A stretch of 64,000 bases of DNA. Origin: Promethearchaeota archaeon. Its GTDB lineage: Archaea > Asgardarchaeota > Lokiarchaeia > Sigyniarchaeales > SOKP01. The DNA lies in contig JAGXNO010000013.1 of NCBI GenBank assembly GCA_019894975.1, positions 10,637 to 74,636 of the forward strand. The letters are read 5' to 3'. Position 1 is the first letter of the stretch. Every line of letters begins with the position of its first letter. Shown here piece after piece: positions 1-64,000 of this stretch. A model generated the notes under the pieces. That model saw only the letters and a list, made by a program, of their open reading frames with translations, was not told the origin of the DNA and made no database searches. The position numbers were made by a program, and so were the translations under genes.

Positions 1-4
1 TGCT

Positions 5-3501
<3,497 letters not shown>

Positions 3502-3510
3502 AAATCCCAC

Positions 3511-4257
3511 TTATTTTTTCTCGGGATATGGTATTTTCACAGGTAATTCATGGTATGAGCTTAATAAATTAAGAAATATTTTCACTTTTTCCCAAAAAGA
3601 AGTATCCATAAAGAAGGGATCTGGTAAGGAGAATAATCTGCTTGCTATGATACCCATTAAAGCATTCCCAATTGGATTTACATGTAATCCATCTAACATA
3701 ATTTCTGAGTATTTATCTGGTTCATTCTCATAAGAGGGGGAGAAATATTTATATTGATCAAGTAAGGGGATATTAAACTTATCCGCCAAATTTCTATTTA
3801 TCTCAACGAATTTTGGAAATCGAAGAAAAATTTTATCCATTTTATCATACAAAAGACAATAGTAGGTCTGAAGCACAGGCAAACAGTTTACTTTTTTTAT
3901 TTGTTCGATAATTTGGGTTAGATAACCTTCATATTCGGGAATTGTAAGATTTTTCCATGTATCATTACCCCCAATTGTTATAATAACAAGATCAGGATTG
4001 AAAGAAAGTACATCTCTGTCAATTCTTTTTAGTAGATCTTCTGATGTTTCCCCACCAATACCAGAATTAATTGTTGTTATATGTCTTCCAATCCATTCTC
4101 TCATGGCACTTGATAACCAGGAAAACCAATTAAAGCCTCCTAATGAATGCCAATGGAGTTCTGTATTACTCGAGCCAAAAGCTATAACTCTAACTGGTTT
4201 CTGAGGATTTTTTCTCCACTTATCAGATAGACTTTGCAATGTATTCAAAATAATCAC
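3511..4257 (-). CDS. SGNH/GDSL hydrolase
   Basis: AFGSSNT, GIGG, IGGND and DGLHVN blocks. Confidence 0.85.
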   Translation of the reverse strand: MIILNTLQSLSDKWRKNPQKPVRVIAFGSSNTELHWHSLGGFNWFSWLSSAMREWIGRHITTINSGIGGETSEDLLKRIDRDVLSFNPDLVIITIGGNDTWKNLTIPEYEGYLTQIIEQIKKVNCLPVLQTYYCLLYDKMDKIFLRFPKFVEINRNLADKFNIPLLDQYKYFSPSYENEPDKYSEIMLDGLHVNPIGNALMGIIASRLFSLPDPFFMDTSFWEKVKIFLNLLSSYHELPVKIPYPEKK

Positions 4258-4417
4258 AAAATTGTAGAATTAGGTAATTAATTATACTAAATGATTGAAA
4301 GATTTAATGAATAAAAGGTTTTAGAGAAAATATATCGAGGTTTAACTCACAATAGAATGATTAAATTAGATTAAAAAAAAAGAAAATTGTAAAATAAAAT
4401 CTAACAATAGAATTGAC

Positions 4418-4843
4418 TTATTCTAAAAGTTCTGCTCCGAGTTCCGTGGCAAGACCCTGAATTTCGCCAAATGCTATTGCATCTTGAAGATTTCCCTCAA
4501 TGACAAGGTCTCCAGACATGTATGCGCTGGTAGAATCGATTTCACCAGCACTTAATCCGGTCCAAGTTGTCTGAGCTGCTTTCATAGTAACAGTTGCGTC
4601 ATCATTTGAACCTTCACCATAATCAACTGCACCTTCACCAAATTTAACCCAATATTTATAGTCTATATCGGTAACTTCCATTTGGGCAATAATGGTGTCT
4701 ATATCTTCCAGTTCTTCTTTGAATTCCTCGTTTTCTTGTCCGAGTTGTTTCATGAATTCGAATAATTTTAGAGCATCAGAAGGCTCGCTTGGTCCTTTCT
4801 CTCTCATTGCTTTTATTTCATTAATTAAATTTTCATCAACCAT
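4418..4843 (-). CDS. SCP2 sterol/lipid-binding domain protein
   Basis: ATVTM...GEIDSTSAYMSGDLVIEGN matches the SCP2 C-terminal pattern; ATG start chosen. Confidence 0.8.
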   Translation of the reverse strand: MVDENLINEIKAMREKGPSEPSDALKLFEFMKQLGQENEEFKEELEDIDTIIAQMEVTDIDYKYWVKFGEGAVDYGEGSNDDATVTMKAAQTTWTGLSAGEIDSTSAYMSGDLVIEGNLQDAIAFGEIQGLATELGAELLE

Positions 4844-4981
4844 TTTACAAATCAACCTAATTTTTTTTATGATGATTTAGTTACGGAATGCAATGTTATT
4901 TTAAAGTTTTTAAAGTTTTAATTCAAAATATACATTTTAGTCCAAAAGGATTTTTACTAATAGAAATAAATTCATTAAAAA

Positions 4982-6193
4982 CTATAAACTTAGGCAACAA
5001 TTTTTATATTTCTTTCCTGATCCGCAGGGGCAAAGTTCATTTCTTCCTATTTTTTTTGATTTAATATGTACTTGAGAATGAATTTTATTATTATCTTTTA
5101 TAGTCTTAGCTATTATCTTGAAGCGAGGTAAGGTATAGGTGTAAAACTTTTTCCATCCCTTACATAAAGGACTTATAATATCTAAATTTTGAAAATCATT
5201 GAATCGGAATTTTTGACAATCTCCATGACAAAACTGGATGAATGGGCACTCAATACAAGTTTTATTCCATTTTGCTTTTGAGGAGCCAAAATCAAGAAAT
5301 TTATTAGAATGAATTAAGGCATCCCAACTAGTTGTTTTCACATTTCCTAATAGAAGATCTTCCCTGACAAAAAAATCGCAAGGATATACACTCCCATCAT
5401 ATTCGACTACAAAATATTGACAACAATCATTTCCCATATAACAAACGCTATACTTTCCATAGACCAAGTAATTTAAAATTGAATCGAATAAACGAATTGA
5501 GACTTTATTAACGTCAGTTTTTATCCAGTTATCAAATAATTCGCAAAGAAATGTTCCCCAATCTTCTCCTGTAATGGAATATGGTTTAAGGTTATAATAT
5601 TCGTCAAATTCAACACAGGGGATATATTGATGATAGTAAAATTCGTGTTCTTTCAGGTATTGATAAATTTCCGTGGTTTTCTTAACAGATTTTTCATTTA
5701 CTAGAGTCAGAATATTGAATTCAACATCATTTTTTTTTAAATTCTCAATTCCACGCATTACTAAGTTATGTGTAGGAGTATTGCCTATCGTCTTTCTATA
5801 AAAATCATGAATGTCTGGTGGGCCATCTAGACTAACGCCAAGAAGAAATTTATATTCCGTAAAGAATTTTGCTAATTCGTCAGTAATCAATGTTCCATTT
5901 GTTTGAAGCCCATTACTTATGACTGCTCCCGGGGGTGCATGTTTAGTTTGAAGCTCTACGACTTTTTCCCAAAAATTAAGTCCTAATAATGTCGGTTCAC
6001 CTCCTTGCCACCCAAATGCATACTGATTATTTTGATCTGTCTGCATATAGCTAGCAATCATTGACTCTAAAGAACTATCTGACATTCTGGGTTTTTTCTC
6101 GACTGTATCAAGATGATCAATGTAAAAACAATATTCACATCTTAGATTACAATCCGCTGAAACTGGTTTTATTAATAGTGAGAAAGATTTCAT
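4982..6193 (-). CDS. Anaerobic sulfatase maturase (radical SAM/SPASM) with C-terminal SEC-C motif
   Basis: CNLRCEYC, WQGGEP, SPASM cysteines, GRNELCPCGSGKKYKNCC; directly downstream of a sulfatase. Confidence 0.92.
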   Translation of the reverse strand: MKSFSLLIKPVSADCNLRCEYCFYIDHLDTVEKKPRMSDSSLESMIASYMQTDQNNQYAFGWQGGEPTLLGLNFWEKVVELQTKHAPPGAVISNGLQTNGTLITDELAKFFTEYKFLLGVSLDGPPDIHDFYRKTIGNTPTHNLVMRGIENLKKNDVEFNILTLVNEKSVKKTTEIYQYLKEHEFYYHQYIPCVEFDEYYNLKPYSITGEDWGTFLCELFDNWIKTDVNKVSIRLFDSILNYLVYGKYSVCYMGNDCCQYFVVEYDGSVYPCDFFVREDLLLGNVKTTSWDALIHSNKFLDFGSSKAKWNKTCIECPFIQFCHGDCQKFRFNDFQNLDIISPLCKGWKKFYTYTLPRFKIIAKTIKDNNKIHSQVHIKSKKIGRNELCPCGSGKKYKNCCLSL

Positions 6194-6225
6194 TTTTTTT
6201 TGTTGTATACTATTTCTGTTTTTAT

Positions 6226-8001
6226 TTATTTTCCCTTAGCTATAACCAATTTGGTCATGTTTCTAAGCAGTGGAATGTAATTTTTGGGAAGAATTTTTTC
6301 AAAGATTTGTACCAATATATCTTCATCGATTTCAGTGGTTCCTTTCTTGTTAATCTCTTGTTCTATTTGTAAATTAGTTGGTTTGTGGAACTGAGAGGGA
6401 ATAAATCCCATAATAAGAGAATACATGCTTTTTCCTTTTTTATTCCATACAATTTCTGTATCTCCAATTTTATCTTTCATTCCTGAGCGAGTTTCAATTA
6501 GATCTAAATGATTATTTGTAATTTCACCATCATATGGGATTCCAAGACGTGTATACTGTTCAAGCGGAGAATCATTTTTCTTCATTTCTTCAATCAATGC
6601 CTTAATCATCCTTTTCTCAATGTCAGAATCTATTATTGGGTTTTCTTGATCGGGATCATTTTGAAGATCAAAAAGTAAACTACCAAAAATGTAAGGATTT
6701 ATATATTGAGTTCTTGTGTTAGTTCTCATAAGCTTAGTTCCTTTCGTAAAACTAAAGGGATCTGCCAACTCGATTGTTTTCAATTCATTGATTGAAAAAA
6801 ATCCACGCATATGGGTAGGCATAAGTGTATAATCATAAAGGGGTTTATTTAGAAGATTTGTGGGTCCTCTCATGTAAATATATCTCCCATCCGTTATGTT
6901 CACATGAGCTCCATGGGTTCCAAATAATAAATATTCCCTTACTTTTGCATCTGAATTAATTGTATCGTTTAAAACCCTACCCTGCATATCTTTTGTACGA
7001 TTTATTCCAAAAAACTCGAGGATTGTAGGTACTATATCTGTAGTTTGCACAAGAGCACTTCTCCTTTCACTTTTTTTACTCGATCTTGGATCCCAGATGA
7101 ATAATGGTATTTGTGCGATCTCATTATATATAGGTTGTACTCCTTTTGCCCACCAATCTTTTTCCCCTAAAAGAAAACCATGATCTGTAGTAATAATAAG
7201 CATTGTATCTTTCCACATATCTTTCTCATCCATTATATCAAGAATCTTACCAAGATACGTATCACACATACTAACAGAGGCTGCGTATTCCTTTCTAATA
7301 TGTTGTACTTGCTCTTCGGTTTCTGTTACAATCCCATAATTTGGCCAATCGAAATGAGGTCCGTCATATTCATGCTTGTATAAATCTTTATATTTCTGTT
7401 GCGTAAAATAGGGTTCATGAGGGTCAAATGTTTCGATATGTAGGAACCAGTTATCTTCTGTATGATTTTTATCAATGAACTCCAATGCAAGTTTAAAAGT
7501 TCCTGCTTGAGGTTGATCTTCTTCTTTTTGCATATATTTTCTGTTTACCCAATCCTGTCGCCAATGAGGCCACCCTTGTCGCATATTTGGTACGGTTTCA
7601 GGAATGTCAGGATCTTTTATTTCTCCTTTCCATGGGTCTCCTTCATGTCCCCGGACAATTTCCCATGTATTATATCTATTATGATATGTTAAACCTCCAT
7701 CTTCCCAATAATGGTAATGATCGCTTACAAGATGGGAATACACACTATTTTTCTTTAATATTTCTGGCATTGAATCATCATATGGTTCTATTGGCCCCCA
7801 ACTTCTGTGTAAAAAGTTATGTCTCCCTGTGTGAAGCTCTCTTCTAGCAGGGATACACATTAAACTCCCACAATAACAATTATCAAATGTTACTGTTTTC
7901 TCAGCTAATCTCTTAAAATTTGGTGCATGTACCCAATTATTATCATAAGTGGGCAAAAAATGTTTATTTAAGGTATCAAATAGAATAAATATTACTTTCA
8001 T
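6226..8001 (-). CDS. Cys-type sulfatase
   Basis: CIPAR (CxPxR) formylglycine motif, DPHEP, TTDHG. Confidence 0.9.
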   Translation of the reverse strand: MKVIFILFDTLNKHFLPTYDNNWVHAPNFKRLAEKTVTFDNCYCGSLMCIPARRELHTGRHNFLHRSWGPIEPYDDSMPEILKKNSVYSHLVSDHYHYWEDGGLTYHNRYNTWEIVRGHEGDPWKGEIKDPDIPETVPNMRQGWPHWRQDWVNRKYMQKEEDQPQAGTFKLALEFIDKNHTEDNWFLHIETFDPHEPYFTQQKYKDLYKHEYDGPHFDWPNYGIVTETEEQVQHIRKEYAASVSMCDTYLGKILDIMDEKDMWKDTMLIITTDHGFLLGEKDWWAKGVQPIYNEIAQIPLFIWDPRSSKKSERRSALVQTTDIVPTILEFFGINRTKDMQGRVLNDTINSDAKVREYLLFGTHGAHVNITDGRYIYMRGPTNLLNKPLYDYTLMPTHMRGFFSINELKTIELADPFSFTKGTKLMRTNTRTQYINPYIFGSLLFDLQNDPDQENPIIDSDIEKRMIKALIEEMKKNDSPLEQYTRLGIPYDGEITNNHLDLIETRSGMKDKIGDTEIVWNKKGKSMYSLIMGFIPSQFHKPTNLQIEQEINKKGTTEIDEDILVQIFEKILPKNYIPLLRNMTKLVIAKGK

Positions 8002-8132
8002 GTTTTTCTCCTAAAAAAATTCAATTATCAATAATGTTTTAGGTATTTTAATCTTAATTTTTAGATTATTTAATTTATGAAAATTTTTAATTTTGAGTTA
8101 ACTTTTCAATTTAAAGAAAATTAATTGATTCC

Positions 8133-8894
8133 ATGTTTAAGCACGCAATCATAAGAGATGTTTCTAAAAATTTTCAAAATGGTATAACTACATCAAAACT
8201 TGGAAAGCCTGTATATAGTACAGCATTCTTACAACATAAAGATTATAGTGATGCTTTAGAAAAATGTGGATTAAAAATTTTATCACTAAAAGCAGAAGAA
8301 AAGTCTCCAGATTCAACATTTGTTGAAGATACTGCTATTGTAAACGAGGATTTAGCTATTATTGCTAATTTGGGGGCACCAAGCAGGAAGGGTGAAGAAG
8401 TCGAAATTAAAAAAGTTCTTGAGAAGTTTTATAATATTGTTGAATCGATAGAGAAACCAGGAACTTTAGAGGGTGGCGATGTTCTTAGAATAGAGGAAGA
8501 TTATTTCGTGGGATTATCTCAGAGAACTAATAAAAAAGGAGCTTTACAGCTTAAAGAAATCTTAAAGACTTATGGATACAGTTGTTCCTTAGTTAAATTG
8601 AATAAGGTTCTTCACCTTAAAACAGGAATAGCTTATATTGGGGATGGAAATTTAATCACATCTGGTGAATTCGTTAAAAATCCTATCTTCCAAGACTTTA
8701 ATATAATTAAGGTTGATAAGGGTGAGAGTTATGCTACTAATTGTATTAGAGTAAATAATTATGTTTTGTTAGCAAAAGGTTTTGAAAAACTAAAAAGGTC
8801 AATTTCAGGATTAGGTTATGATATCCTTGAAGTTGATATGACAGAATTTCGGAAAATGGATGGGGGACTTTCTTGCTTATCTTTAAGATTTTAA
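8133..8894 (+). CDS. Dimethylarginine dimethylaminohydrolase / amidinotransferase family
   Basis: FVEDTA, LEGGDVL, HLKTG, DGGLSCLS. Confidence 0.9.
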   Translation: MFKHAIIRDVSKNFQNGITTSKLGKPVYSTAFLQHKDYSDALEKCGLKILSLKAEEKSPDSTFVEDTAIVNEDLAIIANLGAPSRKGEEVEIKKVLEKFYNIVESIEKPGTLEGGDVLRIEEDYFVGLSQRTNKKGALQLKEILKTYGYSCSLVKLNKVLHLKTGIAYIGDGNLITSGEFVKNPIFQDFNIIKVDKGESYATNCIRVNNYVLLAKGFEKLKRSISGLGYDILEVDMTEFRKMDGGLSCLSLRF

Positions 8895-9291
8895 TAAATA
8901 AGAGAAAATCTATTACTTTCATTAGTTTGTCTTTTCTTAGATTACATTCTTAAAGGTTCGAACTTTGCCTGAAGTTCATAGAATGAAACTAAATATAGAA
9001 TCTAAACTAAATATTATTTAATAAACAAAACTAAAAAAAGGTCAAAAAAAAATGAATAAAAAAGAAAAAAGGGTTAGTAAAGTAATTGCCGGATACAATC
9101 CAGTTATTCAGAGCTTTATTAGATAATTTATATTTTGATTTTCTATTTTTTTAATTCTCTTCTTATTTTTAAACTAATTTTTATAATTAAAAACTCTTAT
9201 ATTATCCTTGATTCTTATTTTGTAGAGTTGTTATTGAATTTAAAAAAATGTTAAATACAAATTTATTAATTAATTAAATTTATAATTCTCA

Positions 9292-10959
9292 ATGTCAACA
9301 ACCCAAGATCAATTTGATTCTAAAAAAGTTTATGAAAGAGCCTTATTTCGGGGCTGTGGCTATTCTTCTGAAGATTTAGAAAAGCCCAAAATTGCAATAG
9401 TAAATTCATGGAATGAAATTAATCCAGGGCATATCCATTTGCGGAAATTAGCTGAATTTGTTAAACAGGGAATTAGAGAAGCAGGGGGCACACCTATGGA
9501 ATTTAATACAATAGCCTCGTGTGATGGGATCGCTAATTCTGGGAATTTTTCAAAATATATCTTACCTACGAGAGAAATAATAGCTGCTTCAGTTGAGTGC
9601 ACAATAAAAGCATATAATTTTGATGGAATGGTTTTGTTATGTTCTTGTGATAAAATTATTCCAGGGATGCTTTTAGCTGCTGCTAGATGCAATATTCCCA
9701 CAGTTTTTTTAACAGGAGGGATAATGGAAGCTAAGTCCTTTAATGAAGGTCCTCTTAAAGGTAAAACTTATGTAACTTCTGATGTAAAAGAGGCAATTGG
9801 CCAACATTTAGCGGGAAGATTGTCTAAGGAGGAGTTACTTTTAATTGAATCTCAAACATGTTGCTCCCCTGGAGCATGCAATATGATGGGAACTGCAAAT
9901 ACAATGGCATGCATTGTAGAAGCTATGGGGCTTTCTTTACCTGGATGTGCTACAATGGGTGCAATTAGTAAGGAGAGAGAAAGTTTATCTAAAACTTCTG
10001 GTAGGATAATAATGAATTTAGTTAAGGAAGATATTAAAGTACTAGACTTTATTACACCTAAATCAATTGAAAATGCAATTAAAGTGGCTTTGTCATTTGG
10101 TGGTTCAACGAATATGGTTTTACATATGTGTGCATTATCATATGAGATTGGGGGATCACTGAACCATTTTGATTTTGATTCTCTAAGTAAATCAGTTCCA
10201 TTACTAGCAAAATTTAAACCCTCCTCAGAATATAATCTCACAGAATTTCATGAAGCAGGGGGAGTTGGCGTATTAATGAAAAAATTATCACCTGTCTTAG
10301 ATTTATCGACTAAGAATATTTTAGGAAATAATTTAAAAGAGTATTTAAACTCTATTGAGATTTATGATTTTCAAATAATTCGAAATTTTAAAGATCCAAT
10401 CGAAAAAGAAGGAAGTATAGCAGTTCTTAAAGGTAATTTAGCTCCAGAAGGAGCAATTGTTAAACAAAGTGCTATAAGTACTGAAATGAGACACCATAAA
10501 GGCCCTGCTAAAGTATTTGAATGTGAGGAAGAATTAAGAGATGCTTTGATGGAGGGTAATGTGAAAGAAGGTGATGTTTTAGTTATAAAATACGAAGGTC
10601 CTAAAGGATCACCGGGAATGAGGGAATTATCTCTACCAGCAGCTATTCTTGTTGGAATGGGTTTAGGTAGTTCGGTTGCAATAGTTACTGATGGGAGGTT
10701 TTCTGGGGCTAAAAGGGGTCCGTGTATAGGACACGTGTGTCCTGAGGCTATTGAAGGAGGACCTATTGCTATTGTTCAAGATGGGGATGAAATAGAAATC
10801 GATATTGATAATCGCAAATTAGAAGTCTTAATTTCTGATAGTGAAATTGAAAAACGGCTAAAAAAATGGAAAAAACCTGCAGAGAGGATTAAAACAGGCT
10901 ATTTGAATATTTATAAAAAAATCGTAAGCTCTGCGAAATATGGAGCATATTTACAATAA
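9292..10959 (+). CDS. ilvD: Dihydroxy-acid dehydratase (IlvD/Edd family)
   Basis: [38 protein letters not shown]. Confidence 0.9.
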
Positions 10960-10970
10960 TATCCTTAATT

Positions 10971-12128
10971 ATGATAGATGAAAATCGTATATTAGAAATT
11001 TTAAATGAATTATCTTTTCCAAGATTATCCGGAACCCAATTTGAGCATGATGCTTACGATAAAGTGAAAAAGAGAATAGAAAAATTAGGTCTTTCTCCGA
11101 AAGGTCAAGAATTCGTGTTTAGTACTTTCTATTCAAGAATTTACCCACGACTAACTATAACACTGTTAAGTTGGTTACTTCTAATATTATCGATAAATTT
11201 AAATGTAATTTTCAATCTAGTAAATCTTTTTTTAATCGCAATTTTTATTACAATTGTAATTAAACTAACACGAACTCCAGAAAAAATAAAATTAGGATAT
11301 AAATATCATTCACAGAATTTATTTTTAAAAATTCCATCTAAATCACAAAAAGAAAATGCAGAGCATAATATCTTCTTCTTTTCCCATCTAGATTCGAAAG
11401 GACAGAGATTCTCTATCAAAATTCGTATCCAATTATATTATTACTGGATTATCACATTTCCTTCAGCTCTCACAATTATTCTTCTAAATTCTTTTTATTT
11501 AAGCGAAGTTTCAATATTCTTATACATTTTAGAATTTTTGGTATTAAGTATTAATTTTATTTCTACAGTTCTTCTATGGATTAATAGAACTAATAATGAA
11601 TCTCCAGGTGCAATCGATAATGCTTCTGGAGTTTCATGCGTTTTGGAAATATTACATCATTTTTCTGATCCAAAAAATAGGTTAAACAATTTTACATTAT
11701 GGTTTGTTTTTACTGGTGCAGAAGAGTCTGGGACTATGGGAGTAAGAAATTTTTATAATTATATAAAGGATTTTGATAGAGAGAAGACATACACAGTTAA
11801 TTTTGACTCTATTGGCAAACAAGTGACTTTATGGGATCATGGTCTCCTTAATAATAAGTATTATAAATCCTTTAATTATATTTTAGAAAATAAAGAGATA
11901 ATGAAATTGGCGAAGAAAACACATAGATTTTATATTGGTGCATATAGTGACGGCTTATTTTTATTGAATAAGAAATTCAAAGGAATTGGTAATGGAGATA
12001 AAAGTAATAATAATTATATTCATTCTAAAAATGACAATTTTGATTTAATTGATGCTAGAGTTATAAAAAAGCTCAGCAAGTTTTACAGCATTCTATTACA
12101 GGAAGTTGATATTGATTTAAATAAATAA
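10971..12128 (+). CDS. Membrane-embedded M28 family peptidase
   Basis: HLDS, GAIDNASG, AEESG, NFDSIG, IHS motifs with hydrophobic TM insertions. Confidence 0.8.
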   Translation: MIDENRILEILNELSFPRLSGTQFEHDAYDKVKKRIEKLGLSPKGQEFVFSTFYSRIYPRLTITLLSWLLLILSINLNVIFNLVNLFLIAIFITIVIKLTRTPEKIKLGYKYHSQNLFLKIPSKSQKENAEHNIFFFSHLDSKGQRFSIKIRIQLYYYWIITFPSALTIILLNSFYLSEVSIFLYILEFLVLSINFISTVLLWINRTNNESPGAIDNASGVSCVLEILHHFSDPKNRLNNFTLWFVFTGAEESGTMGVRNFYNYIKDFDREKTYTVNFDSIGKQVTLWDHGLLNNKYYKSFNYILENKEIMKLAKKTHRFYIGAYSDGLFLLNKKFKGIGNGDKSNNNYIHSKNDNFDLIDARVIKKLSKFYSILLQEVDIDLNK

Positions 12129-12147
12129 AATTTTGTGCTGATTAAAA

Positions 12148-13707
12148 ATACAGTTTAAAAGTAAAGATTTAGGAACTGTTCTGACTCCCCCTCAAACAGT
12201 AGAATATATTATTTCAAGATTAGGAGAAATAAAAGAAGAACAAATGATCTTAGATCCTTGTGTTGGGCACGGAATTTTTGTAGAAAAACTAATAGAATCA
12301 GGAATTGCTAGGAAACAAATAGTTGCTTATGATATAAATTCGGATTTTAAAAGTGAGATTCAAAAATTAGGAGTTAAATTTAAGGTACAAGATACACTTC
12401 TAACACTTTTTCCTGACTCATATAATGAATTTGATTTCATTCTGGGAAATCCCCCCTACTTAAATAAAGCAAGTACTTATGTTCGCAAAAATAAAGTAAA
12501 GCTGAGAAGTCTCTATGGAAAGATCAATGCGCATGAAACCTATTCCATGTTCATAGTGAATAGCATTTGGCGTTTAAAGGAAGGAGGCAAATTAGGATTC
12601 ATTACAAGTGATTCATTCTTAACTTTGAGTACTCATACAAAACTAAGAAAATTTATTCTAAATAACTGCTTGATTAACCAAATACTTTTAGCTCCGAAAA
12701 ATTTGTTTGATAATCAAGATGTTAGTACAAGTCCCGTAATTATTATGTTAACTAAATGCACGGGTAAAAGCAATAAAAATTTAAGACAGAATAATGAAAT
12801 GAAGATTATACCCCGGGTAAGAAGAGAAGCTGAATATAAAAACCCGTCTAAAATTCATAAAATTATCCAAAAAAAATATCATTTATTGCCATTTAATATT
12901 TTTTTCACGGATATAGAAGAAGAAATTATCGATTTGTTTGAACAATCACCAAGATTGGAAGAGTATGTAAAAGGATTTATTGGTATGCATACTCATAATA
13001 ATTTAAAATATATTGCTGCTGTAGAAGGTACAGATTTAGCCCAAATCTTTAAAAATCGTAATCAAAAAATACAGGAAGAGGAAAACAAGCACAGAATTAT
13101 AACTAAAAAAGACTTAAATACAGAAACATGGAAGAGTTATTTAAAAAGGGGTGGAGCTGATCAGTATTATCGACCAATAATGGAGGCATTAGAATGGGGA
13201 AATAATTCAATTCCAATTTATGATATTCCCAAGAACGTTCCTTTTGAAGAAGAAGGTATAGTAGTGAGTGGTGTAAGTTCAAGGTTAGCAGCCAGATACA
13301 TGCCAAAAGGGTGTTATTGGGATTCAAATAAAGCTATAGGTTTTATTATTAAAACAGATTCGATCTCTATAGAATACACTCTTGGATTATTAAATAGCTC
13401 CTTATATAATTATTTAGCAAAAGGAATTATAAATAATACAAATAGTATCCAGTTAACAGGAATTCATGCACTTCCATTTATATTACCTGATAATGAAACA
13501 ATCGAAAAAGTTGAAAAATATGTAAAAATAATATTAAGGAATAAAAGAAAAGATCAAAACTATGATTATAAAAAAGAACAAAAACAAATTGACAATATAA
13601 TCTTTGATTTTTATTCAAAAACTTTTCATTTTACTAAAGACCTCAAGAAGAAATTAGATGATAGATATTCAGTCTATAGAAATGATCAATCTAAAATTGG
13701 TGATTGA
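12148..13707 (+). CDS. N6-adenine DNA methyltransferase (TaqI/Eco57I-like); start uncertain
   Basis: LDPCVGHG motif I and GNPPY motif IV; motif X-like LGTVLTPP lies upstream of the ATG at 12244, so the start was extended to ATA 12148. Confidence 0.8.
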   Translation: MQFKSKDLGTVLTPPQTVEYIISRLGEIKEEQMILDPCVGHGIFVEKLIESGIARKQIVAYDINSDFKSEIQKLGVKFKVQDTLLTLFPDSYNEFDFILGNPPYLNKASTYVRKNKVKLRSLYGKINAHETYSMFIVNSIWRLKEGGKLGFITSDSFLTLSTHTKLRKFILNNCLINQILLAPKNLFDNQDVSTSPVIIMLTKCTGKSNKNLRQNNEMKIIPRVRREAEYKNPSKIHKIIQKKYHLLPFNIFFTDIEEEIIDLFEQSPRLEEYVKGFIGMHTHNNLKYIAAVEGTDLAQIFKNRNQKIQEEENKHRIITKKDLNTETWKSYLKRGGADQYYRPIMEALEWGNNSIPIYDIPKNVPFEEEGIVVSGVSSRLAARYMPKGCYWDSNKAIGFIIKTDSISIEYTLGLLNSSLYNYLAKGIINNTNSIQLTGIHALPFILPDNETIEKVEKYVKIILRNKRKDQNYDYKKEQKQIDNIIFDFYSKTFHFTKDLKKKLDDRYSVYRNDQSKIGD

Positions 13708-14612
13708 ACTTGAAAAAAATAAAAATACCTGTAATTCTTGATACAGATATAGGTTTTGATATTGATGATACTTGGGCTCTTGGTTTATTATTAAAATGTC
13801 CAGAGCTTGATGTGAAATTAATTACCACAACATCAGGAAATACACTGATTAAAACAAAACAGGTTGCCAAATTTCTTGAAAACGCGGATCGCACTGATAT
13901 CCCCATAGGAATCGGACCGAAAAATGGTAATGATGAAGAACCACTCTATGATTGGGTAAAGGATTATAATTTATCAGATTATCCTGGTGTAATTCATGAG
14001 GATGGTATTGAAATCATTTCTGATATGTTACAAAATTCTCTTGAACCTACAACACTAATCGCTATTGGACCATTAGGAAATATTGCTAAAGCACTCAGAC
14101 TCAATCAGAAGATTATGGAAAAAACTCGATTTATTGGAATGCAGGGAAGCATTTACAAAGGATATATGGGAGATCCTAATCCTGCAGTGGAATATAACGT
14201 TTCTAGTGATATTCAAGCTTGTAGAGAAGTTTTTCAAGCCTCATGGGAGAAAACAATAACTCCATTGGATACATGTGGTAATATCATGTTATCTGGAGAG
14301 CGTTTCAAGAGAATTCTAGATTGTAGTAATCCGATTGTTGATTCAATCAAAGAATGTTATGAATTATGGGCTCAAAAATCAGACCGGTTATATTTAATTA
14401 CAAAAAAACAAACGTCTACGATTTTATTTGATACAGTTGCTGTTTACCTTGCCTTTTCCGAAGAACTACTAAACATAGAAAACTTAAAAATTGAAGTTAA
14501 TAAGTCGGGAAGAACTTTGATAAGTGAAAAAGGGAGTAATATACGGTGTGCAACTTCTTGGAAAAACGTTCAAGATTTTAAAGATCTAATCGTTGATCGC
14601 TTAACTAGTTAG
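13704..14612 (+). CDS. Nucleoside hydrolase (IU-NH family)
   Basis: DTDIGFDIDD, IGPLGNIA, EYNV motifs. Confidence 0.88.
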   Translation: MNLKKIKIPVILDTDIGFDIDDTWALGLLLKCPELDVKLITTTSGNTLIKTKQVAKFLENADRTDIPIGIGPKNGNDEEPLYDWVKDYNLSDYPGVIHEDGIEIISDMLQNSLEPTTLIAIGPLGNIAKALRLNQKIMEKTRFIGMQGSIYKGYMGDPNPAVEYNVSSDIQACREVFQASWEKTITPLDTCGNIMLSGERFKRILDCSNPIVDSIKECYELWAQKSDRLYLITKKQTSTILFDTVAVYLAFSEELLNIENLKIEVNKSGRTLISEKGSNIRCATSWKNVQDFKDLIVDRLTS

Positions 14613-14638
14613 ATCACATTATTTTTATTTTAGATTTT

Positions 14639-15735
14639 CTAAAGCTTTTCTCCCTTGATTTCTTCTTCATATTGTTTTCTTTGCTCTTTCAAATATTCTG
14701 GTCTTGGGACATCCCACCAACCAACAGCAGGAGATCCAGTATAAGGATATTCTCTTTGAACTTTAATTTCAATAACTGCGGGTTTTTTTGATTTTGCTGC
14801 TCTTTCGAGAGCAGGTATGATTTCTTCTTTTTTGGAGATTTGCTCAGCATAGCATCCAAATGCTTCACCGATTTTTGCAAAATCAGGAGAATAACTTTTC
14901 CCATCTTTATATTCAAAAGCAGTTCCATAGCCTCGATCTTCCCCAAATGCAGCCTGTTGCAAGTCTTTTATCGCAATCCAACCATGATTATTAAGAACTA
15001 CAAAGAAAATGTTTTCCAGTCCTAGTTGTACGGCCATAGATAGCTCTGAAATTGTCATCATAAAATCACCATCCCCCACAAGCGCAACCACCTGTTGATT
15101 TGGATTACCGAGATCAATAACACCTAATTTGGCACCGATTGCTGCTGGAACGCTATATCCCATAGTTGAAAATCCTCCCGCGGTAAGACATGTTTTGGGT
15201 TTGTAAAATTCTAATTCTTGAAGCATTTGAGCTTGTACATTTCCAGAACTTGTTACCATGATTGCATCCTTGTCAAAAAATTTCCTAACTTCTCTTATTA
15301 CAGTAGAAATCATTACAGGAACTTTAGAATCATCCCGATTTTCTTCAACGAATTTAAACCATTTTTTTTTCTCTCAATTTCTTGTAGCACGCCTTTCCCT
15401 CTCATATGAACATGAGTATCTCCTGTTATTATAAGACAAGGAAAAGAATCAACAAAAGCATCAGCAACGCCAATCGCAGTATTGATTGCACCTGGACCAA
15501 TTGAAGTAAAAACACATAAAGGTTGTCCAGTAATTCTATAATATCCCACTGCGAGATGAACTCCGGACATTTCTTGTTTTGGTTGAATTAACTGAATTTT
15601 ATCCTTATCCTTGAAGAAGGCATCTACAAGAGGAAGGTTACCATGCCCTGGAATTCCGATGACATATTTAACACCTTCTTTAATAAGATACTTGGAGATA
15701 ATTTCTCCTCCTGTGTATTTAGACATTATAACCAT
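14639..15735 (-). pseudogene. TPP-dependent acetolactate-synthase-like enzyme, internally deleted and frameshifted (two fragments)
   Basis: N-terminal Pyr domain (GIPGHG, QEMSG, SIGPGAIN) jumps at a 9-T run (15362-15370) to the PP domain (GDGDF...NN) in another frame; middle domain absent. Confidence 0.75.
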
Positions 15736-15927
15736 TTTCTTTGATGTTTAGCATTATTATAATGTAATAAGGATAATAAGAAAAAAATAGTTAATGCAAT
15801 TAAAATTTGAATTAATAATAAAACTTAATTTGAAAATTCTTATGCCCTCTCTTTTTATAAGGTAATTAGCAAGAGATAGTCTTAAAGATTTATTAATAAA
15901 CACAGTTCTGTAGGACTAAGAAGAAAA

Positions 15928-17262
15928 TTGCCATCCACCTTAGAAAAGATACGGGTTTTAGGAGAAAACTCAAAATACGATATATGTGCTTCCACGGCTT
16001 CAACTAGAACAGATAAATACCCAAAGCTTTTTGGAAATACAAAAGAATGGATTGGAACTACAGCTAGTGCGGGGATTTGTCATAGTTATACACCTGATGG
16101 TCGATGCATGAGTTTATTCAAAACTCTATATACTAACAAATGTATTTATAATTGTAAGTATTGTTTTTCTAATACATGTAAACGAAAGATGAGTTTTACA
16201 CCTGAAGAATATGCTCGGACTTTTATGAAACTGTATTCGATGAATGTTGTTGAGGGGGTGTTTATATCATCAGGTATATGCGGGAGTGCTGATCAAACAA
16301 CTGAAGAAATGTTAGAAGCCATTCGATTACTTCGATTCAAATATAATTTTCGAGGATATGTACATTTTAAGTGCTTACCAGGTGCAAGTCAATATCTACT
16401 CAAAGAGGCAATATCTCTTTCTGATCGCATTTCAATTAATACAGAAGCTTCTTCTAAGGATTATCTTTCTGAAATTTCACCAGAAAAAGACTTCAAAAAT
16501 GATATAATAATGAGACAAAGCTGGTTAAAAAGTCTCCGTTTGAAGAATAACGAAGAATCTCTAAAAGAAATGAAAGATATGAAACAGGACACTATGTCTA
16601 AATTACAATTCCAAGAAAGAATGATAAAGGAAAGAAGAAAAAACGGATATAGGGCATTTCGCTGGGATGGAGCTCCAATTCTAAATAGTGGCCAAACAAC
16701 TCAGTTTGTTATTGGTGCTGCGGAATCAGAAACGGATCTAGATCTCTTAAATATGATAGATTGGCAATATCGTACTGTTGATATAAGGCGCGCCTATTTT
16801 TCAGCGTTTATTCCCATTGAAGGAACACCTCTGGGCAATAAAAAACCCGCTCCATTAGAAAGAGAACATAGGTTATATCAAGCAGATTGGCTTTTAAGAA
16901 TATATCATTATAAATTAAAAGATATAAAGGAAATTATCACTGAAGAGGGAAACTTACCGAAAGGGGATCCAAAACTCCATTTTGCAAGAGAGTATTTCAA
17001 ACATCATAATCTTGTAGATCCAAATAATGCTTCCTACCAAGAATTATTACGAGTTCCAGGAATTGGGCCAATTTCAGCAAAGAGGATTGTAAATTTACGT
17101 AAAGGTAATTATGAATTCAATCGCAGAGAAGATTTAAAATCTGTTGGTGTTGTTTTAAAAAGAGCTGATCCGTTTCTCAGAGTAAATGGTAGAAATCAAA
17201 AAACCCTATCGAGTTTCCTTGAGAATGAAATTTCAAAAGAGGTTCAAAACAGTATATCATGA
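15928..17262 (+). CDS. Putative DNA modification/repair radical SAM protein with HhH (TIGR03916-like)
   Basis: KYDICAS, GICHSYTPDGRC, CIYNCKYC, REHRLYQADWLLR, LLRVPGIG. Confidence 0.9.
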   Translation: MPSTLEKIRVLGENSKYDICASTASTRTDKYPKLFGNTKEWIGTTASAGICHSYTPDGRCMSLFKTLYTNKCIYNCKYCFSNTCKRKMSFTPEEYARTFMKLYSMNVVEGVFISSGICGSADQTTEEMLEAIRLLRFKYNFRGYVHFKCLPGASQYLLKEAISLSDRISINTEASSKDYLSEISPEKDFKNDIIMRQSWLKSLRLKNNEESLKEMKDMKQDTMSKLQFQERMIKERRKNGYRAFRWDGAPILNSGQTTQFVIGAAESETDLDLLNMIDWQYRTVDIRRAYFSAFIPIEGTPLGNKKPAPLEREHRLYQADWLLRIYHYKLKDIKEIITEEGNLPKGDPKLHFAREYFKHHNLVDPNNASYQELLRVPGIGPISAKRIVNLRKGNYEFNRREDLKSVGVVLKRADPFLRVNGRNQKTLSSFLENEISKEVQNSIS

Positions 17263-17963
17263 GCTGTAATAATTCTCAGGATCCACTTCAAGTGAATGGG
17301 CGTTCTAGAGGTTATTCAAAAAAAGAATTACTTGAATATCTTCCCCGTCATAGTGATTTCTCACCTATTCTTGTTCGAGAAATCAACAAATTACCTAATA
17401 TAATTTTACGTAATATGGGTACTCCTTTTGCTCGAAGGATTATTAAAATGGCTAAAGAAATCTCTCTTGAAGCATATCGTGCAATACAATTTACGCGAAC
17501 TGAAATTAATAACAGAGGAGTATTATATGGGACTGTGCTTCTCAAACATAAAGTAATGGATAGTGTCTTAAATTATTTCCATGAACGATGGCCTCAATGT
17601 ATAATCTGTTTATATAATGAGCATAGAAAAATAACAAGCATAATTAATGAGAAGGGAATTATTCAGGAATTTAAATTACCCCTCAATAATGTTGTTGAGA
17701 AAATTAGCAGCAACCGTCCAATTATATCTTATTTTGACGATATACAATTTTCTGGTAAAGAAATTTTCGAATCGTTATATGAATCTCAAAATATTATTGA
17801 GCGTGAAAATCCTCGATACTTTAAGAGTATGATCCCAGAGAAGTGTTATGAATTGCCTGGAATGAGAAATGGAATAGAAAAACGTTATATAGATAAACGT
17901 CATTCAGCTAAAACCAAAACTATTGATGATTTTTGCTATAAAAAAATACGTAAAAACAAATAG
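17259..17963 (+). CDS. DUF4130/TIGR03915-like partner protein
   Basis: Overlaps the radical SAM gene (ATGA); YFHERW and YESQNIIERENPRYFKSMIP resemble the DUF4130 C-terminus. Confidence 0.7.
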   Translation: MSCNNSQDPLQVNGRSRGYSKKELLEYLPRHSDFSPILVREINKLPNIILRNMGTPFARRIIKMAKEISLEAYRAIQFTRTEINNRGVLYGTVLLKHKVMDSVLNYFHERWPQCIICLYNEHRKITSIINEKGIIQEFKLPLNNVVEKISSNRPIISYFDDIQFSGKEIFESLYESQNIIERENPRYFKSMIPEKCYELPGMRNGIEKRYIDKRHSAKTKTIDDFCYKKIRKNK

Positions 17964-17995
17964 CTATCTGTTTTTTCTCCTTGAGCAAATTTCAT

Positions 17996-18772
17996 TCAAA
18001 TTATAGAAGCAAATAAGTCTTTTGCTGTTATATAAGCTTTGCTATCTACAGGTAACAACAGTAAATTTTCACCGATTAAATTCATTTTACTGATATCATC
18101 GCTATTTGACACAAATCCTAAGAGTTTCACATTTTGTTCAGTAATCGAAGCAACTTCCTTTTCTAAGATTTCTCTAACGTCCTGGGGAAATCGATTTCCG
18201 ACTATCCAAATATTTTCGAATAAAAGGTTTACTTCTTTGGTTATTTCTATTATCCGTTTCATGGTATGGAATCCCATTTTTGAAGGATCAGTCACGATGA
18301 CGAGATCTGTGACGTTTCTCCCCGTTTTTCGGGCAAAGTATTCTAATCCCGCAGGGGCATCGATGAGCACGAAATCATAATTCTTCGATAATATATCAAT
18401 AATGCGTTTCAAATAATTATTAATACTACAATAGCATCCTTCTCCTTCTCCCCGACCCATTTCTAAGATATCGAAACTATCCATTTCAATTAAAGCATCA
18501 AATACCTCAGATTCAACGATTTGGTCTTTTGAGACGTCGAGAGGGATTTTTCTCTCTTGAATTTTATGTTTAAACTCAGCCATTTTTCCCCCGACGGTTT
18601 CTTTGAAATTAATTTCTTTCCCAATGATATCACCGATATTGGCATCAGGATCGGCATCGATAACGAGGATATCAAGATTTTTATTTTTTTCAAGGAGATA
18701 TTTGAGCATCAAAACAAGGAGAGTCGACTTCCCAACTCCCCCCTTTCCAGAGAATGAGATAATTTTTTTCAT
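17996..18772 (-). CDS. cooC: CooC/AcsF nickel-insertion ATPase
   Basis: GKGGVGKS, IDADPDAN, GEGCYC, DAPAGLE. Confidence 0.88.
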   Translation of the reverse strand: MKKIISFSGKGGVGKSTLLVLMLKYLLEKNKNLDILVIDADPDANIGDIIGKEINFKETVGGKMAEFKHKIQERKIPLDVSKDQIVESEVFDALIEMDSFDILEMGRGEGEGCYCSINNYLKRIIDILSKNYDFVLIDAPAGLEYFARKTGRNVTDLVIVTDPSKMGFHTMKRIIEITKEVNLLFENIWIVGNRFPQDVREILEKEVASITEQNVKLLGFVSNSDDISKMNLIGENLLLLPVDSKAYITAKDLFASII

Positions 18773-18934
18773 GAATTACAGTTTAAAATTATTAATTTAT
18801 CGTTATTTAATGTAAATTGAACTAAAATTAAAAATATACTATAAATAATTAAAAAGAATTAGATGTTTTGTAGTAAGAAAAATTAACTTGTTTTACATAG
18901 AAATTAATAAATAATAGAAAAATAAGAAGAAATT

Positions 18935-19387
18935 ATGGTAATACGAGAAATTAAGAAAAATGAGATTGATAAGCTATTAAAATTATATACCCATCTCCAT
19001 CGGAAGGATGTTCCTCTGCCAGAAAAATCAAAATTAATAGCTATTTGGGAAGAAATCACCACTGATCCGCGATTACATTACTTTGTTTTAGAAATTGATA
19101 ATGAACTTGTATCTTCTTGTACGCTTTCTATTATCCCTAATTTAACCCGGGGAGGACGCCCGTATGGTTTGATTGAAAACGTGGTAACCCATGCTGAGTA
19201 TCGCAGACGTGGATTTGGAACTTCAATTCTCCAACACGCCCTTGAAAAAGCTTGGGAACATATTTGTTATAAAGTCATGTTATTAACAGGCTCAAAAGAT
19301 CCTGCAATTCATCAATTTTATGAAAAGACAGGATTTCAAAAGGGATTAAAAACAGGGTTTGTAGCAAACGCGCCTGATTATTCATAA
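18935..19387 (+). CDS. GNAT acetyltransferase (GNA1-like)
   Basis: IENVVT...YRRRGFG, CYKVML, FYEK. Confidence 0.85.
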   Translation: MVIREIKKNEIDKLLKLYTHLHRKDVPLPEKSKLIAIWEEITTDPRLHYFVLEIDNELVSSCTLSIIPNLTRGGRPYGLIENVVTHAEYRRRGFGTSILQHALEKAWEHICYKVMLLTGSKDPAIHQFYEKTGFQKGLKTGFVANAPDYS

Positions 19388-19400
19388 TTGGAGTGATAAA

Positions 19401-20078
19401 ATTCTGGAAAATGTAAGTGGAAAAAGAAAGATTAAAGGAATAATTTTTGATTTTGATTTCACTTTAGCAGATTCATCAAGAGGGGTGGTAGAATGTGTAA
19501 ATTATGCTTTAAAAGAGCTGGGTTTTTCTGAGGTTGCAGAAAAAGAGATTTTTATTACAATAGGGCTTACTCTTGAACACACGCTCATAAAATTGGTAGG
19601 AGAAAACAATGTTGAAAAAACGGAGGAATTCAAAAATCTATTTATCAAAAGAGCGGATGAGGTAATGGCAGATTTAACTATAGTATTTAATGAGACCCCC
19701 ACTATTATCAAAAAGTTAAATGAAAAAACAATAAAGTTAGCTATTGTTTCTACCAAATTTAGATATAGAATAGAGGATATATTGCGAAGAGAAAATCTCT
19801 TAAATTATTTTGATGTTATTATAGGAGGTGAGGATGTTTCATCCCTTAAACCTGATCCAACTGGGTTGAAATTAGCTATTGAAAAATTGGAGTTGAATTC
19901 TTCAGAGGTTTTCTATATAGGTGACAGTATAACCGATGCAAAAACGGCTTATAATGCGGATATTCTTTTTATTGCTGTTCTTTCAGGGGTTACTTCTGAG
20001 AGAGACTTTGGTGAATTCCAAGTAGAATATTTTCTTAAAGATATCTCTGAATTGCCAGAAATATTGTTTAATAAGTAA
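19401..20078 (+). CDS. HAD family phosphatase (PGPase-like); non-canonical start likely
   Basis: Motif I IFDFDFTL lies in frame upstream of GTG 19485; KPDP and IGDS motifs; GGAGTGA SD precedes ATT 19401/CTG 19404. Confidence 0.85.
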   Translation: MLENVSGKRKIKGIIFDFDFTLADSSRGVVECVNYALKELGFSEVAEKEIFITIGLTLEHTLIKLVGENNVEKTEEFKNLFIKRADEVMADLTIVFNETPTIIKKLNEKTIKLAIVSTKFRYRIEDILRRENLLNYFDVIIGGEDVSSLKPDPTGLKLAIEKLELNSSEVFYIGDSITDAKTAYNADILFIAVLSGVTSERDFGEFQVEYFLKDISELPEILFNK

Positions 20079-20113
20079 GAAATAGAATTTAATTAAATTT
20101 TTCAAGAAGATTT

Positions 20114-20917
20114 TTATTCTTGTCGATAAACTGGGACAATTTTGCTTGTGAATTCAGTCAAATCATAATCAAATTCTTCTTCACTAGCAATCTTCCCTAA
20201 TTCCAGTAATATATGTCTAGCTAAGAGCCAAAAAGCTAATCCCAGTGCCTTTTTACCTCGATTATTTGCTGGAACTGCTAGATCTATGCCATTAAGAGTA
20301 TCATCAGTATCAAAAAGAGCAACAACGGGAACACGTGCTAATTTTGCTTCTCTTAAAATTACTTTATCCGCATGGGGATCAACAATTACAACAACACTAG
20401 CATCCTTTATGTATGTACCTATAAGTGGATTAGTCAAACTTCCAGGAATAAATCGAGTTGTCACTTCTTTACATCCCAAGACTTCACAGAATTTTTTAAC
20501 TGGTTCTTTTCCGTATCTTCGTACAGAAGTAACAATTACCCTATCACTCCCTTCTTCAATATACTTGCTTAAGAACTTCGCAGCAATCTTTAATCTTTCA
20601 TCTGTTTTAGTTAAGTCAATAACATACAACCCATAGTTGGTTTGTCTATAGATAAATCTTCGGGCATCACCAGTTAACAGTTTAGTACCAATATGGATAC
20701 CACAACTTAAATAGAGTTGTTTTCTTTCCTCATCTTTATCAACGAGTTCCTCTCTTAATTCTATTCCTGCCTCTATGTCTTCAGTATCTAATAACTCCAG
20801 TTCTTCCTCTAGATCCAAATCTTCTTCAAAATCTATTTCAAGAGTTTCTTCAAAGTCTTCTAATGTCTCGTCTTTCTTTTCACTTTCTTCTTCGGTCTTT
20901 TTCTTTTTCCTAGCCAA
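20114..20917 (-). CDS. rps2: 30S ribosomal protein uS2 with acidic N-terminal extension
   Basis: GIHIGTK, RFIPGSLTNP, PANNRGKKAL. Confidence 0.95.
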   Translation of the reverse strand: MARKKKKTEEESEKKDETLEDFEETLEIDFEEDLDLEEELELLDTEDIEAGIELREELVDKDEERKQLYLSCGIHIGTKLLTGDARRFIYRQTNYGLYVIDLTKTDERLKIAAKFLSKYIEEGSDRVIVTSVRRYGKEPVKKFCEVLGCKEVTTRFIPGSLTNPLIGTYIKDASVVVIVDPHADKVILREAKLARVPVVALFDTDDTLNGIDLAVPANNRGKKALGLAFWLLARHILLELGKIASEEEFDYDLTEFTSKIVPVYRQE

Positions 20918-21141
20918 TATAGAACCCTTATTTATTTTATATGTATATCTATTTTAAAATTGAAAGTAATACTTTCAACTAATTATGAATACTTGAGTAA
21001 ATACATTATAACTTTAATATTTTATCGAGAGGAAGTTTCTAATTAATTCAGAACTTAGGAATTACTAATAACAAAAATGATTTTAATTATTATTCAATCA
21101 CAATAATAATATATGAAATTAAATTTATGCTAGTTTAAATC

Positions 21142-21630
21142 ATGGCTTCCTACCGTTTGATTTTTGGGATTATCATAGGTATTATTTTAAGCTTTTTCAG
21201 TGTGTTCTTCTTTAACATGACAGGGGTTATTACTCAAATAAAGCAATATGTTGGATCTGATACTATCAAAGCTGCTTCACTATTAGTAGGTGCTAATTTT
21301 GATTTTGACATGATTTCATTTTTTACAAGCAACCCCACAATTCTTGGTTTCTTTGCCCCAGAATTGTTAGCATGGATTTTCTTAGGATTTTTAAGTGGCG
21401 CTATAGCAAAAGGTACAAAAAGAGGAGTAGTAACAGGATTACTAATTGTTGTAATCGATGTATTATTATGGATCATATTCAGCATCGTTTCTGGTGAGGA
21501 TTTAATGGCTCTATTTCAAGACACACAATTATCTGAGACTTTAGGTGGGATAATAAGCGCAATTTTGGGAGCTTTTATAGGAGGAGGACTTGGAGGTTTA
21601 ATCAGCGGACCATATGAAGAATTTTATTAA
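21142..21630 (+). CDS. Hypothetical membrane protein (about 4 TM, Gly-rich)
   Basis: Hydrophobic segments with GxxxG motifs. Confidence 0.65.
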   Translation: MASYRLIFGIIIGIILSFFSVFFFNMTGVITQIKQYVGSDTIKAASLLVGANFDFDMISFFTSNPTILGFFAPELLAWIFLGFLSGAIAKGTKRGVVTGLLIVVIDVLLWIIFSIVSGEDLMALFQDTQLSETLGGIISAILGAFIGGGLGGLISGPYEEFY

Positions 21631-21814
21631 AAGTAATTACCATTTTTCTATTTTTTTCTAAAATAATTTACCAATATTCATGAAATAGCTCTAAGAATAT
21701 AGATTTACCTCCTTTTTTCAAACTATATACCAAAATAAATAAGTTAATTATCGTACGGGATACCCATTTTTTTATACGTAAAACTTAAAGTAAATTGTCA
21801 TCTTATAAAATTTA

Positions 21815-22351
21815 ATGGACCGGAAAGAAGATATTTTACCAGATCGAGATTATGTAATCGATCTTCTTAGAACGCTGAAAATTCCGCATTCAGTTCGTCG
21901 ACATTCTGAAAAAGTGGCCATTAAAGCTTTAGAAATAGCAAATAAAATAACTAAAGCTAAAGTTGATGTAAATTTAGTGGAAATTGGTGCACTTTTACAT
22001 GATATTGGTAGAACAAAGACACATGGGTTTAAACACGCCTTAATTGGAGGGAAGATTCTAAGAAAAAGAGGTTTTTCTGAGCGACTTGCTAGAATCTGTG
22101 AAACTCATATTTTGGGAGGCTTAGATTTAGAAGATGCCAAGATATTTGGTCTTCCTGAGAAAGAATATCTACCAATTTCATTAGAAGAAAAAATAATATG
22201 TTTAGCAGACAAACATATGGCAGGAACAAATGAAGTTTCAATAACCGAAAGGTTTAATCGCTGGTTTCAAAAGTATGGGAGAAGCCAGATTTTGTTGAAA
22301 TCTAAGAAACGCATTGAAAAAATCCAGGAAGAAATTGAAGGATTAATGTAA
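21815..22351 (+). CDS. HDIG-domain metal-dependent phosphohydrolase
   Basis: RRHS, LLHDIG, ETH, LADK. Confidence 0.88.
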   Translation: MDRKEDILPDRDYVIDLLRTLKIPHSVRRHSEKVAIKALEIANKITKAKVDVNLVEIGALLHDIGRTKTHGFKHALIGGKILRKRGFSERLARICETHILGGLDLEDAKIFGLPEKEYLPISLEEKIICLADKHMAGTNEVSITERFNRWFQKYGRSQILLKSKKRIEKIQEEIEGLM

Positions 22352-22843
22352 TAATTTCTTCTTTAACTGGTTTATTATTCCTCCTTCTTTTAGTATATTG
22401 GTTAGAAAATCTGGTAATCTATCAAAATTCAATTCAAAATTTTTGGTTTTATTGAGAATCCTACCTTTATTTAATGTAATCTCTATATGATCACCGTGAG
22501 AAAAGTTTTCTTCATTCCAATTTAATTGTATCCCTGGAATTCCTAAGTTAATTAGATTTCGAAAATAAATTCGAGCAAATGATTTTGCAATTATCGCTTT
22601 TACTCCAAGTATCTTAAATACATTAACAGCTTCTTCCCGTGAACTACCAGTGCCAAAATTCCCCCCAGCAATGATAATATTTTCTTTTACCACTGTATTT
22701 GCAAAATTCGGATCGATGTATTTCAATGTATTCTTAGCCATCTCAGTAGTATCTCTTAGGGTTAAGGTATCAGATGGAACAATGTCATCCGTATTGATGT
22801 CATCCCCTAGGATATATACATAACCTTGAATTGTATCAATCAA
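22343..22843 (-). CDS. leuD: Isopropylmalate dehydratase/homoaconitase small subunit
   Basis: DDINTDDI, NFGTGSSRE, SFARIYFRN. Confidence 0.88.
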   Translation of the reverse strand: MIDTIQGYVYILGDDINTDDIVPSDTLTLRDTTEMAKNTLKYIDPNFANTVVKENIIIAGGNFGTGSSREEAVNVFKILGVKAIIAKSFARIYFRNLINLGIPGIQLNWNEENFSHGDHIEITLNKGRILNKTKNFELNFDRLPDFLTNILKEGGIINQLKKKLLH

Positions 22844-24103
22844 TTATAGTACCTCCCTTGGATCTGTTATTTTTCCATATAACGCTGAAGCTGCGATCGT
22901 TGCGGGAGACGCTAAGTAAACTTGTGAACTTGGTGCTCCCATTCTCCCTACAAAATTACGATTTGAACTACTAATACAAACTTCCTCAGGTCCAAGTACC
23001 CCTAAATGACCTCCTATGCATGGGCCACATGTGGAATGTCCAACTATTGCTCCAGAGTTCAAAAAGATTTCAATTAAGCCTTCACTTAGCATCTCCTTAT
23101 AAATTTCAGTTGATGCAGGGATAATAATTAATCGCGTTTTCGAATCAATTTTTTTTCCTCTAAGAATTTTTGCGGCTATACGGAAATCTTCCATTCTTCC
23201 ATTGGTACAACTTCCAATAAAAGCTTGATCAATCTCAATACCCACTTGGTCTTCAATTTTAGCAAGATTTCCTGGGTTTGAAGGTTTTGCAACAACAGGA
23301 GTAATCTCTGAAAGATCAAAGTCAAATTCTTTTTCATAGGTAGCTGATTTATCGGGGTACACATATTTATAAGGCGGTTGAGTCCTTTTTCCTAACCATT
23401 TTGTTAATTTCTCATCTGGTAAAAAGATCCCAAATTTAGCTCCAGCTTCAACAACCATGTTTGTAATTGTCATTCTCCCATCGATTGAAATCTGTTTGAT
23501 TCCTTCACCATGAAATTCCAATGATTTATAGATAGCACCTTTCGTTGATAGTTGACCTATCAGGGTTAAAATAAAATCTTTTGACATAACACCATGATTT
23601 AATTCGTTTGTAAGGTTTATTTTAAAAGATTCTGGTACCTTAAACCATAAATTCCCTGTTGCGAAGACGACTGATACGTCGGTAGCACCAATACCCGTAG
23701 AGAGACAATTAAAGGCACCATATGTTGTTGTGTGACTATCAGATCCCACTATCAGCATTCCAGGTTTGGAGAAACCCATTTCTGGTAAAACTTGATGGCA
23801 TATTCCTTTATTCATTCCGATATTGTGAATGAATTTATATTTTTCCGCAAAATTTCTACAATCTTGATGCATTTCTGCTGCGGAAATTGTAGGGGCTGGA
23901 ACCCAGTGATCAAGGATAAAAAAAATTTTATTTGGATCCCACACATAATCTAAGCCTAATTTCTCATATTCCCTATGAATTCGTCCTCCCAATTGCTCAT
24001 GAACCATTATTAGATCGATTTCACATTCAATAAACTGTCCTGGAACCACATCCTTGTGATTTGAATGATCTGATAATATTTTTTCAGCTATTGTATAACT
24101 CAT
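22844..24103 (-). CDS. leuC: Isopropylmalate dehydratase/homoaconitase large subunit
   Basis: GICHQ, DSHTTT, IGSCTNGR, CGPC, SNRNFVGRMG. Confidence 0.9.
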   Translation of the reverse strand: MSYTIAEKILSDHSNHKDVVPGQFIECEIDLIMVHEQLGGRIHREYEKLGLDYVWDPNKIFFILDHWVPAPTISAAEMHQDCRNFAEKYKFIHNIGMNKGICHQVLPEMGFSKPGMLIVGSDSHTTTYGAFNCLSTGIGATDVSVVFATGNLWFKVPESFKINLTNELNHGVMSKDFILTLIGQLSTKGAIYKSLEFHGEGIKQISIDGRMTITNMVVEAGAKFGIFLPDEKLTKWLGKRTQPPYKYVYPDKSATYEKEFDFDLSEITPVVAKPSNPGNLAKIEDQVGIEIDQAFIGSCTNGRMEDFRIAAKILRGKKIDSKTRLIIIPASTEIYKEMLSEGLIEIFLNSGAIVGHSTCGPCIGGHLGVLGPEEVCISSSNRNFVGRMGAPSSQVYLASPATIAASALYGKITDPREVL

Positions 24104-24109
24104 TATTCC

Positions 24110-24508
24110 TCACTCACATACTAATTGTTCATTTTTACACAGAATCTCAAAATCATTATCAAGCATTGATATGGGCTTGCAGATTATTAAAGATGCTTCG
24201 TGTAAAACTTTAGGATCAACCTTATCTGGAGTATCAATCTTATTGTGTGTGTATTTTCCAGCATCCCTAGTGACGATATCCACAGAATGATTTTTTCTCA
24301 AATGAAAAGGGACTGAATCTGTATGAGCTCCAGTAGACAGATGAAATCCGCTTATCTTTATATTTTCTTTGAGAGCAGCTTCATCTAAATACTTACTAAG
24401 AAGTGGTGCTATTTTTTTTCTTGGCAAGACACCATATGACTCTAAATATTCCACTCTATTTCTCGAACTTCCCGCACATGATATCATATCTAAATTAATA
24501 TGAAAAAT
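24110..24508 (-). pseudogene. C-terminal fragment of an M28 peptidase
   Basis: HINLDMI, TDSVPF, YTHNKIDTPDKVD; the N-terminal metal ligands are absent and a stop lies just upstream. Confidence 0.65.
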
Positions 24509-24523
24509 TTATGTTTTATTACT

Positions 24524-25132
24524 TTATTTCTTAATTATTCCTAATTTTTCTAACACTATGTTTTGAATCTTTTCTTGAACAAATTCAATAATTTCATTAG
24601 AATTAATTACATAATATCCTTCTTGCTTTGCTCGGGAAAGATAGAGATCCCTTACCTTATCTAAAAATGTAGTATCTTCAAATTTTTCTAAATCTTGATC
24701 AGTTTTTCGGGCTAATGCTATTTTCGGGTCTATATCCAAGATTATGGTTAAATCTGGGAGGCCTACAAATTTATTTAATTTTTTTATCCATTCTATGGTA
24801 ATGCGATCAGCCTGCAGAGATTGATAAATTATAGAAGATTCAATATAGCGATCAGAGATTACAATGTATTCCTCATCTAATTTTTTCTTAATCTCATTAT
24901 GATAGTGAAGATCTCTATCTGCTGCAAATAACAATGCATCTGTGGTAGGGGGAATTTCTTTATTCTTCAAATATTTCCTAAGTAAAATTCCAATTTCACT
25001 TTTTGATGGTTCACGAGTTAGATGGACTTTAAATCCTTTATATTCTAAAAAACTCGCGAGAAGTTGGCTGTGGGTAGTAGTGCCCGAACCATCAACTCCA
25101 TCTAATACAATAAAAAAAGAATTTAGTGTCAA
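24524..25132 (-). CDS. tmk: Thymidylate kinase
   Basis: DGVDGSGTTT, TREP, LLFAADR, SDRY. Confidence 0.92.
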   Translation of the reverse strand: MTLNSFFIVLDGVDGSGTTTHSQLLASFLEYKGFKVHLTREPSKSEIGILLRKYLKNKEIPPTTDALLFAADRDLHYHNEIKKKLDEEYIVISDRYIESSIIYQSLQADRITIEWIKKLNKFVGLPDLTIILDIDPKIALARKTDQDLEKFEDTTFLDKVRDLYLSRAKQEGYYVINSNEIIEFVQEKIQNIVLEKLGIIKK

Positions 25133-25321
25133 AATTCTGTAAGACTCTTAGTTTTACTCAATCGATTTTAGCAAATTATAAATCAATAAGGAGTTATTGG
25201 TTTTAATTTTAATGAACTGAAATTATTAAAAATTTAACAAATAAAAAAAACAGATATAACCCTCCCAAAAAGATTAAAATGATTAAATATTCCAAAGAGA
25301 AATAAACTGATGAAATAAAAA

Positions 25322-25702
25322 ATGCCTACTAGTAATCCAACCGGTTTCTGTCCGAGATGTAATCAACAAGTTCTATTAAAACGTAAAGATTTCGATACTT
25401 GTTTAGCAATAATTTTATTGATTTTTACCGTGATTGGATTTTTTATTTATTTAGCTGTATACTATAGTAGAAAAGAAGATAGATGCATTCATTGCGGTAC
25501 AGAGATCAATATTCCCCCTTCTCAGAAATCGTATACCTATCAACCTCAAATTCAAACTAAATCTACATTATCTCCTACACCAGGAAATTTAAATGAGGAA
25601 ATTAAAGGAGTAATGCCTAATTACTGCCCTTTATGTGGGGAAAAATTAGAAACGGGTATAAAATTTTGCCCAAATTGCGGTAGTAACATTACTAAAGAAT
25701 AA
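25322..25702 (+). CDS. Zinc-ribbon membrane protein (LITAF-like CxxC-TM-CxxC plus C-terminal double ribbon)
   Basis: CPRC, hydrophobic segment, CIHC, CPLC, CPNC. Confidence 0.7.
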   Translation: MPTSNPTGFCPRCNQQVLLKRKDFDTCLAIILLIFTVIGFFIYLAVYYSRKEDRCIHCGTEINIPPSQKSYTYQPQIQTKSTLSPTPGNLNEEIKGVMPNYCPLCGEKLETGIKFCPNCGSNITKE

Positions 25703-25845
25703 ATTCATAAGAAATCGAACTTCTTCCCTCTCTCTCAATTAATTTTAAAACTTATTCCAATCAAAAATTGGTCTCGAGATCATTTATCTAAAACTATAAT
25801 TTATTTCAAATTAAAGAACTATAAAAAAAAGAGGTAAGATAAATA

Positions 25846-26214
25846 TTGTATTGCTCTCAATGTAAAACGAATGTAGAAACAAAAAAAATGGAATTTAATA
25901 TTGCTTTTGCAATATTCTTAGCTATATTCACTGGAGGAATTGGGTTATTAATTTATGTTGCAGTTTATTTAGACAGGGAGAAGAGACCTCGTTGTATTCA
26001 GTGTAATTCGGTTTGCTATGCTCTAACTAATACTCAACCAAGTCCGAAGTATCAATTAGTTACTACAACTAACCAAGCTATGGATCAGAAAACGGTGTTA
26101 GTGACTCAAACTGAGGATGAAAAATCCAAATTCTGTTATAACTGTGGATCTGAACTAAATCAGAGAGAAGTTGCTCGATTTTGCCCACTATGTGGAACTA
26201 GTACCGATCAATAA
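25846..26214 (+). CDS. Zinc-ribbon membrane protein, paralog of the upstream gene
   Basis: CSQC, hydrophobic segment, CIQC, CYNC, CPLC. Confidence 0.7.
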   Translation: MYCSQCKTNVETKKMEFNIAFAIFLAIFTGGIGLLIYVAVYLDREKRPRCIQCNSVCYALTNTQPSPKYQLVTTTNQAMDQKTVLVTQTEDEKSKFCYNCGSELNQREVARFCPLCGTSTDQ

Positions 26215-26360
26215 CAATTTTTTTTTATTCTTATATTATTTTTATAAATGGATTGAAATTATTATATAAATTATTGAAATGGCAATTTTCTTTAGAACGA
26301 TCTAATCTTCCAGTGAAGAAGTTTTTAAAAATTTATAGATCTTTGCGTTTAATAATCAAT

Positions 26361-27575
26361 TTATTTAGTACTTAACGTTAATCTTTCTTTAATAATTTTT
26401 AAGATTGTTGATTCAACAGGAGCACATCCATGTATAAATATCCCATTTTCTTTATGATTTGATATGCAATTTCCAATTAGAAACGTGTCTGAATAAAGAT
26501 CTGATTCTGTTATTCCTTTTCCTATTGCTAAATTCAGAGGTTTTTCAGGAGTATAATGTTTATCAATAAATTCTTTATTATTTTTCAATAAATTGAAGAC
26601 AGTCGATAAACAAGCAGAACAAGAGTCAATATCTATAAGATTAACGTTTTCATATTTAATTGTTATTGATTTGGGAGGGGATTCTATAGGTCTGATAAAT
26701 TCATTAATATCATCTGGAATTGTTTTTATGTCATTTAAAGACTTAATTGAGGGAAAAATAGACTCAGAAAGTAATTTCAAATGGGGCACATCCTCTAGAG
26801 ACCATTTTGGTTGAGAGATAGCGAGAGCAACTATATCCGCTGCTAAAAAATTAGTAGAAGCTATAACCGTGTCTAATTTTACAGCGTTCCCCGAGGATGG
26901 ACCCATTCCCTCATGAGCATATGAAGCATCTATTATCACTAAATCAGGACGGATAACACTTCCGAGATCAGCTATAGCAATATCTAATTCTTTTATTTTT
27001 CCTATGGTTTTTTTCAATTCTTCAAGTATTTCTGGAGCTTGTAAGTGGTGTAGGGTGGTTTTATCTCTTTTATATATCAGTCCCTTCATATTTTTAAAAC
27101 TTAATGAGGCTCCGCAATGCATATGCATTTTTAAAACAGGGATAGAAACAGTATAATCAATTTCATGCCAATAACCTGTTAATCGTATGTTTTTTAGAAC
27201 TTTTCCATTCGGAATTTCTATGTTCACCGGAGAGCGATCATCCAAATCAATAAATTGCAGATCATCATTTTTTAATAAATTTTTGTAGCCTGATTGCTCA
27301 AATGCTTTAAATGTATCTGTGTTTATTATTGGAGAATCACCAATTAAATATTTTGCTTCAAAGCGGTCTTTAAGATAATTAAAAATGGTATCAACGACTT
27401 CTGGGTTTGTATTAATACCTAAGTTAGGATCAACTTCTCTACCGACATTTGGCTTCAATAACACTGTTTTCCCAGAGAGGTTTGGGATTTCAATCTTATC
27501 AAGAGCAGCATGAACTGCTTTTGAAATGTCTTTATTACGGTTAACTGAGACTATAGGTTTATTATTTCCATTCAT
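26361..27575 (-). CDS. DUF362 domain Fe-S protein
   Basis: VLLKPN, TNPEVV, PVLKMH, SFKNMKG, GMGP, CSAC. Confidence 0.8.
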   Translation of the reverse strand: MNGNNKPIVSVNRNKDISKAVHAALDKIEIPNLSGKTVLLKPNVGREVDPNLGINTNPEVVDTIFNYLKDRFEAKYLIGDSPIINTDTFKAFEQSGYKNLLKNDDLQFIDLDDRSPVNIEIPNGKVLKNIRLTGYWHEIDYTVSIPVLKMHMHCGASLSFKNMKGLIYKRDKTTLHHLQAPEILEELKKTIGKIKELDIAIADLGSVIRPDLVIIDASYAHEGMGPSSGNAVKLDTVIASTNFLAADIVALAISQPKWSLEDVPHLKLLSESIFPSIKSLNDIKTIPDDINEFIRPIESPPKSITIKYENVNLIDIDSCSACLSTVFNLLKNNKEFIDKHYTPEKPLNLAIGKGITESDLYSDTFLIGNCISNHKENGIFIHGCAPVESTILKIIKERLTLSTK

Positions 27576-28444
27576 TATGTAAGTCCTAGAAATTCGATAA
27601 TTTTATTCTTCATCAGGTCTTTACTAGGTTTTTTATTTAACCACCATTCAAATGCTACTATTCCTTGATTAACGAGCATATCTAAACCACCTAGTGTTTC
27701 ACATCCAATCTCTGCTGCCTCTTTCATCAATCTAGTTTCAAGAGGGTTGTAAACAACATCAAATACGAAAAGATCATCATGAAGCAATTCTTTTGGTATC
27801 GGAGTTTCATCAACTTTTGGGTACATTCCAATGGGAGTTGCATTGATAAGAATATCTGTTTTTTTTATATGTTTCTCAATAATATCCTCATTGCTTAGAT
27901 ATCCTTCAATATCTACTTTCATACCATCCTTGATTTCATTAGCAAGTAGTTTTGCCCTATTCTCGATTAAATCAGTTAAAACAATTTTATTAGCTTCTTC
28001 TGCTAAAATATAAGCTATGGCTCTTGAAACACCCCCTGAACCTAGAATGAGAACATTTTTCCCAGAGACATCTAATCCCATTTCCAATAGAGATTTCTTT
28101 GCTCCCCCAGCATCGGTATTTCTTGCTTTTAAAACCCCCTCTTCATTTTTAATTGTATTTATTGCGCCTATTTTAAGTGCTAGGGGATCAACCTCATCTA
28201 TATACTTAATGATTGTTTTTTTATGAGGGATTGTGACGTTTACACCCTTGATTTCCAATGATCTTATACCAATCATGGCTTTTTCGAGATTGTCAGGATG
28301 AACATCAAAAGCTACATAAATATAATCAAGGCCAAGTTCTTGGAGAGCGGTGTTAAACATGATTGGGGACATGCTATGAGCTATTGGGTGACCCAAAACT
28401 CCCAAAACTTTCGTTTGTGAAGTTATTCTATTTGAAATAGGCAT
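27575..28444 (-). CDS. aroE: Shikimate dehydrogenase
   Basis: HSMSP, NVTIPHK, NTD, GSGG, INATPIGM. Confidence 0.95.
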   Translation of the reverse strand: MPISNRITSQTKVLGVLGHPIAHSMSPIMFNTALQELGLDYIYVAFDVHPDNLEKAMIGIRSLEIKGVNVTIPHKKTIIKYIDEVDPLALKIGAINTIKNEEGVLKARNTDAGGAKKSLLEMGLDVSGKNVLILGSGGVSRAIAYILAEEANKIVLTDLIENRAKLLANEIKDGMKVDIEGYLSNEDIIEKHIKKTDILINATPIGMYPKVDETPIPKELLHDDLFVFDVVYNPLETRLMKEAAEIGCETLGGLDMLVNQGIVAFEWWLNKKPSKDLMKNKIIEFLGLT

Positions 28445-28533
28445 CTTGCAAGCAGAAGTTTTAAATTTTATTTAAATTAAATAGAATAAGAAAAATTGTA
28501 ATATATAATTATTTAGCTAAAATGAGGTAAAAT

Positions 28534-29103
28534 TTGAAGATGGATAAAGTTAGATTAAGTACAGGAATGACTACCTTTCCAATGCCAGCAGCAGTTATAT
28601 CAGTGGGAATTGGGGATGAAGCAAATTTAATCACGCTTGCCTATGTGGGAAAAGTATGCTTGAATCCTCCGATTATTGCGATATCTATACAACCAAAACG
28701 TCATTCGTACAAATTAATAGAGGAACATGGAGAATTTGGGATAAATTATCCCAATATTGACCAGTTGAGAGATATGGATTATTGTGGAACAAGGTCAGGA
28801 AGAGACGTAAACAAATGGAAAGAGTTAAACCTGACTAAAGAAAATGCATCAATAATTCAAGTACCACTTGTAAAAGAATTCCCTTGGAATATGGAATGCA
28901 AGGTTATTCAGAGAACAGAATTAGGATCTCATGTATGTTATTTTGGTGAAGTTCTAGCCGTACATTCTGATGAAAATCTTGTCAAAAACAACAATATTGA
29001 TCCCGATAAAATTAGCACCTTTGCCTATATATCAGGTTATTATGTTAGTTTAGAAAAGGGTGCAATAGGTAGGCACGGATTTTCATTTGGAGACAGTAAG
29101 TAA
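28534..29103 (+). CDS. Flavin reductase-like (flavoredoxin) protein
   Basis: FPMP, CGTRSGRDVNK, ECKV, GSH. Confidence 0.85.
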   Translation: MKMDKVRLSTGMTTFPMPAAVISVGIGDEANLITLAYVGKVCLNPPIIAISIQPKRHSYKLIEEHGEFGINYPNIDQLRDMDYCGTRSGRDVNKWKELNLTKENASIIQVPLVKEFPWNMECKVIQRTELGSHVCYFGEVLAVHSDENLVKNNNIDPDKISTFAYISGYYVSLEKGAIGRHGFSFGDSK

Positions 29104-29118
29104 AGTAAAAAGGTAAAA

Positions 29119-29649
29119 ATGAAGAAAGCTTGTATTGCTCTTATTGGTTTTATGGCAACGGGTAAGACTACCGTAGGAAAAGCATTAGCGAAGCATTTAG
29201 GAGATGCCTTCAAATTCATAGAAACTGATCAGATAATAATTGAAATGGTAGGAAAAACTATTCCCGATATTTTTTCTGAAGATGGTGAGGTTAAATTTAG
29301 AGAATACGAAGTAGCAGCTTGTAAAAAAGTTTCAAACCTTTCAAATATTATTGTGTCATGCGGAGGAGGAGTTGTTTTAAATAAGGTGAATATTGATAAT
29401 TTAAAATTGAATTGTCACATAGTCTTATTGGAAGCATCTATTGAGGAAATTTATAAAAGAGCTATGAGAGATGGGAAAGAAACTAGGCCTGTAATCAATA
29501 AGGATGATCCTAAAAAAGAAATAGAAAATGTTCTAGTTTTTCGAAAACCCTACTATCAAGCAGCAGCAGAATATATTATTGATACTACCAGTAAGGAAAT
29601 ACAAGATATTGTTGAGGAAATTGTTATAAAAACTCATTTAAAAACCTAA
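29119..29649 (+). CDS. aroK: Shikimate kinase (bacterial AroK type)
   Basis: GFMATGKTT, GEVKFRE, CGGG, RP. Confidence 0.92.
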   Translation: MKKACIALIGFMATGKTTVGKALAKHLGDAFKFIETDQIIIEMVGKTIPDIFSEDGEVKFREYEVAACKKVSNLSNIIVSCGGGVVLNKVNIDNLKLNCHIVLLEASIEEIYKRAMRDGKETRPVINKDDPKKEIENVLVFRKPYYQAAAEYIIDTTSKEIQDIVEEIVIKTHLKT

Positions 29650-29712
29650 ATTTAAATTAATCAAACCTACTAATTATATAAAATATTTTACGAACGGGTT
29701 AAGGTTGGTTTA

Positions 29713-29883
29713 ATGACTGAATATAAAAGAGTTAAGTGCATAAATTGTGGAGAAGAAAATCCACGGAAATTACATGAGGAACAAGATAAAAATCAAGTCC
29801 TTTATTATTCGATGCAAGGGACACCAGTTTATAAGTATAAAATGAAATGTGGCTCATGCGGAACTAAATTTGATAAAGCATAA
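29713..29883 (+). CDS. Small zinc-ribbon protein (56 aa, not in ORF track)
   Basis: MTEYKRVKCINCGEENP...KMKCGSCGTKFDKA; two CxxC pairs. Confidence 0.7.
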   Translation: MTEYKRVKCINCGEENPRKLHEEQDKNQVLYYSMQGTPVYKYKMKCGSCGTKFDKA

Positions 29884-29939
29884 TAAATATTCCCTTATTT
29901 TTATCTCTCATTTTTTTAAATTTTTTACTCAAGATAAAT

Positions 29940-30695
29940 CTAATTTGATCTATTCAAAAATAGATTTAAAGAGGCTCTCATATCCTTTACATTGATTTGT
30001 CCTGGGGCAGTCTCTTCAACTATGGAAGCATATGTTAAAAATGAACCATTTAAAACACAACATATTCTAGAGAAGATACCTAACGTTCCCATGCAAAAAG
30101 ATATAATATTCATCTTTCTTGTTGAGAATTCTTTACATATTTTTAAAGAAATGAGATTATCTTCAAAATCATTTGCTTTACACACTAATTTAAAGATAAC
30201 TTTCTCTAATCTATTTGAATCCAAACCAAACTCCTCTTTCATGATCTCTAAGAATTTCTGGATTTGATCAGAAAGTACCTCATAAGACGGTGTTTCATCA
30301 AAATTATGGTATGAGAAAATTAAGTTTACATCATTTTGATTAGTTAAATTTAAGATATCTTTTAGCATTCTTTTTTCTGTATTCATTTCTATATCTAAAT
30401 AATGTGGTTGAGATAAAACAAGGGTTTTTAAGATATTAAACCTTGTTTTCTCATCAATTTTGATTTTTCCGCCTTCATGAGGGGATCTAAACGTAAAAAT
30501 AACTGGGATTTTTGGATAGACATTATCTAGCATTTCAGTAATAAAATTTTGGGTTATTTTCTGAACATCATCGATATAATCATATCTAAATTCAATTAGA
30601 TTAGGATTAAATCCCATTACATTTTCAATTCTTGATTTAAACTCGAGAATGTTCGCAGATTTGATGGGTATTGGTACACATATTTTGAATTTCAT
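29940..30695 (-). CDS. aroD: Type I 3-dehydroquinate dehydratase
   Basis: IEFRYD, FTFR...EGG, SYHNF, MG, APGQ. Confidence 0.92.
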   Translation of the reverse strand: MKFKICVPIPIKSANILEFKSRIENVMGFNPNLIEFRYDYIDDVQKITQNFITEMLDNVYPKIPVIFTFRSPHEGGKIKIDEKTRFNILKTLVLSQPHYLDIEMNTEKRMLKDILNLTNQNDVNLIFSYHNFDETPSYEVLSDQIQKFLEIMKEEFGLDSNRLEKVIFKLVCKANDFEDNLISLKICKEFSTRKMNIISFCMGTLGIFSRICCVLNGSFLTYASIVEETAPGQINVKDMRASLNLFLNRSN

Positions 30696-30725
30696 AATAA
30701 GTAAATTATAAATTAGTAGAAAAAA

Positions 30726-31391
30726 TTAAAACTCAATTATTTTCTTTATATCATCTTCAGTATATTTCAAAGTAGCTGTTGCATCTACTTTTTTCAATTT
30801 TCCTTTTTTCTTATAGTACTTAATTACAGGCTTTGCATTTTTCTCGTAGGTATCTAATCGGTTTTTTAGAGTATCTTCTGTATCATCGCTCCTTTGTTTA
30901 AATTCTATTTCAGCACCACATTTATCGCAAACCCATTTGTTTTCCTCTATTTTTTCTTTTGGTGGTAAGGTGTACTTATTGTAAATTTCATTACACTCGC
31001 CACAGCTAAATCTTCCGAGTATTCGTTTTGTAATTATATCCCGACTAACTTCTAATAAGAGAAGAAAATCAACCTGAGTCATTTCACTTAAAGCTTTTGC
31101 TTGAGACATATTACGAGGGAATCCATCGAGGAGGAAGCCGCTTTTTTCAACATCCTCCCTACTTAACCTGTCTCTAACCATTTCAATAGTAACATCATCA
31201 GGAACCAATTCTCCCTTATCCATATACGATTTAGCTTTTAATCCTAGGGGTGTTTCATTTTTAAGATTTTCCCGAAAGATATCCCCCGTGCTTATATGAG
31301 CAATATCTGGTAATATCTTTTTAATTTGTCCGGAAAAAGTGCCTTTTCCGGCTCCAGGAGGTCCAAACAAGATTAACTTTAGCTTTTTCAT
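30726..31391 (-). CDS. adk: Adenylate kinase (bacterial/eukaryotic type, Zn lid)
   Basis: GPPGAGKGT, HISTGDIFR, LDGFPR, CxxC lid, RSDD. Confidence 0.93.
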   Translation of the reverse strand: MKKLKLILFGPPGAGKGTFSGQIKKILPDIAHISTGDIFRENLKNETPLGLKAKSYMDKGELVPDDVTIEMVRDRLSREDVEKSGFLLDGFPRNMSQAKALSEMTQVDFLLLLEVSRDIITKRILGRFSCGECNEIYNKYTLPPKEKIEENKWVCDKCGAEIEFKQRSDDTEDTLKNRLDTYEKNAKPVIKYYKKKGKLKKVDATATLKYTEDDIKKIIEF

Positions 31392-31472
31392 TTTGATTGA
31401 TCTCTAAATTTTAGTTTTTAAAAACTTGATTTTGTTATAATTATTGATGTAAATTAACGCCTTTAAAAAAAT

Positions 31473-32060
31473 TTATCCCGTGTGATAAGATTGTTCTACT
31501 TTATTAATCAAGGATTTTACTTTTCGTCTTTCTCGTAAACTGAATAAAGTAGCATAGCCACGCTTTATAGAAGAACCAAAGTAAGTGTTTCCAAAAAAGG
31601 TATTGGATTTATTTATTGCGTTTAATAATAATTTTATACTTCCAATATGAAGATAAATTGATATATCATTAATGATCAATACTGGTGTTGGATTTCCATT
31701 GAAAATATTAAGAATTTCTGATGTCTTCTTTAAATTTTCACGCGCATATTGATATAATTCCGTTTTGTTGCTTGATTTTAGGCGAGGAGGGATAATATCT
31801 CCTTTAAATATGATATTATTACAAGTACTACTTTGTTTGTAAAAATCTTGAATTTGTCCCCCAATCTTCAGATTTTTTATTTCCATTAAAGAAGGAGCAA
31901 AATCTAATATACTAATTTCCTTTGAGCGTATGTGCTTCGATTCTAATAAAAATTTAACAAACTCAGATGTTTGGTAAGTTTTATAAGTATTTGTTTCTCC
32001 ATACAAAAGAGTAGAGTGATTAACTAAATTATCAAAATTTAAGTTTAAACCAAATGTCAT
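31473..32060 (-). CDS. Degenerate P-loop NTPase-like protein
   Basis: LLYGETNTYKT Walker A-like, VLIIND Walker B-like. Confidence 0.55.
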   Translation of the reverse strand: MTFGLNLNFDNLVNHSTLLYGETNTYKTYQTSEFVKFLLESKHIRSKEISILDFAPSLMEIKNLKIGGQIQDFYKQSSTCNNIIFKGDIIPPRLKSSNKTELYQYARENLKKTSEILNIFNGNPTPVLIINDISIYLHIGSIKLLLNAINKSNTFFGNTYFGSSIKRGYATLFSLRERRKVKSLINKVEQSYHTG

Positions 32061-32101
32061 ATAATATTCAAAAAAATTTTGTTATTTTTATCTTACCTGA
32101 C

Positions 32102-32668
32102 TTAATCGAAATCTTTCCAAGTGATTCCTGCTTTCTCTAGAAAAGATAGTATTACATAACCTATAAGAGCTCCAGGGATACTACTCACGGCAAATAAACC
32201 CCAATAAATTAAGAAACCTTCGATTGCAGAAGCATCTACCATAGGTAAAATTAACTGTGCTATAGTCCCCCCTATGAATACTGTACCTAATGGCTCAATT
32301 AATGCTGCAAATTCCACAAATTTCGGAAATTTTCGACGTAAAAAATATGCCATCGCTCCAACTACTAATGCTCCAGCCATTCCTCCGTGGAATGCATGAA
32401 TTGTCCCTATCCCTAGAGAAAAACGTAGAATTGCAATACCTAATGCTGTAACAACTGAAAAGACGAGGCCAATCAACACACCAGTTATAGCATTAATAAC
32501 ATGAGCAAAGGGATTGATTTTTGCCCCAGCTATCTCAAGGTATGCAAATGGATTAAGATAGCTTAGAATTAACCCAACTGCTATAAAAATACCAGTAGTG
32601 GCTACTTTTATTGTCTTTGGATTCTGAAATATTCTTTTTTCTTCAACATTAGAATTTTTCTCGCCCAT
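32102..32668 (-). CDS. thiW: ECF S component ThiW (thiazole precursor)
   Basis: PFAHVIN, LRFSLGIGT, AFHGG, EPLGT. Confidence 0.85.
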   Translation of the reverse strand: MGEKNSNVEEKRIFQNPKTIKVATTGIFIAVGLILSYLNPFAYLEIAGAKINPFAHVINAITGVLIGLVFSVVTALGIAILRFSLGIGTIHAFHGGMAGALVVGAMAYFLRRKFPKFVEFAALIEPLGTVFIGGTIAQLILPMVDASAIEGFLIYWGLFAVSSIPGALIGYVILSFLEKAGITWKDFD

Positions 32669-32758
32669 ACTTATTACATCTCATTTCATTTCTTTAAATT
32701 AAATATTAAATTATAGTCCAAAATTTAAAGTTTATTTAATCTAATAATCCGGATAAGT

Positions 32759-33358
32759 TCAATCATTCCTAATAATATTAAAGATTTTTCTAATTTTTTC
32801 AACTATATCGGTTGAATTCATTCCAAATAACCTAATCATTGGTTCTTTTCCAATCGATCCTTTATCCCAAATAATATCTGGTATCTTCCCGTCCTTGTCT
32901 ATGCTCTCTTTAATCAACCACTGCATGGTAGAAAATTCTTTAGTTTTAACTTTTTCAGGTTGTCTTTCTCTCTTAATTTCAATTAGTATGAGATCAGTTT
33001 TCTTCTGAATTTTTTTTACTAATTCAGGTGTGTATTTCAAATTCATTACAAAATTTATAGAATTATCGAACTCTTTTGCTGTAAGAACTAATCTTGCTGT
33101 GTGTTCAGCAACTCCAAATTTGATATTTCCCGCCGCTTTAGGAAGTCCATCAACAATCGTAATTCTACCATCAATTCCTGCTACGTCTTCTTTTGTTTTC
33201 GCGTCTATTAAAGCTCCTGCAATATTTGTTCGTACTTCTGGAATTAATTTGCAGAATTGTTTAGTAGTAATAAAGTTATAAATTTCTCGAATCTGATTTA
33301 TGACTTCTAACTGTTCCTTTGAGAGTAAGGGCTCTAAGGGCTTATTGTTTTCCATCAA
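32759..33358 (-). CDS. thiN: Thiamine-phosphate synthase ThiN domain protein
   Basis: LIPEVRTN, DVAGIDGRI, FGVAEHTAR, GKEPMIRLFG; adjacent to thiW. Confidence 0.85.
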   Translation of the reverse strand: MMENNKPLEPLLSKEQLEVINQIREIYNFITTKQFCKLIPEVRTNIAGALIDAKTKEDVAGIDGRITIVDGLPKAAGNIKFGVAEHTARLVLTAKEFDNSINFVMNLKYTPELVKKIQKKTDLILIEIKRERQPEKVKTKEFSTMQWLIKESIDKDGKIPDIIWDKGSIGKEPMIRLFGMNSTDIVEKIRKIFNIIRND

Positions 33359-33426
33359 ATCTATAAGTAATATAAATTTATTTAATTTATCGATTAATCA
33401 TACAATTTTGGTTAGAGTAAGGTTTT

Positions 33427-34110
33427 ATGATAAAAATAGGAGATATTACGATAAATCCCTCTAAGGTACTTTGTTTAGGTACTAACTACATGGATCATAT
33501 AGAAGAAACAGGATTGGATATACCAAAAGAACCACTTCTCTTTCCAAAAACACCTAATTGTTTAATAACTAACAATCAACCAATTATATACCCTAAATAT
33601 TTGAAAGATAATAGAAAATATAATAGAGTTGATTATGAAGTAGAGCTAGCTTTTATAGTTAAAGATAAGTGTAAAAATGTATCTTCGGATGATGTTTATA
33701 ATCATATCTTAGGATATACTGTTTTTAATGATATAACGGCCCGTAAAATGCAAACTATGGATATAGTTTCACAGAAACCATGGTTTCGCTCTAAATCATT
33801 TGATACTTTTGGGCCTATAGGTCCTGTTATTAAAAAAGTGGACGAAATCACAGATCCTCATAATCTCAATATTGAATTAAAGGTAAATAAGGAAATTAAA
33901 CAAGCTTCAAATACAAAACATTTGTTATTTAAGATTCCTGAGACTTTTGAATATATTACACAACTTTTTACAATGGAGCCCGGTGATATTATTGCCACAG
34001 GTACTCCTGCAGGAATAGGTCCTGTTGTTCCGGGAGATTTGATTGAAGCGACAATCGAAGGAATTGGTACTCTTACAAATAAAGTAATTTTAGAAGGAGA
34101 TGATAATTAA
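33427..34110 (+). CDS. Fumarylacetoacetate hydrolase family protein
   Basis: NYMDH, DYEVEL, NDITAR, KSFDTF, TGTPAG. Confidence 0.9.
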   Translation: MIKIGDITINPSKVLCLGTNYMDHIEETGLDIPKEPLLFPKTPNCLITNNQPIIYPKYLKDNRKYNRVDYEVELAFIVKDKCKNVSSDDVYNHILGYTVFNDITARKMQTMDIVSQKPWFRSKSFDTFGPIGPVIKKVDEITDPHNLNIELKVNKEIKQASNTKHLLFKIPETFEYITQLFTMEPGDIIATGTPAGIGPVVPGDLIEATIEGIGTLTNKVILEGDDN

Positions 34111-34112
34111 TT

Positions 34113-34784
34113 TTGAATATTGGTTCTACAGAGATAAAGCCCACAAAAATCGTTTGTATCGGTCGAAATTATCTGAAACACGCTAAAGAATTAAATTCAC
34201 CTGTACCTACTGAGCCCGTTTTTTTTGTAAAGACAATAAATACGCTTATAACAGATGAGAAACCTATTATATATCCCAGAATTCTTTATGAAAATGAGGA
34301 GTTCAATCGAGTAGATCATGAAGTTGAGTTAGCTTTTATTCTGTCAAAGAAGTGTAAAAATATCTCTTCAGATGAAGCTTTTGATTACATTCAGGGATAT
34401 TCAATATTTCTCGATATGACCGCAAGAAAGATGCAGATTTTTGACCGAAATAAAAATTTGCCTTGGTATCGTAGTAAGAACTTTGATACTTTTTCAGTTA
34501 TTGGTCCTCGTATAGTTCCTCCAAATGAGATTGAAGATCCTCATAATCTAAAAATAGAATTACTATTGAATGGGAAAACACAGCAATCTTCAAACACCAG
34601 TTATATGATTTTTAAAATTCCAGAGATGATTGAATATCTTTCAAGTTTTTTAACGCTTGAAAAAGGAGATATTATAGCAACCGGTACACCAAGTGGAGTT
34701 GGACCTATTCAACCAGGAGATGTTATTAAAGCATCCATAGAAAAAATTGGCACTATTACCCATGAAGTTATTTTAGAAGACTAG
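34113..34784 (+). CDS. Fumarylacetoacetate hydrolase family protein (tandem paralog)
   Basis: GRNY, DHEVEL, DMTAR, TGTPSG. Confidence 0.9.
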   Translation: MNIGSTEIKPTKIVCIGRNYLKHAKELNSPVPTEPVFFVKTINTLITDEKPIIYPRILYENEEFNRVDHEVELAFILSKKCKNISSDEAFDYIQGYSIFLDMTARKMQIFDRNKNLPWYRSKNFDTFSVIGPRIVPPNEIEDPHNLKIELLLNGKTQQSSNTSYMIFKIPEMIEYLSSFLTLEKGDIIATGTPSGVGPIQPGDVIKASIEKIGTITHEVILED

Positions 34785-34888
34785 AGCTGTTGACTAGTTT
34801 TAGTAATTTCACAGTTTTAATCTACAATATGCCACACATATATAAATTTGTATTTTATTATTTACCTTAAGACAAAACAATATCAAAA

Positions 34889-36031
34889 ATGGAAAAGAAA
34901 GTATTAATTGCTTCGGAATCAGCATTTCGAAGGAATTTTCTATCTGAAATACTTGGGTCTCACAAGAATATAAGAATAGTGGGTCTTGTAAGGAATGCTA
35001 AAGAAGCATTAGAAATAATTGGGAACCAAAGTCAAGATGCTCTAATTTTAGATATTGAATTTGAGAATGAAGATTGGTTTAGTCAATTTTATCCAATGAT
35101 GAAAACCTTTCCAATTAAAACTATTATCTTAAGTGATAAAAATCCTGAAACGCTGGATTCTTCGAAGATACCTATAATTTTAAAATCATATGATTATATC
35201 GTTAAACCTGATGGTATTTGGAAGGAAGAATTGCCGAAAATTAGGGATGTAATAATTTCAAAAGTGTTAATGGTTGACATACCTAAAATACATAAATTAG
35301 ACAGTAGAACAAGACAGTTTAATAAAAATTTATTCATAAAACAAAGTCAGAAATCAGATGAAACAAACCATCAAAATTCTACTAAGATAATTAAACCAAA
35401 TATTTCCTCAAGATCAGAGGAGTACTTTTTAGATCTATCACCCTTTACCATTAAAAAACTAGAAACAAAAATTGTTGTAATAGGAGCTAGTGTAGGGGGC
35501 CCTAGAACACTAAAAACTATCTTTAGTGAAGTTCCCCAAGATTTTTCTGCCCCTATATTAGTTGTTCAACATTTGAACCATCTCTTTATGCGACAGTTTG
35601 TAACTTCTGTAAGGAATATTTGTAAATTAGAGGTAAAGATTGGACTAAATTATGAAGAGATTCAACCCGGAATAATTTATTTCTCTCCTGGAGACAAACA
35701 TATGCAAGTCACCGTTAAAAATAGCAAACCTTGTATTAGAACGTTTGAGGGAGAACCAGTAAATTTTTGCAGACCATCTGTAGATGTACTATTTTATTCT
35801 ACTACAAGAGTGTATAAGGAAAAAACTCTCGGGATATTATTGACCGGAATGGGAAAAGATGGTGTTAATGGACTTCAAGCGATTAAAGCTGAAGGGGGAA
35901 AGACAATTGCTGAATCTGAAGAAACAAGTATATTATATGGTATGCCTAAAGTTGCTGCTGAAACTGGGGCTGCAGACAAAATTATACCCAATTATAATAT
36001 TGTAAAAGAAATGATAAGATTTGCGAATTAA
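34889..36031 (+). CDS. cheB: CheB-type receiver-methylesterase
   Basis: Receiver-like N-terminus (LILDIE, YIVKP); GASVGGP, VQH, RPSVD, LTGMGKDG, YGMP. Confidence 0.88.
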   Translation: MEKKVLIASESAFRRNFLSEILGSHKNIRIVGLVRNAKEALEIIGNQSQDALILDIEFENEDWFSQFYPMMKTFPIKTIILSDKNPETLDSSKIPIILKSYDYIVKPDGIWKEELPKIRDVIISKVLMVDIPKIHKLDSRTRQFNKNLFIKQSQKSDETNHQNSTKIIKPNISSRSEEYFLDLSPFTIKKLETKIVVIGASVGGPRTLKTIFSEVPQDFSAPILVVQHLNHLFMRQFVTSVRNICKLEVKIGLNYEEIQPGIIYFSPGDKHMQVTVKNSKPCIRTFEGEPVNFCRPSVDVLFYSTTRVYKEKTLGILLTGMGKDGVNGLQAIKAEGGKTIAESEETSILYGMPKVAAETGAADKIIPNYNIVKEMIRFAN

Positions 36032-36059
36032 ATTTTTTAACTATAACCGATTTTAATAG

Positions 36060-36248
36060 ATGATGGAAATAAAAGTCAGTAAAGAAATTAAAGAAGAAAT
36101 TCTAAAATTAATTTCTACTCCTGGAGTGGAAGTTAAGGATATTGTGGAAAAAGTGAAATTAGATTACAACACAATAATGGACTTCTTGTCTGAAGAATAT
36201 TTAAAATATGACTTCGATTATGGTAGAAGGCTCTGTTGTAGGTTTTAA
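36060..36248 (+). CDS. Small hypothetical, possible HTH
   Basis: 62 aa; VKDIVEKVKLDYNTIMDFL is HTH-like; ends CCRF. Confidence 0.45.
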   Translation: MMEIKVSKEIKEEILKLISTPGVEVKDIVEKVKLDYNTIMDFLSEEYLKYDFDYGRRLCCRF

Positions 36249-36340
36249 CATTCTATAAATCTGAATATACTTTAGTAAAATTTTTTAACTTTGTTTTATT
36301 CTAAAACTCACTAAGTTTAAAAAATATTCTTAGAAACTTA

Positions 36341-36412
36341 GGACGCAAATTAAAGCGGTTTCGATATATATTAGATATTGAAATAAAGAAGTTTTACTTT
36401 AATCACGCGTTC
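36341..36412 (+). promoter_or_regulatory. Structured hairpin upstream of rpl11 (candidate leader)
   Basis: Nested stems GGACGC/GCGTTC, TAAAGC/GTTTTA and TTTCGATAT/ATATTGAAA with G-U pairs on the + strand; TTTAAAAA about 20 nt upstream. Confidence 0.45.
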
Positions 36413-36465
36413 TTAACCTTTAGATTATTTTTTAGACCAAGATAATTGAAAAAAAGTGAAATTGT

Positions 36466-36998
36466 GTGAGTACTAAAGGAAAGGTAATTGTTAAGGCACT
36501 TGTAACCGGTGGTAGTGCTTCAGGTGGGCCGCCTATTGCATAAAGCATATTGCTTTTGTGAAGTTCGGTAAAGGTCCCGCCGTAGGCCCAACTGGTATCA
36601 ATATCAAAGACGTGGTCGACGAGATCAATGAAAAAACGATGGTCTTTAAAGGCTTAACTGTACCGGTCAGAATAGAATGTGATCCAGAAACCAAGCAATT
36701 TGAAATTTATATTGAAACACCTTCTACAGCATCATTACTCCTTAAAGAAGTAGGCGCAGAAAAAGGGAGCTCAGCAAGTTCAGAAAAGATAATCGGTGAT
36801 CTATCACTTGATCAAATAGTTACTGTCGTTCAAGCAAAGAAGGATAAATTTCTAGAAAAGAATTTGAAGCTCGCAGTTAAATCAGTTCTAGGGACGGCTT
36901 TATCCATTGGAATAACTGTTGAGGGAGAAGATCCCAGAGAAATTCAAAAAAGAGTAGAAAGTGGAGAATTTGACGATAAAGTGAGGGGTGAACTATAA
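36466..36998 (+). CDS. rpl11: 50S ribosomal protein uL11, two exons (36466-36536 and 36572-36998), 165 aa after joining
   Basis: Exon 1 MSTKGKVIVKALVTGGSASGGPP-, exon 2 -GPAVGPTGINIKDVVDEINEKT...; first gene of the L11-L1-L10-L12 block. Confidence 0.93.
36537..36571 (+). other. Candidate 35-nt BHB/BHL-type intron in rpl11 mRNA
   Basis: In-frame TAA; length not a multiple of 3; GGGCC/GGTCC exon helix, GCCT/CGGT central helix, 3-nt ATT and AAA bulges; canonical cuts give CCG CCT ATA GGT CCC (PPIGP). Confidence 0.8.
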
Positions 36999-37000
36999 AG

Positions 37001-37729
37001 ATGAAAGTAGACGATAAATTACTAAGAAGATCTTTGGATGTAGCAATGGATTTTGCAGTCCTCAAAAAAGAAGGATTCAAAGATAAAATTCGAAAATTTG
37101 ATGAATCAATTGACATTATCATTAATATCAAGGACGTAAATTTAAATGATCCAAAAAACAGGATTGATAAAGAGATTATCCTCTCAAATGATGTAATTAC
37201 TGACGATAAACCTAATATATGTGTAATTGCCTCAGATGAGATTTTACTTGAAGCAAAGAAAATTGGGGTGGATACGCTCGATTCAGAAGGGTTAATCAAT
37301 TTAAACAGTGAAGAAAAGAAGTATAAAAAGAAGTTCGCGAAGAAGTATGAATTTTTTGTTGTAGAAGATAAGTTGATGCGTGATGTCGCTCGATATTTAG
37401 CAAGATTTCTTGGACCCTTAGGAAAAATGCCAAAACCTTTTCCTACAGGTTATGGAATAATATCCAGTCCGGAAGATTTACAAGTTGCTTTTGAGCGGTA
37501 TAAAAAAGTGATTCGTGTTCAAATGAAAAAACAACCGATCATTTTTCTAAAAATAGGGAAGAAATCTATGGATGCTGATAAATTATTTGAGAACATGAAA
37601 ACTGTTGTTAATTTTATAGGAGATCAAATGCCCCATAAGTTCAACAACTTCAAATCCATGCATTTAAAATCAACCATGGGGAAACCAGTTAAAGTAAGTG
37701 AACAATTTTTAAATGGTATAGAGGTGTGA
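37001..37729 (+). CDS. rpl1: 50S ribosomal protein uL1
   Basis: RKFDESID, LGPLGKMPKP, KSTMGKP. Confidence 0.95.
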   Translation: MKVDDKLLRRSLDVAMDFAVLKKEGFKDKIRKFDESIDIIINIKDVNLNDPKNRIDKEIILSNDVITDDKPNICVIASDEILLEAKKIGVDTLDSEGLINLNSEEKKYKKKFAKKYEFFVVEDKLMRDVARYLARFLGPLGKMPKPFPTGYGIISSPEDLQVAFERYKKVIRVQMKKQPIIFLKIGKKSMDADKLFENMKTVVNFIGDQMPHKFNNFKSMHLKSTMGKPVKVSEQFLNGIEV

Positions 37730-37733
37730 AAAA

Positions 37734-38630
37734 ATGATTACAAAATCGCATATACCGCAGTGGAAATTAGAAGAAGTAAATAATTTAATTGAATTATTTA
37801 AAACTTATAGTAATGTCGCTGTTATAGAAGTTGCTCACCTAAATGATTTGCAAATCCAAACCATGCGTAAGATTTTACGGGGAAAAGCTATATTTCGAAT
37901 GTCGAAGAAATCTCTACAGACTAGAGCAATTGAGAAATTCAAAAAGGAATCAAAAAAGGCAAATTTAGATGAATTGGCATCGCATATTCCGGGTCAATCA
38001 AGTCTTGTGTTCACGAATCTTGATTTAATAGAACTAAAAAGTATATTCCATGATTATGAGTGGATGGTTCCAGCAAAACCAAATGATATCACACCTGTAG
38101 ATATCTGGGTACCCGAGGGAGATACGGGATTACCAACTGGTCAAGTTATTAGTGAGTTAAACATGACTTTAAAGCTCCCTACAAGGATCATGAATGATAC
38201 AATACACATACGTGAGGATACAAGAACTCATAAGGCAGGAGATCTGGTGAGTGTAAAACAAGCAGCTGTGTTGAAAAAACTTGGTATTACCCCCATAGAA
38301 TCTTTAATTAAGATTCACTTCGCTTGGGCTGATGGTGAAATTATCCCAGAAGATGTTTTATATATGGATATGGATCAATTCAAACGTGATGTGGTAACAG
38401 GATATAGAGAAGCACTTGCTATTCTCTTTGAAATGCCCTTTATTGAAGGAAGCATGACAGAAGAATATCTTCGTAAGGCTGTATCTGAAGCTAACACTAT
38501 CGAAGCGATGTTATTTGGAGAGGGTATTCCTACCCCTACTGAACCAGAAGCAAAGAAAGAAGAGAAGAAGAAGGACGATGAAGAGGAGGAACCGGGTGAG
38601 GAAGTTGGCATTGGAGGATTGTTTGGATAA
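37734..38630 (+). CDS. rpl10: 50S ribosomal protein uL10 (P0)
   Basis: IPQWKLEEV, GDTG, LKKLGITP, acidic tail ending GIGGLFG. Confidence 0.95.
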   Translation: MITKSHIPQWKLEEVNNLIELFKTYSNVAVIEVAHLNDLQIQTMRKILRGKAIFRMSKKSLQTRAIEKFKKESKKANLDELASHIPGQSSLVFTNLDLIELKSIFHDYEWMVPAKPNDITPVDIWVPEGDTGLPTGQVISELNMTLKLPTRIMNDTIHIREDTRTHKAGDLVSVKQAAVLKKLGITPIESLIKIHFAWADGEIIPEDVLYMDMDQFKRDVVTGYREALAILFEMPFIEGSMTEEYLRKAVSEANTIEAMLFGEGIPTPTEPEAKKEEKKKDDEEEEPGEEVGIGGLFG

Positions 38631-38706
38631 TTAAATATGATTTTTTTAAAGTTCAATCAAAAATACAAATATAATGTTAAAAAAAATATAATAGAGGTTA
38701 AAAAAT

Positions 38707-38994
38707 ATGGAAAGTATCTATGCTGCATTATTGCTTCATAAAGTTGGTGGAAAAATTTCAGAAGCAAGTGTAGAAAAAGTATTAACTGCTGCCGGTGGGA
38801 AAGCTGATAAAGATGAAATCGCAAAACTTATCGCCGGTTTAAAAGAAACCAAAATTGATGACATCATTAAGTCTGCTGGCTCAATGCCAGTGATGGCTGC
38901 CCCAGCTGGAGATAAAAAGGAAGCAAAGAAAGAAAAGAAAAAGAAAGAAGAAGAAGTTGAAGAAGAACCTACAGGTATCGGATCGCTCTTTTAA
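38707..38994 (+). CDS. rpl12: Ribosomal stalk protein aP1/L12
   Basis: MESIYAALLLH, acidic tail ending GIGSLF. Confidence 0.95.
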   Translation: MESIYAALLLHKVGGKISEASVEKVLTAAGGKADKDEIAKLIAGLKETKIDDIIKSAGSMPVMAAPAGDKKEAKKEKKKKEEEVEEEPTGIGSLF

Positions 38995-39219
38995 ATTAAA
39001 CGAATAACTTATTTTTTTATTTATTTTTTTACAATTTTTTATGACTTATCATTTATTTACTGTTTTTTAGAAATATCTAGTTAAGTAGCTCCCTAAATCA
39101 AAAACTTTTTTTAAAATTCTATTTTTTTTTAATTACAGTTTAAATTAATGAAACTGAAAATTATATTTTTGTAAGATTTACGTTAATCTACTTAAAAAAA
39201 CTCACATTGTTGATAAAAA

Positions 39220-40683
39220 ATGGCTGGCAAATTTCTTAAATTCTTTTCACCGTTCGTAAGAGCCATGCCAGAAATCAAAAATCCTCAACGTGAAGTTTCA
39301 TTTAAAGAAAAATTCATTTGGACCGGAGTTGTTCTTATTGTCTATTTAATTATGTCCAATATTCCTCTTTATGGGATTGATATTGCAGAATCAACAGATT
39401 ATTTTTATTGGTTACGGGTAATTCTCGCCAGCCAAAGAGGTACACTCACAGAACTAGGTATTGGTCCTATTGTAACCTCAGGACTTATAATGCAATTACT
39501 TCTAGGATCTCGAATTATCAATGTGGATATGGCTGATCCATACGATAGAGCATTATTTAGTGGATCTCAGAAAGTTCTTGCTATGTTTCTAACAGCATTT
39601 AACTCCATCGCTTATCTTTTTGGAGGGGCTTTTGGTAATCTATCCAATATTGGAATTCAAAAGGGACTTTTTATTTTTGTGCAACTATTATTCTCAGGAG
39701 TAATTATTATCTTACTCGATGAGGTGCTTCAAAAAGGGTGGGGGCTTGGAAGTGGTGTGTCCTTATTTATTGCTGCTGGTGTATCAGGTCAAATCTTTTG
39801 GAATATGTTTAGTTTTATTGAGGGTCCAGATGGTATACCAAGAGGTATCATCATTGCTTTCTTTTCAGTCTTATTTGATGGCAATCCCAATACTGATATA
39901 GGAGATATTGCACTTAGACAACAACTTCCTTCGCTGCTAGGAATTGTAACAACCGTTATGATTCTCTTTATAGTCATATGGTTTGAATCAACCCGTGTTG
40001 AAATTCCTCTTACTTACAGAGGCTATCGAGGTTATAAAGGGAAATATCCGATGAAACTGCTGTATGTGTCCAATATCCCCGTGATATTGGTCAATGCTTT
40101 ATACGCGAATATTCTGTTTTTTGGGCAATTAATAGCTGGTCCGGGATCGGGTCTTCGTGGTGGGGATTTCGATTTCTGGATCAACTTAATTGGAGTTTTT
40201 GAAAACCCAGAAGTAGGAGGTGGTATGGGAACTCAATTAATACCTAAATCAGGGATAATTTATCTACTCACGCCCCCGCTCGGGCTCGACCAATTAATAG
40301 CAGATCCGTTTAGAGCTGTAATTTATTTATTCATTTTTATTGGGCTCTGTATTATGCTTGGAAAGGTTTGGGTCGAAGTGAGTGGGCTAGCGCCGCGTGA
40401 TATCGCAGGACAGATAATCGATTCACAAATGCAGGTGCCCGGATTCAGAAGCTCCGAAAAAGTACTAGAAAAGATACTGAAAAGGTATATTCCAACTCTT
40501 GTCATCATCAACGGTATCCTGATTGCAGTTCTCAGCTTCTTTGCAGATAGTTTGGGGGCGCTCACCTCTGGCACTGGACTTTTAATTAGCATAGGCATAA
40601 TTCATCAATATGGTGAGACTTTAGCTAAGGAAATGGCTGCTTCACAGTACCCGGGACTCCGAGGGATGCTTGGGATGGATTAG
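39220..40683 (+). CDS. secY: Preprotein translocase SecY/Sec61alpha
   Basis: GTLTELGIGPIVT, GLGSGVSLFI, YPMKLLYVSNIP, PGFR. Confidence 0.97.
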   Translation: MAGKFLKFFSPFVRAMPEIKNPQREVSFKEKFIWTGVVLIVYLIMSNIPLYGIDIAESTDYFYWLRVILASQRGTLTELGIGPIVTSGLIMQLLLGSRIINVDMADPYDRALFSGSQKVLAMFLTAFNSIAYLFGGAFGNLSNIGIQKGLFIFVQLLFSGVIIILLDEVLQKGWGLGSGVSLFIAAGVSGQIFWNMFSFIEGPDGIPRGIIIAFFSVLFDGNPNTDIGDIALRQQLPSLLGIVTTVMILFIVIWFESTRVEIPLTYRGYRGYKGKYPMKLLYVSNIPVILVNALYANILFFGQLIAGPGSGLRGGDFDFWINLIGVFENPEVGGGMGTQLIPKSGIIYLLTPPLGLDQLIADPFRAVIYLFIFIGLCIMLGKVWVEVSGLAPRDIAGQIIDSQMQVPGFRSSEKVLEKILKRYIPTLVIINGILIAVLSFFADSLGALTSGTGLLISIGIIHQYGETLAKEMAASQYPGLRGMLGMD

Positions 40684-40763
40684 CGATAACTTCAAATCAT
40701 TCTGGATAATCTCCTCCACGTAATCCTTTAATAAATAACTTTCTCGTTTTGATAATACCATAA

Positions 40764-41420
40764 TTAATGTGAAATCTGATTGCGGAAACTGTCGAAAATT
40801 AGCGCGGTTCCTATTAATAAGATTATTGTTGAAGTAATATTAAGTATATCTATCGAAAACATTTCTGGTTTTAAAATACTTCCCAATCCAATGAAAATTA
40901 CACCTGAAATCACTTTCAAAGATTTCAGTTTTGGCGTTCCTGTATTTTTTAAAAGTATGAGAAATAATAAATAAGGAATGAATGAGGTGCTAGTCAAAAT
41001 ACATATTAATATAATATTTGGGAGACCCGTGAAGCTTACAATAAGAACTATAATTAATGGGATTATTCCTGCAAAGTGATGTCTTTCATAAGTAATCTTA
41101 TTCATTACTTTCTCCAAATGTATAATTTTATTCCAAAAGGGAAAGAACAACAATAAAATCCTGATTCTAAGTAGAAAATCGTGAGTAACAGAATCTATTG
41201 GTAAAAAAACTGAGAGAATTTTCATAAGATTTTCAACAGCTATAATAAAAAAGAAGATTTCCCAAGAAAATAAGTCGTTATAAAAGTGAAAGTCTTTTTC
41301 TTTGGAGAATTTCTTTGAAATATACAGCATATTAATGATAATTAGAGCTATTGATACGGATAAAACCACATTGACTAAAAATAATAAAGCTCCGGTAAGG
41401 ACAATATCCAATTTTATCAC
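40764..41420 (-). CDS. Hypothetical multi-pass membrane protein
   Basis: About 7 hydrophobic segments. Confidence 0.6.
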   Translation of the reverse strand: MIKLDIVLTGALLFLVNVVLSVSIALIIINMLYISKKFSKEKDFHFYNDLFSWEIFFFIIAVENLMKILSVFLPIDSVTHDFLLRIRILLLFFPFWNKIIHLEKVMNKITYERHHFAGIIPLIIVLIVSFTGLPNIILICILTSTSFIPYLLFLILLKNTGTPKLKSLKVISGVIFIGLGSILKPEMFSIDILNITSTIILLIGTALIFDSFRNQISH

Positions 41421-42703
41421 TCTAGTAAATGAAATAATACGATTGGTACTAAATTTCCTTCAAGGGATACTCGCTCATTATTGGCACGATTTACCAGATT
41501 ATTTGCTGTAGTATTTATCGACTGTTCAGCAGAATCGAGATTGAACAATTTCCTATATTTTTGATCATCTGGGTTTGATATTATTTTCTTTTTCCATTTC
41601 AAACCTAGAGCATTTGCCTGTAATTGTAGCCCTGCTAAAGCCATTCCAGCCTCTACTTCAGCCCAATACTTAAGATTCATAATTCTGTGTATTAATCCGG
41701 CACAAGGTTTTTTTCGATCAATACATAATAATATGGCATAATTAGAGAAACTCATATCAAACTCCTTTTCAATCTCAACGCTGGGAGTCCCAGAGCTAAA
41801 TTTCTGTATAAAATGATCATATGTTATGGTTCCATTAACCTTAACCCACCTATTTAATGCAGAATACCCGACTGGATTATAATGATATGATCCATCAGGC
41901 ACATTAGCAAGATTCTTTACATAAACTATTGGATATACTGCATATCCAGCACATCCTGATGCATGGACACGACCAAAACCATTTTTCTCTAAAGCATCAC
42001 GATTTCCATGAGTTGCATGATCGTTTTCCCCTTGGCAAGCCCAGAGCAGTTGAGAGATTTGGTGTAGATTTGTATGATTCGGTGACTTTTCATCAACCCG
42101 ATTAAAAATAGCATCATCTAGTTGAATGCCTTTATACGTATTCTCATAGATTGCGCGATCTTTGTAGCAAGTCGGAGTGTCGAGTAAGATCGTACCCTCA
42201 GCTACTTTTTTTTGAAGAGGTTCTGCAGTATCTTTCATTAACGCTGCCCTATCTCTTTCTCGAACTGCTACCGAATATAAGAAGGAGTAATTTTGATTTG
42301 TTACATTGTTAACGAGTTTATTATATTTTTTAGGCGCTCTTGCCCGTTGAGATACACCCAAACCTATACTATCCACTTTTAATGAGAGGTATTGCCATGT
42401 AATCCCTACCCGAATTAAATCCTCGAACTCAATAGATTCCTTCCAAAACAATTCGGGATACAGTTCCATAGTCGATTTAGTTTTTTCTTTATCAGTTAAT
42501 CGAACCAAACCATCGTTATTATATTTATATATCCCTCCAGTGTAATCTTCCCCATTAGGTAACACAACAAATAGAGAATTTGAAGGTGCTGCTTGAAATG
42601 TAGAATTACATATTTCTTTAATAACAGATAATTGCAATACGCGTCCTTCACCTGAGCAATCTTTACGCCTTGCTAAACACTCTTGAAGACTCATTTCATA
42701 CAC
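41417..42703 (-). CDS. Nitroreductase/SagB-ThcOx-like protein with tandem domains
   Basis: MSLQECLARRK; ISQLLWACQG; RVHASG...YP; EAG...QLQANALGL. Confidence 0.6.
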   Translation of the reverse strand: MYEMSLQECLARRKDCSGEGRVLQLSVIKEICNSTFQAAPSNSLFVVLPNGEDYTGGIYKYNNDGLVRLTDKEKTKSTMELYPELFWKESIEFEDLIRVGITWQYLSLKVDSIGLGVSQRARAPKKYNKLVNNVTNQNYSFLYSVAVRERDRAALMKDTAEPLQKKVAEGTILLDTPTCYKDRAIYENTYKGIQLDDAIFNRVDEKSPNHTNLHQISQLLWACQGENDHATHGNRDALEKNGFGRVHASGCAGYAVYPIVYVKNLANVPDGSYHYNPVGYSALNRWVKVNGTITYDHFIQKFSSGTPSVEIEKEFDMSFSNYAILLCIDRKKPCAGLIHRIMNLKYWAEVEAGMALAGLQLQANALGLKWKKKIISNPDDQKYRKLFNLDSAEQSINTTANNLVNRANNERVSLEGNLVPIVLFHLLE

Positions 42704-42879
42704 TAAACTAATTTTAATTAAATAATTATAATAAGAAGATTAGTGTATTACTTCAAAACTTTTTTGACTTTTAAAAATAGTAAAAAAAATTAGAATCTAA
42801 TCATGATTTCAAGTTTCAGATTCAAATCAGAATCCATCTATAAAGTTTAAAATGTTTTCAATATAATGTAATATTAGAT

Positions 42880-43479
42880 ATGCTGTTATTAATTTTTAAA
42901 AATGCTTTTGAAGAATGGATTTCGGCTCCTCCAGGTTCAATGCTTTTCGTGTTGGTATTAGCGATGACTACAGCTCTAATTAGTGCTGGTTTAACAAAAT
43001 GGTTAGTAGATACTGAAGAAGTCTCACGTAAACAAGTACAAATTAAGGGGCACGACGAAGAGAAAGCAAAAATAATTGATTTAGCAGAAGTTGATCCTGA
43101 GCGTTATAGGAAACAACGTAAAAGATGGGAGCGTAAAGATACTATGTTAAAGCAAACGCAACAAAAGATGTCTCTCCAACGATTAAAACCTACGTGTATA
43201 ACGTTTCTTCCAATGATTATTATATTTGGTCTATTAAATGCAATATTTAGAGGTGCACATGTGGCTCTCAGCCCTATGCATGCGAATGATGTTCCTATTA
43301 TAGGAGGTTTCATAAGTTCAGGTAAGGTTTGGTTAAATTTTACTTCGTGGTATTTCTTGTGTTCATTAGGAATTAATACATTGATTCAAAGACTCCTTGG
43401 ACTTCAAACTCAAGCTTCAGGAGGAATGGGGCAAATGATGGGCACTTCGAAAGCTAAAGGTTTGGAATTTCCCGATTAA
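42880..43479 (+). CDS. DUF106 / EMC3-TMCO1 (Oxa1 superfamily) insertase
   Basis: TM-coiled coil-KPTCITFLP-TM-WYFLCS; near secY and the L34e-cmk-L14e block. Confidence 0.88.
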   Translation: MLLLIFKNAFEEWISAPPGSMLFVLVLAMTTALISAGLTKWLVDTEEVSRKQVQIKGHDEEKAKIIDLAEVDPERYRKQRKRWERKDTMLKQTQQKMSLQRLKPTCITFLPMIIIFGLLNAIFRGAHVALSPMHANDVPIIGGFISSGKVWLNFTSWYFLCSLGINTLIQRLLGLQTQASGGMGQMMGTSKAKGLEFPD

Positions 43480-43553
43480 TATAATTAACCGTAACTAATT
43501 ATAATTTTATAAACTAAATCTTAACTTTATTAGTGTTCCAAAATATAAAAAAG

Positions 43554-43654
43554 CGCAGACAGAGGGATTCGAACCCTCGGGTGCATTCACACACTGGCTT
43601 TCAGGGAATAATTCCGTTCCAGGCCAGCGCCGTACCAGGCTAGGCAATGTCTGC
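43554..43654 (-). tRNA. tRNA-Ser(GGA) with 17-nt intron at 37/38 (43600-43616)
   Basis: GCAGACA/TGTCTGC acceptor, G73, CTGGC/GCCAG anticodon stem, long variable arm, GGTTCGAATCC; BHB with CTGG/CCTG central helix. Confidence 0.92.
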
Positions 43655-43799
43655 AAAAATTTAAAACTAATTTTATTTACTACATTTTCAATATAACATT
43701 CTAAAATTTTAATATTTTATTATAGTAGCAAGATAATGATAGTATGAAATTGAGATTAGAACGATTTTGAGAAAAAAAAAAAAATAATAAATATAAATA

Positions 43800-44087
43800 T
43801 TATTTAATAGGAATGGAAATGGTTTCATTCATCTTTTTATCCAATTTAGCCTTTTTAATAGCAGCTTCAACATCCTCATGTTTAGCGCCTTTCTTGATGT
43901 CAATTGTATCTGTTAATGGTTCAATATGGTTGAAATTGACTCTTCTTCTTCTAACCTTTAAACCATCAATTAATAAATAATTCTTATCAATAACATCAAC
44001 AATAATGCAATAATGACCCGCTTCTCTTCCCATAGTCTTGACACAGAGTCTTCCTATATCATAAACGCTCATATAATTTGTCACCAA
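43800..44087 (-). CDS. rpl14e: 50S ribosomal protein eL14 (start may be ATG 44072)
   Basis: IGRLCVKTMGREAG, VRRRRVNFNHIEP. Confidence 0.95.
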   Translation of the reverse strand: MVTNYMSVYDIGRLCVKTMGREAGHYCIIVDVIDKNYLLIDGLKVRRRRVNFNHIEPLTDTIDIKKGAKHEDVEAAIKKAKLDKKMNETISIPIK

Positions 44088-44197
44088 ACTATTTAAATCA
44101 TAACTGGTTTTGGTTATTCCAGTAAATTATTCAATTTTTTAGTAAGATTTTAAATTTATCCCCAAATAAATTGTTTTTGATTTTTAGTAAGTTCAAA

Positions 44198-44740
44198 TCA
44201 TTTTTTTTTTTTCTTTAGCTTAGTGAGGATTTTATCTGCAATTTCTTCAATAGTCAAGTTGCTAGTATCTATTATCAAATCATAAATCTCTGAATTCTTC
44301 TTAGAATCATTCAGATCAATTATATAAAGTTCTTTAAATCTCTCTAATTCTGATTCTTCTCTCATTAACGTCTCTTTTAACTTTTCATCGTATGAGGTAT
44401 GATCTCTCTCAATCATTCGTTGGATTCTTATATTTAGTGGACAAGTTAATAAGATTTTTAAATCTGCTACTGATTTCAGAAAATAAGCACTTAATTGACT
44501 GTCAATAATAACATTACCTATTAGTGCGATTTCATTTATTTTATCGTCTAATTTCTTATCGATTTCAGGATTTTTTTCTGCGTGCTCTGAGAATTCTTCT
44601 AAAGTTAAATTCATTTCTTTTGCAAGATCTCTAAATGCTTGTCCAGTACTGTAATATTTGATCTCTAGTTTTTGAGCAATCAATTTCCCTATTGTGCTTT
44701 TTCCAGTTCCATGAAGTCCTGAAATTGTTATTAGAAACAT
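44198..44740 (-). CDS. cmk: Cytidylate kinase (archaeal type)
   Basis: ITISGLHGTGKST, FRDLA, RE.SE.ERF; between L34e and L14e. Confidence 0.92.
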   Translation of the reverse strand: MFLITISGLHGTGKSTIGKLIAQKLEIKYYSTGQAFRDLAKEMNLTLEEFSEHAEKNPEIDKKLDDKINEIALIGNVIIDSQLSAYFLKSVADLKILLTCPLNIRIQRMIERDHTSYDEKLKETLMREESELERFKELYIIDLNDSKKNSEIYDLIIDTSNLTIEEIADKILTKLKKKKK

Positions 44741-44829
44741 TTTTTTAAATTAAAGTATTAGTTTTATTTCAAATCAATTAATGAAGTAATCGTATTTAAA
44801 TAATAAATTAAGACCAAATGAAAAAGAGA

Positions 44830-45099
44830 TTACTGATTCCACACTGCCTTTTTTATTAATGTCTGCAAGCAGTTAGCACAATACCTACCACTTTCCATTC
44901 TATTTGCTCTTCTGGCAGTTTTGTTAGTTTTCCCCATCTCAGTGGGCCGTACTCTTGGAATAGATTGGAGGGGTTTTTTACAAATAGCACATTGTGCTCT
45001 AGAAGGTTTTTTTCGCCAATAGTGGGTTACATTTTCATTCCCGGGAGTTCTTATTTTTTTCCTAGCTTGAGCTTTGGATCTTAAACCTGGACGTGGAAT
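44830..45099 (-). CDS. rpl34e: 50S ribosomal protein eL34, ATT start (not in ORF track)
   Basis: (M)PRPGLRSKAQARKKIRTPGNENVTHY...CAICKKPL...RYCANCL; 89 aa; L34e-cmk-L14e order. Confidence 0.93.
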   Translation of the reverse strand: MPRPGLRSKAQARKKIRTPGNENVTHYWRKKPSRAQCAICKKPLQSIPRVRPTEMGKTNKTARRANRMESGRYCANCLQTLIKKAVWNQ

Positions 45100-45190
45100 A
45101 ATAATTACCTTTAAACTATAATTTTAAAGCGTTTGTATTAGGCTAATATAATTTTAAAGCAAAGAAAGAATATTAATTTTATTGTTTTAA

Positions 45191-45847
45191 TTACCCTTTT
45201 AGATTCAATTTGTTTTGGAATTCTTTAAAGGTTTGATATAGTTCATCAACAATTTCTTCAATAAAGAGATTAACGTTTTCTATATCCTGATATTTACTTA
45301 CCATACGTTTATGAATATTTTTAACCTTTCTTCTGAGATCATCCATTCCTGGAAACTTCTTCAAAAAACCGTTTAAGTCGTAAAATAATTTATTAACAAG
45401 TTCAATTTCATGGAAGCCCTTCAATTTTAGCGCATCCATTAATGTAATGAAGGTTGAAGTAATTTCTAAAGTAATACCTGGTAATTCTAGTACAGTTGAG
45501 TTTATAACTTTTGAATCTTGAAGTTTCTCACTTCTTGATTCTTCAGGTAATGCACCAGAAAATTCTAGTGCGGATATTTTGTTAATAATTTCAATAGCTT
45601 TATAATATTGGGTGATAAAATTCATTTTCTTAAGGAGCTTAGAAAGGTTAATTTTATTTTCATCCAAATATATATTGAATTTTACCAAATCATTAATTGT
45701 GTTTCTAACTTTTTTCTGAAAGAAATTATCTTTAATGATTCCTTTTTTAAATTTTTCATATGCATTTAAAATGGTATTAATAAAAGCATAAAGCTCCGAT
45801 TCGATATCCAACTTCGTTTCTGATTGAAAATTATTTTCTTCTACCAT
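45191..45847 (-). CDS. vps28: Vps28-like ESCRT-I subunit
   Basis: ELYAFINTI..AYEKF.KG.I N-domain; EITSTFITLMDALKL matches the Vps28 C-domain signature FITxMDALKL. Confidence 0.8.
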   Translation of the reverse strand: MVEENNFQSETKLDIESELYAFINTILNAYEKFKKGIIKDNFFQKKVRNTINDLVKFNIYLDENKINLSKLLKKMNFITQYYKAIEIINKISALEFSGALPEESRSEKLQDSKVINSTVLELPGITLEITSTFITLMDALKLKGFHEIELVNKLFYDLNGFLKKFPGMDDLRRKVKNIHKRMVSKYQDIENVNLFIEEIVDELYQTFKEFQNKLNLKG

Positions 45848-45897
45848 CTTAATATTTCTTTTAATATTTTTAAATTCTGAAGTCTTGATTTAGAAGA

Positions 45898-46824
45898 TTA
45901 CCCTAATAAATTTGGTCGTAAAAAGTAAAATAATATTGCTATAACAATCCCGATTATTAGAGTTGGAATTAATACACGGGTGGTAGAAGAGTTACTTAAT
46001 TCCCTAATAGATATTGTCATTAAAATGGGTACCCAAATAGCAACGGTAAGAGCGTCTATCACATCTAAAACTGCCCAAGTTCCAGAAGCAAACATTTGAT
46101 CAAAAATAGTAAAATCATATGGAGTAGCCTGTGATGCTGTTACATTTGGGAATCCTACGAGAATTATAAGAATTTTTATCGCATTGATGAGTAAGAATGG
46201 AGCAAACGCAGATAGCATCATATTGAATTTATATGAACCCTCTAAATGTAGCATTGTTCCCCCTTTATAGATACTAAAAGGGCTGATCTCTGCTTCTTTA
46301 TACTTATCCCTAGTATCTTGTAATCCCCCAAAACGTGTTTCTAATCTCTGAGTGAATCCAACTGCAACATTTGCTCCTTTAGTAAAAAGCCAGATTAAAA
46401 CCGCAAATAACACTAACTGAGATATGAATCCAAACACGAAAAAAGTGGCAAAAATACTTAAATTATACACAAATCGGATGAGCGAATAGGTACCAACACC
46501 TGTAATATTAAAATGAGAGAAAAAAGCTAAACCCATAAGTCCGTAAAGTAATGAACTAAACAATAAAATTAACCAACCGGGAGCCTTACTTCTTTTATGA
46601 TTGATGTCCCAAAAACTACGGGAAGGATTTATAAAAAGGTATAAGATCTTTAAATACCAGGGATAAGGATTTATCCATTCTGCTTCATATCTTTTAAAGA
46701 AACGGATTGTTTCAATCTTCTCAACTTTTAGATGAAAACCACAGAAAGCGCAGGCAAAACTATCAGCAGTATTCTCGTTTCCACATCTGGGGCAACGTTG
46801 GAATGCTGCTACTGTTTGAGACAT
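45898..46824 (-). CDS. Zinc-ribbon plus Yip1-like membrane protein
   Basis: CPRC/CAFC, LFINPSRSFWDI, about 5 TM segments. Confidence 0.65.
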   Translation of the reverse strand: MSQTVAAFQRCPRCGNENTADSFACAFCGFHLKVEKIETIRFFKRYEAEWINPYPWYLKILYLFINPSRSFWDINHKRSKAPGWLILLFSSLLYGLMGLAFFSHFNITGVGTYSLIRFVYNLSIFATFFVFGFISQLVLFAVLIWLFTKGANVAVGFTQRLETRFGGLQDTRDKYKEAEISPFSIYKGGTMLHLEGSYKFNMMLSAFAPFLLINAIKILIILVGFPNVTASQATPYDFTIFDQMFASGTWAVLDVIDALTVAIWVPILMTISIRELSNSSTTRVLIPTLIIGIVIAILFYFLRPNLLG

Positions 46825-46991
46825 TCTTTTTACAACATTCTTTAATTTTTTATATTAAACATATAATAAATTATTCTTATAAAAATTTCTTTTAAATCGT
46901 TAATATATTTGGATTCGATTTTAATTATTTAGCAGATTCTTTTTATTTATCATTTAATTCGAAAATTAATAATTTTACTTGGGGTAATATT

Positions 46992-48053
46992 TCATACGTA
47001 TTCTATGATAGAATAATCTTTCTTTTTGAGTACACGATATTCGCGTTGAGTGAATAATTTAGTTAACTCTAGGTTCGTTAGTGTGTGTTTTGTTATTTGT
47101 CCAACTTTTATTCTTGATGGTTTTTTTACAAATGACATTAAAGGAATTAACTGATCGCTTAAATAATTATCAACAGGAATTTCATTAGAGATATATTTAA
47201 TCATTTCATCTGCAGCTAAACGACCTACTTTTTCTGAACTCATGTTTTTTTCACCTAATATTGTTCCTGTAGAAATTATTGCTCCTGTATCGGAAAGAGA
47301 CCATAAAGAAAGACCTACGCCTGAACTTAATGAGTCAACATATGTAATTTTTACATCCAGATCAATCTTTAAATTTCTTTTAAGATGTTGATATATGACC
47401 TTTTTTATCCTCTCACCAATGTTTCTATTCTTAAGGTGATTTGTGGCGATAATTTCACCTTTTATAATATCGAGATTTCCTAATTCAATAAGATTTATGG
47501 GTTTAATTTCATGTTGAGAGGAATGAAGGGTGCATCGTACTTGTGCTCCCCCCTTCGGATAAAAGCCATGTTCCTTTATTTCAACATCAATTTTTAATCC
47601 TGAATTTCTAAATAGTTGATAGGTGACCTCTTGAAGATAATTAAGACTCGGAGCCCATTTCCCAAAAGTTCCCCCTCCTTGTATATTAATATTAATTATT
47701 TCTGAGTTTCTAAAACCTAAACATGCTATCTGTATTGGTTGTAGTAGTAATCCTATACTTCCGGCAGTATTGATGTTTACATCGATATTAGATTTAATTT
47801 CAGTATTGGGAATTAATGTTATTTCTTTTGACCCAACCTGGCATTTTGATAAGTTACTATTAGTTAATTTCGCAAGTGTTTGTAATCCTATTAAATGTTG
47901 CATTCTTAACCCTGGTTTTGGTCTATTTGCCCTTATATTTTTTATTCGAATAGGCCGTGAGAATAAACTAGAGAATCCTGCTCCGATTCTAAGTATGGAC
48001 CCTCCACCTTCCCCAAAGGAACCATCAATTTCTAATTTGTCTCCTTGAGTCAT
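46992..48053 (-). CDS. rtcA: RNA 3'-terminal phosphate cyclase
   Basis: IDGSFGEGGGSILR, RPKPGL..QH, GFYPKGG, DQLI, HTLTN. Confidence 0.93.
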   Translation of the reverse strand: MTQGDKLEIDGSFGEGGGSILRIGAGFSSLFSRPIRIKNIRANRPKPGLRMQHLIGLQTLAKLTNSNLSKCQVGSKEITLIPNTEIKSNIDVNINTAGSIGLLLQPIQIACLGFRNSEIININIQGGGTFGKWAPSLNYLQEVTYQLFRNSGLKIDVEIKEHGFYPKGGAQVRCTLHSSQHEIKPINLIELGNLDIIKGEIIATNHLKNRNIGERIKKVIYQHLKRNLKIDLDVKITYVDSLSSGVGLSLWSLSDTGAIISTGTILGEKNMSSEKVGRLAADEMIKYISNEIPVDNYLSDQLIPLMSFVKKPSRIKVGQITKHTLTNLELTKLFTQREYRVLKKKDYSIIEYV

Positions 48054-48063
48054 ATTTCATCAA

Positions 48064-49188
48064 TTAAGATAACGATTTTATTCGATTTATACCATCAAAC
48101 TCTTCCATTAGTTTTATTACTTCTTGTGGAACTAAAGATTTCCAAGTCTTATCATCCTTAACGATCAAGCGTCGAATATTACTAGCATTGAATTTTCGTT
48201 TAAAAATTGCATATTTTTTCCCAAGAGTAAATCCTTTTTTCAGGAATAATTCTCTAATCCAATCACTATTAGAAAAGATAGCATTAAAATCACCGACTAT
48301 GGAAACTACATGATCAACCCAATTTTTAGCATCAAAAATATCAGGAATTTCATAAATCTCATATCTCTTAGGAGATAATTGTCTTTTTTTAAAAACTGCT
48401 TTGATGAACTCATTTCTTTCTCTGTTTGTAAAGGGATCATTGAATGTGTTTGCAAGTTGAGAGCTCCCTATTCCAATTTTTACATTATTATATGTTTTTA
48501 AAATACTTCTAAGAACATAGATGTGACCGTGATGGAGAGGTTGGAATCTCCCAATAAACAACGCTGTATTTTTACGAGAGTCTTTTTGCTTTATTTTTTC
48601 TCTGAAAAGAGAATTAATATCATAATTTAGAATATATCTCCAAATTTCTTCGCTATGATCAACTAGTTTCTCATTTTTTAATAGATTTTCTAATTCTTCT
48701 TTAGTGTAGAATTTGCTATGTTCAAAATCTAACTCCTTAGGATCTGGATTTAAGGGGGTTCTATAATCAACTAATCCAAAGAAAATATAAGATATTTCTT
48801 TTGTACCATTGTCTTCTTCTTCACTTAATTCATAAAACCTTATTTCTTGAATCGTTTTTGATGGAATTCCAAATTCTTCCTCTAGCTCTCTCAAGGCATC
48901 CTTTTTAATGCTAATTAGATTTAGATTCTTTGCCCATAGAACATGTCCAGAAGAAGAATCTGTGAAATAACCTGGAAAGGAACTTTTATTTTTACTTCTT
49001 TTTTGAACCAAATAGAGAATTTCCCCTTCAGGTGAAATTGATATAACAAAAAATCGGGTTATGAGATGCGTAATATTTTTCTCGTGAGCTAAGCTTCTTT
49101 CCATTGGAAAAATATATTTAGAAATTTGACCTGAGTGCAAAAATTTTATATTTTCTTCTTTAATACAAGCCAAAATTTCTTTTTTCAT
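48064..49188 (-). CDS. Nudix (IDI-like) - NMN adenylyltransferase fusion
   Basis: N-terminal QKRS..K..FPG, ALRELEEEFGI; C-terminal FIGRFQPLHHGH, DPFT..ER. Confidence 0.85.
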   Translation of the reverse strand: MKKEILACIKEENIKFLHSGQISKYIFPMERSLAHEKNITHLITRFFVISISPEGEILYLVQKRSKNKSSFPGYFTDSSSGHVLWAKNLNLISIKKDALRELEEEFGIPSKTIQEIRFYELSEEEDNGTKEISYIFFGLVDYRTPLNPDPKELDFEHSKFYTKEELENLLKNEKLVDHSEEIWRYILNYDINSLFREKIKQKDSRKNTALFIGRFQPLHHGHIYVLRSILKTYNNVKIGIGSSQLANTFNDPFTNRERNEFIKAVFKKRQLSPKRYEIYEIPDIFDAKNWVDHVVSIVGDFNAIFSNSDWIRELFLKKGFTLGKKYAIFKRKFNASNIRRLIVKDDKTWKSLVPQEVIKLMEEFDGINRIKSLS

Positions 49189-49203
49189 TTCAAATATCTC
49201 CTT

Positions 49204-50031
49204 CTATATTTGTACAGTTATAATTTCCCCTGATTTAAATCCTAGTTTATTAGATGCATTTCCTTGGTTAATAGAAATTTCAAGAAATCCCGTAGAACCA
49301 ACAAGGAATAGTAAGGAATCAATAGGAACACCTGAAAAATGAGTATTGAAGATTCCTTTGTATTTTTCATTATTAATAATTAATGTGATTTCTGCTCCAT
49401 CTTCTAATGCAATATTTAAATCTTTAATAATATTATCAACTATTTGGATTGGAGTTATCCCATTTCCGAAAGAATCTATATACTGAATTGGGCAGGTTAT
49501 ACTTCTTCTATCCGAATTAATTTCATATTTTACAGGATTTCTTTTTAAATTGTTAAAATTATATTTTGGACCTAGATCAGATAAGGGAAAATCTTCATAT
49601 TTGGCAATATAAGCACCTACTGGTGCCATAATATCTCTCCCGTGGAATGTAGTTGAAACAGGGTGATTGAAATATTCTTTGTTTTGAACACTTATGCATT
49701 CAGAAATTTCTGTTGCTTCGAGAAAATTTGGAAAAATACCATTATCAGGTCCAATGAAGTAGAAGTTTGATTTGGTTTTCAAAGCGATAATTTCTCTTGA
49801 GCTTCCAACTCCGGGATCAACTACAGTTATGAATATTGCTTTATCAGGAAAATATCTATATGTAGATTTTAAAATATATGATGCTTCTCCTACTGAATAA
49901 GCGGAGATAGTATGGGAAAGATCTATTATTTTTACTAAAGGATTCGTTTTTAAGATGACTGCTTTCATTACAGCTACATAATGCTGACCTCTTGGTCCAA
50001 AATCAGTTACTAACCCAATATATCTTTCCAT
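49204..50031 (-). CDS. SAM hydroxide adenosyltransferase (DUF62)
   Basis: TDFG, VVDPGVG, GPDNG, TFHGRDI, IDSFGN. Confidence 0.92.
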   Translation of the reverse strand: MERYIGLVTDFGPRGQHYVAVMKAVILKTNPLVKIIDLSHTISAYSVGEASYILKSTYRYFPDKAIFITVVDPGVGSSREIIALKTKSNFYFIGPDNGIFPNFLEATEISECISVQNKEYFNHPVSTTFHGRDIMAPVGAYIAKYEDFPLSDLGPKYNFNNLKRNPVKYEINSDRRSITCPIQYIDSFGNGITPIQIVDNIIKDLNIALEDGAEITLIINNEKYKGIFNTHFSGVPIDSLLFLVGSTGFLEISINQGNASNKLGFKSGEIITVQI

Positions 50032-50095
50032 TTTTTTACAAGCGTAACTAAATTCTTCTTAGGAGTACTTTATATTGCTACTATATACACAAAAT

Positions 50096-51007
50096 TTATG
50101 ATGGTATTTCTTTCCTATATTTCTGATCAATTTTGTAAAAATCTTCAAGAGCTTTAGATTTTAACCTAAATTCCTCTTCTTTGTCAAATTGTACTAATTT
50201 CTTAGAAATTTCACTTGCTTTTCTGTATGAGGTATAGGCTGTATGGAAGTCTTCGTTTCTTAAGGCATAACGAGCTTCTTGAACAATCTTTTCTCTTTCT
50301 TTTGACAATTCTGGTATTTGTTGAGAAAACTCTCCCTTCTCTTTTAAGGAAGCAGCTATATCCATTATATAGAGTTCTTCTGCTATCTCGGCTGCTCTTT
50401 TATAGCTTTTTGCAGCTTTTTCATACTCTAGAGATTTAATTGCAGATTCCGCTGTTCTATATAAATCAGAAACTTTTGTATGTTCACCATTCTCAATTTT
50501 TCCTAAAAGGTCTTGAGCTATTTTTCTTTCTTTCTTTCCACCACTTAACATGAATTTAGTTATATTTATAATATTATTCTTCAATGCTTCAGGTTGAAGA
50601 ATATCAATTAAAGGCTCTAAATGTTCAAAATAAATATCTTTTAAGATTGTTTCAAATTCTTCCTTTGACTTACCTATAATGTTAAGGCTAGGCATCTCAA
50701 GTGCTTCAGCAGCTTCTTTAAGAGAAGATCGAAATTTTTCTGGCTCATTTTCTTCAGTTAATAATAAACCTATAATAATTCCAGAAGCTTTTCTAGCTAA
50801 TTTACCCTTTAGCTTATAGATATAAGAAAAAACTCGGTCTTCTTTTAATTTTAGCAAATTATAATCATTTTTTGAATGATCCAGATTCAATCTAAGAAAT
50901 AAATCATTCGTTATTTCAAATCTCGATTCTCCTTCTTTAAAATAATACCCCATTACTTTATAATCTGAATCTGTTGGGAGTAATACTACAAAACAACCGT
51001 TTGGCAT
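50096..51007 (-). CDS. Longin/uDENN-like N-domain plus TPR-like helical repeats
   Basis: Beta-alpha-beta N-terminus ending IIIGLLLTEENEPEKFR; repeated A..Y..AAEIA helices. Confidence 0.5.
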   Translation of the reverse strand: MPNGCFVVLLPTDSDYKVMGYYFKEGESRFEITNDLFLRLNLDHSKNDYNLLKLKEDRVFSYIYKLKGKLARKASGIIIGLLLTEENEPEKFRSSLKEAAEALEMPSLNIIGKSKEEFETILKDIYFEHLEPLIDILQPEALKNNIINITKFMLSGGKKERKIAQDLLGKIENGEHTKVSDLYRTAESAIKSLEYEKAAKSYKRAAEIAEELYIMDIAASLKEKGEFSQQIPELSKEREKIVQEARYALRNEDFHTAYTSYRKASEISKKLVQFDKEEEFRLKSKALEDFYKIDQKYRKEIPS

Positions 51008-51072
51008 CTTAAATCATGTACCTCTTAGTTTTTTAAATTTAAAACAAGTTCTTATAACAAAATACTTGTAGT

Positions 51073-51495
51073 TTAGGATTGGGTACTACTAATTATTCTA
51101 TTTGTTTCTTCCCTAATACTTTGGATAATATTTAACAATTGAGCAAAATAAAGATTATCAGCAACAGTTTTTGATGCCTGCTTTATTGTTTCAATAGCTT
51201 TCTTTTCATCTTCTGTAATTACTTCAATCGATTTTTTATCCCATAACTCTTTTACTTTTGTATTAAAATCTTCAGATAATTCTTTTAAACTAATACTTGA
51301 TTGAATTCTGAATTGTTTTAAAACCTCTACAATCAATCTAATATTTTCTGTCATTGAAACAGTTTGTTCAGAAAAACTTTGGCTCATTTGAGTAATTGAT
51401 TGACTCATCTGGCCAATTTGGGCAATCGTCCCATCTAATGAACTCATTATTTGATTAATTTTTTGAATCATCTGATCTAATAATTGTTCTGCCAC
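51073..51495 (-). CDS. Coiled-coil protein
   Basis: Heptad-rich QMSQSITQMSQS; resembles the upstream gene. Confidence 0.65.
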   Translation of the reverse strand: MAEQLLDQMIQKINQIMSSLDGTIAQIGQMSQSITQMSQSFSEQTVSMTENIRLIVEVLKQFRIQSSISLKELSEDFNTKVKELWDKKSIEVITEDEKKAIETIKQASKTVADNLYFAQLLNIIQSIREETNRIISSTQS

Positions 51496-51530
51496 TTTTC
51501 TATCACCTATTTGTTTTAAATAAAATTTAC

Positions 51531-51944
51531 TTATTCTACTACCTCTTCCTTATTAAGTGATTCTTTTAAAACTTTTACAGAATCGATAGCTTCTGATAAT
51601 AATAAATTCACTGTATCTTGATTAAGAATTCCTTCAGAGAGATTGGAAAACTCTTCAAGTTTTTTAATTAAATTTTTAAGTGCATCTAAACCTAATCCTT
51701 CTTGTATTATTTTTAATTCCTTAGTTGTTACACTCCCAATTTCCTTCATTGCGTCAATATGTTTAGTTTGTGTAACGTTAATTTCATTAGAAAATTCTCC
51801 TAATTTCTCTGTCAAATTTGAAATTTTTTCTTCGATGTTTGTATTAAGCTGGTTAAGTGATTCGTTAAGCGTTTGTATTGAAGCGCCCAATTGTGCAATC
51901 CTTTTATAAATATTCTGAAGAAGGTCGGTTAACATCTCAGCCAT
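51531..51944 (-). CDS. Coiled-coil protein
   Basis: Heptad-rich; MAEMLTDLLQNI vs MAEQLLDQMIQKI. Confidence 0.65.
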   Translation of the reverse strand: MAEMLTDLLQNIYKRIAQLGASIQTLNESLNQLNTNIEEKISNLTEKLGEFSNEINVTQTKHIDAMKEIGSVTTKELKIIQEGLGLDALKNLIKKLEEFSNLSEGILNQDTVNLLLSEAIDSVKVLKESLNKEEVVE

Positions 51945-52186
51945 ACATAATCAACTTTTTTAACTTTTAGTTTGGTAATTTACTAATGTCTCTTTTTGTT
52001 ACTTCAATTATAAATATAACAGATTACATCAATAAAAAAATATTCAATAAAAAAATATTTATCTTTTTTCTTATTTAATAAGAATATAAACACAAACAAG
52101 ATTAATAGCCATCGAAACGATTAATTATATAAAGGAGAAACAACACCAAATACTTTGAAAAACTGAGTTTGTACAAATAACAATAA

Positions 52187-52403
52187 GGGCCATTTGCTTA
52201 GCCAAAATTGGAAATTTATTCCCATTTCTAAATTGGTTATCAAGGTTTTTGAGTACGCTTGGCCAACAAGCGCAGGTCTTATAAATGACCTACAGACATA
52301 CAAAAAAGTATTAACAAAGTGTCTGTAATAAGTAAAAACCTGAGATCCGGGGTTCAAGTGATGATTGGGATTCCCTTCATCAGAACAAATCCCCGATGGC
52401 CCA
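52187..52403 (+). tRNA. Multi-intron tRNA, probably tRNA-Ile(UAU), with introns in the D-loop, anticodon loop and T-loop
   Basis: GGGCCAT/ATGGCCC+A acceptor; GCTT/AAGC D-stem; CAGGT/ACCTG with CT-TAT-AA; AGATC variable loop; CGGGG-TTCAA^AT-CCCCG T-arm; T-run after the 3' end. Confidence 0.8.
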
Positions 52404-52556
52404 TTTTTATCTTCTTTTTACTTTTAGAGTCAAAAAACTTCGTGAAACATCAATTTCACGTTTTTTTATATATCTTGGAGAAATACCTCCATATGGATTA
52501 GGATATTATTTTAAGGTATTGAAGATTTAATTGTAAAAAACAAATGATATAATGAT

Positions 52557-53249
52557 TTACTTATCCAAATTGGTACTAATTAGATCAAGTAACCATTTCT
52601 TTATTTGGGTAAGATTTTTAATTATACCAGGGATAAGATTCTCGGGAAAATTTTGTTCGTGATTTAATCTCTGAGCTGTTTCCATCCATTTATTTAATGC
52701 TAGCTGTACCAAACTAGCGCCTTCTGCTTCCATAAAAATTGGAACAACAGCGGCAGATTCTCTAGCATCACCAATTGCAAAATAAATTCTCCGATTACTC
52801 TCTTTTAACATTACTAAATTAGCACACTCATCAAGTTTTCTCTCAACTAAGATGCTTTTTAATATTTGATCTTTTAAATCTTGATCTTTAGAAACAAATA
52901 GCTCTTTCCTTCTTTTGAGAGTTGGTTGAATTTCAGATACAACTTTATCCCCTGTATCTCCTTGATTAAAATATTTTGTAATTCTAACACCATCTTCTAA
53001 AGCTTCGATAGCTGTAAATTTTTTTGTGTTGGAATAAAAAATTGCTTTAGAACCCGGTTGATCTTCGCTGGAAGATAATTTAGTATGAATACTTCTCATA
53101 ACCACAGAATTACATGTATGATAAGCGATTTCAAACAATTCTCTTGGGATTAAAGAAGCATACGGTTCTTCTATATGCTTAGAGAGCCACTGAGAAGTAA
53201 TAACCCCATTAAATTGTGATAAAAGTCGGTTTTCCATAACTATTCGCAA
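52557..53249 (-). CDS. Hypothetical protein
   Basis: 230-aa ORF co-oriented with SepSecS; no recognised motif. Confidence 0.65.
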   Translation of the reverse strand: MRIVMENRLLSQFNGVITSQWLSKHIEEPYASLIPRELFEIAYHTCNSVVMRSIHTKLSSSEDQPGSKAIFYSNTKKFTAIEALEDGVRITKYFNQGDTGDKVVSEIQPTLKRRKELFVSKDQDLKDQILKSILVERKLDECANLVMLKESNRRIYFAIGDARESAAVVPIFMEAEGASLVQLALNKWMETAQRLNHEQNFPENLIPGIIKNLTQIKKWLLDLISTNLDK

Positions 53250-53358
53250 TTTATTTGTAAATATTCAGTTAGAACAAATTTTATTAAAATATAGTACTTC
53301 TAGTTTTTAATTATTGTTATTTCTGATAAAGTAGAAATTTTAAAATTGTAGATGGTTT

Positions 53359-54723
53359 CTACTTTTGAGTTATTTGCTTATAAGCTTTTTCAAATCTTTC
53401 AACAGCAGAGATAATATCTTCTTTTTTTGAACCTATTGCAGCATTCATAACAATATAAGGTGTAGTATATTTTTCACAGCATGTACCAAATGTACTCTCT
53501 TTTGGATTATACACTCGAGGTCCCGTAACTCTTAGATTATATAGTGCTCCACCGATTGCAAATAAATGCTCTTCTTTTAGGTTTTTTAAAGATAATGCTA
53601 CTGCTACAGGATTGTAAATTTCGAGTATCCTCTCTTTAATACTTCTCGCCACAATTGACAATTTTTCTTCAAGTAATTTTCGATTTTGCTGTTGTTCTTC
53701 AATTAATTTTTGATATCCATTAATTCCTAAAGAGAGCATAGATATTAAAAAATTGACAACTGGAGTAGCTGATGCTCGTCCAGCATAAGATTGACTAATT
53801 TTTCTTATATTTTCTTTAATGGGTGAAGCAATTAAAGCCCCTCCAACGGGTGTAAGAAAATTTTTATCGGTTGATTGAATAATCGCATCAACTCTCCCTG
53901 CATCTATTGCTGAACGTATTAGTTTCATCCATTCTGGGCTTTGGACTCCATAAGCATTAATAATTATATGGACAAGATTTTTTTCTTCTGCGATTTTACT
54001 TATTTCTTTTAAATTATCAGGTTCTCGAGGAGGGAAAAAGCTCGTTAGTGATAGTATTGCATAACAATCATCATCTATACTAGGCATTATATCTTCTACT
54101 GGGATCCTGACAGCATCTCCATAAATTTTACCACTTATTATTTTAGGTTTAAGTCCCATTAATTCTATTGATTTTAATATTGATTTATGGTCAATTTGAG
54201 GAACTAATATTGTTCTCTTTATATTTGAGGTGTCATTTTCTTCGGGTCTTAAAGCTGCTAATGTTAATGATAAAGACATCCCTGTACATAATGGGACTAC
54301 TATTGCTTCTTTTATATTTGGCAAGCCAAAGTTCCTTAATATATCTCGAGCTAAATAGTTAGAAATCTCATACATTATAGACCCTCCCGGTGCTTTCGGT
54401 TGTGGGGCCGTAAGAAAACCACTTCTTCCAACCCCATGACAGAATCCTGCTGATGTTTTTAAATGGAGTTTTGATGCGATTCTAGCTTCTCTTTCCCCTA
54501 CTCTTGCAGCATCACTGTCTTTATCGGTATCCATATTTGAAAGTGTTTCTAATAAAAATTCAATTTGCTGATCACTCCATGGGTTTAGCGGAACACTCTT
54601 TTGTTCAAATAATGTTTTAATTGGTCTCATGAAGTTATTAAGAACTATTTGCCCTCTATCTAACATATTCTGAGGTATAGGAGTATTTTTAAAAAATTCA
54701 CTTATTTTATTAAAATCAACCAC
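53359..54723 (-). CDS. spcS: O-phosphoseryl-tRNA(Sec) selenium transferase
   Basis: GEREAR, HGVGRSG...QPKAPG, NAYG, QSTDKNFLTPVGG, YAGRAS. Confidence 0.95.
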   Translation of the reverse strand: MVDFNKISEFFKNTPIPQNMLDRGQIVLNNFMRPIKTLFEQKSVPLNPWSDQQIEFLLETLSNMDTDKDSDAARVGEREARIASKLHLKTSAGFCHGVGRSGFLTAPQPKAPGGSIMYEISNYLARDILRNFGLPNIKEAIVVPLCTGMSLSLTLAALRPEENDTSNIKRTILVPQIDHKSILKSIELMGLKPKIISGKIYGDAVRIPVEDIMPSIDDDCYAILSLTSFFPPREPDNLKEISKIAEEKNLVHIIINAYGVQSPEWMKLIRSAIDAGRVDAIIQSTDKNFLTPVGGALIASPIKENIRKISQSYAGRASATPVVNFLISMLSLGINGYQKLIEEQQQNRKLLEEKLSIVARSIKERILEIYNPVAVALSLKNLKEEHLFAIGGALYNLRVTGPRVYNPKESTFGTCCEKYTTPYIVMNAAIGSKKEDIISAVERFEKAYKQITQK

Positions 54724-54854
54724 TCAAAATCACTTTCAATTGATACATTATAAATAAAATTAATAAGGCATTTTTTCAAATAATTCTTTTGCTATTTTTT
54801 CATAATGGGAAATATAATAGAGGAAAGAAAAAAATTAATTTTATGGGAGGGAAT

Positions 54855-54947
54855 TGGCGGCCCTCGAGGGGAATCGAACCCCTATCCCTTCGCAGGATAA
54901 CTGGGTTTGAAGCCCAGTGTCAGAGACCACTCCAACCGTCAAGGGCC
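54855..54947 (-). tRNA. selC: tRNA-Sec(UCA), 9/4 fold, CCA encoded
   Basis: 9-bp acceptor GGCCCTTGA/TCGAGGGCC, 4-bp T stem, 7-bp D stem, CT-TCA-AA loop, long variable arm. Confidence 0.95.
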
Positions 54948-54953
54948 ATTGAA

Positions 54954-56171
54954 TTAATCAAATACTTCTGATACACTTTTTTGTTGTTCAAAAATTTCGT
55001 TTGCTTTTTCCATATAATTGGGGATATCAATCTGTTGGGGGCATTTATCTAAGCATTCTCCACATTGTATGCATAAAGCTGCTGCTCCTTCAACTTCTTC
55101 GCCATCAACCTTCCTTTTCTCCAGATCTTTTTCTGTTTTTGCCATCCTACCATAAAAAAAAGCAAGTCTAGGTTTACCCCGATCACCCCAATAATAGAGA
55201 TCATTTACCAATCTAAGAACTTGGGGGATACTGACTCCATTAGGACATGGAAGGCAATAACCACAACTGGTACAGGGTATAATGATATACTTACTATAAG
55301 CTTCACGTAATTCTGAAATTGTTTTTAATTCTTCTTCTGTTAAGATATTTATTTCTGAATTTTCTGCAGATTTAACATTTTCTACAACTTGTTGCATATC
55401 ACTCATTCCACTCAATACTACTGAAACTTCTGGATGGTTCCAAACGAATTGTAATGCCCAATCAGGCATACTCCTTTTTTTTTCAGACTTTTCAAGAACC
55501 TGTTTAATTTCAGGTTTTCTATCCAAAACACGGTCAGGAATAGCTAACTTTCCACCTCGAACTGGTTCCATAATTATCAATGCAATACCCTTAGACCCCG
55601 CATATTGTACTCCCTTTGTTCCAGCTTGATAATTTTCATCTAAATAGTTATATTGAATCTGACAGCAATCCCATTTATAGTAATCAATAATTTCCTTAAA
55701 AGTTTCAAAGTTATCATGAAATGAGAAACCGATATGTTTAATTAAGCCTTTTGCTTTAGCTTCTTCTATCTTTTCAATTAGGTTTAAGTTCTTAATTTTC
55801 TCTAATCTATTTTTATTGAGTCCATGAAAAAGATAAATATCAGGATTAGTTTGTAGTCTCTCAATTTGTTCATTGAGATAAGTCTCAAAATCTTCTGTTT
55901 TCTTAATCATCCATAAAGGTGATTTTGTTGCGAGGTGTACTTTCTCACGATAGCCATCTTGCAATGCTTTACCAACAACTACTTCACTTACTCCGTTATG
56001 ATAAGGATATGCTGTGTCAACATAATTAACTCCGTTATCAATTGCATAGCGTATCATCTTTATTGATTCTTCTTCATCTACCTGCATCATTCGATTCGTT
56101 GGAAGTCTCATTGCCCCAAAACCGAGAGCAGAAACGTCCCAATCAAGTGAACCCATCTTTCTATACTTCAT
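54954..56171 (-). CDS. Aldo/keto reductase with C-terminal 4Fe-4S domain
   Basis: LGFGAMRLP, DTAYPY, CTSCGYCLPCP, CIQCGECLDKCP. Confidence 0.9.
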   Translation of the reverse strand: MKYRKMGSLDWDVSALGFGAMRLPTNRMMQVDEEESIKMIRYAIDNGVNYVDTAYPYHNGVSEVVVGKALQDGYREKVHLATKSPLWMIKKTEDFETYLNEQIERLQTNPDIYLFHGLNKNRLEKIKNLNLIEKIEEAKAKGLIKHIGFSFHDNFETFKEIIDYYKWDCCQIQYNYLDENYQAGTKGVQYAGSKGIALIIMEPVRGGKLAIPDRVLDRKPEIKQVLEKSEKKRSMPDWALQFVWNHPEVSVVLSGMSDMQQVVENVKSAENSEINILTEEELKTISELREAYSKYIIIPCTSCGYCLPCPNGVSIPQVLRLVNDLYYWGDRGKPRLAFFYGRMAKTEKDLEKRKVDGEEVEGAAALCIQCGECLDKCPQQIDIPNYMEKANEIFEQQKSVSEVFD

Positions 56172-56398
56172 ATTGCATTCCTTTATTATTTTCTTTATTT
56201 GTAATTCATAAAATTTACAGTTTTAATTGAACTTTATTCTTATTTTTTTTTGAAGAAATGATATTATAATGTCTTATAATTCACCTTCCTTTAAGTAAAC
56301 CTAATTTAAATAGTGGTTTACTAAATTTGAACTGTTTTTCTCTTTATAAATGACTAACAGTTATCTTCTATAAAATCTTAAAAAAATGGGATTATATT

Positions 56399-56551
56399 AT
56401 GAGTAGTGAAACAGAACTATCCAAAGTTCTTAATTTATTTGAGTGTCCATTTTATCCAGCTTGTTCACTTCCGAAAATTAATTTCTTATGTAAAATTCCC
56501 GACTGTAAAACTTGTTCCGAATACAATACTAAATTAGAGAAAATAAAATAA
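56399..56551 (+). CDS. Small Cys-rich protein (50 aa, not in ORF track)
   Basis: MSSETELSKVLNLFECPFYPACSLPKINFLCKIPDCKTCSEYNTKLEKIK. Confidence 0.5.
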   Translation: MSSETELSKVLNLFECPFYPACSLPKINFLCKIPDCKTCSEYNTKLEKIK

Positions 56552-56611
56552 GAAGAATAAGGTCAGTAATAATAACACTTCTCAGTCAAATAAATTAAAC
56601 CATGTGGTAAA

Positions 56612-57298
56612 TCATTGATTTAAATATTGATGTCTTCTTATTATATCATCAAGGGAGGGTCTTTTCGCTTTCCTTGACCCAATTTGAACATTGTAGACAA
56701 GCTCAAGGAAATGTGTGATTAAAAAAGCAGTAGCCCCCCATATAGTATAGGTTTGCTCATTCTCTTCGTTAAAATAGTTGTAATAAAAAACAGGGAATTT
56801 GTCATCAGCCACACTAAACTCTTGCTCTGAGAAATTAATTTTATTGATGAAAAAATCAATTGGGACTTTTAGGATTTTTTGAACTTCTCTCTCCTCTCTT
56901 ATGAGTTCTTGGTTTTTATTTATAAGCCCAAGAAATGGAGTAACAATAAATTTTGAAATAGTTGGAAAATCATTTAAACACCCTATAATTCTAATATGGT
57001 TCCTAGATACACCTATTTCCTCCTCAGTTTCTCTCAAAGCCGTATCCTTTAAAGTTTTATCCTCCCCCGGTTCAAATTTTCCTCCAGGAAAAGATATTTC
57101 TCCCCGATGTCTTGTACCCATATTTGAGCGGTGAATTAAAATAAGTTCATAAGGTTTATTTACATGGGGGATTATTGAGAAAAGAACAGCTGCTTTCGTA
57201 AAGAAACTGTCATTAAGAGATGTTCTTGAAGAAGAATCGCAGGGATAAATTTTCTTTTTTAACGAATTCTCGTTGAAAATTAAGTTTGCTGAATCCAT
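56612..57298 (-). CDS. CoA pyrophosphatase-type Nudix hydrolase (NudL-like)
   Basis: AAVL, HRGEISFPGG, ALRETEEEIG, IWGATA. Confidence 0.9.
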   Translation of the reverse strand: MDSANLIFNENSLKKKIYPCDSSSRTSLNDSFFTKAAVLFSIIPHVNKPYELILIHRSNMGTRHRGEISFPGGKFEPGEDKTLKDTALRETEEEIGVSRNHIRIIGCLNDFPTISKFIVTPFLGLINKNQELIREEREVQKILKVPIDFFINKINFSEQEFSVADDKFPVFYYNYFNEENEQTYTIWGATAFLITHFLELVYNVQIGSRKAKRPSLDDIIRRHQYLNQ

Positions 57299-57382
57299 TT
57301 GTTTTAGAAAAAATTTTAAGATATTGATTATTTGCACAACATAATATTTATTCCTAATAAAGTTTTTACCAAGTGTTTAATT

Positions 57383-57682
57383 ATGAAACTTCCGAAGGAG
57401 ATAAAAGATAAAAGAGATATGGGAGTAACTGCTAAAACTAGAAAATGTTCAGTAAAAGAATGTCAAGAGAATGCCATTCGCTCTCTCCCAGAGAATACCT
57501 GGAAAAAGTATATTGAAAAAGCAGGTTTGAAACTTAAAGACAGTACTAATCGTAGAATATTTTTATGTAAACCCCATTATGCTCAATCTAACAAATTTAA
57601 AAAATCCCTAGAAAAAAAATTTCAGAAGAAAGGATTTCTGGATGATTCACTTGCTCGCAAAAAGGGACAATGGGAGATTTAA
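57383..57682 (+). CDS. Small basic Cys/His protein (start 57383 or 57419)
   Basis: CSVKEC...LCKPHY putative zinc site. Confidence 0.6.
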   Translation: MKLPKEIKDKRDMGVTAKTRKCSVKECQENAIRSLPENTWKKYIEKAGLKLKDSTNRRIFLCKPHYAQSNKFKKSLEKKFQKKGFLDDSLARKKGQWEI

Positions 57683-57853
57683 GGGATTCCAGCCATTTTA
57701 TCATAAAGAATTTTTATTATATTATGTTGTCCTTGAGCTATCCCTATAGTTAGCAAAGAAATTGCAATAATAAGTAATATAATACTCAATATCTTGTTTC
57801 TCATGTTTATCGAATTTAAAAATACTACTTTATAAAATAGTTTTACTAAATCC

Positions 57854-58738
57854 TTATTTTGTTAATTTCTCTAAAGTAGTGATTTTAGTATTAATTTTTT
57901 GTAATCGTAAATCAAACTCTTTATCATTTTCTGTATATTCTTCTTCTGAAATCTCTTTTGAATGAAATTGTCCTTTATTGAGTTTTCGCCCACTCGATAT
58001 CTCTGCTTTTTCTAATTTTAAATCTTGAATCCATAATTTCATTCCTGCGACTAAATCTTCTCTTTCTGTTTCTAGAGTCGACTTTTCTTGTTTATATTTA
58101 TCTCTTAATTTTTCAAAAGTGTCTCTATCCACCTTGTGTAATTTATGTTCACGGCTTAAATTCTCTAGCTGGAAAACCTTGGTTTCAATATCTGTATTTA
58201 TTCTTTGAACAATGAATGGTTCTTCTAAATTTTGTTTAATTACTACTTCTTTTTGCTTCATTTCGCTAATGAGTGTTTTTACTGCTTCAAGCTTTATATT
58301 GACTTCTTTTTTAAAGTCTAGTTCGTATTCATATCTTGAATCCTTAGTTTGTTGTGAAATTTCATTGAGTTTTTCCATAAGAACTTTCTTATTTAATTGG
58401 ATATCATTATATTCGATATAATATACCATTTGTTCTTTAACATCTTCGGGAAGAGGTTTTGCATCTTTTAATTCTTTTGATTTTTTTGATTTCTTTTTAT
58501 CCTGTTCACTATCTTCTACTTCTAGAATGTCTTTATTATCAACTTCCTTTGATATTTCTTCTTTTGGTTTCTCTTCTAATTTCTCTTTTTCCACTTCTTT
58601 CTTAATTTCTTTAATTTTAGGTTCATTCTCTCGTTTTGGGATATCTGCAAGAAGAGGTTTTCCGCAAATAATACAGAATTTATCAGATCCTTTAACTGGA
58701 GAACCACAATAGGGACAAAACTTGGGCATAGGCTTCAC
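57854..58738 (-). CDS. Double zinc-ribbon plus long coiled-coil protein
   Basis: CPYC/CIIC; heptad-rich C-terminus with EISEEEY short-helix motif. Confidence 0.65.
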   Translation of the reverse strand: MKPMPKFCPYCGSPVKGSDKFCIICGKPLLADIPKRENEPKIKEIKKEVEKEKLEEKPKEEISKEVDNKDILEVEDSEQDKKKSKKSKELKDAKPLPEDVKEQMVYYIEYNDIQLNKKVLMEKLNEISQQTKDSRYEYELDFKKEVNIKLEAVKTLISEMKQKEVVIKQNLEEPFIVQRINTDIETKVFQLENLSREHKLHKVDRDTFEKLRDKYKQEKSTLETEREDLVAGMKLWIQDLKLEKAEISSGRKLNKGQFHSKEISEEEYTENDKEFDLRLQKINTKITTLEKLTK

Positions 58739-58835
58739 ATAAGAAATTCTTATTATATTATATTTAAAATGACTTTACTAAATAAAATTAACCGAGTCCG
58801 ATTTTTAAAGATTCAAGGAAATTTATTTTATTAAT

Positions 58836-59636
58836 TTATAATCTTTTTCCATTTAGGTATTGCTCGATCGTAGATTCACGTATTTTTCTGGTATAATTTT
58901 GATTTAAATCTCCCGGGACAAATATGACATCCCCATTTTTTACAGCTTCTAGAGATAAGCGTACGACTTCATTTGACACCATCCAAGATTCCTTAGGAAA
59001 CCAACTACGCTGAAAGCCACGCATCGAGTCTGTATCATGAAACTCCGAGTAGGTGAATCCGGGGCACAGACTTTGTATATATATGTTAGAATTTTTTACC
59101 TTTTCCTGCAGAACTTCGCTAAAGACGGCGAGTGCTGTTTTAGTGCTCGTATACATCACGCTCAAGAAACTCTTATGGACTGCTGCAGTAGAAGAAGTAT
59201 TTATAATAACTCCTCGTTTTCTTTTTACCATAATTGGAAGAGCAGTGTGACAAAACATTACAGCGCTTGTAAAATGAACATTGATCATATCAATGTGTTC
59301 TGTTACATCTATTTGTAGAAACGTATTGTTAATACCATAACCTGCATTGTTTATGAGTACATCAAGATTATCGATTTCTTTGATTTTTGAGATAATTTTA
59401 TGATTATCTTCCAGTTTTGATAAATCTCCAACAATTATTTCTGCTTTTATAAAAAACTTTTTCTGTAATTCTTTACATAATTGTTCCAGTTTCTCTTTTC
59501 TGCGTGCAATTAAAACTAAATCAAAATTTTGAGAAGCTAATTGACTAGCGAATTCAGCTCCTATTCCTGAAGAAGCACCTGTAATTAAAGCCACTCCAGG
59601 ATCTTCCCATTCCATGAAATTTTCTATACTATTCAT
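58836..59636 (-). CDS. Short-chain dehydrogenase/reductase
   Basis: TGASSGIG, NNAG, YTSTK, CPG. Confidence 0.92.
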   Translation of the reverse strand: MNSIENFMEWEDPGVALITGASSGIGAEFASQLASQNFDLVLIARRKEKLEQLCKELQKKFFIKAEIIVGDLSKLEDNHKIISKIKEIDNLDVLINNAGYGINNTFLQIDVTEHIDMINVHFTSAVMFCHTALPIMVKRKRGVIINTSSTAAVHKSFLSVMYTSTKTALAVFSEVLQEKVKNSNIYIQSLCPGFTYSEFHDTDSMRGFQRSWFPKESWMVSNEVVRLSLEAVKNGDVIFVPGDLNQNYTRKIRESTIEQYLNGKRL

Positions 59637-59793
59637 AGATCATTCATCTTTTCACATTATTTTTTAAAAGTTTACAGTTAGGATGAAATAAACCATAATT
59701 AAATTTAGATATTTTCAAATGGAATGCCCAATTAATTTAAAATTCAAAAAATAAGGAATTAATATACTACATCATATACTAATTTAGAAAAAG

Positions 59794-61212
59794 ATGGATA
59801 TTACAACAAAAGTTCCTATACATATTGGGATCTTTGGTCATATCGATTCCGGGAAAACTAAGATTGCAGAAGTCCTTAGCGAAATTATCTCTACAGCAGG
59901 TATTGACGCTCATCCTCAAAGTAAGGAAAGAGGAATTACAATAGATATAGGTTTTACGAGTTTCGTTCTTGACAATTACCTTATTACTCTAGTTGATGGT
60001 CCAGGGCATGCTGATCTTATCAAAATCAGCGCTTCCTCAGTTGAAATCATTGATTATGCTTTAATCGTTATTGATATTAATAAAGGACCTCAAGTACAAA
60101 CGGGAGAACATATTATCATGGTTGAATCACTAGGAATTAAGAAAATAATTGTAATTTTAAATAAAATCGATCTTTTCTCTGGGGATATTGAAGAAGAAAC
60201 AGAAAAGACAAAGAAATTTTTTAATACTACATCTTATGGTTCAAACGTACCAGTTTATGCTGTTTCTGCAAAACTTGAATCTGGATTTAAGGAATTGAAA
60301 AGGGGAATTTTAAAGGTAATAAATTCAATAGACATTAAACGAGATAGTGAAGATGAAATAGTAATCCCTATAGACCATCATTTCCCAATTAAAGGTATGG
60401 GAGCAGTCTTAACAGGGACATTACTAAGTGGTACCTTAAAATTAAATCAAAATTTAGATATTTTACCTATAAATGCTTCTGGACGTGTAAAGAGTATTCA
60501 AATCTTCCATCAAAATGTAGATTCTGCGAAAGCAGGTGACCGAATAGGTATTAATCTAAAAGGTATAGATGTTAATAAAATATATCGCGGTTGTTATGCA
60601 ACAAGTGATCGTGATGCATTTGATTTTTGTGATACTATAGAAGTAGATGTAAATAATCATAAACTTTTTAAATCAAAAACTAATTTTGGAACACAAGTGC
60701 ATGTTACCATTGGAATGCTGACCACTGTAGGAAATCTTTATCCTTATTATGAAGAGGATCAAAAAAAAATTCAAAGTAGTGTTTCAGGTAAGGAGAAAGG
60801 ATTCAAAGCTTTACTGATCTTAAAAGAGAAGGTATTAATTAGAAAGAATAAAATGGTATTACTTATAAGTCGATTAGATTTACCTCCTTCAACTCTTAGA
60901 ATATTAGGATCGGCAAAAATATTAAAAATTCACAGAGATTCTCCTCTTTTTTATAAATATAAAGTTAAAAAAGGTGTAATCAAAAACCCAGAACACTCTC
61001 AAGGCATAATATGTACCGGATTAGCTCAGAGTAGTATTGGAGCTAAAAAAATAGTCGGTAGGAAATTAGAAGTTCCCTTTACAAAAGTTCTAAACACATT
61101 TGGTACTAAAGGTGCTGTAATAATTGGGTATGAAAATAATGAAAAGGAAGTAAAAAAGGGAGATCCGGTTTATCTAAAAGAGTTAAGAAGTTTTCATCTA
61201 AAGAATATTTAA
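59794..61212 (+). CDS. selB: Selenocysteine-specific elongation factor (aSelB/eEFSec type)
   Basis: GHIDSGKT, ERGITIDIGF, DGPGH, NKID, DHHFPIKGMG; C-terminal TFGTKG domain; near tRNA-Sec. Confidence 0.92.
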   Translation: MDITTKVPIHIGIFGHIDSGKTKIAEVLSEIISTAGIDAHPQSKERGITIDIGFTSFVLDNYLITLVDGPGHADLIKISASSVEIIDYALIVIDINKGPQVQTGEHIIMVESLGIKKIIVILNKIDLFSGDIEEETEKTKKFFNTTSYGSNVPVYAVSAKLESGFKELKRGILKVINSIDIKRDSEDEIVIPIDHHFPIKGMGAVLTGTLLSGTLKLNQNLDILPINASGRVKSIQIFHQNVDSAKAGDRIGINLKGIDVNKIYRGCYATSDRDAFDFCDTIEVDVNNHKLFKSKTNFGTQVHVTIGMLTTVGNLYPYYEEDQKKIQSSVSGKEKGFKALLILKEKVLIRKNKMVLLISRLDLPPSTLRILGSAKILKIHRDSPLFYKYKVKKGVIKNPEHSQGIICTGLAQSSIGAKKIVGRKLEVPFTKVLNTFGTKGAVIIGYENNEKEVKKGDPVYLKELRSFHLKNI

Positions 61213-61252
61213 ATTTTAAAAATTCATAATAATAATAATAAAGGTGTGAAAA

Positions 61253-61687
61253 TTGGAAAAAGCTAAAGATTCTGAAATTGAAATCGACCAAGAAATTTTA
61301 GATGAGTTAATGAGAGCTTTAGAACAATTAGAAAGTTCAACGGATTTGGAAGGAACTGCTATTGTTTCAAAAACAGGTTTACGAATTGCTAGTTCAGAAA
61401 CTTCCGAATTTGGCTTAGATATTTATAGTGCAAGTCCAGCAACGTTGATTTCTCTTGGGGAAAAGATTAGTCAAGGTTTGCAGCAAGGTGAGTTAAAAGA
61501 TGTCGTTATCACAGGGGCTACAGGATATACAATTATTCTGGTAGGTGATGCGGACAATGATTTTATGTTATTTACTAATTGTAAAAAGGGATATAAATTA
61601 GGCTATTACTTTCATAAAATAAGGAAATCTTTTAAAGAAATTGAGCCAGTTTTAAAAAAAATCCAAATCAAAAATATGAATTATTAA
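61253..61687 (+). CDS. Roadblock/LC7 domain protein
   Basis: LEGTAIVSKTGLRIAS, GELKDVVITG..GY. Confidence 0.8.
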   Translation: MEKAKDSEIEIDQEILDELMRALEQLESSTDLEGTAIVSKTGLRIASSETSEFGLDIYSASPATLISLGEKISQGLQQGELKDVVITGATGYTIILVGDADNDFMLFTNCKKGYKLGYYFHKIRKSFKEIEPVLKKIQIKNMNY

Positions 61688-61724
61688 GATACTCTTTTTT
61701 AATTAAGTTAAATTTAAAAAAAAT

Positions 61725-63506
61725 CTAACTAAAAACCCACTTAACAATATCTCCATTCTTCAAGTTGTATTTATCAGAACTAACTCCAGGAAAATCACTG
61801 TTAACAGAATATCGCCAGTTCCCTTTCACTCCGTCTATTTCTTCTACAAGGATACCCATTTCACCATAATCTTTATATTCTATTTGACACCCATTTATCA
61901 AAGCGTCAAAAGCAGTTGTATTATAGTCAGTCAACTCAAAGTTTTCTATTGTCTTAACTGTTCCATTCCCATAATCGACAATTAAGGTTAAATTATGGAC
62001 TTCTCTTAAAGGTTTATTTACATCTGCAATCTCTATACTAGTAGTAAATACAAAAAATGAAGCAAAACTCGCAGTAGCCAAAATTGCAATCAAAGCGTAC
62101 TTGTTAAATTTCCTATAATTAGATTTTAACTTTGCAACAAGTAAAGATGCTGATACTAATATTATGCTTAACGAGGTTATAATTATATATGGGAGGAATT
62201 TAAGGAATAAATTATCTGGGGGAGGTATATCTTCTCCAGATGGTTCCCATGGAATATAGTTTTCAAGTGTCATTTCAAGTAAATAACCTGAAACTGAACT
62301 ATTAGCCCAAAGTAATAGCCCTGTATGTTTTTCGTAGATCATATAAGTTCTCTGACCACCACCGATTTGATCAAATGAGATTCTGATAGTTAAGTGTGTT
62401 TCTTCAAAAGAAACTAACCCACTTACAAACCCTGATGCTTCTTCTAATGCCAAATTCTTTACTTTAGTTAAATTATCTATAATCGGTATAAGAAACCCAG
62501 GTTGAAAGTTATTATGCCCCAAAATTAGACTCCAAGAAAGTTCACTACTAGATTTATTTGACAAAGTAAAATTAGTTGATAAAATACCTGAACTATTATC
62601 CAATATCTCGATATCAAACCAAGGAATTGGATCATCGATGACATTACCCCAATCATTAGGATCTTTGTCATAAAAACCTGTTAGATTAAGTTTAATTTGT
62701 CCACCCGCACTTGTTCTCCAATCTCCTTCAAGTCCAAATGTTAAATTGTACCAACTTGTTGCTCCACTAAATTGAATGACATTGTAGATAAACCTATCAT
62801 CCATAGTGAAGTTTAATGATCTAATTTCAAGTAAATAACCAAAAACACTAGTTTTTGCCCATACCAAAAGTCCTGTCCCTTTATCATATATCATATATGT
62901 TTTTTGATTTCCGCCAATTTGATCAAAACCAATATAGAGAAAATTATGAGTTTCTTCCACATTAACTTCCCCTGCAAGATCATATAATCCTCCAGGATCT
63001 GCTTGACCTAAAGCAGAATTTTTTATATATGTTAGATTATCGTTAGGTATCAAAAACCCTGGTTGAAAAACATTATAACCAAGTGTTAGTGCTCTCGAAA
63101 TTTCGCTATTAGACCTATTATTTAAAGTAAAATTTGTAGAAAGTATTCCAAGATTATATTCTAAAATTTCAATGTCTAACCATGGTATTGGATCCTCAAA
63201 CAAATTACCCCAATCATAAGGATCTTTGTCATAAAAACCTGTTAAATTAAGTTTTATTTGGCCCCCTGCATTAGTTTTCCAATTTCCTTCAAATCCGCCT
63301 GCAAAATTATACCAACCAACTTCTGTATTAAATTGAGTTATATTATAAACATAGGTTCCATTTATGTCTAAGTCTTGAGAATATGAGACAGGAATACTGG
63401 AGTCAGCCTTCGCAATTGGAATAGAACTTTGGTATAGAATTTGTATCAATAAAAGTAATCCAATTATAGATAGGGCTTTTTTTGGGTTTTTCATATTTAT
63501 TACCAT
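61725..63506 (-). CDS. Secreted/membrane protein with a tandem ~185-aa repeat and C-terminal DUF4430 (transcobalamin-like) domain
   Basis: Signal peptide, duplicated GGQIKLNLTGFYDKDP.DWGN block, 2 TM, TTAFDAL...VEEIDG...WRYSVN...LKNGD. Confidence 0.75.
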   Translation of the reverse strand: MVINMKNPKKALSIIGLLLLIQILYQSSIPIAKADSSIPVSYSQDLDINGTYVYNITQFNTEVGWYNFAGGFEGNWKTNAGGQIKLNLTGFYDKDPYDWGNLFEDPIPWLDIEILEYNLGILSTNFTLNNRSNSEISRALTLGYNVFQPGFLIPNDNLTYIKNSALGQADPGGLYDLAGEVNVEETHNFLYIGFDQIGGNQKTYMIYDKGTGLLVWAKTSVFGYLLEIRSLNFTMDDRFIYNVIQFSGATSWYNLTFGLEGDWRTSAGGQIKLNLTGFYDKDPNDWGNVIDDPIPWFDIEILDNSSGILSTNFTLSNKSSSELSWSLILGHNNFQPGFLIPIIDNLTKVKNLALEEASGFVSGLVSFEETHLTIRISFDQIGGGQRTYMIYEKHTGLLLWANSSVSGYLLEMTLENYIPWEPSGEDIPPPDNLFLKFLPYIIITSLSIILVSASLLVAKLKSNYRKFNKYALIAILATASFASFFVFTTSIEIADVNKPLREVHNLTLIVDYGNGTVKTIENFELTDYNTTAFDALINGCQIEYKDYGEMGILVEEIDGVKGNWRYSVNSDFPGVSSDKYNLKNGDIVKWVFS

Positions 63507-63521
63507 CGATTTTCTATATTC

Positions 63522-63715
63522 TTGACAAGAATGTAAGGAACTATAGGAAACTTATCCTATAACAAAAAATTCTCCCCCATTTATTAAGATTTCGATTTAC
63601 ATTAATTTTTAAGATCAATTGTCTCACTAAGAGGGTCAAGCTCTGAGTCTTTAAGGTTCAATATTATAATATTATTTGACAGATTTGTTAAGAAATATAG
63701 GAAACATCACCTATA
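63522..63715. promoter_or_regulatory. Two 40-bp imperfect direct repeats, each containing a TATAGG-N8-CCTATA palindrome (operator candidates)
   Basis: TTGACA-N14-TATAGGAAAC-N4-CCTATA at 63522-63561 and 63676-63715, in a divergent intergenic region. Confidence 0.65.
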
Positions 63716-63781
63716 TATTTTTAAAAATTCAAAGATTAATATCTGTAACCTAAAAATATAACCATTTTTAAGAGAATTATA

Positions 63782-64000
63782 TTGGAGAACGTGGAAGCGC
63801 AATCTATAAAGGAAGTCAAAGAAGTAGTTGAAATTGTAGATTTAGAGAAAGAAAATTCCTCAGTTTGGCTTGAGAAGAAATCTTTTCGAATTGCCTTAAT
63901 AAGCACATTTACCGCACTAGGAATAGTTTTAGGATATTTATTGGCATATATTCCTAATATAGAGTTATTTACGCTCACAATTTTTTTATCGGGTTATATC
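63782..64000 (+). CDS. ECF transporter S component (CbrT-like), partial
   Basis: TTG start; FRIALISTFTALGIVLGY...IPNIELFTLTIFLSGY; runs off the window end. Confidence 0.7.
   Translation, partial: MENVEAQSIKEVKEVVEIVDLEKENSSVWLEKKSFRIALISTFTALGIVLGYLLAYIPNIELFTLTIFLSGYI

What the first reader, a model, noticed from the sequence alone, without database searches (positions are those of the whole stretch)
36466..36998. Candidate tRNA-type (BHB) intron in the mRNA of ribosomal protein uL11
Seen: the uL11 N-terminus (GTG 36466, ...GGSASGGPPI) runs into TAA at 36541, and the rest of the protein (GPAVGPTGINIKD...) resumes 35 nt later in another frame, in the middle of the conserved PPxGP motif. The junction folds as exon helix GGGCC(36526-30)/GGUCC(36573-77), extendable by GGUGGG/CCCGCC; central helix GCCU/CGGU (3 pairs plus a U-C mismatch); 3-nt bulges AUU and AAA; and an intron hairpin AAAGCA-UAU-UGCUUU. 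Established: archaeal EndA cuts after the 2nd nucleotide of each bulge. Applying that rule removes 36537-36571 and gives CCG CCU AUA GGU CCC (PPIGP) and a normal 165-aa uL11. The main known archaeal mRNA intron of this type is in crenarchaeal cbf5. Inference: an Asgard ribosomal-protein mRNA that needs EndA/RtcB splicing, potentially a switch coupling ribosome synthesis to tRNA-splicing capacity and conceptually similar to eukaryotic HAC1/XBP1 non-spliceosomal splicing.
Basis: partly seen in the sequence, partly recalled or inferred. Interest (0 to 1): 0.95.

Follow-up and report, generated by a model that had tools for sequence, protein, structure and literature searches.

The report
Spliced tRNA-type intron in Asgard rpl11
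The only gene found for ribosomal protein uL11 in this Loki-type Asgard archaeon is broken by a 35-base insert shaped like a tRNA intron, and public sequence from a very close relative holds the gene with exactly those 35 bases removed; the papers I could search report such splicing inside an archaeal coding sequence for only one gene (cbf5).

Summary
Confirmed. The single rpl11 carries a 35-nt insert (36537-36571) with a stop. Cutting by the EndA rule restores a normal 165-aa uL11. The motif is a relaxed hBH, not a strict BHB. The same site is occupied in 19 of 161 Lokiarchaeia genomes (30-36 nt), with covarying pairs. One ribosomal frameshift cannot rescue 13 of them. Relatives carry similar inserts at two more rpl11 sites, some at all three. 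A population about 94% identical occurs both with the intron and precisely joined (AT|A, the EndA register) in two alleles, differing by 0-1 of 498 coding bases. Joined contigs start at a promoter-like position; one comes from a metatranscriptome-labelled run that the tool flags as probably DNA. Splicing is very likely (0.92) but not shown on raw reads or in vitro. The regulatory-switch and HAC1 reading is unsupported: the intron is patchy, often precisely absent, and similar inserts sit in unrelated genes here (EF-1alpha, purA, an activase). This is a new variant of the crenarchaeal cbf5 intron. This scan noted the same phenomenon before on other DNA, including rpl11.

The parts
36316..36323 (+). 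TATA-like box (inferred promoter of the rpl11-rpl1-rpl10 operon)
   Evidence: Sequence. Joined contigs begin at 36331-36342 while DNA contigs run on upstream. Inference.
36342..36465 (+). Probable 5' leader, about 124 nt (start inferred)
   Evidence: The X10 contig and L348 both begin at 36342; an X11 RNA contig is laid from 36338. A hint only, since contigs cannot show RNA ends.
36466..36536 (+). rpl11 exon 1 (23 codons plus 2 nt)
   Evidence: Translation; intact in 18 of 19 carriers, one not resolved by my pattern.
36526..36534 (+). 5' strand of exon helix (36526-30) and central helix (36531-34)
36535..36537 (+). 5' cleavage site, cut after 36536 (relaxed bulge)
   Evidence: EndA rule; joint 36536 to 36572 with no ambiguity; L346-L348.
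36537..36571 (+). 35-nt intron with in-frame TAA at 36541-36543
36542..36556 (+). Conserved intron hairpin, 5-bp stem and 5-nt loop
   Evidence: 96.8% of cells paired; G-C/A-U swap on both sides in 6 of 19; loop consensus.
36566..36572 (+). 3' strand of central helix (36566-69) and 3' bulge AAA (36570-72), cut after 36571
   Evidence: GG kept in 18-19 of 19 carriers and AAA in 18 of 19, next to variable intron columns.
36572..36998 (+). rpl11 exon 2
   Evidence: Pfam L11_N positions 17-58 and L11; single copy in the genome.
37001..38994 (+). Downstream rpl1, rpl10 and P1/P2 genes, intact (operon context)
   Evidence: ORFs; Pfam labels on orthologous contigs.

Best explanation
This is a short intron in the coding region of the uL11 mRNA. 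The pre-mRNA folds so that exon 1 pairs with exon 2 and with the 3' end of the intron (relaxed bulge-helix-bulge). The two-subunit tRNA splicing endonuclease cuts after 36536 and 36571, RtcB joins the exons, and the message encodes full-length uL11. Unspliced message gives a 25-residue peptide. Shown: the anatomy, the conservation, the presence of the enzyme genes, and a precisely joined form in a sister population. Inferred: that the joined form is RNA, and that EndA and RtcB do the work. The intron is most likely one of many small introns gained and lost in this family, tolerated because EndA is permissive, and not a dedicated switch.
For: Single rpl11 copy. Same-site inserts of 30, 31, 35 and 36 nt in 19 genomes of three genera; all break the frame and all are restored by the EndA rule. 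Pairing 90.9%; covariation score above all 500 shuffles and above all slid controls (relatedness inflates this). The third base of the first Pro codon, which pairs in the central helix, is G in 18 of 19 carriers versus 3 of 21 non-carriers (kin are not independent). Two more rpl11 sites carry perfect 4-bp central helices, and a triple-intron gene splices to a normal protein. Joined contigs L346-L348 differ from intron-bearing L351, L353 and L356 by 0-1 of 498 coding bases, in both alleles, and read AT|A where the genomic 5' side reads ATT. Run X10 holds this population's contig skipping exactly 36537-36571 and has no contig depth at 36551, inside the intron. DNA run X6 of the same study covers the intron and shows no such joint. 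Two EndA paralogues (one with Tyr/His/Lys motifs, one without) and RtcB are present. Asgard EndA is the (alpha-beta)2 type with the loop for relaxed motifs (PMC5829648).
Against: No raw RNA reads were available. The tool flags X10 as probably DNA, and the library type of ENA assemblies ERZ25073492/499/500 is not on record, so the joined contigs could be intronless DNA alleles; such DNA relatives exist (L349 and L350, labelled METAG, and L357). X10 and those assemblies may be one study. One intron-bearing contig (L355) also starts near the promoter. The window's own strain was not seen joined. The fourth central pair fails in 9 of 19 carriers, and L319 has a weak central helix. RNA runs X11 and X17 do not cover the junction.
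Confidence: 0.92

Rival explanations
1. Translational recoding: the ribosome shifts -1 before the TAA and reads through the insert (177-aa uL11), or hops over it.
For: In this window the exon-2 frame is open across the insert. One Logan contig (L363) has an extra T that opens a 177-aa frame.
Against: A single shift is possible in only 6 of 19 carriers, and no slippery heptamer precedes the stop in any. Ten carriers have inserts of 30 or 36 nt with in-frame stops. The insert splits the conserved PPxGP motif seen in solved L11 chains. Joined nucleic-acid forms exist.
Confidence: 0.02
2. The gene is functionally truncated or decaying: translation restarts at GTG 36558 (146 aa, as databases call it), or uL11 is dispensable.
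For: An in-frame GTG lies in the insert; 145-146-aa versions are common in protein collections. uL11 is dispensable in some bacteria (own knowledge).
Against: Eleven of 19 carriers have no usable internal start, and exon 1 is intact in 18 of 19. The same kind of insert breaks the only EF-1alpha gene of this genome.
Confidence: 0.02
3. The insert is excised or lost at DNA level only, and the joined contigs are intronless DNA alleles with no RNA splicing.
For: X10 is flagged probably DNA. Intronless sister genomes with an ATA junction exist.
Against: This does not explain how carriers make uL11. It needs two precise losses in two alleles whose marker sites lie 6-9 nt from the junction. There is no target-site duplication or transposase, and the conserved pairs are RNA-type (G-U in 17 of 19 at one position). 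Precise loss is itself most simply explained by copying back of spliced RNA (inference).
Confidence: 0.03
4. Splicing is real and also serves as a regulated gate on ribosome synthesis, like HAC1/XBP1. This is an add-on to the best explanation, not exclusive of it.
For: The intron lies near the 5' end of the first gene of a ribosomal operon. Three sites cluster within about 60 nt of coding sequence. The intron hairpin and its loop are conserved beyond what the cleavage motif needs.
Against: Absent in 102 genomes and scattered on the tree. Such inserts also sit in purA, an activase and EF-1alpha. HAC1/XBP1 are cut by the stress-activated Ire1, not by the tRNA endonuclease (own knowledge). There are no condition-dependent data.
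Confidence: 0.1

Closest known systems
cbf5 pre-mRNA intron of Desulfurococcales and Sulfolobales (Watanabe 2002; Yoshinari 2006; Yokobori 2009, PMC2738675)
   Same: Short non-coding intron inside a conserved motif of a coding sequence; often relaxed BHB; cuts between the 2nd and 3rd bulge base; hetero-oligomeric EndA; gains and losses among relatives.
   Different: Different phylum and gene; cbf5 of this genome is uninterrupted at the crenarchaeal site. Here one gene has three possible sites, up to three introns and a 29-nt internal exon, and several genes per genome are hit. The intron interior has a conserved hairpin, whereas cbf5 intron interiors are described as highly variable. Cleavage is not yet shown in vitro.
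BHB intron in the 5' UTR of Haloferax volcanii HVO_1309 (PMC7714728)
   Same: EndA substrate in an mRNA.
   Different: That one lies in a UTR and does not break a reading frame; euryarchaeal enzyme.
Non-canonical tRNA introns of Asgard archaea (PMC11291895; bioRxiv 10.64898/2026.10.13.758758)
   Same: Short size, BHB or relaxed motifs, repeated gain, same enzyme background.
   Different: Those are in tRNA genes; the 2026 preprint does not mention mRNA or cbf5.
Eukaryotic HAC1/XBP1 non-spliceosomal splicing (own knowledge)
   Same: Endonuclease cut plus tRNA-ligase joining of an mRNA; RtcB is the ligase in animals.
   Different: Cut by Ire1 at stem-loops in response to stress; conserved and regulatory. 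None of that is shown here.

Membership tests
Archaeal EndA-spliced (BHB/hBH/BHL) intron, cbf5 type | Insert interrupts a conserved gene and is absent at the same position in orthologues | tested here: met
   19 carriers against 102 uninterrupted genomes.
Archaeal EndA-spliced (BHB/hBH/BHL) intron, cbf5 type | Junction forms a BHB or recognised relaxed motif (hBH, HBh', BHL) | tested here: met
   Exon helix, central helix and 3-nt 3' bulge conserved: relaxed hBH (definitions in PMC5829648).
Strict canonical hBHBh' motif | Perfect 4-bp central helix and two clean 3-nt bulges flanked by helices | tested here: not met
   U.C mismatch at the fourth pair and no stacked intron-side helix in this window. 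4 of 4 pairs in 9 of 19 carriers. Site C in relatives is canonical or nearly so.
Archaeal EndA-spliced (BHB/hBH/BHL) intron, cbf5 type | Cut after the 2nd base of each bulge gives the mature sequence | tested here: met
   Frame restored in all 19; joined contigs read AT|A.
Archaeal EndA-spliced (BHB/hBH/BHL) intron, cbf5 type | Host encodes a hetero-oligomeric EndA and an RNA ligase | tested here: met
   Two EndA paralogues above the TIGR00324 cut-off; full-length RtcB domain.
Archaeal EndA-spliced (BHB/hBH/BHL) intron, cbf5 type | Spliced RNA demonstrated | tested here: inconclusive
   Exactly joined contigs from a sister population, with RNA-like features, but library type uncertain and no raw reads.
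Archaeal EndA-spliced (BHB/hBH/BHL) intron, cbf5 type | Cleavage by EndA in vitro; circular excised intron | not testable with these tools
   Needs biochemistry or circRNA-seq.
Programmed -1 frameshift | Slippery site and conserved frame relation | tested here: not met
   no slippery heptamer; shift impossible in 13 of 19.
Self-splicing group I/II introns or other Rfam families | Catalytic RNA fold of hundreds of bases, or an Rfam match | tested here: not met
   35 nt; no meaningful Rfam hit.
HAC1/XBP1-type regulated splicing | Stress-dependent cleavage by Ire1 at a conserved intron | not testable with these tools
   No condition data; the patchy distribution argues against it.

The most novel reading that the evidence does not exclude
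Loki-type Asgard archaea run a general mRNA-splicing layer built on a spreading family of micro-introns. Their shared five-base hairpin loop (seen at all three rpl11 sites and in the EF-1alpha intron) is read by a factor beyond EndA, for insertion or for regulated splicing, so that output of translation genes is gated by splicing, a pre-eukaryotic multi-exon gene expression system.
Probability: 0.12. Interest if true: 0.95.

Novelty: new variant of a known kind. Interest (0 to 1): 0.8.

Why it matters
Papers I could search give cbf5 as the only archaeal coding sequence with a spliced intron of this type (PMC7714728, PMC2738675). This finding puts such introns in core translation genes of Asgard archaea, the closest prokaryotic relatives of eukaryotes, with up to three introns and a micro-exon in one gene. 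It bears on how intron-rich, multi-exon genes could arise without a spliceosome, and it gives a small, directly testable substrate for Asgard EndA. In practice, uL11 is a phylogenomic marker and is annotated as truncated 128-146-aa proteins in carriers, so Asgard gene calls and marker sets are affected. Most subscription journals were not searchable, so absence from print is not established.

Tried and rejected
They gave the name Promethearchaeota for a triple-intron relative (L069). A de novo genome scan for BHB plus frame rescue was noisy: no count of introns per genome can be given, and I accept only EF-1alpha, the activase and purA, which restore known motifs or split one Pfam domain at adjacent profile positions. 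The C120 candidate has a good hairpin but falls between domains and stays unverified. The 'A' labels came from a faulty pattern and were not used; site A was re-called. RNA runs X11 and X17 had no contig over the junction, which is no evidence either way. Rfam gave nothing. Look-ups did not reveal library types. One search crashed and was redone. Searches were input slips. The intron loop motif was found in a strong stem in only one of 12 intron-bearing tRNA calls, so copying from tRNA introns is not supported. Assembly error, a second intact copy, self-splicing introns and transposon footprints were considered and rejected. No structure or complex prediction was run, as it could not change the verdict.

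Full report
Observation. The window lies on contig C44 of a 3.93-Mb, 95%-complete genome. Its nearest named relatives are Promethearchaeota, that is Lokiarchaeia. rpl11 starts at GTG 36466, meets TAA at 36541 and resumes at 36573 in another frame, ahead of intact rpl1, rpl10 and P1/P2. It is the only rpl11 match in the genome. Removing 36537-36571 gives a 165-aa protein with the PPIGP motif, the length of uninterrupted orthologues and in register with solved archaeal L11 chains.

Structure. The exon helix, three central pairs and the unpaired AAA bulge are well supported in the ensemble. The fourth central pair is a U.C mismatch and the 5' bulge is not clean. The motif is therefore the relaxed hBH form. 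[quoted passage not shown] Taken alone, the window's fold is not far from chance (z -1.56; 2.4% for the central pairs in shuffled inserts).

Relatives. A pattern search of 161 Lokiarchaeia genomes found an insert at this site in 19, in three genera of one family, and an uninterrupted site in 102; one genome (G004) had both, on different contigs. Lengths are 30 (1), 31 (1), 35 (8) and 36 nt (9). All stop or shift the frame, and all are repaired by cutting after the second bulge base. Across the 19, 90.9% of cells pair. The covariation score (0.183) exceeds all 500 shuffles and all slid controls, with two-sided changes in all three helices, most often (6 of 19) in the intron hairpin. Relatedness inflates these figures. 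The two G bases that pair with the exon are kept in 18-19 of 19 while the five or so columns before them vary freely. Congeners carry similar inserts at two more sites: after the GGS codons (36-37 nt; a 31-nt insert in L325) and inside GIN (28 nt), both with perfect central helices. G004 has all three and splices in silico to a normal protein through a 58-nt and a 29-nt internal exon. On a tree of rpl11 and rpl1 DNA the site changes state at least 12 times among 63 rows, with near-identical sisters differing. The non-carrier rows were a chosen subset, and recombination could add apparent changes.

Joined forms. Laying four runs on the region showed one contig in run X10 that skips exactly 36537-36571, with no ambiguity in position and 81 bases on the short side, and no X10 depth at 36551 inside the intron. 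The DNA run X6 of the same study covers the intron and shows no such joint. X10 is labelled metatranscriptomic, but the tool flags it as probably DNA. Separately, the closest full-length protein in the protein collection (P0001, 165 aa, 96% identical over exon 2) is encoded on three contigs from ENA assemblies ERZ25073492, 499 and 500. Intron-bearing contigs of the same population come from ERZ25073476, 486, 488, 498 and two other sources. Joined and unjoined forms differ by 0-1 of 498 coding bases, and both alleles of the population occur in both forms. The junction reads AT|A although the intron-bearing 5' side reads ATT, which fixes the cut in the EndA register. All three joined contigs begin at 36331-36342, just behind a TATA-like box, while five of six intron-bearing contigs run on upstream. 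By node rank, the three assemblies look several times smaller than the others (versus 68, 69). The variants listed (T36371A, G36495A, the diverged 36385-36448 stretch, and in X6 the ATC inserted after 36325) tie the X10 and X6 contigs to this population, and X10's contig starts at 36342 like L348. This is what RNA versus DNA libraries would give, but library types are not on record and the two sources may be one study. True intronless DNA relatives exist (L349, L350, L357), and these have lost the pairing bases at synonymous positions, unlike the joined contigs.

Machinery and other genes. The genome has two EndA paralogues, one with Tyr, His and Lys motifs and one without, and RtcB. A noisy de novo scan recovered the rpl11 intron and two others that pass a homology test. 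One is a 30-nt stop-containing insert in the only EF-1alpha gene, absent at that position in all 22 congeners with a match; it splits Pfam PF00009 at profile positions 81/82. The other is a 30-nt insert in an activase whose paralogues are intact.

Mechanism and rivals. The best explanation is EndA cleavage and RtcB ligation of the pre-mRNA (0.92). Frameshifting fails in 13 of 19 carriers and has no slippery site. Internal re-initiation fails in 11 of 19, and exon 1 stays intact. DNA-only loss does not explain how carriers make uL11. The regulatory reading is possible but unsupported: a conserved switch should not be absent from most relatives or be shared with unrelated genes. One point is unexplained. 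The intron hairpin and its five-base loop (roughly Y-A-W-W-U-Y-R with the closing pair) are conserved at this site, recur at the two other rpl11 sites and in EF-1alpha, and are not part of the cleavage motif. Such hairpins occur by chance in about 0.4% of 35-nt windows of this genome. This could reflect common origin, folding stability or a binding factor.

Comparison and novelty. It works like, and meets the testable defining features of, the crenarchaeal cbf5 intron (PMC2738675). As of 2020 that was the only reported case besides a Haloferax UTR intron (PMC7714728). Searches found Asgard tRNA-intron papers but none on Asgard mRNA introns. It is a new variant of a known kind: new phylum, core translation genes, several introns per gene. 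This scan has noted the same phenomenon in at least 35 genomes, including rpl11; those notes are unchecked and were used only as leads. Interest 0.8.

Noticed in passing
L035 (G000:C107:21215-21244, minus strand): 30-nt stop-containing BHB insert in the single EF-1alpha gene, just after the DAPGH motif; absent at that position in all 22 congeners with a match.
   Followed up: yes
L286 (G004) and L289 (G001), EF-1alpha 5' end: A different insert of about 31 nt splits the P-loop (GHIDHGK/ST) of EF-1alpha in two congeners.
   Followed up: partly
L036 (G000:C22:42270-42299): 30-nt BHB insert in a BadF/BcrA-type activase gene; paralogues are intact at the motif.
   Followed up: yes
G000:C86, about 62900-62935, plus strand: 32-nt insert with a perfect central helix inside the Asp codon of the purA GDEGKG motif.
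   Followed up: yes
L037 (G000:C120:110770-110799, minus strand): 30-nt perfect-looking BHB insert between a zinc ribbon and a LOR/scramblase-like domain; not verified by homology.
   Followed up: partly
L003, L012, L021 (site A); L016-L024 (site C); L021, L309 (all three): Two further intron sites in rpl11 of relatives, and triple-intron genes with a 29-nt internal exon.
   Followed up: yes
Introns at all three rpl11 sites, EF-1alpha, and one tRNA-Leu (G000:C33:12691-12804): Shared apical hairpin with a five-base loop, roughly Y-A-W-W-U-Y-R; function unexplained.
   Followed up: partly
L316 (G109): A 31-nt insert of different sequence at the same rpl11 site, next to an intronless near-identical sister: a possible independent gain.
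   Followed up: no
L363 (Logan SRR29492071): One extra T makes a 36-nt insert with an open frame (177-aa product); the coding sequence is otherwise identical to 35-nt carriers, so it may be an assembly slip.
   Followed up: partly
L319 (G123) and L269: 30-nt version with a weakened central helix (middle mismatch); predicted fold does not favour the motif, a useful test of EndA tolerance.
   Followed up: partly
G004:C161:3349: Second, intronless rpl11 fragment at a contig end in the triple-intron genome; possibly contamination (6%).
   Followed up: no
G000 whole genome: ARAGORN finds only 28 tRNAs, 12 with introns, so many tRNA genes are probably missed because of introns; two RtcB matches (C90, C48).
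   Followed up: no
window 34889-36031: CheB-like chemotaxis methylesterase ORF directly upstream of the operon, in a position where close relatives have other genes.
   Followed up: no
window, about 54763-54855, minus strand (G000:C44:65491-65583 is the call): ARAGORN calls a tRNA-Sec at C44:65491-65583 (window 54855-54947), and a SelB-like GTPase match lies near C44:70439-71245.
   Followed up: no

What the first reader, a model, noticed from the sequence alone, without database searches (positions are those of the whole stretch)
52187..52403. Hidden tRNA shattered by 3-4 introns (about two-thirds of the gene is intron)
Seen: a 217-nt intergenic element contains all tRNA parts in order, separated by hairpin inserts. 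T-loop intron 52358-52388 (31 nt, site 58/59) has a clean GUUC/GAAC central helix, AA^G and AA^A bulges and a UGAUGA/UCAUCA intron helix, and removal restores UUCAAAU. Anticodon-loop intron about 52283-52335 (53 nt; UCUU/AAGU helix, ACAGACA/UGUCUGU stem) restores CU-UAU-AA. The D-loop insert (about 52204-52266) looks like two adjacent introns: the first pairs UAGCCAA/UUGGUUA, and the second pairs with the D-loop through CUUGGC. The exact D-loop junctions cannot be fixed by eye. Established: multi-intron tRNAs at non-canonical sites are best known from Thermoproteales. Inference: a broad-specificity splicing endonuclease and an ordered splicing pathway in this lineage; standard tRNA scans may miss the gene.
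Basis: partly seen in the sequence, partly recalled or inferred. Interest (0 to 1): 0.85.

Follow-up and report, generated by a model that had tools for sequence, protein, structure and literature searches.

The report
Four-intron isoleucine tRNA, self-guiding intron
This is a real isoleucine tRNA gene of a Loki (Asgard) archaeon, cut into five pieces by four introns; it carries the UAU anticodon that archaea normally avoid, and the one intron its relatives never lose looks like a built-in guide that could get the anticodon chemically modified before splicing, as happens in eukaryotes.

Summary
The element is a tRNA-Ile(UAU) gene with four introns (17/17a, 21/22, 38/39, 58/59; 142 of 217 nt). 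The spliced 75-mer is a clean cloverleaf, and relatives lacking the D- and T-arm introns fix those junctions.

The new part lies elsewhere. The agmatidine enzyme TiaS was not found in any searched genome of this Loki order, AUA still means Ile, and this tRNA supplies the decoder. Its anticodon intron is kept in every copy found. In 121 of 128 distinct introns, an ACA triplet lies 13-14 nt after a strand pairing with exon 29-32, usually beyond a covarying stem. That is H/ACA lower-stem geometry, placing U34 at n+15. I infer (about 55%) a cis guide that loads Cbf5 to make Psi34, perhaps Psi36. It is not a canonical H/ACA RNA (no K-turn stem), and no RNA data were available.

The parts
52187..52403 (+). 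pre-tRNA-Ile(UAU) gene, five exons and four introns, no encoded CCA
   Evidence: spliced 75-mer called tRNA-Ile(tat) by ARAGORN; 113 distinct orthologous genes
52187..52203 (+). exon 1, tRNA positions 1-17
52204..52233 (+). intron A, 30 nt, site 17/17a; central helix U12-U13-A14-G15 with CUAA
   Evidence: only register with 4/4 pairs; UCAG/CUGA change on both sides in L007; cleanly called in 18 of 113 genes
52234..52239 (+). exon 2, a 6-nt micro-exon, positions 17a-21
   Evidence: matches the uninterrupted D loop of relatives such as L002 and L015
52240..52267 (+). intron B, 28 nt, site 21/22; central helix U17a-G18-G19-U20 with GCCA, intron helix CAAG/CUUG
   Evidence: present in 81 of 113 genes, 79 with 4/4 pairs; absent in L015, L016, L025
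52268..52284 (+). exon 3, positions 22-38, anticodon UAU at 52280-52282
52285..52337 (+). anticodon intron, 53 nt, site 38/39; central helix U33-U34-A35-U36 with GUAA (52332-52335)
   Evidence: 4/4 pairs in 106 of 106 introns with GUAA, AUAA, AUGA, GUAG and AUAG variants; first intron pair U-A or G-C in 106 of 106
52287..52290 (+). proposed 3' guide strand GACC, pairs with exon G29-G30-U31-C32 (52275-52278)
   Evidence: 4 pairs in 105 of 111 introns of the 38/39 type; minimum-energy fold of this arm, z -3.5
52291..52327 (+). intron stem (52291-52298 with 52320-52327), proposed lower stem P1, closed by a variable A/U-rich loop
   Evidence: seven columns paired in nearly all of 97 genomes with several pair types each
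52300..52302 (+). ACA triplet, 13 nt after the partner of C32; proposed ACA box
   Evidence: 13 nt in 109, 14 nt in 12, neither in 7 of 128 introns, register chosen blind to ACA; 1, 3 and 1 changes on a protein tree against 15, 28 and 32 at flanking columns
52338..52357 (+). exon 4, positions 39-58
52358..52388 (+). T-loop intron, 31 nt, site 58/59; strict bulge-helix-bulge
   Evidence: 58/59 in 14 and 59/60 in 31 of 113 genes
52389..52403 (+). exon 5, positions 59-73, discriminator A73
52404..52425 (+). T-rich tract, likely terminator
   Evidence: sequence; T runs follow the gene in relatives; inference
52125..52133 (+). TATA-like box 54 nt upstream of G1; may serve this gene or the divergent ORF
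   Evidence: sequence; inference, not tested

Best explanation
The locus encodes the AUA-reading tRNA-Ile(UAU) of a Loki archaeon that has no TiaS. EndA removes four introns at bulge-helix-bulge motifs and the five exons are joined (identity and junctions about 0.93). Three introns are optional passengers that come and go between relatives. The anticodon intron is functional and has two mutually exclusive folds. In fold 1, GACC pairs with exon 29-32, stacks on the intron stem (about 12 bp in all), and is followed by one free base and ACA. This is the lower half of an H/ACA guide and also has the shape of a T-arm/acceptor minihelix, with U34 at n+15. Cbf5-Nop10-Gar1 would bind the stem and ACA and convert U34, perhaps also U36 of U-A-U-A, to pseudouridine. 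In fold 2, U33-U36 pair with GUAA and EndA cuts. Psi34 would keep Elp3 off U34 and limit misreading of AUG. Shown: sequence, registers, conservation, gene presence and absence. Inferred: splicing in vivo, any pseudouridine, the enzyme, and the decoding benefit.
For: Cloverleaf and registers. TiaS domain PF08489 in 0 of 41 genomes of the order and 0 of 68 of the family, but 174 of 301 of the phylum; a second TiaS domain agrees. AUA is 3.3% of codons and exchanges with Ile codons 62% and Met 2.4%. Only elongator and initiator CAU tRNAs were found in this genome. A pattern that allowed intron-less genes found none in families f1 and f2. ACA spacing holds across both intron sites (37/38 and 38/39), in three Loki families and in two distant families, including Atabeyarchaeia-2, where most of the intron cannot be aligned. 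A short guide pairing goes with a longer stem, so 11-13 of the 13 positions are paired in most. The G facing C32 is invariant even in 31 introns where it has no partner in the splice fold. By inspection, Ile2-type CAU genes of TiaS-positive Asgard genomes are intron-less or have short introns without the module. Cbf5, Nop10, a weak Gar1 match and Elp3 are present. Precedent: n+15 rule, 3'-side pairing matters most, ACA allows two Psi at unpaired UVUN (PMC7075261); Cbf5 self-modifies RNAs through 2-4 bp cis duplexes (PMC11077068); yeast needs the Ile(UAU) intron for Psi34/36 and otherwise gains ncm5U (PMC6582322); archaeal U34 mutants gain cnm5U and bind AUG (PMC3895270). The tRNA-Tyr intron of the same genomes holds a K-turn cis guide aimed at U35.
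Against: No upper stem, K-turn or 5' pocket pairing. U33 faces a U in most copies, and the 5'-most unpaired U is normally the one modified (PMC7075261), so U33 must be held by a U-U or U33-A38 pair. The exon side of the guide helix is nearly invariant, so there are few two-sided changes. In the 37/38 type the pairing is 2-3 bp and its computed probability in free RNA is near 0. In the 28-35 nt introns of the two distant families, ACA sits in a 5-7 nt loop rather than a tail. 7 of 128 introns lack ACA at 13-14 nt: two have AUA or AAA at 13, and five, including both genomes of genus g5 and one of family f4, do not. Pus10, TruA and TruD are also present. Intron-less yeast showed no AUG misreading in a reporter (PMC6582322). 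No reads could be examined.
Confidence: 0.55

Rival explanations
1. The intron is needed for Psi34/36, but the enzyme is a stand-alone synthase: Pus10 reading the fold as a T-arm/acceptor minihelix (12 bp, one base, ACA in place of CCA, U34 in the place of U55), or TruA acting like yeast Pus1.
For: The geometry equals T-stem plus acceptor stem plus discriminator. Pus10 and TruA are present. Pus10 is predicted to act on a T-arm-like hairpin in a small RNA (PMC11077068). Yeast Pus1, of the TruA family (own knowledge), is intron-dependent on this tRNA (PMC6582322).
Against: The triplet is ACA, never CCA, and its two variants are AUA and AAA, the ANA pattern of Cbf5 sites (PMC7075261). It is internal, not a 3' end. 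The loop length varies from 6 to 8 nt.
Confidence: 0.2
2. U34 stays unmodified or gets another modification. The intron only shields the anticodon from Elp3 or slows splicing, and ACA binds some other protein.
For: Mycoplasma mobile is a known case of AUA decoding by a UAU anticodon without TilS (PMC3575796, title and abstract; unmodified U34 can discriminate, as cited in PMC6582322). Elp3 is present. Fold 1 is more stable than the splice fold in this copy, -13.2 against -7.7 kcal/mol.
Against: Shielding ends when the intron is cut, so it gives no lasting protection. It does not explain a fixed 13-14 nt spacing.
Confidence: 0.12
3. The anticodon intron is an old neutral passenger, and ACA and GACC are kept by shared descent or by the needs of splicing.
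For: The genomes are related. Intron B is also widespread, 81 of 113. Positions 2-4 of the intron take part in the splice fold.
Against: Neighbours of ACA change 15-32 times on the tree while ACA changes 1-3 times. ACA is unpaired in the splice fold. The spacing survives a shift of the intron site and a halving of its length.
Confidence: 0.1
4. The gene is a pseudo-tRNA, or it is charged with Met because AUA is reassigned.
For: U9; the Atabeyarchaeia-2 homologue is flagged 'possible pseudo' by tRNAscan-SE.
Against: All stems pair. It is conserved in over 100 genomes, with acceptor stems that differ yet stay paired. No other AUA reader was found. AUA columns behave as Ile.
Confidence: 0.03

Closest known systems
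Multi-intron tRNA genes of Asgard archaea (PMC11291895; bioRxiv 10.64898/2026.10.13.758758) and Thermoproteales
   Same: Several BHB introns at non-canonical sites, missed by annotators, gained and lost repeatedly; up to five insertions per gene reported.
   Different: Those studies centre on Freyr-, Jordi- and Atabeyarchaeia and treat introns as passengers; word searches of the preprint found nothing on Ile, TiaS or guides (I read two of its seven parts). Here one intron is fixed and structured.
tRNA-Ile(UAU) of Korarchaeum cryptofilum and Nanoarchaeum equitans (2 of 167 archaea, PMC6000648) and of Mycoplasma mobile
   Same: U34 in place of modified C34; the Korarchaeum gene also has an intron.
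   Different: Here it spans a whole order (UAU gene in all four families) plus two distant Asgard families, in step with TiaS loss. I could not examine the Korarchaeum or Nanoarchaeum introns.
Eukaryotic tRNA-Ile(UAU) with intron-dependent Psi34/Psi36 by Pus1 (PMC6582322; three-intron gene of Cyanidioschyzon merolae, PMC9602550)
   Same: Same anticodon, retained anticodon intron, same predicted product, competition with Elp3.
   Different: Stand-alone Pus1 there; an ACA module in the intron here. Most other Asgard families keep TiaS, so convergence is at least as likely as shared descent. Not tested on a tree.
Archaeal H/ACA guides: H. volcanii sR-h45 SL2 (PMC7075261), Sulfolobales Sso1/sR115 for Psi35 of pre-tRNA-Tyr (PMC2651775), self-modifying atypical guides sR563, sR109 and single-3'-guide sR148 (PMC11077068)
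   Same: Lower stem, ACA, n+15 spacing, 3'-side pairing, UVUN target, short cis duplex.
   Different: No upper stem or K-turn, no 5' guide; circularly permuted inside its own substrate. Known atypical guides lack the opposite half (lower stem and ACA).
Box C/D guide in the pre-tRNA-Trp intron of Haloferax and relatives (described in PMC6582322, PMC3491384)
   Same: A tRNA intron that directs modification of its own tRNA at position 34.
   Different: 2'-O-methylation by C/D boxes; no conserved C/D boxes here.

Membership tests
Archaeal tRNA gene with EndA (BHB) introns | Cloverleaf after intron removal | tested here: met
   75 nt, acceptor 7, D 4, anticodon 5, T 5 pairs; ARAGORN tRNA-Ile(tat)
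Archaeal tRNA gene with EndA (BHB) introns | 4-bp central helix with 3-nt bulges at each junction | tested here: met
   4/4 at one register for each intron; exon-side helix 1, 1 (0 after A is removed), 0 and 3 bp, so three motifs are of the relaxed type
Archaeal tRNA gene with EndA (BHB) introns | Relatives without the insert give the same mature sequence | tested here: met
   met for A, B and T; no intron-less relative for the anticodon intron, whose junction rests on covariation
Archaeal tRNA gene with EndA (BHB) introns | Endonuclease able to cut relaxed motifs | tested here: met
   two EndA genes; L031 shows the Tyr/His/Lys motifs and an L1-like insert, L032 lacks them (read by eye against own knowledge and PMC5829648)
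Archaeal tRNA gene with EndA (BHB) introns | Spliced product and intermediates in vivo | not testable with these tools
Archaeal tRNA-Ile2 (agmatidine-CAU) | C34 in the gene | tested here: not met
   U34 in all copies; a CAU inside the intron is not conserved
Archaeal tRNA-Ile2 (agmatidine-CAU) | TiaS in the genome | tested here: not met
   genome 95% complete, relatives up to 100%
tRNA-Ile(UAU) | UAU anticodon, A73, class I body, AUA read as Ile | tested here: met
tRNA-Ile(UAU) | Charging with Ile and discrimination against AUG | not testable with these tools
   needs biochemistry
Canonical archaeal H/ACA guide RNA | Lower stem followed by ACA/ANA | tested here: met
   the stem is circularly permuted, and ACA lies in a small loop in the short introns
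Canonical archaeal H/ACA guide RNA | Target U at n+15 +/- 1 with 3'-side pairing | tested here: met
   C32 partner at 13 or 14, so U34 at 15 or 16; 4 pairs in 105 of 111 (38/39 type), 2-3 pairs in most of the 37/38 type
Canonical archaeal H/ACA guide RNA | 5'-side pocket pairing | tested here: not met
   no conserved complement to 36-41 in the intron 3' part
Canonical archaeal H/ACA guide RNA | Upper stem with K-turn or K-loop | tested here: not met
   no conserved tandem G-A motif; no Rfam match
Canonical archaeal H/ACA guide RNA | Cbf5-dependent pseudouridylation | not testable with these tools
   proteins are encoded; activity unknown
Box C/D guide in a tRNA intron | Conserved C and D boxes | tested here: not met
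   the UGAUGA in the T-loop intron is paired in its stem and is not shared by T-loop introns of relatives

The most novel reading that the evidence does not exclude
Loki, and probably Odin and Atabey archaea, replaced agmatidine decoding of AUA with a UAU tRNA whose intron is a minimal, circularly permuted half of an H/ACA RNA (guide strand, lower stem, ACA; no K-turn). It makes Cbf5 write Psi-A-Psi into its own anticodon before splicing: an RNA-guided archaeal route to the eukaryotic solution, and a selective reason for keeping a tRNA intron.
Probability: 0.5. Interest if true: 0.9.

Novelty: new variant of a known kind. Interest (0 to 1): 0.74.

Why it matters
The intron count alone is ordinary for Asgard archaea. 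Two things matter. First, an entire Loki order appears to read AUA without TiaS, which surveys of archaeal tRNA sets list for only two species; this bears on how the eukaryotic Psi-A-Psi tRNA could arise and on which tRNAs annotators wrongly drop as pseudo. Second, why tRNA introns persist is an open question. This gene has its own internal control: optional introns next to one fixed intron with a defined motif. The prediction can be tested with a short transcript and recombinant Cbf5-Nop10-Gar1, or on tRNA from a cultured Loki strain.

Tried and rejected
A hidden CAU anticodon inside nested introns: rejected, that CAU is not conserved. UAA or UAG (Leu) readings: rejected by the 38/39 register and the short variable loop. 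Canonical 37/38 site: 1 of 4 pairs in 105 of 106. Obligatory splicing order: not needed. K-turn or C/D boxes in the Ile introns: not conserved. The excised circular intron as a trans guide for the mature tRNA: no upper stem and no 5'-side complement. ACA pairing with UGU of the stem: ACA persists where UGU is absent. AUA as Met: rejected. One search used a wrong family (TIGR03280 is not TiaS) and is ignored. PF22641 hits in G026 and G317 are 60-residue matches in a ~385-aa paralogue also present in TiaS-positive genomes, not TiaS. My whole-genome tRNA census found about 44 genes but missed this four-intron gene, so it cannot exclude another heavily split CAU gene. The column table had a register bug and is replaced. 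Some 4- and 5-intron counts are mis-split single inserts. Searches used patterns that presuppose intron bases and are not used for presence counts; introns do enter the conservation counts, but that pattern ends before the stem and ACA. Marck and Grosjean 2003 and Zhou et al. 2011 were not held. No UAU gene was found by pattern in TiaS-less families f5, f6, f16, f20 and f25; extra introns may hide it.

Full report
Setting. The window is contig C44 of a 3.9-Mb, 31.6% GC genome, 95% complete and 8.6% contaminated. Its relatives are labelled mostly Promethearchaeota or Promethearchaeia, that is Loki archaea. The element lies between a coiled-coil ORF (51531-51944) and an Asgard selenocysteine-system gene (NF045535), near SepSecS and tRNA-Sec. 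ARAGORN and Rfam do not report it.

The gene. A DNA search found the same site in about 22 genomes of the genus, with different intron sets, so the junctions can be read by comparison. Removing 52204-52233, 52240-52267, 52285-52337 and 52358-52388 gives 75 nt that ARAGORN calls tRNA-Ile(tat), with all four stems paired. Each intron has one register with a full 4-bp central helix: 17/17a, 21/22, 38/39 and 58/59. For the anticodon intron several placements give the same product. Covariation decides: at 38/39 the helix is complete in 106 of 106 introns, with GUAA, AUAA, AUGA, GUAG and AUAG variants, and the first intron pair switches between U-A and G-C; at 37/38 only one pair forms in 105 of 106. 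Three of the four motifs have almost no exon-side helix, which needs a relaxed-specificity endonuclease. The genome has two EndA genes, as described for Asgard archaea (PMC5829648). Introns A and B flank a 6-nt exon and compete for it, but each motif forms with or without the other, so no order is forced.

How unusual is the intron load? Among 113 distinct genes of the family most have two or three introns and about a dozen have four; sites 21/22, 59/60, 45/46, 17/17a and 58/59 come and go, and the window's combination occurs once. Up to five insertions per gene and D-arm introns missed by annotators are already described for Asgard archaea. This part of the finding is real but known in kind.

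The anticodon. tRNA-Ile(UAU) was found in 2 of 167 archaea (PMC6000648), because U34 risks reading AUG: archaeal U34 mutants gain cnm5U and bind AUG (PMC3895270). TiaS was not found in this genome, in 41 genomes of the order or in 68 of the family, but was found in 174 of 301 of the phylum in a clade-wise pattern; a second domain agrees. AUA makes up 3.3% of codons and swaps with Ile codons, not Met. Only elongator and initiator CAU genes were seen, with the limit that my census misses four-intron genes. UAU genes were found in all four families of the order and in two further TiaS-less families. One of these genomes is Atabeyarchaeia-2, whose gene matches the coordinates of an 'Ile TAT, possible pseudo' entry in PMC11291895. 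Another has the size of Odinarchaeum (from memory). So this tRNA is very probably the only AUA reader.

The fixed intron. Searches that did not presuppose an intron found no intron-less copy in the Loki families. In 128 distinct introns I chose the best pairing of the intron start with exon 29-32 without looking at ACA. ACA then lies 13 nt after the partner of C32 in 109 and 14 nt in 12; two have AUA or AAA at 13; five lack it. On a tree of flanking proteins from 97 genomes the three ACA columns change 1, 3 and 1 times, their neighbours 15, 28 and 32 times, and the stem between guide strand and ACA stays paired through several pair types. Kin are not independent, but the spacing holds at both intron sites and in introns of 28 to 60 nt. 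Where the guide pairing is short (2-3 bp, 37/38 type) the stem is long (9-10 bp); where it is 4 bp the stem is about 8 bp. In this window the guide fold is the minimum-energy fold of the arm and beats the splice fold. Ile2-type CAU genes of TiaS-positive Asgard genomes show no such module by inspection.

Mechanism (inferred). [quoted passage not shown] The precursor reproduces this in cis, with U34 at 15 or 16 and the target U-A-U-A. Cbf5 is known to modify RNAs through 2-4 bp cis duplexes, with reduced need for L7Ae (PMC11077068). Cbf5, Nop10 and a weak Gar1 match are present, as is Elp3. In yeast the intron of this tRNA is required for Psi34/36 and its loss lets Elongator modify U34, although no misreading was seen in a reporter (PMC6582322). 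I therefore propose that fold 1 gets the anticodon pseudouridylated and fold 2 is then cut by EndA. A parallel exists in the same genomes: the tRNA-Tyr intron has a K-turn 10 nt above a pocket that leaves U35-A36 free, in 27 of 27 sequences. I saw it; earlier notes of this scan had reported it in other genomes, which is agreement and not independent proof.

Limits. The module fails two defining features of canonical H/ACA RNAs, so it is not filed as one. U33 could be the target instead of U34. The guide fold is weak in the 37/38 type, and in the shortest introns ACA sits in a small loop. The same geometry is a T-arm/acceptor mimic, so Pus10 is a serious rival, and TruA and TruD are present. 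No RNA reads were available. Literature searches found no report of TiaS loss in Loki archaea or of such an intron module, but the library lacks most subscription papers. The scan's index had first-reader notes on the UAU anticodon and none on the ACA module.

Verdict. A functional four-intron tRNA-Ile(UAU), about 0.93. An intron-borne element that controls U34 modification by some enzyme, about 0.75; by Cbf5 in cis, about 0.55. New variant of a known kind; interest 0.74.

Noticed in passing
G000 C142:12935-13085 (-) and C69:877-1031 (+); L307, L311, L313, L314, L320, L326-L345: tRNA-Tyr(GUA) introns carry a K-turn stem 10 nt above a pocket; the 3' flank pairs with exon 29-34 (6 pairs in 24 of 27) and the 5' flank with G37 and the intron start, leaving U35-A36 free: a candidate cis guide for Psi35. 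Earlier scan notes describe it in other genomes.
   Followed up: partly
window 52441-52460: Palindrome CGTGAAA-N6-TTTCACG kept in 21 orthologous loci, also where the tRNA is inverted, and at about nine intergenic sites in this genome with different spacers. Operator, terminator or small repeat; unexplained.
   Followed up: partly
L016, L025 (and G021); L015: At the same site the tRNA is inverted in some genomes, and its acceptor stem differs sharply between relatives (GGGCCAT, GGACTCG, GCTCCCG, GGTCCAG) while the anticodon intron module stays.
   Followed up: no
G000 whole genome: About 44 tRNA genes by an insertion-tolerant profile against 29 ARAGORN calls, several of them wrong; most non-canonical introns are 28-35 nt. 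Two Tyr and three Phe genes may reflect the 8.6% contamination.
   Followed up: partly
G000 C111:16279-16417 (-); L266, L270, L271, L273, L281, L282, L287: Elongator tRNA-Met introns across Asgard families share a short AAGGGY..GA-like motif, possibly a pairing site for a C/D guide of Cm34.
   Followed up: no
L048:~280-355 (G316, TiaS-positive family): An intron-less tRNA with UAU anticodon in a genome that has TiaS; body unlike the Loki gene, perhaps from a mobile element or contamination.
   Followed up: no
L132 (- strand, near 5891) and L197: A further insert lies at the 3' end of the anticodon intron, suggesting nested or adjacent introns; here an ordered pathway could apply.
   Followed up: no
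families f5, f6, f16, f20, f25: TiaS not found and no UAU tRNA found by pattern; their AUA reader is unexplained.
   Followed up: partly
window 52557-54947 and 43554-43654: Selenocysteine cluster (NF045535 gene, SepSecS, tRNA-Sec) next to the gene; a tRNA-Ser(GGA) with a 17-nt intron on the - strand; RNA 3'-phosphate cyclase at 46992-48053.
   Followed up: no

What the first reader, a model, noticed from the sequence alone, without database searches (positions are those of the whole stretch)
52273..52342. Rare UAU anticodon: tRNA-Ile(UAU) alongside or instead of agmatidine-modified CAU
Seen: after intron removal the anticodon loop reads CU UAU AA; the result is the same for 36/37, 37/38 or 38/39 because of the A-run. 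The body is Ile-like (GGGCC acceptor, A73, short variable loop). Established: most archaea read AUA with tRNA-Ile2(CAU) modified by TiaS; UAU is exceptional in prokaryotes but standard in eukaryotes, where it often carries an intron. Inference: eukaryote-like AUA decoding in an AT-rich Asgard genome. The spliced rpl11 junction itself creates an AUA codon, which may be coincidence.
Basis: partly seen in the sequence, partly recalled or inferred. Interest (0 to 1): 0.7.

Follow-up and report, generated by a model that had tools for sequence, protein, structure and literature searches.

The report
Intron-split tRNA-Ile(UAU), no TiaS
A hidden tRNA gene broken by four introns gives an isoleucine tRNA with the rare anticodon UAU. 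This Loki-type Asgard archaeon, like all 161 genomes searched in its class, shows no trace of the enzyme most archaea need to read AUA, so it probably reads that common codon directly, as eukaryotes do.

Summary
Window 52187-52403 (+) is a 217-nt tRNA gene with four introns that ARAGORN and Rfam miss. Removing the introns leaves a perfect 75-nt class-I cloverleaf with anticodon loop CUUAUAA (UAU at 52280-52282) and discriminator A73.

The splice register does not rest on the A-run alone:
- A 4-bp helix between nt 33-36 and intron bases -6 to -3 can pair in all 20 same-genus orthologues.
- Sister families carry the same tRNA with a canonical 37/38 bulge-helix-bulge intron that gives the same loop.
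- The UAA (Leu) alternative does not fit the short variable loop.

Exons are almost invariant across the genus, while introns come and go at five positions.

TiaS was not found in this genome (two Pfam domains and a full Asgard TiaS protein) nor in any of 161 genomes of the class. Most other Asgard families have it. AUA makes up 33% of Ile codons. The reading is therefore "instead of" agmatidine-CAU, not "alongside".

The strategy is already known from Nanoarchaeum, Korarchaeum, Mycoplasma mobile and eukaryotes. I found no paper reporting it for Asgard archaea.

Not shown: the mature RNA, the state of U34, and charging by IleRS.

The parts
52187..52203 (+). Exon 1, tRNA nt 1-17: 5' acceptor strand GGGCCAT, nt 8-9 TT, 5' D-stem strand GCTT, start of D-loop AGCC
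   Evidence: Orthologues that lack intron 1 read GCTTAGCC directly joined to TGGTTA.
52204..52233 (+). Intron 1 (30 nt) in the D-loop, between nt 17 and 17a
   Evidence: Strict BHB: central helix TTAG/CTAA, bulges CCA and ATT, inner helix 4 bp. Present in 6 and absent from 14 of 20 orthologues at exactly this junction.
52234..52239 (+). Exon 2, a 6-nt micro-exon TGGTTA (nt 17a-21, includes G18 G19 and A21)
52240..52267 (+). Intron 2 (28 nt) between nt 21 and 22
   Evidence: BHB: central helix TGGT/GCCA, bulges TAT and ACA, inner helix 4 bp. The orthologue in L016 lacks it and reads TGGCTA joined to AAGCG.
52268..52284 (+). Exon 3, nt 22-38: 3' D-stem strand AAGC, G26, 5' anticodon-stem strand CAGGT, anticodon loop CTTATAA. 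The anticodon TAT is at 52280-52282.
   Evidence: This stretch is invariant in all 20 orthologues.
52285..52337 (+). Intron 3 (53 nt) in the anticodon loop, formally at 38/39 (the A-run makes 36/37 to 38/39 equivalent). It holds a covarying hairpin (52291-52298 with 52320-52327) and the 3' strand GTAA of the central helix (52332-52335).
   Evidence: Central helix pairable in 20 of 20 orthologues. Hairpin has 5 pairs with changes on both sides. The BHB is relaxed: a 1x2 internal loop next to the anticodon stem replaces the 3-nt bulge.
52338..52357 (+). Exon 4, nt 39-58: 3' anticodon-stem strand ACCTG, variable loop AGATC, 5' T-stem strand CGGGG, start of T-loop TTCAA
52358..52388 (+). Intron 4 (31 nt) in the T-loop, between nt 58 and 59
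   Evidence: Strict hBHBh': central helix GTTC/GAAC, bulges AAG and AAA, inner helix 6 bp, outer helix 3 bp. Absent from most orthologues. A metagenome DNA contig skips exactly these 31 nt.
52389..52403 (+). Exon 5, nt 59-73: end of T-loop AT, 3' T-stem strand CCCCG, 3' acceptor strand ATGGCCC, discriminator A73. No CCA is encoded.
52404..52421 (+). T-rich tract directly after A73 (TTTTTATCTTCTTTTTAC), a likely archaeal transcription stop
   Evidence: Read from the sequence. That it stops transcription is inference.

Best explanation
Window 52187-52403 encodes the single-copy AUA decoder of this Loki-type Asgard archaeon, a tRNA-Ile with anticodon UAU.

The precursor carries four introns, two in the D-arm, one in the anticodon loop and one in the T-loop. 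The archaeal splicing endonuclease (two EndA-family genes are present) should cut them at bulge-helix-bulge motifs, and a ligase should join the five exons. The product is a canonical 75-nt tRNA to which CCA is added afterwards.

IleRS would charge it, and U34 would pair with the A of AUA. The lineage, and its whole class in the genomes searched, shows no TiaS. This tRNA therefore replaces the usual agmatidine-modified tRNA-Ile2(CAU).

Shown here: the gene, the intron boundaries, the mature sequence, the conservation, and the failure to find TiaS.

Inferred: splicing in vivo, charging by IleRS, and the way AUG is avoided. My best guess for the last point is a U34 modification made on the precursor while the intron pairs with nt 33-36. 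An unmodified U34, as in Mycoplasma mobile, is the alternative.
For: Gene and splicing:
- The spliced product is a perfect cloverleaf that ARAGORN calls tRNA-Ile(tat).
- Three introns have strict BHB motifs.
- The anticodon intron's central helix (nt 33-36 with intron -6 to -3) can pair in 20 of 20 orthologues, with three compatible one-sided changes. Its hairpin has 5 covarying pairs, and no shuffle out of 500 reached the observed covariation score.
- The elongator tRNA-Met of the same genome uses the same 38/39 register.
- Two EndA genes are present. That two-gene set matches the kind of enzyme reported to cut non-canonical introns (PMC5829648).

Conservation:
- Orthologues occur in 23 of 24 same-genus genomes.
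- Mature sequences differ at only a few of 75 positions, while introns differ in presence at five positions and in sequence.
- The same tRNA, always with an anticodon-loop intron, occurs in a second genus of the family (L046) and in three sister families (L027, L032, L100-L103). I worked out L027 and L032: both have a canonical 37/38 BHB (helix CTTA/TAGG) that gives the same loop.

Need for an AUA decoder and lack of TiaS:
- TiaS was not found in this genome or in 0 of 161 genomes of the class. It was found in 171 of 301 genomes of the phylum, with whole families either positive or negative.
- AUA is 32.6 per 1000 codons and 33% of Ile codons.
- Only an initiator and an elongator CAU tRNA were found.
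Against: - There is no RNA evidence. The one RNA-library contig on the locus comes from a relative and still holds introns.
- The anticodon intron is not a strict BHB. A 1x2 internal loop stands where the 3-nt bulge should be, and the inner helix is only 1 bp in this genome.
- An alternative hairpin, GGUC (nt 29-32) with intron GACC, competes with the anticodon stem.
- My CAU-tRNA census is insensitive.
- The genome is a 95% complete MAG with 8.6% contamination.
- Sequence similarity to tRNA-Ile(GAU) discriminates only modestly: 56 of 75 identical against 52 of 75 for tRNA-Arg.
Confidence: 0.85

Rival explanations
1. UAU works alongside, not instead of, a C34-modified tRNA-Ile2(CAU). A third CAU tRNA, hidden by introns, would be modified by an enzyme unrelated to TiaS or too divergent to detect.
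For: My tRNA finder recovered only about 33 tRNA loci. It missed the elongator tRNA-Met because of its C54 T-loop. Hidden tRNA genes therefore certainly exist in this genome.
Against: Three independent TiaS queries found nothing here, and TiaS_FLD is in 0 of 161 genomes of the class, 40 of them high quality. The same model scores E of about 1e-30 to 1e-46 in other Asgard families. In the precedents, UAU and lack of TiaS go together (PMC3919564).
Confidence: 0.08
2. The intron is cut further 5' (33/34 to 35/36), so the mature loop is CUUAAAA and the tRNA reads UUA as a tRNA-Leu(UAA).
For: The A-run allows this product on paper. One BHB/ARAGORN combination did return Leu(taa).
Against: The body has a 5-nt variable loop, whereas archaeal tRNA-Leu is class II with a long arm (established knowledge; see Leu at 85 nt). 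The conserved central helix places the cuts after nt 38 and before nt 39. Orthologues in sister families read CTTATA followed by T, with one A before the 3' stem strand, and so can only give CUUAUAA.
Confidence: 0.02
3. The gene is a decaying pseudogene or a chance tRNA-like sequence riddled with insertions, and it is not used.
For: Two thirds of the locus is intron. Standard finders miss it. The anticodon intron has a relaxed motif.
Against: Exons are nearly invariant in 20 species while introns diverge and are gained or lost precisely at BHB boundaries. The gene is present in 23 of 24 genomes of the genus and in four families. It is the only candidate decoder for a codon used 32.6 times per 1000. 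Multi-intron tRNA genes are the norm in several Asgard lineages (bioRxiv 10.64898/2026.10.13.758758).
Confidence: 0.03

Closest known systems
tRNA-Ile(UAU) of Nanoarchaeum equitans and Korarchaeum cryptofilum, archaea without TiaS (PMC3919564, PMC6000648)
   Same: The anticodon is UAU. TiaS is not found. In Korarchaeum the UAU gene carries an intron while the GAU gene does not (PMC6000648). I saw the same contrast in this order in the three Ile(GAU) genes I read.
   Different: Here the trait covers a whole Asgard class (0 of 161 genomes with TiaS) rather than two isolated species. The gene has four introns and a 6-nt micro-exon. AUA is a major codon in a genome of 31.6% GC.
Eukaryotic cytosolic tRNA-Ile(UAU), read as pseudouridine-A-pseudouridine (PMC3575796 introduction, PMC8879553). 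Intron-dependent formation by Pus1 is my own knowledge (Szweykowska-Kulinska et al. 1994).
   Same: The anticodon is UAU. An anticodon-loop intron is always present and pairs with the anticodon. There is no C34-modifying enzyme. The host lineage is the closest prokaryotic relative of eukaryotes.
   Different: No modification data exist here. Only one TruA-family pseudouridine synthase gene was found in the genome, so there is no obvious extra Pus1-like paralogue. Eukaryotes also use IAU, and I did not look for an AAU gene. Most other Asgard families have TiaS, so inheritance by eukaryotes is not established.
Mycoplasma mobile tRNA-Ile2(UAU) with unmodified U34 (PMC3575796)
   Same: A prokaryote that lacks the C34-modifying enzyme reads AUA with a UAU anticodon.
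   Different: M. mobile is a bacterium, lacks TilS rather than TiaS, and its gene has no intron. Its discrimination against AUG was shown by experiment. Nothing of that kind is known here.
[quoted passage not shown] 2024, PMC11291895)
   Same: There are several BHB introns per gene, D-arm introns are missed by standard software, and introns are gained and lost between close relatives.
   Different: That preprint does not contain the words UAU, Ile, isoleucine or TiaS. Its focal families are Freyrarchaeaceae, Jordiarchaeaceae and Atabeyarchaeaceae, not the Loki-type class.

Membership tests
tRNA (class I, elongator) | Cloverleaf with 7-bp acceptor stem, 4-bp D stem, 5-bp anticodon stem, 7-nt loop with U33, 5-bp T stem and a T-loop of the TTCRANY type | tested here: met
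   The spliced 75-mer has all stems fully paired, G18 G19, U33, T-loop TTCAAAT, a 5-nt variable loop and A73.
tRNA-Ile (isoleucine acceptor) | An anticodon that reads an Ile codon (NAU with A35, U36), plus A37, A38 and A73. These identity elements are known from E. coli and yeast work and are recalled from my own knowledge. | tested here: met
   Anticodon UAU, A37, A38, A73, C4-G69 and U12-A23 are all present. The nearest class-I tRNA in the genome is Ile(GAU). In the sister genus g9, Ile(UAU) in L101 and Ile(GAU) in L028 share the unusual T-loop ATCGAAG.
tRNA-Ile (isoleucine acceptor) | Charged with isoleucine by IleRS | not testable with these tools
   This needs an aminoacylation assay.
Archaeal BHB (endonuclease-spliced) tRNA introns | Two 3-nt bulges separated by a 4-bp helix, with the cut 2 nt into each bulge | tested here: met
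   Introns 1, 2 and 4 meet the strict motif. Intron 3 keeps the 4-bp helix and the 5' AAA bulge, but has a 1x2 internal loop on the stem side, so it is relaxed. Its orthologues in L027 and L032 are canonical.
TiaS-independent AUA decoding (the Nanoarchaeum/Korarchaeum type) | The genome encodes tRNA-Ile(UAU) and no TiaS | tested here: met
   own genome; class. The positive controls ring in four archaea.
TiaS-independent AUA decoding (the Nanoarchaeum/Korarchaeum type) | No tRNA-Ile2(CAU): only initiator and elongator Met carry CAU | tested here: inconclusive
   I found an initiator (C104, with A1:U72) and an elongator (C111) only. My finder is insensitive to heavily split genes.
Eukaryote-type pseudouridine-A-pseudouridine tRNA-Ile | Pseudouridine at positions 34 and 36, made on the intron-bearing precursor | not testable with these tools
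   Only the anticodon and the obligatory intron are shared. The genome has one TruA-family gene.

The most novel reading that the evidence does not exclude
The Loki-type class of Asgard archaea as a whole gave up (or never had) agmatidine and reads AUA with an intron-bearing tRNA-Ile(UAU). The intron, which is kept in every orthologue seen, would be needed to modify U34 on the precursor, as in eukaryotes. If so, the eukaryotic way of separating AUA from AUG would go back to the archaeal ancestor, or would at least have an archaeal parallel that can be studied in cultured strains.
Probability: 0.2. Interest if true: 0.85.

Novelty: new member of a known kind. Interest (0 to 1): 0.6.

Why it matters
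Separating AUA (Ile) from AUG (Met) is a classic weak spot of the genetic code. Bacteria solve it with lysidine, most archaea with agmatidine, and eukaryotes with a modified UAU or IAU anticodon. Reviews treat UAU as a eukaryotic rescue of an anticodon that prokaryotes avoid (PMC8879553).

A whole class of the closest archaeal relatives of eukaryotes appears to use UAU, on an intron-bearing precursor, for a codon that makes up a third of its isoleucines. That makes the origin of the eukaryotic solution testable, because cultured strains of this class exist (own knowledge).

There is also a practical point. Standard tRNA finders miss this gene, so annotations of these genomes would show no AUA decoder at all.

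Tried and rejected
RNA evidence for splicing:
- The one RNA-library contig on the locus comes from a relative and keeps its introns. All runs were available only as contigs. This gives no information on the mature tRNA.

Census of CAU tRNAs in the genome:
- Two structure-based scans were either too noisy or too insensitive.
- The BHB-plus-ARAGORN pipeline found only the initiator.

AUA decoder in TiaS-less families outside the class (f16, f17, f20):
- BLAST with the mature tRNA hit only Arg, Ala and Lys tRNAs.
- The pattern AGCRNNNNNYTTATA matched at chance level, and none of the 30 loci held a tRNA.
- Rfam found only 16 tRNAs in the closed genome G051, none of them Ile.
- The question stays open for these families.

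Other points:
- Weak BLAST hits in G032, G037 and G038 turned out to be coding sequence.
- I found no tRNA-Ile(UAU) in G032. Its congener G025 has one.
- I considered a box C/D or K-turn reading of the conserved intron start (A)TGAC and dropped it, because no conserved partner GA exists on the 3' side.
- I looked for a Pus1-like second TruA paralogue and found only one TruA-family gene.
- The 78-aa ORF at 52121-52357 (-), which overlaps the gene, has no Pfam match and is taken as spurious.

Full report
**What is there**

The flagged stretch 52273-52342 reads CAGGT CTTATAA ... ACCTG, a 5-bp stem interrupted by 53 nt. It is part of a larger gene. GGGCCAT at 52187 pairs with ATGGCCC at 52396-52402, and this is followed by A and a T-run.

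ARAGORN finds only tRNA-Sec in the window. Rfam finds tRNA-Sec and one other tRNA. Neither sees this locus.

I wrote a bulge-helix-bulge (BHB) scanner using this rule: a 4-bp helix, a 3-nt bulge 3' of it on each strand, and a cut after the second bulge base. It returned three clean introns:
- 52204-52233 in the D-loop
- 52240-52267 between nt 21 and 22
- 52358-52388 in the T-loop

With these three removed, ARAGORN calls tRNA-Ile(tat) with a 53-nt anticodon-loop intron. The fully spliced 75-mer is a flawless cloverleaf with G18 G19, U33, a 5-nt variable loop, T-loop TTCAAAT and A73. No CCA is encoded. The gene therefore has five exons, one of only 6 nt.

**Is the anticodon really UAU?**

Only two 7-nt loops can be made from the flanks: CUUAUAA (UAU) and CUUAAAA (UAA). 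Four lines of evidence favour UAU.

- The body is class I, so it is not a tRNA-Leu.
- In an alignment of the anticodon arm plus intron from 20 same-genus orthologues (A1), nt 33-36 (UUAU) pair with intron bases -6 to -3 (GUAA, once AUGA, once AUAA) in 20 of 20 sequences. There are three compatible one-sided changes. An AAA bulge follows on the 5' side and AA on the 3' side. The endonuclease rule then cuts after nt 38 and before nt 39.
- The elongator tRNA-Met of this genome has the same 38/39 arrangement.
- Sister families carry the same tRNA. I worked out the motif in L027 and L032: both have a canonical 37/38 BHB intron with helix CUUA/UAGG. Their 5' exon ends in CTTATA followed by T, and a single A precedes the 3' stem strand, so only CUUAUAA can result. 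The four further orthologues L100-L103 show the same exon ends.

The motif in this genus is relaxed. C32 faces two A's instead of a 3-nt bulge, and the inner helix is one pair here. RNAalifold prefers a competing hairpin, GGUC (nt 29-32) with intron GACC. The intron's own hairpin is well supported: 5 pairs change on both sides, and none of 500 shuffles reached the observed covariation score.

**Is the gene in use?**

A DNA search found the locus in 23 of 24 genomes of the genus. Across them, introns are present or absent at five positions: D-loop, 21/22, anticodon loop, variable region and T-loop. Each gene has two to four introns. Where an intron is missing, the junction is exactly the predicted one. 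A metagenome DNA contig likewise skips exactly the 31-nt T-loop intron.

The mature sequences recovered automatically differ at only a few of 75 positions. Intron sequences are about 75-85% identical and carry indels. That is the signature of purifying selection on the exons.

The locus lies between two minus-strand ORFs that have no Pfam match. SepSecS and tRNA-Sec lie downstream. Two EndA-family genes are present, the gene set of the heteromeric enzyme type reported to handle non-canonical introns (PMC5829648).

I could not obtain RNA evidence. The only RNA-library contig at the locus is from a relative and retains introns.

**Alongside or instead of agmatidine?**

- The Pfam TiaS_FLD model finds nothing in this genome, although it rings in all four archaeal control genomes.
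- TiaS_TCKD, the catalytic domain, also finds nothing.
- A full-length Asgard TiaS with all four domains finds nothing even at E up to 1.
- In a draw of 301 genomes of the phylum, TiaS is present in 171, and the split follows families. For example f9 has 24 of 28, f11 68 of 76, f26 21 of 21 and f31 11 of 11. Against that, f1 has 0 of 68, f2 0 of 7, f16 0 of 19, f17 0 of 3, f20 0 of 5 and f25 0 of 3.
- In all 161 genomes held for this class (7 families, 30 genera, 40 of them high quality), none has it.

These are 'not found in those searched' statements, but the pattern is too clean to be explained by incompleteness.

tRNA-Ile(UAU) was found in each family of the order that I probed:
- f1: genera g1 and g12
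- f2: genera g2, g5 and g9
- f3
- f4

In this genome I found an initiator tRNA (A1:U72, three G-C pairs in the anticodon stem) and an elongator tRNA-Met. I found no third CAU gene, but my finder is insensitive, so that point is inconclusive.

AUA is not rare here. It is 32.6 per 1000 codons, 33% of Ile codons and more frequent than AUG, in a genome of 31.6% GC.

**Mechanism**

Shown: the gene, its boundaries, the mature sequence, the conservation and the missing TiaS.

Inferred:
- The precursor is transcribed, the introns are cut by EndA and the exons ligated.
- CCA is added.
- IleRS charges the tRNA through A35, U36, A37, A38 and A73.
- U34 reads the A of AUA.

How AUG is avoided is unknown. 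Precedents offer three routes:
- unmodified U34 with adapted partners (Mycoplasma mobile, PMC3575796)
- pseudouridine at 34 and 36 (eukaryotes, PMC3575796 introduction; intron-dependent in yeast, own knowledge)
- other U34 modifications (PMC3895270, by its title and abstract)

Every one of the roughly 27 orthologues seen keeps an anticodon-loop intron that pairs with the anticodon. The three Ile(GAU) genes I read do not have one (own genome, G038, G026). Korarchaeum shows the same contrast (PMC6000648). This parallel with eukaryotes is suggestive. It is only a correlation, and I did not measure how often anticodon-loop introns are retained in other tRNAs of these genomes. Only one TruA-family gene is present.

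**Comparison and novelty**

UAU-based AUA decoding without TiaS or TilS is a known kind. It is described for Nanoarchaeum, Korarchaeum, M. mobile and a few other bacteria, and for eukaryotes (PMC3919564, PMC6000648, PMC3575796). A survey of 167 archaeal genomes found UAU only in the first two (PMC6000648).

Multi-intron Asgard tRNA genes are also known (bioRxiv 10.64898/2026.10.13.758758; PMC11291895). That preprint does not mention UAU, Ile or TiaS.

Full-text searches gave the following:
- TiaS with Asgard: no paper
- agmatidine with Lokiarchae*: no paper
- Lokiarchae* with UAU and tRNA: one paper, a genetic-code-expansion review that I did not open
- Asgard with AUA, isoleucine and anticodon: four papers. 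I opened only PMC8879553, which treats UAU as a eukaryotic innovation

The library lacks most subscription journals, so prior mention elsewhere is possible. I therefore file this as a new member of a known kind. The added points are that it is class-wide in Asgard archaea and that standard annotation misses it.

**Limits**

- Handles and families are coded, so I cannot name the class. Earlier notes of this scan call the organism Loki-type.
- I could not find the AUA decoder in the TiaS-less families outside the class.
- I did not test TiaS-positive Asgard genomes for absence of UAU.

Noticed in passing
window 53359-54723 (-) and 54859-54947 (-): A SepSecS gene (Pfam E 1.5e-115) lies next to a tRNA-Sec gene (Rfam 62.6 bits), so part of the selenocysteine machinery is clustered just downstream of the tRNA-Ile gene.
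   Followed up: no
alignment A1, columns 24-30 (window about 52296-52302); L100-L102: The top of the anticodon-intron hairpin carries a conserved motif, GACATACA in genus g1 and GCATACA in family f2. The intron is therefore older than the split of the two families, and its loop is under some constraint that I cannot explain.
   Followed up: partly
window 52275-52278 with 52287-52290: A conserved alternative pairing, GGUC (nt 29-32) with GACC at the start of the intron, is the RNAalifold consensus. It would compete with the anticodon stem in the precursor. In 20 sequences it shows only one-sided changes, and one sequence breaks a pair.
   Followed up: partly
own genome C111, reverse strand (rc coordinates 15805-15943): The elongator tRNA-Met has two introns (38/39 and T-loop) and a T-loop CTCAAAC with C54 instead of U54. 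It sits about 20 nt from a tRNA-Thr(GGU) gene.
   Followed up: partly
phylum-level search: families f7, f16, f17, f20, f25: Five Asgard families outside this class also show no TiaS (0 of 4, 0 of 19, 0 of 3, 0 of 5, 0 of 3). I could not locate any Ile tRNA in the three of them that I probed (f16, f17, f20), so how they read AUA is open. The closed genome G051 (f17) yields only 16 Rfam tRNA hits, which suggests very heavily split tRNA genes.
   Followed up: partly
L028, L101 (genus g9), L100, L103: In sister families both Ile(GAU) and Ile(UAU) have T-loops that start with A (ATCGAAG or ATCGAGG), so A54 stands where U54 is usual.
   Followed up: no
window 52354-52386 in metagenome run X5: A DNA contig from a subsurface metagenome carries an allele of this tRNA gene without the T-loop intron. 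Related contigs in permafrost and marine-sediment runs show other intron sets. Intron content is thus polymorphic among close relatives in nature.
   Followed up: partly
L049 (G058, family f1, genus g12): ARAGORN calls a second tRNA-Ile(tat) with a 59-nt intron in this genome, in addition to the clear orthologue in L046. I did not check whether it is a real second copy or a false call.
   Followed up: no
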